Positions 1 to 51,282 of a stretch of 51,282 bases of DNA are shown here, piece after piece (the first letter of the stretch is position 1; every line of letters starts with the position of its first letter). Made by a program: the position numbers and the translations under genes. The notes beneath the pieces were generated by a model. That model ran no database searches. It worked only from the letters and a program-made list of their open reading frames with translations, and was not told where the DNA came from. The stretch is from an uncultured Nitrososphaerota archaeon. Its GTDB lineage: Archaea > Asgardarchaeota > Njordarchaeia > Njordarchaeales > Panguiarchaeaceae. The stretch is taken from contig CAZWPQ010000014.1 in the NCBI GenBank assembly GCA_964636085.1, forward strand, positions 1 to 51,282. The letters run 5' to 3'.

Positions 1-351
1 TCTCTCCCGAGCTCCATCGCTATCCGATTTATCGACTTGTGTGGTAGGTTCCAGACTATGTAGAACATCTCGCCTAGTCTGAGTTTCTGTCTACTGAACA
101 CTGTGCCTGTGAGTACTGAGAATGTCTTCTTGCAGCGTGGATTTAGGCACATGTATCTCTGTACCTCTATGTCTCCTTTTTTGTATGGTGTGTGTTTTTT
201 TGACGTGTTTTGATCCGCAGTGTGGGCAGTATACTCCGTTTGCCCACCTTATCTTTTCTAGGTATTCCAGGCATTTTTTCTCATCCAGTAGGAATAGTTC
301 TATTCCTTCTGCTGGTCCTGTTGGTTGTGGTTCTATTAGTTGTAGTTTCAA
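1..351 (-). mobile_element. IS1595-family (ISXO2-like) transposase, N-terminal part; +1 frameshift at T7 run 195-201; truncated by window edge
   Basis: ORF 91..351 starts with the typical IS1595 motif (EKKCLEYLEKIRWANGVYCPHCGS). After the A7 run the +1 frame continues KHTPYKKGDIEVQRYMCLNPRCKKTFSVLTGTVFSRQKLRLGEMFYIVWNLPHKSINRIAMELGR to base 1, completing the Zn ribbon and the TGTxF/HTH motif. Confidence 0.85.
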
Positions 352-390
352 TATACTCAGTATTACATCAATTATAGGCTCTAAAATTCA

Positions 391-408
391 TTTATAAGTC
401 TTTTTTGG
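391..408 (-). promoter_or_regulatory. putative archaeal BRE/TATA promoter of the transposase
   Basis: The minus strand reads AAAAAAGACTTATAAA, a purine-rich BRE followed by a TTATAAA box, ~40 nt upstream of the TTG start. Confidence 0.4.
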
Positions 409-684
409 TGTATATAGTCTAGCAACAGTCAACTGAGGGGGGAGAGGGTATAATTATTATAGCGAACTACTCGAACGCCAAGGAGGAAAAGTAATTTGCA
501 GAGTACATTTAGGAGCTAAAAACACTAACTATAAAGGGCATATCCTACTCATACCACTTTTCGGCGGCCACATTTCGTTGGATAAAAATATTGTGGTTCT
601 GATAGTATATTACGGGAAAGAAATAATTTTAAATAAGGTAAAGACTATATAGTTCTGTAGAAAAATAGTGCTAAATGCGCTGAC

Positions 685-813
685 AGTCTAACTAGAGGTT
701 ACAAAAATAGCTCTAGTTAGGCTAATGAAGAGAAGTCTGCCATACCTAATGGCAGATTCAGAATCCTCACTATATACCCCTAGAAATCGCCCCTATCATT
801 GGCGATTTCTAGG
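685..813 (+). other. three consecutive stem-loops (structured leader or small ncRNA candidate)
   Basis: Stems 685-697/711-723 (13 bp, one G-U), 734-743/749-758 (10 bp, one G-U) and 779-791/801-813 (13 bp perfect, CCTAGAAATCGCC/GGCGATTTCTAGG). Confidence 0.6.
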
Positions 814-841
814 TTTAAAGCTGTAATTTGGGGTGTAAAGT

Positions 842-3800
842 TTGAGGAAACATATAGTTTTGGGTCTAATTTTCCTAGTATTTATTAGTCAAATACATCT
901 TACTGACTACAATACGAACAATTCGACAGATCAGGCAGAGCCTTCATCGGGTTTTAATATTAGCGATGATTCCAGTGAATACTTTGATGCCATCGTTAGA
1001 AATTCTCTTATCAATGGAACAATTCTTATTGACGGAGAATCCAAGGTTAGGTTTGAGAATGTATCCCTCCTAAACTCAATCGTTATTGTCAGAGGCAACG
1101 CTAAATTGGAGATAGTAAATTCATCTGCAAGTTACTTTATGGCGTATATAACGGGTAATGGTGAGCTACAATTAAGAAACTTTACTACTGACAATGGTAG
1201 AATTTTCGTAGGGGGGAATGGTCTGCTCGTCGTTGATAATGGATTTAATTCTTCATACACATATCTTGAAGCATATGGACGGTCGCGAATAAGAATATAT
1301 AGAGAGGTCTATGGAACAGTATCGATCGTTGTTGGGAACATGACTAGGCTGTATATGGAACACATAAAAGGAAGTGATGAAGATGACGGTGGCTTGGATT
1401 TGACCCTTTATGGAGATTCTTTTGCATCACTATACGACTTTAACAATAAAAACTTCAGTAACATAAGAGCTTTTGATTCTTCTCAAGCAATATTATCTAC
1501 ACTAAATGCGGATAGTGTATATCTATATGATAATGCCTCCATAGTAACCAATGATACTAACATAGGCTCTATGGAAGCTTATGGCGGCTCTAATCTAATA
1601 GTAGTAGCATCAAACATCAGTAACTTCGAAAATGATTATGTTGGTGTTAATGGATATTTCTCCTGGACTAACATCACTTTTATGAATTTGATGTCCCAAT
1701 CAATCGTTAACTTATCTCACTGTGATATACAAACTTTGCAATTTTTGAATGTATTCAACGACACTTTAATCATAGACTCCAGCGGTTGGGCCTACTCATA
1801 TAAATATGTGAACTATATTAATACTTCAAGTACTGCAGATACAATAATCAATATGACTGACTCCACCATAATGGTTGTTGACGCACCACAATTCCAATTT
1901 AGCGATGATATGACTATTTCATCTTTGATAATCATGGATGTTAGGGATACCGAAATAACAGACTCAAACATCATGGTCCACTCTAGCATTTATGTGGAGA
2001 ATACAACTATAAATATAGCCAAAACAAATATTTCAGCAGCGGACAGCTCCTACAGTCTAACAGTAGTTAATTCGATTGGATTCGTTGTTAACTCAAATAT
2101 AAATGAAACATTCGCAAGAATCGAAAATTCAGACATAGAATTCATAAATAGTACTCTAAATTGGACACCAGGCATAGGAGATGGCATCTATCTTGTTCGG
2201 TCTAGACTATTCCTCAACTCCAGTGTTATAGATAGTAATGTTATTATAGATACTATAAGAGTCGAAGATGGAACCTTTACATTCGAGGATGGAATAATCC
2301 GCACCATCTCGGGGGACGTAATCTACGGAATTGAGGGGTATGGTGAGGCACAAATAACTGGCGATGTTGAAATAGGTTGGATATATATTTTTGGATCACA
2401 CCTCTTCATAAATGAGTATATTTTTACTAGAGCAACATCTAGCTATGGAGATTACTACGTAAAGGTTCATGCCGTAGTATCAACTCTAATACTAAACGAC
2501 ACGCACGAAGATAAGTCTAGGGATGTTTATCTTAATATTACAATTGCAAATCTAACCACACTAAAGTGCTACAGTAGTGACGTTGACTATATATCATCAT
2601 ACGATAGCTCTATTCTAGGGGGAAACATAACAGCGAAGCACATAATTATGCATACAAGCACATTAAACATAACAAACTCTAGTATTAATGAGATCTATTC
2701 CTATGAAGATGGAGACATATATGTTAATGCCTCTAACATATCGGTTATGAAGATCGGTCTTGCTGAGGATAATGAACCCTCTCCACTAACTACCACTGAT
2801 GCTTTAATAGAATACAGCAATATAACTAGCATATATGCTTTCAGCTCTGGGACTCTAAGAATAACAAACTCGACTGTCGATAATGTATTCACACTATTCC
2901 CTACTACAATTATAGAGGATTCTACAATAGGGATTGTGACGAGGATGTACAAACTTCATACTGGTGATATTAATATCGTTTCTAATACACTTCCAAGTGG
3001 TTCCTATACGGATCTGCTTACCATTACTGATAGTTCTGTTGATTCCATTAGAGAGGGATTAGTGTTTCAGGGGTCTAACCTTAACCTTAACATAGAGAAT
3101 TCTGAGTATGTGGCTCTAGTAGTTTACTCAGTGGAGACAAACATTAAGGTGAATAACTCCCAAATAAATATTACTATACTTATGGCCGACAGCATAACCA
3201 TTAATAATAGCCTAATATTGGTGACAGAGGAGGAAACACCAATAGTATATCAAGCAACCGAGGTTGAGTTACAAAACACCTCGATAGTATCCTCTCATTC
3301 CATTTATATGTGCCCAAATGCAAGGCCTACTGGGACGCTTAGCGGAACACTAAGAATCAAGAACAGCACATTAACAGCAACCGTTACATTCATAGGGGAT
3401 TACAATGCGATATTAGATGATGTTGATGCAAGCGAGTCACACGAGATAAACATAGCTAACTCAAATATCAGTATAATAAATTCTGAGTTCTCAGCAATCT
3501 ACCTCAACAGATCCTGCGGAGCAATTAATGGTAGCAATATAGATCTCCTAATTATTGATGATGAAACTCACATTCTCTTAGAAGACATTGTGGTTAATGC
3601 GATTGTGATGCGCTATTGGCAGTTTTTCGGCCCGTGGTATTCAGGTCCCCCAAACATAGATTTTAGCTTCACAAGAGACATGCATCTTCACGTTGAAGAA
3701 TCCACAATAAATTATGTACAACCCATGTTTTATCATATTGATGATTCATCTTCAACTAGTTTTGATGATGGAGTAGTAAGTGGTGACTACAGCTTGAAGA

Positions 3801-4597
3801 CGATTTACGAGGATTCTGCTCTCGGAGATGCACAATTAACGATGATTGAAGTTATTGAACACGCCAAGGTAAGTATAGATCATTACTATTACTACAAAAT
3901 TATTGTTGGTTTCTGGGTGAATATAAGTAGTGATACCGAGCCCCCTGAAATTTTTTCACTGAATAGTAGCCACATAGACATAGAACTAGGCCTGCCTATT
4001 CTTCTATGCTATGAACTTCACGACGACTCGCCTTTAGGATTTATTGTTCTTCTAAATGGAACATACATCGATAATGGAAGCTATTATGACGGCTATTTAC
4101 TTATAGTCGATTTGACACCAAGAATACATGACGCGGGAACATATAATCTTACAGTAATAGCAACAGACACTAAACTAAATATGAACAAGACAGAAACTAC
4201 AATAGTAGTATATCCCTCAGAACCCCCAGAAATAACTGAGCATCCCGAAGATACTTATACAATTGAGGTAGGAGAAGACCTATCACTAATTTGGCGTGCA
4301 ACGGACAGATCGCCAAGCATATACAAAATATACCTCAATGGTGCAGTAATTCAAGAGGGAGAATGGGATTCGGATGAAGAAATAAGCTATTTATTTGAGG
4401 GTGAAGAAACTGGACACTATAACGTCACGATAGAATTCAAAGATGCCTTAGGCAACACGGCAAGCCATACAGTAGAAATTAATGTTAGCGAACCATCAGC
4501 CCGCATGTTCTCGACACAAACAGTGATTATAGTAACAATAGCGGTTGTCGCTGTCGCAGTAGCATTTTTGATTACTAGGAAATTCTTGAGAAGATAA
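842..4597 (+). CDS. large membrane-anchored surface glycoprotein: beta-helix/solenoid repeats, two C-terminal Ig-like domains, TM anchor
   Basis: N-terminal signal peptide, extensive I.NS.I-type repeats and many N-x-S/T sequons. Ig-like modules (DTEPPEI..., SEPPEITEHP...IWRATD...YNVTIEFKDALGN) precede a hydrophobic C-terminal helix followed by RKFLRR. Confidence 0.8.
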   Translation: MRKHIVLGLIFLVFISQIHLTDYNTNNSTDQAEPSSGFNISDDSSEYFDAIVRNSLINGTILIDGESKVRFENVSLLNSIVIVRGNAKLEIVNSSASYFMAYITGNGELQLRNFTTDNGRIFVGGNGLLVVDNGFNSSYTYLEAYGRSRIRIYREVYGTVSIVVGNMTRLYMEHIKGSDEDDGGLDLTLYGDSFASLYDFNNKNFSNIRAFDSSQAILSTLNADSVYLYDNASIVTNDTNIGSMEAYGGSNLIVVASNISNFENDYVGVNGYFSWTNITFMNLMSQSIVNLSHCDIQTLQFLNVFNDTLIIDSSGWAYSYKYVNYINTSSTADTIINMTDSTIMVVDAPQFQFSDDMTISSLIIMDVRDTEITDSNIMVHSSIYVENTTINIAKTNISAADSSYSLTVVNSIGFVVNSNINETFARIENSDIEFINSTLNWTPGIGDGIYLVRSRLFLNSSVIDSNVIIDTIRVEDGTFTFEDGIIRTISGDVIYGIEGYGEAQITGDVEIGWIYIFGSHLFINEYIFTRATSSYGDYYVKVHAVVSTLILNDTHEDKSRDVYLNITIANLTTLKCYSSDVDYISSYDSSILGGNITAKHIIMHTSTLNITNSSINEIYSYEDGDIYVNASNISVMKIGLAEDNEPSPLTTTDALIEYSNITSIYAFSSGTLRITNSTVDNVFTLFPTTIIEDSTIGIVTRMYKLHTGDINIVSNTLPSGSYTDLLTITDSSVDSIREGLVFQGSNLNLNIENSEYVALVVYSVETNIKVNNSQINITILMADSITINNSLILVTEEETPIVYQATEVELQNTSIVSSHSIYMCPNARPTGTLSGTLRIKNSTLTATVTFIGDYNAILDDVDASESHEINIANSNISIINSEFSAIYLNRSCGAINGSNIDLLIIDDETHILLEDIVVNAIVMRYWQFFGPWYSGPPNIDFSFTRDMHLHVEESTINYVQPMFYHIDDSSSTSFDDGVVSGDYSLKTIYEDSALGDAQLTMIEVIEHAKVSIDHYYYYKIIVGFWVNISSDTEPPEIFSLNSSHIDIELGLPILLCYELHDDSPLGFIVLLNGTYIDNGSYYDGYLLIVDLTPRIHDAGTYNLTVIATDTKLNMNKTETTIVVYPSEPPEITEHPEDTYTIEVGEDLSLIWRATDRSPSIYKIYLNGAVIQEGEWDSDEEISYLFEGEETGHYNVTIEFKDALGNTASHTVEINVSEPSARMFSTQTVIIVTIAVVAVAVAFLITRKFLRR

Positions 4598-4610
4598 GAA
4601 GAAGATTTTA

Positions 4611-4624
4611 TCTTTTCTTTTTTC
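4611..4624 (+). terminator. oligo-T archaeal terminator
   Basis: TCTTTTCTTTTTTC lies just after the stop codon at 4597. Confidence 0.5.
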
Positions 4625-4969
4625 TATATGTCAATTTCTCAGTACCTTTTGCCGGTATTGGTTTTTATCTCCCCTTCGATTCTTATAGTTGTTCTTTAGA
4701 ATGCTTAAGATAGATGACTTCACAAGAATAATAGCCTCTATATCACGAATAAAAACAGGAAGCCAAAACTGACATGTGTTTTTTGATGTAGAGCGGTCGA
4801 AGTTTATCGAATTTTTCCCACGCAGATTTTTGTAGAATTTCACTAAAAAAGTGGAAAATATAGCGAGTTACAGTATATGAATTTTTATGAATTTTGATAT
4901 AGCTCTTCGTTTTAAGGAAGTAATCTATGCAGTTTTTATCACTACAGAGTTCAGATTTTCTCAGAAAAT

Positions 4970-5974
4970 GTGAATCAATTTTTAGCAATTTTACCGTATA
5001 TTTTTGGGTGTAGATATTTGGTGGATGCCGCGTCCTATTTCAAGAGAGCCATAGAGAAAATCCGTCAGTTGTCCCATGCAGAAATGAAGCTTATGTTGGC
5101 GTTTATTGAGAATAAGAGAGTTAAAATCACCAAGATAGTCTCTCTCAGCCGCTCCTACGGGCTATCTGGTCTAATCACACTAAAGGCCCTAATAACACTG
5201 ATAAAAAGGGGACTAGTAATCCCTATATTCTATTTCCCAGATGATGTAGATCAGCTCCTAACAAGGATTCCATTTGCGAGCCTCTTCTTAAGTTTTGACG
5301 AAGTAGTTGACATGAAGACAATCCCTAAAAGGCTCAGAGATAGATTATCTCTAGTAATTAATGAGTTTAAGAGACAGTATGATGCATTTGCAGCGGACAT
5401 AGGAATATTCTATAGGCCGACCAGGCATGGCATTGTAGAGACTAGGTCTGTATGGACAATCATCAAGAAGTTTTATCAGGATGTCGACCCCTGCGAAATT
5501 GTTGATTATCTTCGTGGAATGTTTGATACTGAGATTCCGAATGAGGACATAAGGAACTATCTACAGAGGATCATAGGGTATGGGCTACTTTCACTCTGGA
5601 CAACATATTATCTATCGATAATCCACAAGAGAAGCGATATCTTGGAGAAGAGCTATATAGAGACCATAGATAGGATAAATAATTTGGTCCTAGACAGGCC
5701 GGAATTACAAAGGCAAAAATATGGGGCGAGCTATATGGATAATATCATTGGACGTTATATTAATTTGCTGTACTTCATATATTCATCGTTGAAAGAGGCC
5801 TATTTTGCTGGAATAGAACTACCAAGACAAAGCATTATGGATCTTGATAATCGAATCACTAAAGGACTAGAAAAGTTGGGTAGACTAGTAAGAGCCGCCC
5901 CACCAGACATGGATAGACTTAAAAACATTAGACAGGAATTTATGGAACTGATGGGCCTGAAAAAGCGGATCTAA
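4970..5974 (+). CDS. hypothetical cytoplasmic protein, probable N-terminal winged helix-turn-helix (true start likely TTG 5018 or GTG 5021)
   Basis: LSHAEMKLMLAF...SLSRSYGLSGLITLKALITLIKRGLVIP fits a wHTH pattern. The remainder looks helical. A GGGTG SD-like motif lies just before 5018. Confidence 0.55.
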   Translation: MNQFLAILPYIFGCRYLVDAASYFKRAIEKIRQLSHAEMKLMLAFIENKRVKITKIVSLSRSYGLSGLITLKALITLIKRGLVIPIFYFPDDVDQLLTRIPFASLFLSFDEVVDMKTIPKRLRDRLSLVINEFKRQYDAFAADIGIFYRPTRHGIVETRSVWTIIKKFYQDVDPCEIVDYLRGMFDTEIPNEDIRNYLQRIIGYGLLSLWTTYYLSIIHKRSDILEKSYIETIDRINNLVLDRPELQRQKYGASYMDNIIGRYINLLYFIYSSLKEAYFAGIELPRQSIMDLDNRITKGLEKLGRLVRAAPPDMDRLKNIRQEFMELMGLKKRI

Positions 5975-6027
5975 ATAAACAAACACGTATTTTCTCTGTG
6001 ATACTAAACTGTGGGTAACGGGAGTAT

Positions 6028-6928
6028 TTACACTTCTGCTTGGGTATCTATGCTGGAGAGATACCGATAGATATTGTCGGCAAGAATAGCTACTATATTC
6101 CCCCTTTTAGTCTCTGATGCCATTTTCGAAGCCACATATACTGTGGCACCAGAACTTATACATGCGAGTATACCTTCCTCCCTTGCCAGTCGTATCATGG
6201 CCTCAACAGCTTTTTGTCTTTCAACCTCATAAATTTCGTCGATCAGGTTCTCACTAAGTAGTGGGGGCTTAAAAACTTTTGGATTAACAGTACCATCTAT
6301 CTCGTAGTCCTTTTTGGGGACAACACCCACGACTCTGATTTCTGGATTTCTCTCCTTTAGGAATTTGGCTAGGCCAATAATTGTCCCAGCAGTACCTATA
6401 CCAGCCACAACACAGCTAATATCCCCCCCTCAGATCCTCCCAAATCTCCCTTGCCGTACCAACATAATGAGCCAAAATATTCATATCATTCTTAAACTGA
6501 TTACGCATCAAAAACTTTTCGGGATTCTTAGCAACAATTTCTTTTGCACACTCATAGGCAACGGCCTCGCTCTCTACCTCCACAACATCAGCACCCAATA
6601 TCTTCAGGAGCTCCAACTTTTCCCTTGATATGTTCCTGGGAATTATTATTTTTGCCCTATAACCAAGATGACTAGCGATAAGAGCCAGTGCTATTCCAGT
6701 ATTCCCAGATGTTGGCTCTACAATGACCTTACTCCCCGATAATTCACCCCTATATAAAGCAGCTCTAATCATCATGGATACGATTCTGTCCTTTATAGAT
6801 CCCGATGGGTTATAATACTCTAATTTCGCATAGACATGTACATGCCTGTTTGAAAAACTTTTGAGGTGTATTAAAGGTGTCCTGCCGATAAGCTCCAATA
6901 TGTCCTCAACAATCACGATTATCACCAC
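6028..6928 (-). CDS. cysK: PLP-dependent cysteine synthase family protein (CysK/CysM/CBS-like), split by a 1-nt frameshift in a G7 run at 6423-6429
   Basis: Motifs IGRTPL, KLEYYNPSGSIKDR (PLP Lys), EPTSGNTGIALA, NQF.N..N..AHY, GIGTAGT and ISSGA. Removing one G joins the two ORFs as EDLRGDISCVVAGIGTAGT. Confidence 0.85.
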
Positions 6929-7085
6929 TCTATAGCATTATAATTAGTAGTTTTAAATCTTGTTTCAAGATACCTATCCAGCAATTTAGCTCCAAACTAA
7001 AGACATTGTTTATAGTGAAAGTAAATCATTATGAGCACGCATCTGATTGTTATGACCAAAAAATAGATATGTATTAAAAAACAAA

Positions 7086-8054
7086 TTATGCCTTTTTGAT
7101 AAAGTATATGCCTCCAACATATACACTTATCGCGCTTGAGAGTCTTATGTATTGCAAAAATGCCACTAGGTCCGTATAGCTAGTGAGGGATTTCACGTCA
7201 AGAACTATTGAGATAACAGAGAATAGAGTGGCTATGAGGCATAACACAACAATAATTTTGGATATATGGATATACCCCGCACCCGCCAGTAGTGAGGTAA
7301 CGAGGAGTACAGCTCCGATATATAGGAGAAATCCAATTATCATATCAAAATATGTCCAGTACTGCTCTGGTATATTGAGGAGACTCCTGATATACTCGAA
7401 TATCTGGGGGTTACTGCTAAGCCCAGCCAACATTGAGAAAAATGACATAGTACCAATAATGATTGTCCATCTATACTCCTCAAAGGTCGCCATGAAGGAT
7501 AGCAATACTCCAGCACCAGCCACGCCTATCTCTATACCGAGTATCCTGAATGCCTTGTATAGATTGTTGATATCTCCCTGTGCTGCTTGGTAAACATAAT
7601 TCTGAATTATTGGGCCCAGGAAGAATATACGTATAAGTAGAGAAACTAAGGAAATACCTGCACCGATCCCTATTAGCCAGTTTCCTAATCTACGTACCTT
7701 CGGTATCAGGAGACTACCCACAATTACTGTTAATCCCCCGCCTGTAGCCGGATATATCAGTATGTTCAATATTAATGTTCCATATTTCTCTGGTAAATAG
7801 CCTAGTTCTATTGCCTTGTCGATGGCAGTCTCATAAAAACCAACACTCCCAACGGCACCGACAAGGAAGAGTATTAGGCCGCCCACCACGCCCAATATTA
7901 CTTGGACACGGTATTCCTTCTTTTCCCTCACCTTAACTTTTTTTCTTGGTGGCTTTTTCTTTCTTCTCTGTTTTTTCACTCCTTTCGGAGACCCTCCCAA
8001 CATCTATCTCCTCTATTTCCTCAAGTAATTTATCAATATTTTCCCCTCAGCCAT
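7086..8054 (-). CDS. polytopic membrane protein (~8 TM, two related halves) with charged N-terminal tail; ORF track start 8003, probable true start 8054 with two compensating homopolymer indels
   Basis: Multiple hydrophobic helices. An AGGTGGT SD precedes ATG 8054, and the reconstructed N-terminus is MAEGENIDKLLEEIEEIDVGRVSERSEKTEKKEKATKKKVKVREKKEY. Confidence 0.6.
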
Positions 8055-8314
8055 AGACTACCACCTGGATACTCCAAACCGAGGTACGCGCTAGGCATAA
8101 ATCAGTGGGGGTTTATATGAAGGATAGTACGTAGTAGTTAATAGTTAAAATTAATTTATAATGTAGCAACTAAAGGTCTATAAATATAGTACCAAACAAA
8201 AGATCTGTTGCTTAGAAGGAACCGCAAAAATTCCTCTGGCGGTCTGATCACATAAACATGGAAGAAATTATGAATATCAATTAGATATTTAATGCCAAAA
8301 AATAGATTATGGAG

Positions 8315-11164
8315 CTATTGAATACCTAGTCTGCTTTGAAGCCACAATTTTATCTCTTCTGATTCCTCTACGAGGCCAGACCATGAAGCGAGAAGTTGTT
8401 CGTAGTTGCTCTCAAGCTCACCATGCAGTCTGGTCAGCTGTTTAATTATCTTTGGATACTCCTTCTTTATGAATGCAAACATTATTGATGAGTCAGATTT
8501 GCTTATAAATACTGGTAGTTCGCCAGAGAGTACGAGTCTTCTAAGTTCTTTGCCAATTATCTCACTCGTCAATGTATGGATGCCGAGCAGTCCAGAACTA
8601 ATTAGATTTAGATCATATCTCGTCTTGAAATCCTCGGGCAATATGAACATGGGTACTCCACCAACATCGGCGATACCTATAGCTATTATGTCCCTCTTCC
8701 AATTCCTAAACACCCCATAAGTATATGCCCTATAAAGCAACAATACACCAACCAGAGAGATTATTAGTACATAGTCGGGAAAATGCGGGAGCAATATATC
8801 ATAAATATCTGGTATTCCATCCCCATCCGAATCCTTGGATTTGGGATTCAACATTCTATCTACTTCCTCCGAATCTGTTAGGCCATCACCATCTGTGTCC
8901 CTGTTAAGTGGATCTGTCCCATAGACCTTTGTCTCTTCATAGTCATTTAATCCATCCCCGTCCGTGTCGGATAGGAAGGGATCCGTCGAATAGTTCTCTA
9001 TTTCCTCTCCATCGCTAAGACCATCACCATCAGTATCGTCTTTAAGTATGTCAGTGCCGAGAGAAACCTCTAAACCATCGCTAAGACCGTCACCATCAGT
9101 ATCTGGCATATGTGGATTAGAAACATAGAAATAGAGTTCCCTATAATCATCTATTCCATCATCATCAGTATCCATGCTTGTCGGATCTAGTTCTAGTTGC
9201 TTCTCATCATAGTCGCTAATTCCATCCCCATCAGTATCTACAAGTGTAGCATTTGGATATGACACATATACATTATTTCTAGTACCTATCCAATACTCAA
9301 CACCGAAATAGATCTCATCGAAATCCATTAGGCCATCTCCATCTGTGTCGTTTTTTGTTGGGTCGGTCTTATATCCATGACGTGTACCGATCATGTAGTC
9401 CCCAACAACTTCATAGTAATCTAGTATACCATCATCATCAGTATCGTTGTCGCATGGATTAGTGATATATAGATTTTTACACCCACCATATTGGTCATAG
9501 ATTATGTCTGGCCTCTTCTCTAACTCAAACTTATCATCCAGGCCATCATTATCACTATCATAGAGATTAGGTTCGGTGCCATATGTGTAGACTTCACTAC
9601 CATCAATTATACCATCCCCGTCGGTATCGGATTCATTTGGATTTGTCAAGTATACGTTGGATTCCTCCCAGTCGCCCAAACAATCCTTATCTGTGTCACT
9701 ATAAATAATTATTGGTGCCCAATCATACTCTGAATCGACAATACAGATAGCTGACCCGAAGATATCATATGTATCCGTCATTACTGATGAAATTTTTAAT
9801 GGCCATATATCCCCTATACATAAATGCTTTGAGGCCCCCCACTCAAAAATACCAGTGGTTGTATTGACACTAGAGTTTATGAGCGTTGGGGCGTGCATTC
9901 CAACGTCCTCATCATACTCTAGCATCAGGAAATACACATCATTATCGCTATAGTCCGTGTCAACACACTCGATGTTGGATGGATATTTGCTCTCTAGGGC
10001 TATGTCTTCATATAGGAAGGCAATATCGGAATTATTTCTGATGTCACCAACATAGCAATACATTTGGAAAAGATACTGCCTAATCTCTGTATGGCCTTCC
10101 CATAGAACTATCATGTAATTCGTTCCATTATATAGCGAGATGGATATCCACTTGTAGTCTGGTGGAGAACCGAAATAATCAGAGTAAAACGACGATATTC
10201 CCCCTCCATATAGGCTTGTGTAATTATCAGATATATTCCATGCCATGACCACTATCCAATCTAGATCTATCTGATTCCAATGCAATGTTGTGGCTCCATA
10301 CACAACATCGTTGTCAAGTATAACATTACTAATAGCTATTATTTTGTTATAGATGTAAAAATCATAGTATGTAGAATTTATTCCACTCTCTCCCCAATAC
10401 GTCATATTTAGACAATAGCCAACGAATAGGCCCACGCCCCATAGGAATTCATAATAGCCATAACCATACATCAGGACAAAATCGTTATTATAGCTATCTA
10501 GCGAAATACCAACGGAAAAGAAATACCGACCAAGACTATAATCGGTAATATTCTCTAATAAAACAAATTCATCACCCACGAGATCTAGGTTTTCGTACTT
10601 ATATACGTAGATGTGTGATACCTTAAGCTTGATTGTCCATTGAGTAGTAGTTAGTGAAAAAGCTAGGATATATGTCCTATTTTGGAGTATTGTTGTGTCC
10701 AAATGGGAGATCATTGGTGTTAAGTTTGCATCAGCGACCACCGTGAAGTTTGCAATCTCATAGTAATGAATATATGCGTGCCTTCCTTGTATATCAACAT
10801 TATCTGTATCCCATCTATATAGGTGAAATACGAATGATACGTTTTCTTCTTCATCCCTCTTCTCCACAATCATTGAGTAGACAATATCTCCATCGCTTGG
10901 ATCTATAGCTACGTCAACATATGTGACATTTCCACACTCTCTAATACTATCAGTATACTTGGCTACCCAGCCATGCGAATAAATGTTCTCCACCAAAATG
11001 CTTTCCTCCTCAGCAACATGGATATATGAAGAGTGATTATAATCCCTGTTAATTGCACCATCCCCAAGATTTTCGTTACACTGAATACATCCTTGCGAGC
11101 GTCCCAAACTAAGATTAAAAACAAAAAGCATGATCACGAATACAGGAATGTACTTCCCCCCCAT
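8315..11164 (-). CDS. single-pass receptor-like protein: signal peptide, ~470-aa beta-rich ectodomain, ~12 DxDxDG Ca-binding (bacterial TSP3-like) repeats, TM helix, cytoplasmic longin/roadblock-like domain
   Basis: Repeats of the form [10 protein letters not shown]...TDP, then TM YVLIISLVGVLLLY. The C-terminal ~128 aa ([15 protein letters not shown]...DLNLISSGLLGIHTLTSEI...LESNYEQLLASWSG) follow the beta-beta-alpha-beta-beta-beta-alpha-alpha longin pattern seen in Asgard proteins. Confidence 0.75.
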   Translation of the reverse strand: MGGKYIPVFVIMLFVFNLSLGRSQGCIQCNENLGDGAINRDYNHSSYIHVAEEESILVENIYSHGWVAKYTDSIRECGNVTYVDVAIDPSDGDIVYSMIVEKRDEEENVSFVFHLYRWDTDNVDIQGRHAYIHYYEIANFTVVADANLTPMISHLDTTILQNRTYILAFSLTTTQWTIKLKVSHIYVYKYENLDLVGDEFVLLENITDYSLGRYFFSVGISLDSYNNDFVLMYGYGYYEFLWGVGLFVGYCLNMTYWGESGINSTYYDFYIYNKIIAISNVILDNDVVYGATTLHWNQIDLDWIVVMAWNISDNYTSLYGGGISSFYSDYFGSPPDYKWISISLYNGTNYMIVLWEGHTEIRQYLFQMYCYVGDIRNNSDIAFLYEDIALESKYPSNIECVDTDYSDNDVYFLMLEYDEDVGMHAPTLINSSVNTTTGIFEWGASKHLCIGDIWPLKISSVMTDTYDIFGSAICIVDSEYDWAPIIIYSDTDKDCLGDWEESNVYLTNPNESDTDGDGIIDGSEVYTYGTEPNLYDSDNDGLDDKFELEKRPDIIYDQYGGCKNLYITNPCDNDTDDDGILDYYEVVGDYMIGTRHGYKTDPTKNDTDGDGLMDFDEIYFGVEYWIGTRNNVYVSYPNATLVDTDGDGISDYDEKQLELDPTSMDTDDDGIDDYRELYFYVSNPHMPDTDGDGLSDGLEVSLGTDILKDDTDGDGLSDGEEIENYSTDPFLSDTDGDGLNDYEETKVYGTDPLNRDTDGDGLTDSEEVDRMLNPKSKDSDGDGIPDIYDILLPHFPDYVLIISLVGVLLLYRAYTYGVFRNWKRDIIAIGIADVGGVPMFILPEDFKTRYDLNLISSGLLGIHTLTSEIIGKELRRLVLSGELPVFISKSDSSIMFAFIKKEYPKIIKQLTRLHGELESNYEQLLASWSGLVEESEEIKLWLQSRLGIQ
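8808..9697 (-). repeat. intragenic array of ~12 DxDxDG Ca-binding repeats
   Basis: Counted from DTDKDCLGD to DSDGDGIPD in the translation. Confidence 0.85.
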
Positions 11165-11400
11165 GGATCATCGCCTTTTAATTGAAAACTAATTAAATAT
11201 CAAAATCCTCATTAATACTTAAGAGAGTATCCAAAAACTTCTATGTCCCTACAATCACGTATTGGCTGCTGAACATCCAGAAATTACAACATCGGCTTCG
11301 CCCTGCCTAGACTTCTAAGAGAGCGAGGAATACCTCAACAAATACACATGTAGGAGCCAAACATGAATAAAGAGCGTGGCCTATTAAATGAATAATTTTT

Positions 11401-11416
11401 GGAAAAAATAAAAAGA
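11401..11416 (-). terminator. oligo-T terminator after the three-gene operon
   Basis: The minus strand reads TCTTTTTATTTTTTCC immediately after the stop at 11417. Confidence 0.5.
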
Positions 11417-12283
11417 CTACCTAAGCGCCCTTCCCATGACAACTCGAATAAATTCCTCCCCAAACTTCACAGCATACTTTCTTGGAGATGTTAAGAAGAT
11501 CTTCTTGGCTTCCTCGGAAGCTATTATTGCGGGGACCTCACCCCTAGACGTCAACATATTATATATGCCTGGATGATACTTCTTAAGACATTTGATACAA
11601 TGAACATCAAAGTAGAACCCATATCTCAACACCTTGATCTCCATAGTGAAGCCAAAAGGACCCAATATCCCAAGAGTAACCAACTCTGCTCCAGGGGGGA
11701 TCTTTATTCTCACAGGTCTACGAGATACCGATCCAACTCCTCCCCCTGCTGGTAGGAACTGTGGGCTCTCCCCTGTTGGGAGTATTATGGCTTCGTTATG
11801 GGCTAATAGCTTGCCACAATGATGGCAAATGTACATGTTCTCTGACTTTGGCGCAACATATGGAGCAGTTGTTGGAAAAAGGAAATATAGCATAATGAAT
11901 AAAAAGCCTATAATTGTCAGGTATATCCCAATATTGCTGGCACTGAATTCGCCTATAGCTGCAGCTGATAGGATGCCTACTAATAATAAAAGTAAACCAA
12001 AAATAAGATACATCATATTATAGACAGTCCTATAGATAGGCATCCTCATCGTTATTCGAGGGGAAGATATATTGCTCTTATCCCATATCACTATTTTCTC
12101 GACAATCTCTGCCTTCTCTACCGCTTCGCGACTCACAGAATGTTGAACAGTCTTAATATACTTGCCAGCGACTAGGCTGACGATGCCTTCTACATCTGTC
12201 GGAGGCATCCTCCTTGCCGGTCTCCTGCCAAATAGGGTTTTTAAACCCGCTAGTGGCCGAGAGCGCAAGTATCTACTAGACAC
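11417..12283 (-). CDS. membrane-hairpin protein with Arg-rich N-terminus and split C4 Zn-finger (CHHC...HCxxC), paralog B
   Basis: Two adjacent TM helices, then ENMYICHHCGK ... DVHCIKCLKKYHP. Homologous to 12290..12973. GAGGTGAGGAG SD. Confidence 0.7.
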   Translation of the reverse strand: MSSRYLRSRPLAGLKTLFGRRPARRMPPTDVEGIVSLVAGKYIKTVQHSVSREAVEKAEIVEKIVIWDKSNISSPRITMRMPIYRTVYNMMYLIFGLLLLLVGILSAAAIGEFSASNIGIYLTIIGFLFIMLYFLFPTTAPYVAPKSENMYICHHCGKLLAHNEAIILPTGESPQFLPAGGGVGSVSRRPVRIKIPPGAELVTLGILGPFGFTMEIKVLRYGFYFDVHCIKCLKKYHPGIYNMLTSRGEVPAIIASEEAKKIFLTSPRKYAVKFGEEFIRVVMGRALR

Positions 12284-12289
12284 ATCTCC

Positions 12290-12973
12290 TCACCTCATCG
12301 CTCCAATTGGTTGCATTCTAAATCTTTTTAGCAATGCATAAATCCTCTTCTTCATGTATTCTGGACCCCTCTCAGATAATCTCGAGTAGACATCTGGGTG
12401 ATATTTTCTAAGGCAACTTTGACAATGGACTGCATAGAAATTACCTCTTTTTTCTGGCCTCCTAACGCCTCTTAGAACACGCATTGTATATCTTGGATAC
12501 TCATCTTCATATTTTATAATAACAGCATCGGTCTCAGGAACTGCTTTTCCACAGTGATGGCAAATATAGATGTTCTCCCCCGCGAACACGGTCTCTGTTG
12601 TTCTAAGTCCGAAAAGACTTCCAACAGCGAGGATTGCCGCGAGTACAAGTAGGACTATCTCCTTAATTATAATACCAAAAATCAATAGCATAACACCTAT
12701 CATCGCCACAGCTAGTGCGGCGGGATTCAGCTTCGATATTTTCTGCCTCCCGATGTAGACACTTTTTGGAGGCAAGTTTGTAGTTTCGTCTATAACCAGT
12801 TTTTCAAGGAAGTCCACAGTTTCGTAGTCCTTCCTATCAATCGGATACTCTTGGACCCTCGTGTAGTTCATCGCTATTAGATTAACGCTCTCCTCAACAT
12901 CCGTCATTGGTGCAGTTGGGCGTCTGGGGCCCGCATATCTTGTGGGCCTTCTGGCCTGTCTTCTGGCGGCCAT
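12290..12973 (-). CDS. membrane-hairpin protein with Arg-rich N-terminus and split C4 Zn-finger, paralog A
   Basis: Two adjacent TM helices, then ENIYICHHCGK ... AVHCQSCLRKYHP. Gaps to both neighbours are 6 nt. Confidence 0.7.
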   Translation of the reverse strand: MAARRQARRPTRYAGPRRPTAPMTDVEESVNLIAMNYTRVQEYPIDRKDYETVDFLEKLVIDETTNLPPKSVYIGRQKISKLNPAALAVAMIGVMLLIFGIIIKEIVLLVLAAILAVGSLFGLRTTETVFAGENIYICHHCGKAVPETDAVIIKYEDEYPRYTMRVLRGVRRPEKRGNFYAVHCQSCLRKYHPDVYSRLSERGPEYMKKRIYALLKRFRMQPIGAMR

Positions 12974-12979
12974 ACCTAC

Positions 12980-14761
12980 CTACCTGCCTATACTTTCTAA
13001 TCTTTCTTTGAGGCCCTCAAATATCTCCATGACCTTGGGTATTATCTTGGGAGGCACAATCGATCTTATCAGTACTTTAACATCGGATAGTTTCCTACGC
13101 TCACTTACTGTTGATTTGCTTGCTCTTCCTTGGCCCGTTAGTGATACACTGACATGTTTTATTCTAGAGTATACTTCTATAAACAATGTAACGGATAGGC
13201 CCTCAATAGCCCCCTTATACAGTAAATAGCGTAGTTCTACAATCTCGTCCCATGGCTCCGCAAATCTTACCCTCTTTATGTCGCTATCATATAGCATCGA
13301 GAATCCGAGAGCCTCCAATGTTTTCTTGAGTGTTTTAACTACCGGAACCATATCCACCATTGATAATGGTATCTCTTTCTGAATGGGCTCCCTTAGCTGG
13401 ATCTCTATTGGTATTCTCTCCTCCATAGTTAGACGGATCTCTGTCCTAGTGCCAGGCAGCGGATACCCCAGTACATTTTGTGGGACATAGTAGCGTGCCT
13501 TGAAGCTTATCGGGTATCCCATGGGGGTGAAATAGACCAAACCATAGCTTATTCTTCTGAGCACTCGAGAAATGACTCCAGTTATTATATCTGGGGGGTA
13601 TACAAAACTTCCTTGGACCCTTATCTTTATTCCCTTCTCTTCTGAGCTCATCACTTTTGATATTACGCTTTGGCGAATACCTATGGCGAATGATACCTCT
13701 TGATTTATGTTAAGGCTTCCTCCCGTGATCTCTATTTTGCCCTCTCCAGGCTTTATATCTACCCTACCCTTAATGTTGAGGGGAATAATAACATCTTCTA
13801 TTCCGAAGCTGGCTTCGGGGAATATCAATTCTATCTTGTCGATATTTATGGTCGACTGGAATAGTGTGCCTAGAGTCTCATTCTTAATGCTGACAACAAG
13901 AATTACATAGTCAGACACCTTACCAAAGCTCTCCTTAATGTTGGTTATAGTTTCAATAAACTGAGTAGGCGATAGCATAAGTTGTCTAGCAAGCACATCT
14001 ATACGTTGCAGTTGCGACTGTAATCCATATTTGAAAGCCTCTTCAGTTAGGTCCAAAATCAACCAACTTATGGAAAGCACATCGGTCCTCAAGAATTCCT
14101 CTATGTTTATGTTCCTTATTATTATCTCCTCATGCTTCTTTAAGTATTCCTTAAGCTTATCGAGGTCAAGAGTGTATGGGAATTCAAAAATCACCTTATT
14201 TTCCTTGAGTATATCAGTAACCTTCTTATTTACTATTAGCTTGAACACACCCTTAGATATCTGCTTTACTCCCTCCGTTATACCGCTCTCATCGAGCTTT
14301 ATAAATTCTGGTACAGGAATGGCAAGGTAACCAAACATTGTCTTAGGAGGGAGCTCACCCTCCTCCATCTTCATTGCAGTGATCCATATAGGCTCTGGTG
14401 GATATGTTATGTCCTTCCTAGGGATAATCCTAAGTAATATCTTGCCATCAAGAGACATCTCAGATTCTCCTATACCTGATTTCGTAATTTTGAGATCTAG
14501 AACATTCTTTATTAACACATCCGTAGGTCTATACGGATACTCATAATAGAACATACCATAGCCATTACCAATCCACTCAAAATACTCTTTAGGCCTCGAT
14601 GGAACCGATGGTCTTGCAGGAAGCCTCCGAGCCTTAGGTATCCCTGGTTTCAGCTCGATTGGCTTTTCCTCTTCTTCCTCTTCTCCCTCCTCTTCCTCCT
14701 CTTCTAGTAATTCTAGTCCTAGCTTGCTACCAGCCATAAACAACACACCCCCTTCAAACAA
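12980..14761 (-). CDS. soluble beta-rich protein with acidic/Pro-rich N-terminal tail; possible mu-homology (adaptin) sandwich plus appendage-platform-like C-terminal domain (likely start 14737)
   Basis: No signal peptide or TM, with an EEEEEEGEEEEEE tract near the N-terminus. By-eye pattern similarity to AP mu subunits and adaptin platform subdomains. The gene itself is well supported; the fold call is tentative. Confidence 0.45.
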   Translation of the reverse strand: MFEGGVLFMAGSKLGLELLEEEEEEGEEEEEEKPIELKPGIPKARRLPARPSVPSRPKEYFEWIGNGYGMFYYEYPYRPTDVLIKNVLDLKITKSGIGESEMSLDGKILLRIIPRKDITYPPEPIWITAMKMEEGELPPKTMFGYLAIPVPEFIKLDESGITEGVKQISKGVFKLIVNKKVTDILKENKVIFEFPYTLDLDKLKEYLKKHEEIIIRNINIEEFLRTDVLSISWLILDLTEEAFKYGLQSQLQRIDVLARQLMLSPTQFIETITNIKESFGKVSDYVILVVSIKNETLGTLFQSTINIDKIELIFPEASFGIEDVIIPLNIKGRVDIKPGEGKIEITGGSLNINQEVSFAIGIRQSVISKVMSSEEKGIKIRVQGSFVYPPDIITGVISRVLRRISYGLVYFTPMGYPISFKARYYVPQNVLGYPLPGTRTEIRLTMEERIPIEIQLREPIQKEIPLSMVDMVPVVKTLKKTLEALGFSMLYDSDIKRVRFAEPWDEIVELRYLLYKGAIEGLSVTLFIEVYSRIKHVSVSLTGQGRASKSTVSERRKLSDVKVLIRSIVPPKIIPKVMEIFEGLKERLESIGR

Positions 14762-14839
14762 AATGAGTCATTATTTTTGTAGAAGAAATATTAGTAATAT
14801 TGGGTTAATATATAAAAAACTAAAATAATACGGGGTATG

Positions 14840-17800
14840 CTATTTTCCGAATACTTCCTCGAATTCCTTCTCGATCTCCGTTTTCGCTTCCTCTTCTTCG
14901 ACTATCTCCACTGTAGGACTAACACCTAGTCTATTTGCCAGCCAAATCTTTGCATCTTCTATTTCTTCTGCCAGACCACTCCAAGATACAAATAATGGGC
15001 CATATAACTTTTCTAGTTCCTCATGGAGCTTAGCCAGTTGTTTGATTAGTCTAGGATACTCCTTCTTCACGAATACCCATGCTATTGAGGACTCGCCCCT
15101 ATTAATGAATATGGGTACCTCCCCAGAGAGTACTAATCGCTTAAGCTCCTTGCCAGAGATCTCACCAGTCATCGTGTGTATTCCCATCAATCCAGAGCTT
15201 ATGAGACTAGTATCGTATTTTGTCTGGAAGTCCTCTGGGACAACAAACATTGGGACTCCTCCAACATCCGAAAGGCCAAAGGCAACTATATCTCTCCTCC
15301 AGTTCCTGAATAGTCCGTAGGAATAGGACTTATAGAATGCTATCGCGACCAATATCACTAATAGGAAATACCAATCAGGTGTAAGTGGGAACAATATATC
15401 TAGCTTATCGGGTATCTTGTCATTATCCGTATCCTTGTCCGTTGGGTCAGTATTCTTGACCTTATATTCCGTATAGTCAGATAGTCCATCACCATCAGTA
15501 TCAGTATTGTTGATCAAAGTACCAATCATATATTCTTCCCCATCCAATAAACCATCACCATCAGTATCGTCATTGTTGGGATCACCACCAATCCTTATCT
15601 CATCTCCATCCCCCAAGCCATCATCATCAGTGTCTTTATCCGTAGGATCTGTATGATACATAAAGGCCTCCGAATAGTCATCAAGACCGTCACCATCTGT
15701 ATCGGGAGACGTCGGATCCATCTTCCTAAGACCAATACCACTAATATTGATGCCAGAAACCTCATCCCCATCCGTTATATTGTCGCCATCTGTATCATTA
15801 TAAGTGGCGTTGGTTCCATAAATAACGATCTCCTCATAATCACTCAACCCATCACCATCAGTGTCATCATAAATGGCACTTGTTTCATAAGTAATTATCT
15901 CCTCATAGTCGCTTAGCCCATCACCATCAGTATCGTCCACTGTTGGGTCTGTATAATATACCATCACTTCATCACAGTCACCCAGTCCATCACCATCGGT
16001 ATCTGCTGAGCTAGCATTAGTTTTACGGATACCAATACCAGGGACATCAACACCATAGATCTCTTGGCCATCAGTAAGACCGTCATTATCAGTATCAACA
16101 TCAGTAGCATTAGTATTATACACAACACACTCCTTATAATCATCAACACCATCATCATCAGTATCGCGGTCTGTCGGAAGTGTTTGATATATTACTATCT
16201 CATCATAATCAGAGAGCCCATCACCATCAGTATCGTCCACTGTTGGGTCTGTATAATATATCATAGCCTCCTCATAGTCTCCCAAGTTATCGCCGTCGGT
16301 ATCACCCCTGTGGGGGTCTGTATGGCGCATTCCTATACCCGTAACGTTTATACCATGTACTTCTACCCCATCTAGAAGCCCATCGTTATCCGTGTCATTA
16401 CATGTAGCATTGGTTATATATACTACAACCTCATCCCAATCATTAAGACAATCGTTATCTGTATCAATCGATTTGGGGTCTGTAGATAGTATGTGTATTT
16501 CCTCATGATCTCCTAATCCATCTCCATCCGTATCCCACGAGGTAGGATCCGTAAGGAATACCTTGCATTCATCGTAGTCATTTATCCCATCGTAATCTGT
16601 ATCGTTCTCTGTAGGATCTGGATACCTTATCCCCACACCACTGATGTTTATGCCTGTATATTCCTCATAATCCGTAAGACCATCATTATCTGTGTCGGCA
16701 TCACAAAGATCTGTGCCTAGATAATCCTCGACCATGTCGCTGAGCCCATCTAAATCAGTATCTGTTTTTCGCGGATCCGACCCATATAAATATTCCATAT
16801 AGTCACTTAGCCCATCTCCATCAGTATCATATTTTGTTAGGCTCGAGTTAGTCATATAAGCAACTATTGATCCATTAAAATATGTCACATTTACTTCCCA
16901 TCCAACAACTTCATCATAGTCTATTAGCGAATCATCGTCAGTATCTGGATCGAGAGGATTTGATAGATATATCTTAGCTTCTTCACTATCACTGAGCATA
17001 TCATCATCGGTGTCTGAATCGAGAGGATCTGTCTTGACTATTCCAATCCGACTTATATTAACACCTGTTACTTCCTCATAATCAGAAAGACCATCGCTAT
17101 CAGTATCATTATCTAAGGGATCTGTACCTAGCTCATTATACTCCTCGCCGTCTAATAAACCATCGCCATCAGTATCATTATCTAAGGGATCCGTATAACT
17201 TATCGCAGCCTCATCATAATCCGTTAATTTATCATCATCAGAGTCTTTTTCTGTAGGGTCTGAATACTTCTTTCCGGGAAGACCCGGAATGCTCATACCA
17301 TTAACCTCATCGTAGTCACTTAATCCATCACCATCAGTATCTGGGTCGTTTGGATCTGTAGTTACCCACCCAACACCAGGGACATAAGTTCCATTTACCT
17401 CTTCAAAATCTGAAAGGTTATCGCCATCCGTATCAGAGCTATTGGGATCAGTATCATAGATAAGGATTTCATCATAGTCTGTTAGATTGTCGCCGTCCGT
17501 ATCAGGATCATTAGGATCTGTGAAATACGTCGCTACTTCCTTATAATCTATTAATCCATCACTATCAGAATCCTTATTTAATGGATCTGTATTATATACC
17601 ATGACTTCTTCGTAATCGGAAAGTCCATCGCCATCGGTGTCATCTCTTTTTGGATCTGTACCAATGTTATTAACCTCCTCTCCGTCAATTAAACCATCAT
17701 CATCTGTATCATTATTTAATGGGTCCGTCTTTGTGACATATATTTCTTTATAGTCCGACAATCCATCGTTATCCGTATCTTCACTGGTTGGATCGGTACC

Positions 17801-27869: not shown

Positions 27870-28655
27870 ATGGAAATATTTATTTTGACTGTGCTGCTCG
27901 GAGTGCTCGTAGGGATAGTGGCATCATTCTTTGGTATTGGAGGGGGAGTATTATTTGTACCCATTCTAATTCTTGTTCTTAATTACGACACAAAAATGGC
28001 TATAGGAACATCGCTCTTAGCAGTATTTATTACCAGTATATCATCGGCACTGGCCTATGCCAAAAGGGAACGTATCGACTATAAGTTGGGCCTAATGTTG
28101 GAAACCGCAAGTATTCCAGGAGCGATATTTGGAGCGTATATAGTGACGATAGCTTCAGTCGTACTCCTCCGCAGAATATTTTCTATGTTCCTATATGCAC
28201 TCTCCATAAACATAGTGTGGAATAAAAAGCAATATTATAAAAGACAAAACAAACAGACACGTCCAAGAGACAAACTCATCAAAGCCGAAGCACTTTCCTT
28301 TATTGCAGGTATGCTATCAGCGATGCTTGGAATAGGCGGAGGAGTACTAAAGGTACCCGTGATGCTACTCGTTCTTAATATGCCAATACATCAGGCAACA
28401 GCAACCTCCAGCTTCATGGTCGTAATAACATCCCTTACAGGTCTAACACAGCATATCCTGCATGGATACGTAGTCATTAGAATGGGATTACTTCTAGGCA
28501 TAGGCGCTACATTGGGGGCACAAATAGGTGTCTATCTATCAGACCGCACGAAACCAAAAATGCTCCGCAAACTCTTCGCAATAATGCTTATGGTCATAGC
28601 AACCGAATTATTATTAGACAATGCCCATAAAAGCAGTACGCGATGCGGAGATTGA
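27870..28655 (+). CDS. TauE/SafE (TSUP) sulfite exporter family permease
   Basis: Duplicated GIGGG motifs (FFGIGGGVLFVP, MLGIGGGVLKVP), AIGTSL and ATATS, with ~8 TM. Confidence 0.9.
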   Translation: MEIFILTVLLGVLVGIVASFFGIGGGVLFVPILILVLNYDTKMAIGTSLLAVFITSISSALAYAKRERIDYKLGLMLETASIPGAIFGAYIVTIASVVLLRRIFSMFLYALSINIVWNKKQYYKRQNKQTRPRDKLIKAEALSFIAGMLSAMLGIGGGVLKVPVMLLVLNMPIHQATATSSFMVVITSLTGLTQHILHGYVVIRMGLLLGIGATLGAQIGVYLSDRTKPKMLRKLFAIMLMVIATELLLDNAHKSSTRCGD

Positions 28656-28824
28656 GATTATAATAAAATTTTCGACAAAAATGATTTTGTATGAATGAGC
28701 AATATAATGCCCAAAAACCCAAAAAAACAGTATGATTAAAGTAACACTATATATGGTGCCTTGTTAAGTGAAAATACTGTATATCCAAAGGAACTCTTGG
28801 AAGAAAATCACAATTCATGAATAT

Positions 28825-29997
28825 CTAGTACGAGATTAGAAAGTAATAGACATCATGCCATATCTTGAAGGCATCAGATTCCCTTAGCCTCACACGATTT
28901 TTCCTGTACTGTATCAACTTGTCCACATATTCCTTTGTACAAAAATTATGAGGAAACTTTAATGGCGAGGGACGAGTGCCAAGAATTTCGTAGGAGATCC
29001 CGTTCTTATCTTGGAGACTATCCAATGCATCCTTTATCATATCGTAGGAAATACTCGACGCTGAAAATATCAATGATTTTGCACGGCTTTCCGATTCGAT
29101 AATTAGTTTTTTCACGATGTAACTATCAAAGACCGTGCGGAACTCCGAAACATCCTTTACTCCTAAATTAGGTAGGTATGGTGGGTTAGATATAACCAAG
29201 TCAAATTTAAGCTTCCTTGGTATGTTGTCATATACATCCGATATAAAACCCCTTATTTTCTTCCTCCCTCGAGCCTTCTTTGTTCTTGAGATGTTGACAA
29301 ATGCGTTGAAAATACTGGTGTATATGGGCGTAATAAATATGTCAGAAAAATAAAGATGTGTTATGTGGGGGAATTTTTTGAGCAAATATATCCCAAGGAT
29401 CCCAGTCCCAGAACCTAAATCCAGCACAGTTCTCGTTCTCGTATCCACCAAATCCTTCCTTCTGACCAAATATAGCATATAGAGCGAATCCATATTAGGC
29501 GGCCACAATATGTTTGTCCTTTTATAATAGATTATAATACCATCATATACAAACATGACAACGCCATTCAAAAACAGCCTATAAACCTCTTTGCCAAACT
29601 CAGAGCTATGTAGTGGACACGAATCACCCCTATATCTGCCAGGCAAATTACAATTACATGGAAGAACAAGACTTGGCTCCCAAATCCTTAGCATCTTATC
29701 TTTCCCAAGAATAATATATGCTATATACGACAGATCATCCCTTATGGATATTATTAGCGACAGATTAAACACTCTCGGAAAAATTATTCTCCTTAACCTC
29801 GAATTGACGATGCCCAAGAATAGGCCATAATTATTAAATACACATGCATCAAAATCCAAAAATCCACATTCGGCTGGCGAGTTATCGCTATTTTTGAACT
29901 TCCAGACCTTTGAGTCATATTTACTTAATTTTTCCACAATATCTTCAAAATTTTTTCCTCCTGTAGACTCATGTATAAGCCTCAACTGCTTTAGCAT
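28825..29997 (-). CDS. class I SAM-dependent methyltransferase, HemK/PrmC-like, with ~150-aa N-terminal extension
   Basis: VLDLGSGTGILGI, FDLVISNPPY, and upstream WPPNMDSLYML resembling the HemK2 PxEDS motif. Confidence 0.8.
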   Translation of the reverse strand: MLKQLRLIHESTGGKNFEDIVEKLSKYDSKVWKFKNSDNSPAECGFLDFDACVFNNYGLFLGIVNSRLRRIIFPRVFNLSLIISIRDDLSYIAYIILGKDKMLRIWEPSLVLPCNCNLPGRYRGDSCPLHSSEFGKEVYRLFLNGVVMFVYDGIIIYYKRTNILWPPNMDSLYMLYLVRRKDLVDTRTRTVLDLGSGTGILGIYLLKKFPHITHLYFSDIFITPIYTSIFNAFVNISRTKKARGRKKIRGFISDVYDNIPRKLKFDLVISNPPYLPNLGVKDVSEFRTVFDSYIVKKLIIESESRAKSLIFSASSISYDMIKDALDSLQDKNGISYEILGTRPSPLKFPHNFCTKEYVDKLIQYRKNRVRLRESDAFKIWHDVYYFLISY

Positions 29998-30114
29998 AAT
30001 ACGCTCCTACAATTTATTAAGCCTAGTTTAGAATATTAAAATTTATTTATTATACATAAAAATATGATAAAATCACCACACGCTACTCAGCTTAGAAAAA
30101 TCTCCTTGAAATGC

Positions 30115-30706
30115 TTATTGGTCATTCCCCGCAACATCATTATTATTCTCCAGACCCAGACACAGGCTACTATAAGTATTATCTCTTATGCCTTCTGAAT
30201 CAAGAATTATGGTACCATATTCCTCAAATAAGACATCAAAATACATTTCCTTCAAGATGTTAAATATAGGGCCGCCTTGTATCATATATCCGGAGACAAA
30301 TCCATCGTTCCTGTTATAAAACGCTATAAACGAAATTTTTACATTTTTCATCCCTAAGGGCCATATAGACTTCATATAAGTATTCTCCTATATCTTTAAA
30401 TTGCTGGCGACATTGTTCATCTTCTATTTTATCAATACGTTTACCTAGACTATCAATTCCCCTCTGTAGCCTACTATCTAGACTATCGATTTCCATCCGT
30501 AGCCTATCAATTTCGGAGCTTAATATATCAAGCATTAAAAATCTAAGTATAAGAGAGACAAACCCAACAATGAGTATTAGAACTAGATAGTATGCATATT
30601 TATTGTTTAGGAAGAATTCGATCTCATGAATCATCAGGGGAACAGCCACGCATATCGCTATCAGCAACCCTTCACCATATGTTTTGATGATCTCGCGTAT
30701 TTGCAT
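30115..30706 (-). CDS. 2-TM plus coiled-coil membrane protein, probably one gene split by a 1-nt frameshift at T5 30344-30348
   Basis: ORFs 30314..30706 and 30115..30375 overlap. Removing one A gives ...ALRDENVKISFIAFYNRNDG... Heptad repeat LSSEIDRLRMEIDSLDSRLQRGIDSL. Confidence 0.55.
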
Positions 30707-30845
30707 GAATCCATCACCTTACATAAGTAAAAGCAATTCAAGAAGAAAATTTTAAATAAGAAGGAAAATATATAAAAAATGATTTGTTTAATAAAAAAGT
30801 TTAATCAACATTAAGAGGTAATATTGACCTACTTTTTCGATATAT

Positions 30846-31649
30846 GTGGTGATTATTCTGTATTCCTTAAAACGATTGCTTGATCGTCTACTTAAGGACG
30901 AAGAGATTATTGGCATAGTCGTTTTTGGAAAGTGTCTCTCTATTGGACACCAAGAGGTGTTATGTTTACCGCTAGATCAGTTAAGGAATTCTCTGGAGGA
31001 AAGCGATATAGATCTCCTAATATTTACGAAAAGAAAGTCTCTCGCAATAATGTCCTATATTGAAGAAGCACTCAGGCATGAGGACATACACATTGTTTTC
31101 CATCCCGATTTTTATTCTGTGAGGCCTTCAGATAAGGTGACTTTTGACATCATCGTTGTTCCGAGGGGTACAAGATGGTTTAGTAGGGATAACCTTGGAC
31201 GCCTCATAGGTCTATCCATATTTTCCTCAGAATATATATTGCTAAGTGACTATCCTATTGAGAAACTGCTTGTGTTGCCTAAGAAGGCTGATAGTATGTC
31301 TGAGAGAATAAATCTTGTCTTGAAGGGGTATGGCGGGCTTTACTATTTTATTACGGGGCTTTGGTCGGCAATAGGTAATAAAAATCTCGTCGATGCGCGG
31401 CGAATACTTAAGTGGGCCATAATAGATACTGTTTGGGCATTAGAGGGAAAGTTCATAAGAGATGACCCCTACCGTTGTGTAGATATCCTCAATAGTCGTC
31501 TAGGTGATATATGTGAGGAATATGGAGCCACATTGGATATATTTTTGGGCAAAAGAAGAGTGAATCCTTCTCTACAACTAATGAAGGATGTATATGGATT
31601 CATAGAATTTCTGATAGGTTCACTACGACAAATCCTAAGTGAGGGATGA
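30846..31649 (+). CDS. Pol-beta-superfamily nucleotidyltransferase-like protein with helical C-terminal domain
   Basis: IIGIVVFGK...ESDIDLLIF...TFDIIVVP (GS replaced by GK, three Asp retained), followed by a helical substrate-binding-like region. Confidence 0.6.
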   Translation: MVIILYSLKRLLDRLLKDEEIIGIVVFGKCLSIGHQEVLCLPLDQLRNSLEESDIDLLIFTKRKSLAIMSYIEEALRHEDIHIVFHPDFYSVRPSDKVTFDIIVVPRGTRWFSRDNLGRLIGLSIFSSEYILLSDYPIEKLLVLPKKADSMSERINLVLKGYGGLYYFITGLWSAIGNKNLVDARRILKWAIIDTVWALEGKFIRDDPYRCVDILNSRLGDICEEYGATLDIFLGKRRVNPSLQLMKDVYGFIEFLIGSLRQILSEG

Positions 31650-31905
31650 ACATCACATAGTCATGCAGACGGTGTTGATCTCATCTCTCTAAACATCTTT
31701 CTAAATCCCAGCTACCTGTAGCTCTGTTTTTGATTCGTTGCAAGAGAGATATCTTCGCCATCATAATTATGACATGGGCTGTGGGAAAATCCTTGTTTTT
31801 GTTGAATGTTACAAAGTCCATTAAATGTTTCTTTGAAGTAGTCGTTGGTGCTTAAAAAGCTTTTTTTAATATTCATAACAGTTTGTTATTGTTTGGCGAC
31901 TTTAT

Positions 31906-32547
31906 ATGGAGCCTAGGGACATCATATCGCTTTTATATGCCAATAGGAACAAGAGAAATATTGCTGGTATGAACCGCTACGATATAGTCTCTAAGGCAGA
32001 GATTCTGGGGGTTTCTAAGCCAGCCCTCAGAAGAATAGCCAAGAATATAGGTAGGAACCATAAACTTGCCCTAGAATTATGGGAGTCTGGGATACATGAG
32101 GCAAGAATACTTGCATCAATAATAGCAGATCCTGACAAGCATGATGAGAAGACAATGGATTCATGGGTTAGAGATATTGACAACTGGGATTTATGCGACC
32201 AATGTGTACTGAATTTGTTTTGGAGGACTACATATGCCGTTAAAAAAGCTAAAGAGTGGAGCCTATCGGGAGAAGAATTTGTTAGACGTGCTGGAATAGT
32301 TTTGATGGCTAGGCTCGCATGGAGGGACAAGACACTGGATGACGGGGTATTTATCGATTTTTTAGAGATCCTAGAGAAAATTATAGATGATAAGCGTAGA
32401 TATGTCTGGAAGGCAATCGTTTGGGCCCTCAAAAAAATTGGGCTTAGAAATAAAAGACTCAAGGAATTGGCCAATAATTTCTGCAATAGGATAAGGAGAA
32501 AGGGCCAAGGGATTGTGAATGAGGTGCTAAGATACCTCAACAAATAG
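31906..32547 (+). CDS. alkD: DNA alkylation repair protein, AlkD family (HEAT-like repeats)
   Basis: GVSKPALRRIAK, LALELWESGIHEARILA, IDNWDLCD, EEFVRRAG and YVWKAIVWAL. Confidence 0.85.
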   Translation: MEPRDIISLLYANRNKRNIAGMNRYDIVSKAEILGVSKPALRRIAKNIGRNHKLALELWESGIHEARILASIIADPDKHDEKTMDSWVRDIDNWDLCDQCVLNLFWRTTYAVKKAKEWSLSGEEFVRRAGIVLMARLAWRDKTLDDGVFIDFLEILEKIIDDKRRYVWKAIVWALKKIGLRNKRLKELANNFCNRIRRKGQGIVNEVLRYLNK

Positions 32548-32581
32548 CCATGAAGTAGCGATGTATATTGGGGGTCTAGGT

Positions 32582-33043
32582 ATGAATGAAGAAAACGTCA
32601 TTATCAGAGAGTTCAGGATGAAGGATTATAACGAATGCGTCAAACTCTGGCGTATATGTGGCCTATATGTCTGGTACATGGACAATAAGGAAGACATAAG
32701 AAAATACTGCAAAAAGAACAGGGAACTCTTCCTAGTTGCAGAGATCAACGGCAAAATCGTGGGAAGCGTCATGGCCCTATACTCTGGTAATTTTGCGCTT
32801 GTTTATCACCTAGGGGTACTGCCGGAGTATCGTTTGAGGGGTATCGGGAGAATGTTGATGAAGGAAATCCTCAATAGACTCAGAAGAAAGGGGGCGAGGT
32901 TTGCATTTGTTATCGTCCATAGTAGACATAGGGATGCTATAGGGTTCTATAGAAAACTGGGATTTAGAAGCGTTGGACGATTTACAGGGATGTACATATC
33001 ATTGGGTTTGAAGAGAAAAAAGAAGACCAAAAAGCAGTCTTAA
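32582..33043 (+). CDS. GNAT family N-acetyltransferase
   Basis: LGVLPEYRLRGIGRMLM (acetyl-CoA motif A) and AIGFYRKLGF. ATG 32582 follows GGGGG/AGGT (ORF track start 32561). Confidence 0.9.
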   Translation: MNEENVIIREFRMKDYNECVKLWRICGLYVWYMDNKEDIRKYCKKNRELFLVAEINGKIVGSVMALYSGNFALVYHLGVLPEYRLRGIGRMLMKEILNRLRRKGARFAFVIVHSRHRDAIGFYRKLGFRSVGRFTGMYISLGLKRKKKTKKQS

Positions 33044-33051
33044 TCATGAGA

Positions 33052-33480
33052 TTATTCTGAGATTATCTCAAACAAGTTACCTATCTCTGTTTTCTCGGCC
33101 ATATTGATTGCCTCCTCAAGATCTATGGAATTAAAGAGACTTGCATACTTGTCTCTTAGAACCATCCTAACTGACTTATTAGTCTTCCTATTCTTCACGA
33201 ATATCGATACAGAGCTATTATGCATCAGCCTTATATTTCCTTTTCCAACCGTACATTTTGTTGCACACTGAAATCCATCCACAATACATGTATATGGAGT
33301 TTTAAGAGGCATCCCTAGCACGGCCTCAAGATCAAACTCAGTTTTAGGCTTCAAAAGCTCAACCGCATATATCCCTGCCCTATAGCCAAGGATGAGGAAG
33401 GGGCCCTTGTGTCCATGGAAAGCAGCGGCGTCTTCTAGACTCAGTCTTTTATCGACGCGATACTTATCTAGGCTCCCCAA
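33052..33480 (-). CDS. FmdE/FwdE family protein (formylmethanofuran dehydrogenase subunit E-like, metal binding)
   Basis: FHGHKGPFLILGYRAG...CIVDGFQCATKCTVGKGN. It abuts the stop of the substrate-binding protein gene. Confidence 0.85.
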   Translation of the reverse strand: MGSLDKYRVDKRLSLEDAAAFHGHKGPFLILGYRAGIYAVELLKPKTEFDLEAVLGMPLKTPYTCIVDGFQCATKCTVGKGNIRLMHNSSVSIFVKNRKTNKSVRMVLRDKYASLFNSIDLEEAINMAEKTEIGNLFEIISE

Positions 33481-34476
33481 CTATTCTCTCCTCCTGATGA
33501 ATGTGATTATTATGATTGCCTCTACGATGGCTAGGATGACAAATGCTATAGATATCCACCTCCAGAGATCTACTTTTCTTTCTAGTTGCTGTATCTGAAC
33601 CTTGTAATCATAATATTTCAATCCATCCAATAATTGCTTAGCGTTATGTAGCATCATTTGGGTCAGGTTGTTTGCCTCGGGAACTACTCCTGGGAAGTTT
33701 ATCAGTACGACATGCACGGCGCCAATATCCTCGGCTATGCGTTCACCAAGAGATACGCCGCTGTGAAGATTATCTATCACGAGTTTTGCCCCAGATTCTG
33801 TGGCATTTTCCTCAATTTCTACTATATCTTCTTCCGATACCTTCTCTGATGGACCGAACACCGCAACAATATCAAATCCCAAGAACTCAACGAAGTTCTT
33901 TTGCCACTCCATAACCACCACAGGTGTATCCTCAAAACTATTATTTTGGGATATTTCGATGAGCCTTTCCTCTGTTTCATTTATTGCTTGCAGACACTTA
34001 TCCAGTCTTGTACTTACATCGATACCAAGCACACTAGATAAGGCATCCGCCACATTTATATATAGTTGCCTAGCAGCCGAGGGAGTATTCCAATCCGTAC
34101 CCACATCCACTATATCCACATCCAAATCACCAGATTGATTAGCCATGTTGATCAATTCATCAAACCAGCGCTCCCCAAACAATAAACCATGCTTAAGTAT
34201 CAGACTTGCATTTCTTATCAGGTCAACATCACTAGGTTTAACATCATAGTGACCCGGACATAACGACGGTGGAACAATATATTGGACATCAACAAGACCT
34301 CCCGCAATATCCTCCACAATACTGGATAACACTGTCGTTGTTGTAACAATTAAGGGTTTTGAATCATCGCTAGTGTGGATATCACTTGGCATTACCGTTA
34401 GAGAATAGCTATGATTCGCTAAGAGTATGAAATACATGAATATTAGGCCCATAATTACCTTATTTTTCCACTTCAT
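33481..34476 (-). CDS. metal ABC transporter substrate-binding protein (TroA/ZnuA cluster A-I) with C-terminal membrane anchor
   Basis: IVTTTTVLSSIVEDIAG, PPSLCPGHYDVKPSD and ASLILKHG, then a C-terminal TM followed by RRRE. ATG 34476 follows an AGGTG SD (ORF track start 34497). Confidence 0.85.
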   Translation of the reverse strand: MKWKNKVIMGLIFMYFILLANHSYSLTVMPSDIHTSDDSKPLIVTTTTVLSSIVEDIAGGLVDVQYIVPPSLCPGHYDVKPSDVDLIRNASLILKHGLLFGERWFDELINMANQSGDLDVDIVDVGTDWNTPSAARQLYINVADALSSVLGIDVSTRLDKCLQAINETEERLIEISQNNSFEDTPVVVMEWQKNFVEFLGFDIVAVFGPSEKVSEEDIVEIEENATESGAKLVIDNLHSGVSLGERIAEDIGAVHVVLINFPGVVPEANNLTQMMLHNAKQLLDGLKYYDYKVQIQQLERKVDLWRWISIAFVILAIVEAIIIITFIRRRE

Positions 34477-34503
34477 ATGGTAACACCTTTTTGGCAAATA
34501 TTA

Positions 34504-34544
34504 ACACTATATATCATTAATATCGATTATGTATATAATAGTGT
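34504..34544. promoter_or_regulatory. imperfect inverted repeat in the divergent promoter of the metal ABC genes (candidate metalloregulator operator)
   Basis: ACACTATATATCATTAAT...ATTATGTATATAATAGTGT overlaps the TATA-like elements of both directions. Confidence 0.4.
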
Positions 34545-34564
34545 ATATGTAATGGTGAATACAT

Positions 34565-35242
34565 GTGAACTTTGCAGTGTATATAGAGAACGTATCAACA
34601 TCCTATCCAAGAAGCAATGATGTAGCACTAAGAAATGTCAGCATTAAAATACCATACAAAACAATAACACTGGTCACGGGACCAAATGGTGCTGGAAAAA
34701 CAACACTACTAGAGTTAATTTTGGGTTTTCTGAAGCCACTCAAGGGGAGTATATATGTTCTAGGATACCCCATGCCCAAAAATGCGATGAGGGTTAGACG
34801 CATGTGTGGTTATGTTATGCAGAACTTTATGAAGCCTCCGGATACCCCATATACTGCTTTTGATGTGGCTATTATGGGCCTGGCACCATACAAGCCCCCA
34901 TTCGCAAAGCTGACAGATAGCGAATATGATTATCTGAACAGACTAACCAAACTACTTGGTGTAGAGGACATACTATATAAACCATTTGGAACGCTTAGTG
35001 GTGGTCAACAACAAAGAATTATGCTCTTGAGGGCTCTTTTGAGGAAACCTAGGCTTCTCCTTCTTGATGAGCCATTTTCATGCATAGACCAAGAATCTAG
35101 ACCAGAGTTTTCCAGACTTATACATAGGATACGGAAAACATATGGCACCACAATAATAGTTGTAAGCCATGATATTGGCCCACTCTTAGGCTACTCTGAC
35201 AGTATCATAAAAATGAGTAATGGAAGGGTGATATATTCATGA
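34565..35242 (+). CDS. metal ABC transporter ATP-binding protein (ZnuC-like)
   Basis: Walker A GPNGAGKTT, signature LSGGQQQR, Walker B LLLLDEP, and H-loop VSHD. Confidence 0.92.
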   Translation: MNFAVYIENVSTSYPRSNDVALRNVSIKIPYKTITLVTGPNGAGKTTLLELILGFLKPLKGSIYVLGYPMPKNAMRVRRMCGYVMQNFMKPPDTPYTAFDVAIMGLAPYKPPFAKLTDSEYDYLNRLTKLLGVEDILYKPFGTLSGGQQQRIMLLRALLRKPRLLLLDEPFSCIDQESRPEFSRLIHRIRKTYGTTIIVVSHDIGPLLGYSDSIIKMSNGRVIYS

Positions 35243-36069
35243 ATATTATGCTAATGATTTTAATGCAGAGTCTTGCTGCAGCCATCGTTTCAGGGGCTTT
35301 ATGTGGCTATATCGGAGTATATCTTAAAAGACTTAGGCTTATAACTCTAGGCTTCGCGGTTGCCCATGGAGCAATTGCTGGAGCATCCATTGCCTTTATG
35401 CTTGGGGTATCCATGGAGATGATCGCATTTCCATTTGGTATTGCGAGCGCCGTATTGATAGAAATATTGCATAGAAGATTTGGTGTTGAGAGGGACTTGG
35501 CATCTATGTTTGTTTTTTCTATGTCTTCAGCAATCGCCATAGTGGCTATCTATTTAACACCGACAATTCTACTTACTAGTGATGTAGCGTCTGTTATTCT
35601 ATGGGGAAGTATTTTGTCTATGACAAGAGAAAGGATAGTTTTCCTCTCAATCATACTTTTATCTGTTTATCTATATACATGGGCATTTAGATTAGAGCTT
35701 AACTCGCTGTTGTTTGACTCAAAGCTTGCTGAGGCGGAGGGGGTCAATATTGAGTTGCACACGATTTTTCTAGTGACAATAACGGCTCTTACAATAACAA
35801 TATTGATCAGATTTATTGGAGGATTATTATTGTTCTCGCTAGTCTATTCTCCAGCTATTGCCGCAACAACAATAACACACAAGAAGCAGACACTGATTAG
35901 TTCGATTATAGGTTCCCTATCGGGAGGGATAGGTGTTATTATCAGCTTCCATTACGACCTACCCATAGGATCAACAATAACACTTACTGTATGCACAATA
36001 ACAATTCTAGCAGTCATCATATCCTTTATCATTGATCGCCTCAAGCTTAAAAATTTGTATAGAGCTTAA
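35239..36069 (+). CDS. metal ABC transporter permease (ZnuB-like, ABC-3)
   Basis: AVAHGAIAG, ILWGSILS, FDSKLAEAEG and YDLPIGSTI, with an ATGA overlap with the ATPase. Confidence 0.9.
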   Translation: MNIMLMILMQSLAAAIVSGALCGYIGVYLKRLRLITLGFAVAHGAIAGASIAFMLGVSMEMIAFPFGIASAVLIEILHRRFGVERDLASMFVFSMSSAIAIVAIYLTPTILLTSDVASVILWGSILSMTRERIVFLSIILLSVYLYTWAFRLELNSLLFDSKLAEAEGVNIELHTIFLVTITALTITILIRFIGGLLLFSLVYSPAIAATTITHKKQTLISSIIGSLSGGIGVIISFHYDLPIGSTITLTVCTITILAVIISFIIDRLKLKNLYRA

Positions 36070-36248
36070 TGAGGAAAACTAGACTAGAAGATGCATGTGT
36101 GCGGGATTATACCGTTAGGGCAGAAGATATCTATTGGCAATATCTTGTTCTTCAATTCATATGGCTACCTGTCAGAAGTTGAAAAGGCAAAGTTTCCGTA
36201 GTATGGATTTAATGCTACAAAAAAATAGGAAAGATTTATATGTAAAAG

Positions 36249-38678
36249 TCACTCTGCCCTTTTCTTGATTGCCTTTGTAATAATGATAACTACAATTGCC
36301 CCAATAGCTATGCCAATTGGAAGCCAGATGATCATATTTAGGGTCTTTGGTGTTATATCCTCAATTTTGATGCGTATCCATCCTTGGCCATATGCCCTTA
36401 TTATTATGTAGGCACGGCCATTATAATTGCTCTGGATGACAAAAGTCTCATTTGTGGTTGTTGAAGACACATAATACGTCACCCAGCCAAATGCGAGTGA
36501 AGAGGAGTCTGAGTATTCATAATAGGGCAGTGTACCATCCTTAGACACAAACAGGATATATGCTGATACGCCGAGGGTTTTGTTAACTGTTAGTCTATAT
36601 GTTTTTCCTTTGCCAAAATCGTAGGCAAATACCTCTATGTAATCTCCATAGCTAGGGTTCCAAGAGAACTCACTGGTTTTTTCTGGTTCATAATATTCAA
36701 AACTTATCGAGATGGTACCATTGAATTCACGAGTTCCACACCCAACACGTTTAATTATAAGGTATGCTGAAGTATCATAATTCGTTACATACTCAAGCAT
36801 TATTGGGGTATCGTTTTCCTTGTCAAAGTTTAATTCATCACTTGTTATTGCACGCGACCTAATGGTGTTGTAGTCGGAGACCGTCGCTATTGATGCATAT
36901 ATCTCACCTGGATATTCTACACTTGTAGGCTCAATCTTTATGAGATATTTGTTGCCGATGGTTGCATTGAACTTATATATGGCATATATTGCACCTCCAT
37001 ATCTAATCTCTATTGACTTAGTTGTGGCATTGGTTAAATATTCGATGCCTCCGGAATCCTCAATAGAGATTCTCACTACCGCGTCTTCGTTCGAATAGTT
37101 ATATCCGTAGAGTATTGCGAAAAACTTGCTTCTCGGCGTTTCTAGGTCCAAATAATCAACATCGACAAGCTCGCTATCTTCATACTCCATACGGGTCATA
37201 TAGACACGTCTCTTGCCTGAAGAATAGCCACTTATTGTTCCATTGTAAAGACCGTCCTCTAGATAGATCGAGTAGACATCCACAAGTTTGCTTGATTCGT
37301 TGATATGGGTGTCCTCCCATATTGATGCCCAATCCTCATAGCCATATATTTCGAGGTAGACATCCCATTCTACATTGTTTTCTATGGCTAGATCGATTGT
37401 AGATATTTCATCGATCCCTAGGTCCAAAAGCACAATTTCCTTTTCCGAGGGGCTTAGCGTTATTGTTTTTTCTTCGCCAACACTAATCGTTGTGTACGAT
37501 GTTATTTCATTCAGAGTGACATTTATATCGACATCAGCAGAAGCATTCACCTTTCTAATTATGAGATATGTCTCCTTTTCTGTATATATGAGGTCATGGA
37601 AACTGCCATTCTTGTTAATGTAATGCTTGTAGCTATCTACAGTCTCTCCAAGTTCTGGATCATATATCTCATAATATACGCGAGAAACAACCTTTATCTT
37701 GTTGAATGTAAACGACAGGGTAATCTCATCGTTCGTGGCAGATAACCACTGATATACCCAATAATACTTATAAGAGGCCTCATTTACGCCCTTAGGAAGA
37801 TAAATCATGTATACTTCATATATGTATATACCGTCCGATTTTGATGTGTTTGAGAATTTTAGCTTAACATTATATGTACCAGTAGATGGGTTCTCTATTT
37901 TTGTGGCCTCATATCCGCTATATGTGATTGTTGAGACCTTGGTATCATTTACATAAACTTCTATTTTCTCTCCTGGATCCACATCATAGAAGTCTACGAG
38001 GGGATATAGAAATTCATATTCTGTTTCTGTCTTGTAGTTTTTCTGTGTTACAGATAGGTTATATATTCCAGGCTCAAGTTTATAGACAACAGCTTGGTCG
38101 TTGGGATTTAGCTCTATGGCATTCTCCCCCGATATAGAGTCCAGCCCCTCAAAAGACTCTACTTTCTCTAGAGTAAAAGAATATTCAATAAGCAAATTTG
38201 CGGGAGGAAACGATGGTTCGTTAATCCATATTTTTAGGGCTATATTACCAGCCTTCCTCACGTATATATTTTCGGTACCAACCGCCAATGAGCCACAGTC
38301 GAAAAGCCCCCACAATAGAGATTTCAAGTAGGACCAAACAGTCACATTTCTTCCCAACGCGGGAGAATATACATATGCTTGCTCATAGAGATCCACATAG
38401 ATCCACGGGGATAAATCGGTCATACCGTTTCTCAATTCATAAAATATATTGTAGAACCCTGGCTCTACAGCAAATTCTAGCCATGCACTAGTCTGCTCAT
38501 CAGTTAATGTTCCAGAGACCGTCGCCGTTGAGCTGACATATATAGGATTACCTTTGCTCCCTTCCAGGCCTACAGAAACACCCCTCGCTGTGTTATTATC
38601 AACAAAATTCCTAGGCAAGACCGACACAGCAGAGAAGAAGAGACTAAATATTACCAACGCTACCCATGCCCTACTCAT
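36249..38678 (-). CDS. membrane-anchored surface protein with tandem beta-sandwich (PPC-like) domains
   Basis: Signal peptide, a Tyr-rich beta-strand pattern with repeated Y.F....G..Y.I motifs and sequons, and a C-terminal TM followed by KAIKKRAE. Confidence 0.65.
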   Translation of the reverse strand: MSRAWVALVIFSLFFSAVSVLPRNFVDNNTARGVSVGLEGSKGNPIYVSSTATVSGTLTDEQTSAWLEFAVEPGFYNIFYELRNGMTDLSPWIYVDLYEQAYVYSPALGRNVTVWSYLKSLLWGLFDCGSLAVGTENIYVRKAGNIALKIWINEPSFPPANLLIEYSFTLEKVESFEGLDSISGENAIELNPNDQAVVYKLEPGIYNLSVTQKNYKTETEYEFLYPLVDFYDVDPGEKIEVYVNDTKVSTITYSGYEATKIENPSTGTYNVKLKFSNTSKSDGIYIYEVYMIYLPKGVNEASYKYYWVYQWLSATNDEITLSFTFNKIKVVSRVYYEIYDPELGETVDSYKHYINKNGSFHDLIYTEKETYLIIRKVNASADVDINVTLNEITSYTTISVGEEKTITLSPSEKEIVLLDLGIDEISTIDLAIENNVEWDVYLEIYGYEDWASIWEDTHINESSKLVDVYSIYLEDGLYNGTISGYSSGKRRVYMTRMEYEDSELVDVDYLDLETPRSKFFAILYGYNYSNEDAVVRISIEDSGGIEYLTNATTKSIEIRYGGAIYAIYKFNATIGNKYLIKIEPTSVEYPGEIYASIATVSDYNTIRSRAITSDELNFDKENDTPIMLEYVTNYDTSAYLIIKRVGCGTREFNGTISISFEYYEPEKTSEFSWNPSYGDYIEVFAYDFGKGKTYRLTVNKTLGVSAYILFVSKDGTLPYYEYSDSSSLAFGWVTYYVSSTTTNETFVIQSNYNGRAYIIIRAYGQGWIRIKIEDITPKTLNMIIWLPIGIAIGAIVVIIITKAIKKRAE

Positions 38679-38980
38679 AGATCACACCCATGGGTGTTCC
38701 AATAACATATATAGAAATCTTCTTTAAAAAACCTCCTACAGAGAGATTGCTCGAGAATCTACGACTGGGGGTCTTTCATCAAATCCTTAAACATCTATTA
38801 CCCCGTCTATCAGTCCTAGAAAACCCTAGCGACTCCTGATCGTTGCGTATGATGCCTATGCCATAAATGTCTAGATCGGTTTGAAAATTTCATATGATGA
38901 AGCTTATACCCCTAAAACACTGGTCAATAATAGAGATAATTAATAATTGATCCCGTCTATCCAAACTGCAAGCTAATACT

Positions 38981-39466
38981 TTATGTCTTAAGCGTCAACC
39001 TGGTTTTAAGTTCTTTCCATGAGAGTATTAGTGTTCCACTCCATGTTTTGTTTTTTGTGTCGCGTAGGCCCAGTATGTCTGTGTCCTCAGTGAGTAATAT
39101 AGCGTCATAAGACCTAGCTGTCGCGAGAACTATCCTATCGAAATAGTCCATTATTCCAAGATTGGTGTATATCTCTGTCTCATTTAGATCCACATATTCA
39201 TCGAGCAGATCCACAAATCTAAATTTTCCACAATGCTTTATGAATCGTAGCCCCTCATTAAAATCTATTAATGCCTTATCCGAATCCTTTATCCTACCTC
39301 TCCTCAGAAGACCTAATAGAACCCATTTTGATTCCATTATCAATGCCTGATGTACTATCCGCTCAATATTAAACTCCAACAAAAGTTTAAAGTCGCTCTT
39401 ACTAAACTTCTTGGTTACTATGTTGAACGCTGGTAGAATATATATTGTGTCCAGAACAACCTTCAT
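38981..39466 (-). CDS. vapC: PIN-domain ribonuclease toxin (VapC)
   Basis: VVLDT, IMESKW, DYFDRIVLATA and LLTEDTDI, the conserved acidic PIN residues. Confidence 0.85.
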   Translation of the reverse strand: MKVVLDTIYILPAFNIVTKKFSKSDFKLLLEFNIERIVHQALIMESKWVLLGLLRRGRIKDSDKALIDFNEGLRFIKHCGKFRFVDLLDEYVDLNETEIYTNLGIMDYFDRIVLATARSYDAILLTEDTDILGLRDTKNKTWSGTLILSWKELKTRLTLKT

Positions 39467-39712
39467 CTACTCACCAACATACTCCCTCTGGAACTCCTGG
39501 CTTATGACCTCAATCTCTTCAGTATCAACCTCAACCAGGGGTCTCTTTTTCAGAATGTCCTCCAGTTTGGGTATTTTAATTATTTCGATCTTTCCCTTAG
39601 AAATAATGACTAAGAGCTCATCCCTTGGCTTAAGGCCTGAGGCCTCTCTCCCCTTTTTCTCGATATAGATTTCGCCTTTTGTCCCTACATATCCCCTAAC
39701 GACAATATTCAT
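39467..39712 (-). CDS. vapB: AbrB/MazE/SpoVT-family antitoxin (VapB)
   Basis: VGTKGEIYIEKKGREASGLKPRDEL is a swapped-hairpin motif. The gene directly precedes the PIN gene. Confidence 0.85.
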   Translation of the reverse strand: MNIVVRGYVGTKGEIYIEKKGREASGLKPRDELLVIISKGKIEIIKIPKLEDILKKRPLVEVDTEEIEVISQEFQREYVGE

Positions 39713-39853
39713 CCGAAAAACACCACATTTTTCCGATAAAATAAATATAAATCAGATAGGATATAAAAATATCGATTTTAAGGTTGGCAGAAAAAAGCTC
39801 GTTAGAGCTTAATTTAAGACAATAAAAAGGGGAAATATTAAAATTATTAATCC

Positions 39854-41983
39854 CTATTGTCTTGTCTTGAGTTTCTTTAGGTATAGGAACACGACAATAA
39901 TGACAACTATTGCGAGGAGTATCCCCCCGATGAGGAATTTGTTTATTGGTTTTTCTTTGAACACAAGTGGAACCACTCTCCTTATTTTTGTCTCATAGTC
40001 CCCCGCAGACAATTCGAACTGTACGTAATACTCGCCAGCCTTGCTGGACTTAAACATAAGTTTTAGAGTCCATGTTTCGCCTGGTGAAATTACCTCCATC
40101 ATAAATTCTGGTGTTTCGTTAAGGTATTCGAGTTCTGAACTGAGAACAATTACTTGGAGAGTAACATTGGTTATATTCACTGCACCCCTATTCATGATGG
40201 AGATATTAACTGTCATTGGTTCGCCAACATATTCGTAGGATTCAGGAGACGCCTCCATTTCCAGTTTCTTGGCCCCAAACATCCAGAATATCAGGTTCTC
40301 AATAAATACCTTGTTTTCACTAAAGTAATAGTAGTCGCTAAACATGTAGGAGGATCCACTTGCAAAGATTTTTCCAGTACCATTTATGATTAGGACTGCA
40401 GCCATGACTATGTCCGAACCATTCTTTATAGGTTCATCGGTTTCCTCGCCAAGAGTCACATAGGTTTCGTTGTTCCCAAGGATTATTGGATATTTCTCCA
40501 CGGAGAATGACACTGTTGCATTTTTGAGTTCTAATGCTGTTCCAGCAAATCTTACATATTCAATGCCCGTAGTAAGGATTCTAGCTATACTATTATTGGC
40601 AAAGTTCATAGCCTTGACACTCCAAGATGATCCAAAATTGTTTTTTTGATCATAGCAATCTCCATCAATCCAATGAAGACCATAGGGGCCGGTAAGTTCG
40701 TTGTAGCTGTTTGGGTTATCTGGCCAGAAGTATTTGTACCAATTACCCATCAATATCAGGTTGCCACCATTCTCGACAAATTTTTGAAGTGCATTTATTT
40801 CATCATCAGTAAAGACTGGGCCGTTCTCCTCTTCTGGTTCTGGGACCGGAATAACTACTAAGCCAGTTAGTTGTGGTGATAGGACACTAGTCATAAATGT
40901 ATCCCTGTTGATAAGAACTGGTCCGTAATCCCTTAACAGATCTATTAGCCCCTGCATGTATTCGGAGGCGAAGCGGTAATATTGATTATGCCCCTCATCA
41001 AACACAATTATTTTCTTTGTTGTTGCTATAATTATATCCCTAACAATAGTCTCCCCCGGATGACTTACCCTATCCACGCCCCCGATCTCCGCGAATTCAG
41101 CCCTCACATATACAGAGACTTCGTACAATTCTGGAGCACTAATCCATATGGTAATGTTCCGCTCATCACTCACATTTTCTTTATTCCCCAAATATTCAAC
41201 CACATATTGGCCATACTCAGGGACAGCGCTTTGATTTGGAGAAACATCTATGTAAACAGTTATATTGTATATTGTATAGTTTCCCCCGGGGATCGTTGTA
41301 GGTACTATGTTGTTTATCGTGATCCCTATCTCAGTATGATTTCGATTCGTTATATTTAATACCCTATCATAAATAGTGACACCGAACTCAAACGGAATAT
41401 GGGCAACTATGGGTAATTTCCCCCTCACGATCTCCTCGCCACCGAGGAAAACATCGATTGTTATGTTTCTACTTTCCTCAATGCCCATCGCCTCAATTAT
41501 GGCGAACGATATATTTACAGTCTCGTTGGAGGAAATATTCCCTATATAGACAATGCTGGCATATTCGTAGCCGACATCAAAAACGCCAGTAGCGTTCTCC
41601 ACCACAATCTTTTTGTCCTTTACAATTATGTAGTATTGAAGATCCATCTTTATCCCAATAGGGCCTACAGTCACATTTTCATGATTTGTTATGTTGATCG
41701 ACACATTCCTAGCGACACCGGGATACATATTTTGATCATCGATCTCTATATTCATGGATAGATTAACACTCTGGGACATCCAGATTATTGTAGGACTGGG
41801 ACACGATTGACTGTGAACATTGCCGACATAGTTATCTTCTACATACCATACTGGATTCTTTTCCACACCCAAGTCGCCGTTATCTAATCCAACCCCCCTT
41901 TTCGCCCCACAACCATTATATGGTCTCAGGGGAAATGTCGATACTATTAATATTAACAATACAAACAATATCTTTCTCATCAT
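39854..41983 (-). CDS. membrane-anchored surface protein with Ig/CARDB-like domains and a GIFT (GldG/IFT52-like, GATase-fold) domain
   Basis: IVFDEGHNQY, FTDDEINALQKFVENGGNLILMG, GKIFASGSSYMFSD and NKVFIENLIFWM, with a signal peptide and C-terminal TM. Confidence 0.75.
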   Translation of the reverse strand: MMRKILFVLLILIVSTFPLRPYNGCGAKRGVGLDNGDLGVEKNPVWYVEDNYVGNVHSQSCPSPTIIWMSQSVNLSMNIEIDDQNMYPGVARNVSINITNHENVTVGPIGIKMDLQYYIIVKDKKIVVENATGVFDVGYEYASIVYIGNISSNETVNISFAIIEAMGIEESRNITIDVFLGGEEIVRGKLPIVAHIPFEFGVTIYDRVLNITNRNHTEIGITINNIVPTTIPGGNYTIYNITVYIDVSPNQSAVPEYGQYVVEYLGNKENVSDERNITIWISAPELYEVSVYVRAEFAEIGGVDRVSHPGETIVRDIIIATTKKIIVFDEGHNQYYRFASEYMQGLIDLLRDYGPVLINRDTFMTSVLSPQLTGLVVIPVPEPEEENGPVFTDDEINALQKFVENGGNLILMGNWYKYFWPDNPNSYNELTGPYGLHWIDGDCYDQKNNFGSSWSVKAMNFANNSIARILTTGIEYVRFAGTALELKNATVSFSVEKYPIILGNNETYVTLGEETDEPIKNGSDIVMAAVLIINGTGKIFASGSSYMFSDYYYFSENKVFIENLIFWMFGAKKLEMEASPESYEYVGEPMTVNISIMNRGAVNITNVTLQVIVLSSELEYLNETPEFMMEVISPGETWTLKLMFKSSKAGEYYVQFELSAGDYETKIRRVVPLVFKEKPINKFLIGGILLAIVVIIVVFLYLKKLKTRQ

Positions 41984-43233
41984 AACTCACCCTTCCTAAC
42001 ACCTAGCCTCTTCATTATCCCCAACTCCAAGTAGTCGTCAAGTTTCTCTATAAATATGAAGATGGCGATACCCACGAATACCTCCACAAAACCTGCGAAC
42101 AAATATCTAATAAATGCATTTAGCTCCGCTGGAACTTCCCCTGCACCCTTCATAATGGCGCCCCAGTCTGGCAATGCTGTACCTATGATTACTTGTCCAA
42201 ACAGAATTACTTGGAGTGTCGCTATGAGGGAATAAAGTATGGAAACTATGGCGGAAGATTTACCAACAGAATTGAAGTCTATTCTCTCTTCCTTCCTCAG
42301 GAATATTCCCGAGAGGAACCCAGCTATTATCGGGAAAATATCTAGTATACCTATCATCTCTATCGGTTTTGGAGCCACCAGTTGCTTGCCAGATATCCAC
42401 CAGATCATATTGAAAAAGAGTTGCTCATTATCCTCCGCCTTTACATAGGGGGTCGAAGTACCATATATCGTTACGTCACTAAACATTTTAGAGGAGCCAC
42501 AAACAACAATTTTACCACCTGAATGCTCGATGGCCACGAGCCATGGAATCTCTCCAGACATGTGTTTTGTTCCTGTCGTATCCTCTGCATAGGATGTTGA
42601 GGGCGATGTAGCAATAATGATATCGGGATCCATGACTACCAACGATTGAGAATTTATGACTACCTTCTCTATGCTGGCAGATATTATATGGGGATTGAAA
42701 TAGTTCTTATCAACAACCACTTGCCAGGGCCTTCCATAGTTGTTTTCTTCGTCCTTGATTTCATCCCCATTGCTATTTGTTCCCCAGTAGTATACCTTGT
42801 CTTTAATGCCTAGCTCTTCCAGCAAATTATTTAGGTATTCTGGCTTGCCGTAGTGTCTATCATCATACTGTATATCACCCATAATAATAAGGTTGCCTCT
42901 ACTGCTGACGAACTCCTTGAGGAAAGATAATTCATATTTATAGAAGTCCTCCGGGGGGTTTGGGATTACGATTATTGTGTTTTCTGGATCACCAAAATAG
43001 TCTGCAGAGATAGGTTGAGTGGCCTCCCCGAAAAGCTTATACGCAGTATAGTTATCAATCTCAATACCACTATCTTGGAGATCTCCAGATAGAGTTTCAT
43101 ATCTGCTAAGGTTATAGTATTGTCCCTTATCCTCCCTCCAGACTATCTTAATCGATTTTTCCTGTGTCCTTATGGGATGAACATACACAAGAATCCAGAT
43201 TAACATAACAAGAATAAGTACAACCCTACGCAT
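41980..43233 (-). CDS. GIFT (GldG/IFT52-like) domain protein with three C-terminal TM helices
   Basis: WREDKGQYY, YELSFLKEFVSSRGNLIIMGD, GKIVVCGSSKMFSD and DNEQLFFNMIWW. Likely ATG 43233 (ORF track start 43266). Confidence 0.72.
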   Translation of the reverse strand: MRRVVLILVMLIWILVYVHPIRTQEKSIKIVWREDKGQYYNLSRYETLSGDLQDSGIEIDNYTAYKLFGEATQPISADYFGDPENTIIVIPNPPEDFYKYELSFLKEFVSSRGNLIIMGDIQYDDRHYGKPEYLNNLLEELGIKDKVYYWGTNSNGDEIKDEENNYGRPWQVVVDKNYFNPHIISASIEKVVINSQSLVVMDPDIIIATSPSTSYAEDTTGTKHMSGEIPWLVAIEHSGGKIVVCGSSKMFSDVTIYGTSTPYVKAEDNEQLFFNMIWWISGKQLVAPKPIEMIGILDIFPIIAGFLSGIFLRKEERIDFNSVGKSSAIVSILYSLIATLQVILFGQVIIGTALPDWGAIMKGAGEVPAELNAFIRYLFAGFVEVFVGIAIFIFIEKLDDYLELGIMKRLGVRKGEL

Positions 43234-43290
43234 CTTAACCACACCCTTATGCCTAGTCATAGTCACAAAACACCAATTTAATAATTATCG

Positions 43291-44721
43291 TCACGTATTC
43301 CGCGATTTGGATTCACCTAGATCAGCCATGCTCCTCAGAATTCTTCGCAACCTTATCACGTCATATATCGTTATTGATACTAGGATAAGCATTATTGAGA
43401 ACCCCAGGATATATTTTACACATTCAAAATACGCCCTATGGATACTCTTCTTATACTCACTAACTATTGTTCCCTCAAGATCAGTTATACCCTTCACATC
43501 ACGCAGTATATCCTCCATGAATATCCTATATAGTACAACCCCCACAGCCTTTCTTGGTTTTGGTATCCCGAGCGCAAAGGCAACAGTTACGGCTATGTCT
43601 ATTAGCCTCCCCCCTTTTATTGCCGACCCATTCCTTATTGGGCCGCCCCAAGCCCAGAATGGAACATCACACACCATTGAAGGAAATCTATTGAAATGGG
43701 CATATCCAATCGCTCCATGATCAGCGGTAACAATTACGAGAGAATCATCAGCCCAACCTAATGCTGTTATATTCTCTATTAACTCCCCCACGAGATCCCC
43801 CTGCTTCTCTATAGCGTGCCTATATTCATCACTATCTGTAGAGTATTCATGCATTATATCATCACTATCAACAAGATGTATAAAAATGAGAAGACCCCTC
43901 GATTCTATTTCCTCCTTATGTAGGTTGATAAATTCAATTGCCTCATTCATATTCTCTAACGAGGACCCATAACCACCCCTATATGTGTCTGGACCGCCCA
44001 TTATAGCCGCCAGTGTCTGCGGAGCCATGAATAGAGCCGTGACTATTCCATACTCTTCAGCGATCTCAAAAATATCCTCCACCACTGGTTTCCTATACGC
44101 ACGAAAGATAAGATGCCTCCTCTCTTTCTCATATGCAGGATTTAATTCACAACGATGGATCTGCGGCCACGTACCAGTCACTATAGAGATATGATTAGGA
44201 TATGTCACAGTGGGATATGTACAGGAAAATTTTTCTGCCCAAACACCCTCCTCCTTATGTTGGGTTATCCAATGGTCGGAGTTCCAGAATACATCAGCTC
44301 TTGTACCATCAAAGGTTATTATAAATACCTTGTTAACTATGGGTTTACTCCTTTCACCACCTGTTGTTCTTACTGTATAGGCATTAAGATATATTGATGT
44401 AAATAGTAACGGTATGAGCATGGCGACAGCAATATTCTTCTTTTTCATCCCAACGACCTTGATCCTTCTCCGTAGTATAATATCTACAAGTGCAAATAGG
44501 ACTATTACTACCAACAACACGACAAAGAAGTTATCGAATAGCCATATGGAATTATTCCTGTATATCTCCGATAGGTACAGTGACCTCTCCGCACTATCCA
44601 CATCCCCCACAAATACGAACCTTAATGGTATAGTGAACGACATAACAATGAGCGCTATGGAGAAGATGAAGAGCTTGCTCTTGACCAATTCCTTAATATT
44701 GATGTTTATGCTCTTAATCAC
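43291..44721 (-). CDS. membrane-bound alkaline phosphatase superfamily enzyme (phosphodiesterase/phosphoester transferase-like)
   Basis: ITFDGTRAD, PTVTYPNH (Thr nucleophile), HLVDSDDIMH, TADHG and IDIAVTVA, with three N-terminal TMs and one C-terminal TM. Confidence 0.85.
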   Translation of the reverse strand: MIKSININIKELVKSKLFIFSIALIVMSFTIPLRFVFVGDVDSAERSLYLSEIYRNNSIWLFDNFFVVLLVVIVLFALVDIILRRRIKVVGMKKKNIAVAMLIPLLFTSIYLNAYTVRTTGGERSKPIVNKVFIITFDGTRADVFWNSDHWITQHKEEGVWAEKFSCTYPTVTYPNHISIVTGTWPQIHRCELNPAYEKERRHLIFRAYRKPVVEDIFEIAEEYGIVTALFMAPQTLAAIMGGPDTYRGGYGSSLENMNEAIEFINLHKEEIESRGLLIFIHLVDSDDIMHEYSTDSDEYRHAIEKQGDLVGELIENITALGWADDSLVIVTADHGAIGYAHFNRFPSMVCDVPFWAWGGPIRNGSAIKGGRLIDIAVTVAFALGIPKPRKAVGVVLYRIFMEDILRDVKGITDLEGTIVSEYKKSIHRAYFECVKYILGFSIMLILVSITIYDVIRLRRILRSMADLGESKSRNT

Positions 44722-46465
44722 TTTCCCTCCTCCTCATAATATATGGTATTAATATAATCACTATTCCTAGTGCTAAAGAAATGGCTATCGAACCTATTAG
44801 GGGGCCCTTAGGTCGCTCCGCCTTAATCGTTACCACCAACAATTTTCCTGTAGAGCCTCCTAGGAGACGTTCTCCACACATAATATAGGCATATATATGG
44901 TAGTACCCATCCTTGTCTGGCACTATGGATATATTTATTGTGCCCTCTCTATTCATTATGTTCATCATGGTATCATAGAATGACCCGTTCTCATAGAAGA
45001 CCTCGAGTTTTAGTTCCGCGTCTTGTTCATATATACCCAAACTATAGTTGACGCTGATTGTGACATTAGAGTTACTTTCCGCAATGCCTGGATACACGCC
45101 CAATTCGACGTCTGCAAAATTATTATATATGCCTAAATCCACACCCGTAGCGTCCTTTGGCTTTTCCATACCCAAGTACCCCGCGATGGTTGGGGCTATA
45201 TCAGTAATACTAACCGTATAATTGGATATCTCTTTCGAAACATTGAACATGCCGCCCGAGAATATTATCGGGATTTCTAGAGTGTTTATCCCGCCATGTG
45301 TGCCACGGTTTTCATATTTCGAGGCATAATATGGCTCCTTAATACTAATAACTATGTCCCCCACATATGTAGTGTTGAGATTTATTTCATCCAAGGTCTT
45401 ATCGCAACCACTTACAGGCTCCCTGACCCATATAGAATCCACCCAATCTATATTGCTTAGATAATCCACAGCATCCTCAAGATCCTCAAGATGCTTAAGA
45501 TATATATGCACCAGAGTTCCTACAGGCACAACCCTATGCTCAACCGGTAGGCCCTGGATATGTTCCATATCTGAAGTCAAAACATTCAATTCTGGATCGA
45601 CTTGGATCATTGAGTGATCCGACATTAGTATGAATAAAGTTCGCTCCCAAAGATCTGTCTGATTGAGATAATCAATCAAACTACCAATCGTGCCATCAAT
45701 AATACGCAACATATCACTATAGTAGTCGCTTAAAGGCCCATGCGTATGGCCAGAGGCATCAGGCTCAGGGAAATCCAGAACAAATAAACCATTTGCACCC
45801 ATTCTTATACTTGGTAATAATGCATCAACCATATCTATAAAGGATCTAGTCAAATTATATCGCAAATAGTACTCCCTCCAACTGGTAGGGAGCGTCTCCT
45901 CATAAGGATCATATGTAGGCGGGACATACTGCGAACGAGTCAATGTTCCATTGGCCCCACAAAACACTATTACTTTACTCTCAGAATACACCATTCCAGT
46001 CAATACACCCTCCCTGTTAGCAACCTCAACAAGAGTCTCTGCCTTAATCATTTCACTATAGCCTACAGTGCTGGGTTCATAATCAATTGGCGATGCATGA
46101 TAACTCGTTGAGTTTATAGCGTATGTATGAACCACACCGTTTACTTCGGGAGGCGCACCAGTACCTAGAGCAGCCCATGAAGCCGTTGTTGCTGATGGCA
46201 AAATAGTTTTCCCTATGACATACGTACCATGCTTAAGTAGCCTACTTATGTTGCCAAGATCCCCACCTTGGATAAGATTTTCCAATACTGTGTGGTTAAC
46301 CGCATCTAAAACAACCAGTACCGCTATTCTGCCAAGGATCTGAGATTCATTTTGCCTAATTTCGACCAAATCATCCAAATTTTGACCCATACTGCTCGGA
46401 GATAGCACAGTAAATATTATTAGCAGCAAAACACATATGGACAAGACGTACCTCAAGTCATACAC
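44714..46465 (-). CDS. membrane-anchored nucleotide pyrophosphatase/phosphodiesterase (alkaline phosphatase superfamily)
   Basis: VVLDA, PSATTASW, EPDASGHTHGP, MSDHS, GTHGG and DIAPTIA, with a signal peptide, an Ig-like domain and a C-terminal TM. Confidence 0.85.
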   Translation of the reverse strand: MYDLRYVLSICVLLLIIFTVLSPSSMGQNLDDLVEIRQNESQILGRIAVLVVLDAVNHTVLENLIQGGDLGNISRLLKHGTYVIGKTILPSATTASWAALGTGAPPEVNGVVHTYAINSTSYHASPIDYEPSTVGYSEMIKAETLVEVANREGVLTGMVYSESKVIVFCGANGTLTRSQYVPPTYDPYEETLPTSWREYYLRYNLTRSFIDMVDALLPSIRMGANGLFVLDFPEPDASGHTHGPLSDYYSDMLRIIDGTIGSLIDYLNQTDLWERTLFILMSDHSMIQVDPELNVLTSDMEHIQGLPVEHRVVPVGTLVHIYLKHLEDLEDAVDYLSNIDWVDSIWVREPVSGCDKTLDEINLNTTYVGDIVISIKEPYYASKYENRGTHGGINTLEIPIIFSGGMFNVSKEISNYTVSITDIAPTIAGYLGMEKPKDATGVDLGIYNNFADVELGVYPGIAESNSNVTISVNYSLGIYEQDAELKLEVFYENGSFYDTMMNIMNREGTINISIVPDKDGYYHIYAYIMCGERLLGGSTGKLLVVTIKAERPKGPLIGSIAISLALGIVIILIPYIMRRRESD

Positions 46466-46599
46466 CTATTAGCCTATTTTGATAGATTAAAAAAAATTTA
46501 TTGGAGAATGTACTACATTTGTGCCTTTGATGCATGGGGACGCATCAAGAGTAGTAAAAAGGGGAGAATAGTTCTTTGGAAAAACATGTCAGATAATTC

Positions 46600-47610
46600 C
46601 TATAGTGGATATAGTTGTGTGACCTGTAATATCCAGACGATCCCCAATATGGAGAACATTAATACTAGAATAATAATATCTATTCCACTCATCTTAATAA
46701 TCTTATACTCTGTCCTCTTAGGATATGCCCTATACGCCTTAACAGTCGCAGCGATTGCCATCCTCCTCGCCTCTCTTATAGCCTCAATTATCGCTGGAAT
46801 AAATGCAACAACCACGGCGGCTAGGGATCTAAACACAGACTTGATTGCTTTTATAGGATTGGCAGATAGTGAAGGGGTGAACGTGAGACCACGTGCACGC
46901 TCGGCGGCAATCACTAGGAACATTTTTTCTAATAATGATGGTATCGCCTTTATGGTTATTGAAATCATGAATACGATCTCATGGGGAAATTTGAGGTATC
47001 TAAGACCATAAACTATGTCGCTGGGATGTGTTGTTGTTACAAGCAAAAGAGCTGCTGATAATGCCGCCATTATCCGTAGACTTTGAATCATACCATAATA
47101 TGCACCATCCAACGATATGGCGGGGGATAGCCAATGGAGGGGTTTTGGTAGCTCATATATGAGCCTGTAAGCACCGCTTGTAAAGCGTTCATTCAAGAAG
47201 CTTTGTGACCACGCGGCCATAATAAACTGGAGTAACAACATTATGGTTAATAACCTTACCTTGTCCCTGCTTGGATTAGCAAAGAACCATGGAATTATTG
47301 TGCCAATGAATATTATAGCTAGGACCTCAGGCCTGTCGACTAAAGCTACTATAAAGCTTATAAAGAATACATAGATTATCTTTGGAAATGGATGCATCCT
47401 ATGGATAACAGACTCTCTTCTTTCATAGCTAAACAATCGCCTAAATCCGGAAATACCAATGATAGCAAAGACCAAGTACGCTATTATCCCAGGTATAAGC
47501 ATCAATAATACTACGAATATCAATAATACACTAAGGGACTCCCTTAGACCTGGCGGGATCTCAGGAATTATTCTTAATAGCCAAGATAAGTCGATCACTA
47601 TCCCCATCAC
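46600..47610 (-). CDS. ecfT: ECF transporter transmembrane component T (EcfT/CbiQ) with N-terminal extra TM
   Basis: SVIHRMHPFPKI, LLVTTTHPSDI, AERARG (ARG motif 1) and KAYRAYPKRT. Confidence 0.88.
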   Translation of the reverse strand: MMGIVIDLSWLLRIIPEIPPGLRESLSVLLIFVVLLMLIPGIIAYLVFAIIGISGFRRLFSYERRESVIHRMHPFPKIIYVFFISFIVALVDRPEVLAIIFIGTIIPWFFANPSRDKVRLLTIMLLLQFIMAAWSQSFLNERFTSGAYRLIYELPKPLHWLSPAISLDGAYYGMIQSLRIMAALSAALLLVTTTHPSDIVYGLRYLKFPHEIVFMISITIKAIPSLLEKMFLVIAAERARGLTFTPSLSANPIKAIKSVFRSLAAVVVAFIPAIIEAIREARRMAIAATVKAYRAYPKRTEYKIIKMSGIDIIILVLMFSILGIVWILQVTQLYPL

Positions 47611-47617
47611 ATCTCAC

Positions 47618-48223
47618 CTATAGTATCCTCTCCAGATCTAGATTACAGTTCCAACAAAATTTGCAGCTAGAATATATCGGCTCACCACACTTTGGACATA
47701 TTATCGGCAAATCATAACTCTTCTTCCAATAATCTGGAAAAACATACCCAATTTCTGTCAACTTATCAAATATCGTCTTCTTTGGCCTTATCTTGTCCAG
47801 CATATGGAACGATATACAGACAGTCATCGTGACTAATAATTGGATAAACTGATCGGGGAATATAAGTACGATGGATACTCTCCAGAATGATACTAAGTAT
47901 ATTATGTATAGAAAATATGCCAACAGCATGGCCGATAGTACGACCCTTATTTCCCTTGTTCTGCTCCAAACCAATAGCCAGCCAAATATCCAAGACAATG
48001 AGACAAAGAATATGGCCTTTGTCGATCCTGACTCAGGGTGTAGTAGCAACAACCAATAAATCACGCTGTGTATGGATATTGGAGATCCTTTATAGATTAT
48101 AAAGAGGCCAAGATCAAACTCAATACTTAGATCATAAAGAAAAGCACTAATTACGACAAAGAAGACTGGCGTGGATATAAATCCTATAAATAATGCTTTC
48201 AATAGCTTTATTGTCGCCCCCAT
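47618..48223 (-). CDS. membrane protein (~5 TM) with C-terminal Zn ribbon, inside the ECF operon
   Basis: Hydrophobic helices followed by CPKCG...CKFCWNC. TAATG overlap with the ATPase stop (ORF track start 48241). Confidence 0.65.
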   Translation of the reverse strand: MGATIKLLKALFIGFISTPVFFVVISAFLYDLSIEFDLGLFIIYKGSPISIHSVIYWLLLLHPESGSTKAIFFVSLSWIFGWLLVWSRTREIRVVLSAMLLAYFLYIIYLVSFWRVSIVLIFPDQFIQLLVTMTVCISFHMLDKIRPKKTIFDKLTEIGYVFPDYWKKSYDLPIICPKCGEPIYSSCKFCWNCNLDLERIL

Positions 48224-49980
48224 TAATACCCCCACATACATCTATCTATTGCATCCATAAATTGCTCAAAAGTCATCACAAATGGGAAATCTATTCCACG
48301 CTCAATAAGGCCTGTTGCGATTTGTGCTATTCTAGGTTGCTCAAGATCATTCTCCTCAAGCAATCGCTTATACCGGAAAACCATGTGCGTTGGTCCATCT
48401 ACAAGGATTCTACCATCCTTCATAATAATCACACGCTTAGCATACCGCGATATTATATCCATGCTGTGGGAAACAACAATTATTGTTGTGTTCCTCTCCT
48501 CGTTCAGGCGCTTTAGCAATTCCAGATATTTTATACAACTACCATAGTCTTGCCCCGTGGTTGGTTCGTCAGCAATCAAAATTTGTGGGCGCATAGATAG
48601 AATCGATGCGACAGCCACTCTATGCCTTTGCCCCCTGCTTAGAGCACGTGGCGAATTATACTTATATTCCTCTAGGCGCATCATTTCTAATGCTTCACCA
48701 ACTCTTTCCTTCACCAATCCGCTTGGAAATCCAAGATTCTTTGGGCCAAAGGCAATCTCGTCCCAAACGGTTCTCTGGAACAGCATCAGGTCCGGATTTT
48801 GGAATATTATACCCACAGTTTTTGCCAAATCATTTACGCTTGTTTTTGACACGTCCTTTCCCATGACCTCTACATATCCATGGGTTGGTTTATATAGGCC
48901 TAATATCGTTAGGCATAATGTGGATTTTCCAGACCCATTTTGTCCGATTATACCTATGAATTCTCCCCTATGTACATCTAGATTTATTCCCTTCAGCGCC
49001 ACAGTGCCATCTGGATATACATACCACAGGTTCCTTATCTTGATGGCCAATTCCCTGTACCTGAGGTTTCTATAATGATCAACAAGATCTCTATAGAATC
49101 CAGCATCACCAATTTCCCTACGTCTTGGAAGAATCCCAGATAGTAGCTCCGTTGCCTCATCTATTGTGAGGGGAACATAATCGAACGAAACACCATACTT
49201 CTTACTGATTTTATGAATAATCTCTATATGCCAAGGTGGTCTTATTCCTATTTTATATAGCAAATCCACAATCTGCGGGTCGCCAAATACTTTTCTAGGA
49301 GGACCCTCAGCAATAAACTCTCCCTTATTCATAACAATGACCCTATCAGCATATTTCGTTACCTCCTCCAACCTATGCTCTATTAAAATAACCAAAATTT
49401 TCAGCTCTTTTGCAAGACGATCTATAACTTTTAGCACTTCCTTTGCACCACGCGGATCAAGATTAGCCGTTGGCTCATCCAGAATCAATATTTTAGGCAT
49501 CATTGTTAGAGCGGAGGCAATCGCAACTCTCTGCTTCTGGCCACCACTCAAATCGAAAACACTCTTATCTAATAGATGAGATATTCCAGTCGCATCCACA
49601 GCATATCTTATTCTTCTCTCAATCTCGTCATTTGGCAAACATAGATTCTCAGGGCCGAAAGCGAGCTCAGACAGTACGGATAGGGTAAAGAATTGTGTTT
49701 CTGGATCCTGAAACACTGTCCCAACAATAGTAGCAAGTTTCTTCATAGGAGTTTCCTCAACAATGTTGTCCTCAACAATAACAGTGCCCTTGAGTACTCC
49801 CTTTATGACATGGGGGATTATACCATTAATCGTATTTATAAACGTAGTCTTCCCACAACCCGACGGGCCTATCAGAAGAATAAACTCTCCTGGTCTGGCC
49901 CTAAAGTTTATGCCTTTGAGTATATAGTCCTTTGACGTCTCATATCTAAACCAGAGATCCTCTACAACGATTCCCTCCAT
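48223..49980 (-). CDS. ecfA: ECF transporter fused double ATPase (EcfA-EcfA')
   Basis: Two ABC domains: GPSGCGKTT/FQDPETQ/LSGGQKQR/DEP and GQNGSGKST/FQNPD/LSRGQRHR/DEP. ATG 49980 (ORF track start 50082). Confidence 0.92.
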   Translation of the reverse strand: MEGIVVEDLWFRYETSKDYILKGINFRARPGEFILLIGPSGCGKTTFINTINGIIPHVIKGVLKGTVIVEDNIVEETPMKKLATIVGTVFQDPETQFFTLSVLSELAFGPENLCLPNDEIERRIRYAVDATGISHLLDKSVFDLSGGQKQRVAIASALTMMPKILILDEPTANLDPRGAKEVLKVIDRLAKELKILVILIEHRLEEVTKYADRVIVMNKGEFIAEGPPRKVFGDPQIVDLLYKIGIRPPWHIEIIHKISKKYGVSFDYVPLTIDEATELLSGILPRRREIGDAGFYRDLVDHYRNLRYRELAIKIRNLWYVYPDGTVALKGINLDVHRGEFIGIIGQNGSGKSTLCLTILGLYKPTHGYVEVMGKDVSKTSVNDLAKTVGIIFQNPDLMLFQRTVWDEIAFGPKNLGFPSGLVKERVGEALEMMRLEEYKYNSPRALSRGQRHRVAVASILSMRPQILIADEPTTGQDYGSCIKYLELLKRLNEERNTTIIVVSHSMDIISRYAKRVIIMKDGRILVDGPTHMVFRYKRLLEENDLEQPRIAQIATGLIERGIDFPFVMTFEQFMDAIDRCMWGY

Positions 49981-50121
49981 TCCTATAGCACCAATGATCA
50001 CACATCCTAACAATATCCCAAAAAATAGGTTATATGGTATCGTATTATATCCCCAATAAACCACTGACTTGGGCAGGAGCAATGCTAACTAAAACTGGGT
50101 AGCGGGTATTGGGGCTAAAGA

Positions 50122-51282
50122 TCAGTGTTTAGGCCTCATCAAATAAAGCACTATGCCAACCACAATTATTATTGCTGTAGTTATCCATACTATCCCCACT
50201 GTAAAGCTAGTGATAAATACGGCTGTCATTATGGCACCCACTATCGGTAAAATTATTGTTGGAACCTTGAATTCCCGCTCCACTTCTGGCTTTCTTATCC
50301 TTAACACTACAACACATATGTTTATAAGTACGAATACTAATAACGCTGCTAGACTCGAGACTTGACCCACAATGCTGACCAATACTAATTCATAGCCCTC
50401 TGCTGTCCGTGGGGCCAAGTTAAGTACTATTGGTAGACCAGCAGTAATGATTATTACCAGAACAGCTATTATTCCAGATGCAAATACTGCATAATGGGGA
50501 GTCCTCGTTTTATGATGAACCCTTGCGAGTTTTTCTGGGAGTATTCTTTCATCAGCCAAACCATATATCAATCTTGAACTCGATACTAGAAATCCTAGGA
50601 CAGTATTACTTGTGGAGAATAAAGCTATTGACGCCACTAGCAAGAATGCTACATGTCCCCCAACCTCCCCTGCCGCATAAGCAAGAACCGCCTTTCTCCT
50701 GCGATCGTCTTCTCCGAGAGTAGGTAGGTTATATATTCTTACAATTGTAAAAGCGACCAAGAGGTAGAGTGCAGAGCATATTAGAAGAGCCAATATTATG
50801 GCTTTTGGAACAGTTTTTCGTGGCTCTTTCGCCTCCTCCGCAAGTGTAGGTTGGAGCTCAAATCCAGTAAATGCAAAGTAGAATATAGATGCGCCTATAA
50901 GTACTAGAGAAAATGCATTTTCCTTATCCAAAACGGCAAAATAATCCACTGAGGTTCTAACAGGATTTATTAGCCCTAATACAGAGACGAAAACCAGTCC
51001 AAACGCCTCTATAAATGTAAATATGAGTATTAGGATTGCAGATTCCTTTACCCCCCACCAATTAACAAAGCTCAAAATTATTATCACAATAATGGCTATT
51101 AGAGGAACCAATGCAAAATCGATAGAGAAGATGCCCACAAAATACCTAGCAAAACCTATCGCCGCAGTAGCAGCACCAGCGATCCCTTCAAATGCGATGA
51201 GCCATCCACTAATAAATGCTAATTCCTCTCTCCTTGGGAACGTTTCCTTAACATATGTGTGGGCGCTTGCCGCCTTTGGATA
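50122..51282 (-). CDS. APC-superfamily amino acid permease, 5' end beyond window
   Basis: FAFTGFE...AEEAKEPRKTVPKAI, SSSRLIYGLA and KTRTPHYA. The frame stays open to the edge (YPKAASAHTYVKETF...FISGW). Confidence 0.9.
   Translation of the reverse strand, partial: YPKAASAHTYVKETFPRREELAFISGWLIAFEGIAGAATAAIGFARYFVGIFSIDFALVPLIAIIVIIILSFVNWWGVKESAILILIFTFIEAFGLVFVSVLGLINPVRTSVDYFAVLDKENAFSLVLIGASIFYFAFTGFELQPTLAEEAKEPRKTVPKAIILALLICSALYLLVAFTIVRIYNLPTLGEDDRRRKAVLAYAAGEVGGHVAFLLVASIALFSTSNTVLGFLVSSSRLIYGLADERILPEKLARVHHKTRTPHYAVFASGIIAVLVIIITAGLPIVLNLAPRTAEGYELVLVSIVGQVSSLAALLVFVLINICVVVLRIRKPEVEREFKVPTIILPIVGAIMTAVFITSFTVGIVWITTAIIIVVGIVLYLMRPKH

Follow-up and report, generated by a model that had tools for sequence, protein, structure and literature searches.

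The region between positions 8315 and 20176 of the window (the whole 51,282 nt stretch of DNA analysed, from a Njordarchaeales (Asgard) genome whose nearest named relative is Candidatus Njordarchaeota) most probably holds two independent systems lying side by side: large surface receptors with longin-type cytoplasmic tails, encoded by genes A and E, and a separate unit of three genes, B, C and D, located between them. A probability of about 0.68 is assigned to this reading. A and E are members of a type-I surface protein family of the Njordarchaeales, in which an extracellular head is carried on a calcium-binding TSP3 stalk. By analogy with characterized longin and Roadblock domains, the tail most likely dimerizes to form a membrane-fixed platform, which may bind or regulate a cytosolic partner, a small GTPase or some other protein. 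The receptor could thereby link adhesion or ligand binding at the surface to signalling inside the cell. The conserved core of the B-C-D unit is a soluble B-like protein followed immediately by a CHHCG zinc-ribbon membrane hairpin protein, and the latter may tether B at the cytoplasmic face of the membrane.

Organization of the locus

All five ORFs are contiguous on the minus strand, in agreement with an earlier sequence-only reading of this DNA. Gene A (14840..20176) encodes a protein of 1778 aa which, from ORF, Pfam and hydropathy analysis, comprises a signal peptide, a head of ~510 aa belonging to no known family, a TSP3 stalk, a transmembrane (TM) helix, a longin tail and a C-terminal motif. 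Gene B (12980..14737) encodes a 585-aa soluble protein with an acidic N-terminus and an invariant TPMGYP sequence. Gene C (12290..12973) encodes 227 aa, in which an Arg-rich cytoplasmic part at the N-terminus is combined with a two-helix TM hairpin and a putative zinc ribbon, and gene D (11417..12283) encodes a 288-aa paralogue of C. Gene E (8315..11164) encodes the paralogous receptor of 949 aa, composed of a head, DxDxDG repeats, a TM segment and a longin tail. Exactly 6 nt separate B from C and C from D, and the earlier description of the inner three genes as a tight operon stands.

The full open frame of gene B in the ORF listing covers 12980-14761. Its start is most likely the ATG at 14737, because this codon is preceded at ~8 nt by GGGGGTG, a Shine-Dalgarno-like site; the resulting 585-aa protein is the same as that on record. 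B is thus shorter than the 593 aa given previously, while its description as soluble agrees with the lack of a TM segment by hydropathy. A and B are separated by 78 nt, or by 102 nt if the likelier B start is used, and D and E by 252 nt. Archaeal promoter and terminator elements in both spacers were read from the sequence by eye. The A-B spacer (14762..14839, minus strand) contains an oligo-T run after the A stop codon and a TATA-like TTTTTATATATT, and these elements, together with the GGGGGTG site, suggest that B-C-D has its own promoter. In the D-E spacer (11165..11416, minus strand), an oligo-T run directly follows the D stop codon and AT-rich TATA-like elements precede E. A, B-C-D and E would on this basis form three transcription units. 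The region around the locus is rich in surface-protein genes.

Architecture of receptors A and E

A and E each possess an N-terminal hydrophobic signal and one TM segment, as judged by hydropathy, and share the stalk and the tail. The proposal that the outer genes encode paralogous type-I membrane proteins is upheld. TSP3 calcium-binding repeats of the DxDxDG type (PF18884) exceed the Pfam cut-off of 25 bits in both proteins, with TSP3_bac matching 19 stretches of A (E 5.9e-75, 247 bits) and six of E (E 3.5e-27, 94 bits); strict DxDxDG motifs number 35 and 11, respectively. The stalk of A, delimited from Pfam and motif counts, spans aa ~511-1590 (15407..18646, minus strand). It is followed by the single TM helix (aa ~1602-1615, 15332..15373), a juxtamembrane YGLFRNW, the cytoplasmic longin-type domain (aa ~1630-1750, 14927..15289; AF2, Foldseek, VIA and Atlas) and, after an acidic linker, an acidic-aromatic C-terminal motif (14843..14872), all on the same strand. 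In E, also on the minus strand, the TM segment lies at nt 8732-8773 and the longin tail at nt 8321-8689.

The two tails share 64% identity and the heads are weakly similar (23% identity, E 5e-6). These two are not the closest paralogues of one another: the tail of A is closest to that of the C44 copy rather than to E, and the head of E to that of the C38 copy rather than to A. Of 23 receptor relatives, 21 carry the juxtamembrane sequence YGxFR[ND]W. Fifteen of the 23 have F-x(2,3)-F within the last 16 residues, a feature absent from E. The acidic C-terminal peptide EEFxxxFG, found in many members including A, resembles a docking motif and may function as one. The juxtamembrane YGxF was also considered as a eukaryote-type YxxPhi sorting signal; the motif was left unassigned since, despite its conservation, no mu-homology protein was identified.

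Fold of the cytoplasmic tail

The tail was modelled with AF2 on a 77-sequence alignment (pLDDT 92.9, pTM 0.86), replacing an earlier run on eight mostly paralogous sequences (pLDDT 47). DSSP assigns strands to model residues 5-11 and 17-21, a helix to 31-49, strands to 55-58, 64-68 and 73-78, and helices to 83-105 and 111-125. This order, in which one helix lies between a pair and a trio of strands and two further helices follow, is the longin arrangement under the rule that separates longin from Roadblock topology, in which two C-terminal helices mark a longin (PMC10933270). The tail is thus predicted to be a domain of the longin/roadblock superfamily with longin topology; its earlier assignment to longin/roadblock holds on the AF2 model and on matches to solved Roadblock and longin structures at Z 11-13.

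Neither the tail of A nor that of E has a Pfam match at E<=0.1 or reaches a curated longin model above threshold, and PDB sequence and profile searches with the tail returned chance-level matches only. Sub-threshold Pfam matches among the 77 family members are to Fuz_longin_1 (13 members, best E 3.4e-4), Intu_longin_1 (nine), Sybindin (four) and Robl_LC7 (two). Neighbours of the tail in the ESM Atlas include a longin cluster of the Fuz/MON1 type (TM 0.73). They also include a Lokiarchaeal cluster of 376 members (TM 0.70), 45-47% of which have Arf, Roc or Ras domains.

The tail might instead be functionally of the Roadblock/MglB type, acting as a GAP-like homodimer rather than as a longin-type platform, but this is considered quite improbable. 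It shares the Roadblock core, a helix preceded by two strands and followed by three. When compared by VIA with 48,161 PDB chains, the tail model best matches the Asgard Roadblock3 structure 9jue (Z 12.9, rmsd 1.9, 99 aligned residues, 21-26% identity), so the longin subclass call rests on topology; 3kye (Z 11.5) and MglB (Z 11.0) also score well. Foldseek returned 43 matches at E<=1e-3, and among the matches listed all are Roadblock, MglB or LAMTOR, with the Roadblock core matching at E 9e-5 and MglB at TM 0.60. The tail, however, lacks the Roadblock-type N-terminal helix, strand 1 beginning at residue 5, a few residues past the juxtamembrane segment, and it has the two C-terminal helices. Longin domains align over 113-124 residues of the tail, whereas Roadblocks align over only 95-103; these longins include MON1A (Z 11.6, 122 residues), SYBL1 (Z 11.5, 113), the Lokiarchaeal 8yqg (Z 11.3, 121) and Sec22 (Z 10.6). 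The excess of Fuz_longin_1 over Robl_LC7 matches in the family likewise argues for a longin-type platform.

Distribution of the tail family

Of 400 Asgard species genomes, 269 contain a match to the tail profile, representing 78 of 85 genera, and in 19 of the 29 best matches the domain is immediately preceded by a TM segment. The family recurs behind TM segments on large surface proteins with varied ectodomains, and also on polytopic membrane proteins. In other Asgard lineages, the ectodomains of the TM-longin proteins include NosD beta-helix with Ig, FG-GAP with Big_7, and sequences of no known family. Six copies of the TSP3-TM-tail receptor are present in the source genome, along with a seventh, distant copy of the tail, which belongs to a 366-aa protein encoded on contig C1 and rich in hydrophobic segments.

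No recurring neighbour gene accompanies the tail-bearing copies in the source genome. With eight strong Ras-family matches, the genome encodes at least eight Ras/Rab-like GTPases, and no GTPase gene is linked to any receptor locus. A structural study reports that the GTPase genes of MK-D1 do not, as a rule, share operons with genes for Roadblock or longin domains (PMC10933270).

No description of an ectodomain-TM-longin architecture was found in the literature searched. Small GTPases and proteins with longin or Roadblock domains are among the Asgard proteins considered to prefigure the membrane trafficking of eukaryotes. It is possible, if tentative, that proteins of this architecture are Asgard-wide receptors that hold a longin platform at the inner membrane face and so couple extracellular adhesion or ligand binding to small-GTPase regulation. 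They would then be a prokaryotic forerunner of the membrane-localized longin GEF/GAP platforms of eukaryotes, with EEFxxxFG recruiting a further effector. A widespread family with a longin domain fixed behind the TM segment of large surface proteins would offer a specific path, amenable to testing, by which the cell surface could act on GTPase signalling, and the longin-tailed receptors of this Asgard archaeon are worth following up.

Genes B, C and D

The B family is rare and Asgard-only, with just four representatives among 1.84 billion proteins. A merged B alignment (A7) compared with a 5.8-billion-protein set recovered, among the matches listed, only the four known close relatives. Many phylum-wide matches to this alignment and to a second one (A5) were discarded as non-specific, as they cover nothing beyond the zinc ribbon at the N-terminus of the distant B-like proteins. 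These distant proteins are encoded directly upstream of CHHCG membrane proteins in four genomes (G127, G150, G151 and G134), and hhalign relates the two B groups with a probability of 95% (E 3.8e-8, 255 columns). As judged from these comparisons, a B protein with a CHHCG zinc-ribbon membrane protein is a deeply divergent gene pair, new here.

It had been proposed that B is adaptin-like and may supply mu-homology domains, a claim that finds no support. B has no Pfam, NCBIfam, PHROG or PADLOC match at E<=0.1, adaptin, mu-homology (Adap_comp_sub, muHD) and appendage models of Pfam included, and PDB sequence and profile searches gave chance-level matches only. A feature-based search of the ESM Atlas reached a best score of 0.76 and provided no lead. 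The Atlas model of a B orthologue (P0008) is unreliable (pLDDT 0.44) and has no meaningful fold match; in the same model, the C-terminal ~140 aa weakly resemble small archaeal hypothetical proteins.

C and D share 26% identity (E 6e-20), and each has two hydrophobic helices by hydropathy. Residues C138, H139, H140, H183, C184 and C187 are invariant in seven sequences and make up two conserved Cys/His knuckles; one sequence (L085) has lost the second Cys of knuckle one. The CHHC...HCxxC zinc ribbon of C lies at nt 12413-12562 and the knuckles of D, which have a longer intervening loop, at nt 11588-11827, both on the minus strand. Pfam Zn_ribbon matches are sub-threshold only, the zinc ribbon being predicted from the Cys/His pattern, and neither protein has a PHROG, PADLOC or NCBIfam match. 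The previous characterization of C and D as paralogous hairpin/Zn-finger membrane proteins is consistent with these features.

Linkage between the receptors and B-C-D

The sequence-only reading treated the five genes as a single receptor-adaptor module. In such a model, B would be a mu-homology- or appendage-like adaptor that docks on the tails (or on their YGxF or EEFxxxFG motifs), and C and D would shape or scaffold the membrane. This now appears very unlikely. In its favour, the five genes adjoin one another in a single orientation, predictions place B, C and D towards the cytoplasm, and the tails are of the longin type seen in AP sigma subunits and the N-terminal domains of mu subunits (Z 9-10). 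The conserved short cytoplasmic motifs of the receptors are possible docking sites, and B may yet adopt an appendage-like or mu-like fold. Against this, B-C-D or B-C occurs at seven other genomic places with no adjoining longin receptor, an absence of linkage drawn from few cases, as independent B-C loci are few and most are on short contigs. B-C-D is found at one locus of genome G295 (L001) and on further short contigs (L002-4), and at L085-87 two genes take the place of B, with a single C-like gene behind them; in L085 the split divides B into residues ~47-427 and ~452-585. No tail-HMM match at E<=10 was obtained at any of these loci. Conversely, no B, C or D is present at the six receptor orthologue loci of three congeneric genomes (L147-152) or at the four other TSP3 receptor loci of the source genome. 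All seven genomes of the f4 family contain receptors, as do G296 and G294, and neither B nor C/D was found in any of them. The spacers, which read as a terminator and then a promoter, and the lack of adaptor-type Pfam matches in B also argue against a single module. Complex prediction for B (from a four-row alignment only) with the full cytoplasmic tail of A, including YGLF and EEFxxxFG, gave ipSAE values of 0.01 and 0.00, which speak neither for nor against binding.

Another explanation is that B-C(-D) is an accessory cassette, for example of defence, mobile-element or viral origin, that landed in a surface-protein gene island. Its very patchy spread would fit: the B-like/CHHCG pair was found in six of about 400 species genomes of Asgard archaea, belonging to four families. 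Its copies are extremely divergent and have different neighbours in every genome, and only 2-3 of the five genomes of the genus contain it. The absence of PHROG and PADLOC matches and of any relative in IMG/VR viral contigs makes such an origin quite unlikely, as do the scanned neighbours, which show no integrase, transposase or tRNA-flank signature; housekeeping genes, among them SRP54, FEN1 and NAD kinase, flank the distant pairs instead. Two independent systems remain the preferred explanation. Among the loci examined, the operon adjoins longin-tailed receptors only in the source genome; the adjacency is specific to that genome and probably incidental, although it could also be functional there. 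This negative result keeps a 'proto-adaptor complex' from being read into chance adjacency, and B with its zinc-ribbon membrane partner represents a second, separate and uncharacterized Asgard-only module.

Relationship to known systems

The order of elements in the tail is the same as in the Mon1/Ccz1/Fuz-type GEF subunits, the longin SNAREs (VAMP7, Sec22 and SYBL1) and the Lokiarchaeal Roadblock-Longin protein 8yqg, and structural alignment with these longins is full length (113-124 residues, Z 10.6-11.6). The sub-threshold Fuz_longin_1, Intu_longin_1 and Sybindin matches of its relatives are a further longin likeness. The tail does not significantly match the sequence of any longin in Pfam or the PDB. 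The arrangement is opposite to that of the longin SNAREs: their longin is N-terminal and their TM segment C-terminal, whereas the receptor longin is a C-terminal tail right behind the TM helix.

Roadblock/LC7 and MglB proteins (9jue from Prometheoarchaeum, 6hjm and 3kye) give the best scores, up to Z 12.9, on the shared core. By analogy, this likeness suggests a dimeric GTPase-binding platform for the tail, but the tail differs in its missing N-terminal helix and extra second C-terminal helix, and Pfam PF03259 is not reached. The N-terminal domains of AP and COPI mu and sigma subunits are longin folds and match the tail at Z 8.6-10.4. Unlike mu subunits, B has no mu-homology or appendage domain by sequence methods, and B and the tail are on separate proteins that are unlinked in other genomes.

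The stalks of A and E resemble Myxococcus CglD, MtsC and MtsD in their TSP3_bac repeats, and NCBIfam CglD and MtsD match below cut-off through the same repeats. The Myxococcus proteins are bacterial lipoproteins or cell-cohesion proteins that lack a TM segment with a longin tail, and the likeness is confined to the repeats.

Gene organization

The five genes described in the sequence-only reading all lie on the minus strand of the window: A (14840–20176), B (12980–14761), C (12290–12973), D (11417–12283) and E (8315–11164). This layout and the architectures of A/E and C/D confirm the observation. Gaps of 6 nt separate B from C and C from D, and the A–B and D–E spacers measure 78 and 252 nt. 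Because in both spacers the stop codon is followed by an oligo-T run and TATA-like elements are present, we read the region as three putative transcription units, A, B–C–D and E. A GGGGGTG site precedes the ATG at 14737, the likely start of B, and translation from there gives the 585-aa protein on record.

The source genome (2.4 Mb, 102 contigs, 83% complete) has the Asgard archaeon Candidatus Njordarchaeota as its nearest named relative. The window region is a surface-protein gene island: directly upstream of A on the minus strand are genes for a clostripain-family C11 peptidase with Big_7 and Glucodextran_B Ig domains (20336–22876) and for a protein of 1086 aa that matches FG-GAP weakly (22916–26176), and a 1251-aa Ig-like protein is encoded at 842–4597.

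Surface proteins A and E

Both proteins comprise a hydrophobic N-terminal signal, a head of about 500 aa matching no known family, TSP3_bac calcium-binding repeats (Pfam E 5.9e-75 in A, 3.5e-27 in E), one TM helix and a conserved cytoplasmic tail. Strict DxDxDG motifs number 35 in A and 11 in E. The tails are 64% identical and the heads remotely similar (23% identity, E 5e-6). A juxtamembrane YGxFR[ND]W motif is kept in 21 of 23 Njordarchaeales receptors. Behind a variable acidic linker, 15 of the 23 longin-tailed receptors end in an acidic-aromatic EEF[EK]xxFG peptide, which resembles short linear docking motifs; it lies at 14843–14872 in A, recurs at the C-termini of proteins P0010–P0029, and is missing from E and from a short-tailed receptor subgroup.

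Fold of the tail

Pfam and PDB sequence searches gave no match for the tail of A or E, and an AF2 model from eight sequences reached a pLDDT of only 47. The domain was therefore modelled again from 77 aligned sequences (alignment A3), with the domain excised from 70 of the loci matched by the tail profile; pLDDT was then 92.9 and pTM 0.86. The model runs two strands, helix, three strands, two helices. Longins lack an N-terminal helix and have two helices at the C-terminus, which distinguishes them from Roadblocks (Tran et al., PMC10933270), and by this criterion the predicted arrangement is that of a longin.

The best Foldseek matches were an Asgard Roadblock3 (9jue), MglB and LAMTOR, and in an exhaustive VIA search 9jue aligned over 99 residues with Z 12.9. 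Longins came close to this score with longer alignments (MON1A, Z 11.6 over 122 residues; SYBL1, 11.5 over 113; Lokiarchaeal longin 8yqg, 11.3 over 121), and the N-terminal domains of AP sigma and mu reached Z 9–10. Sub-threshold Pfam matches among the 77 members were to Fuz_longin_1 (13), Intu_longin_1 (9), Sybindin (4), Robl_LC7 (2) and Longin (2). ESM Atlas neighbours include one Fuz/MON1 longin cluster and a large Lokiarchaeal cluster with Arf, Roc or Ras domains in almost half of its members. The longin assignment made from sequence is thus borne out by the confident model, its element order and its matches to solved longins and Roadblocks. The tail falls in no curated sequence family, and we file it as a predicted divergent member of the longin/Roadblock superfamily with longin topology.

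Distribution of the receptor class

The tail profile matches 269 of 400 Asgard species genomes and 78 of 85 genera. The source genome encodes six TSP3–TM–tail receptors, an architecture common to about 25 protein clusters, and a seventh, distant copy at the C-terminus of a 366-aa protein rich in hydrophobic segments (G000:C1:112410–113513, outside the window; 29% identity to the tail of A). Among the best matches per genome, the domain directly follows a TM segment in 19 of 29, these being large single-pass proteins or proteins with 4–11 hydrophobic segments. In other Asgard lineages, proteins of 877–1781 aa join a different ectodomain (NosD beta-helix with Ig, FG-GAP with Big_7, or unknown) to a TM helix and a tail-type domain, the latter sometimes followed by a winged-helix domain. 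No description of this architecture was found in the literature searched, and it is apparently a wide, undescribed Asgard one. Eight Ras-family GTPases score strongly in the source genome, and no canonical Roadblock passes the cut-off.

At loci L138 and L140 a large membrane protein carries a wHTH-PRTase_assc domain after its longin domain. Soluble relatives (L026:1171–1845, L029:1492–2172, L032:1480–2421) show a weak N-terminal MIT-like match (E 1e-3 to 0.06) or a C-terminal AsnC-type HTH.

Probable independence of the B–C–D operon

The five genes had been proposed to form one receptor–adaptor module. Conservation of the neighbourhood across Asgard genomes argues against this, since B–C–D loci occur without receptors and receptor loci without B–C–D. 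In genome G295 (L001) the operon has a DUF3782/PDDEXK gene on one side and a gene for a small membrane protein on the other; B–C–D also lies on the short contigs L002–L004; and in L085–L087, downstream of ThiS, B occurs as genes of 372 and 136 aa, followed by one C-like gene and then by a polytopic membrane protein. The tail HMM (E≤10) matched nothing at any of these loci. Conversely, B, C and D are absent from six receptor loci of three congeneric genomes, and these loci have no other gene in common with the window; no neighbour is shared by any two of the receptor loci compared, and receptors occur in genomes and families where searches found no B or C/D. The proposed unit is most likely a chance adjacency, and the inner operon is probably independent of the receptors. 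What stands of the earlier interpretation is the longin tail; the unit and the adaptin label are unsupported. The value of the finding lies in the receptor class and a separate B/zinc-ribbon pair, rather than in the five-gene module.

B and its zinc-ribbon partners

B has an acidic N-terminus and no TM segment. Its description as adaptin-like is unsupported, with no match in Pfam, NCBIfam or PDB; an orthologue modelled in the ESM Atlas reaches a pLDDT of 0.44, too low to be informative. B is a near-orphan: among 5.8 billion proteins a word-indexed search recovered three relatives, among 1.84 billion an exhaustive HMMER search recovered four representatives, and B was found in 2 of 400 Asgard species genomes. 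Its division into two genes in L085–L087 singles out the last ~135 residues as a domain of their own. This split form (L085:1168–2763, also L086 and L087) belongs to a more divergent lineage, and in the C-like protein following it the first zinc knuckle no longer has its second Cys (CHHG).

The paralogues C and D (E 6e-20) both have an N-terminus rich in Arg, a pair of hydrophobic helices and an invariant CHHC...HCxxC site. Their profile detects distant CHHCG...HCxxC membrane proteins in genomes of four other Asgard families. In G127, G150, G151 and G134 a 516–684-aa protein directly precedes each of these, with TPMGFP (TPAGFP in G134) at the relative position of TPMGYP in B. Alignment of the two B groups by hhalign gave 95% probability (E 3.8e-8, 255 columns). 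This gene order, shared motif and alignment point to a conserved core of a B-like protein and a zinc-ribbon membrane hairpin, in which the latter may tether B to the membrane. The distant B-like proteins start with a zinc ribbon where B has its acidic stretch, and housekeeping genes surround them; full-length B-like proteins as a whole occur in only 6 of about 400 species genomes (families f1, f20, f23 and f24). Searches of PHROG and PADLOC with B, C and D and of IMG/VR with B gave no viral or defence signal.

Unlike D of the window, D orthologues at L001:4985–5944 and L002:3107–4117 have an additional hydrophobic segment of ~25 residues between the zinc knuckles; the distant CHHCG proteins of L100 and L101 have a TM hairpin between the two knuckles. 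The window also holds, on the minus strand at 6028–6928, a gene for a PLP-dependent enzyme (Pfam PALP) that is broken into ORFs of 170 and 126 aa in different frames, jointly spanning profile positions 2–155 and 163–295; the break reflects a frameshift, a pseudogene or an assembly error.
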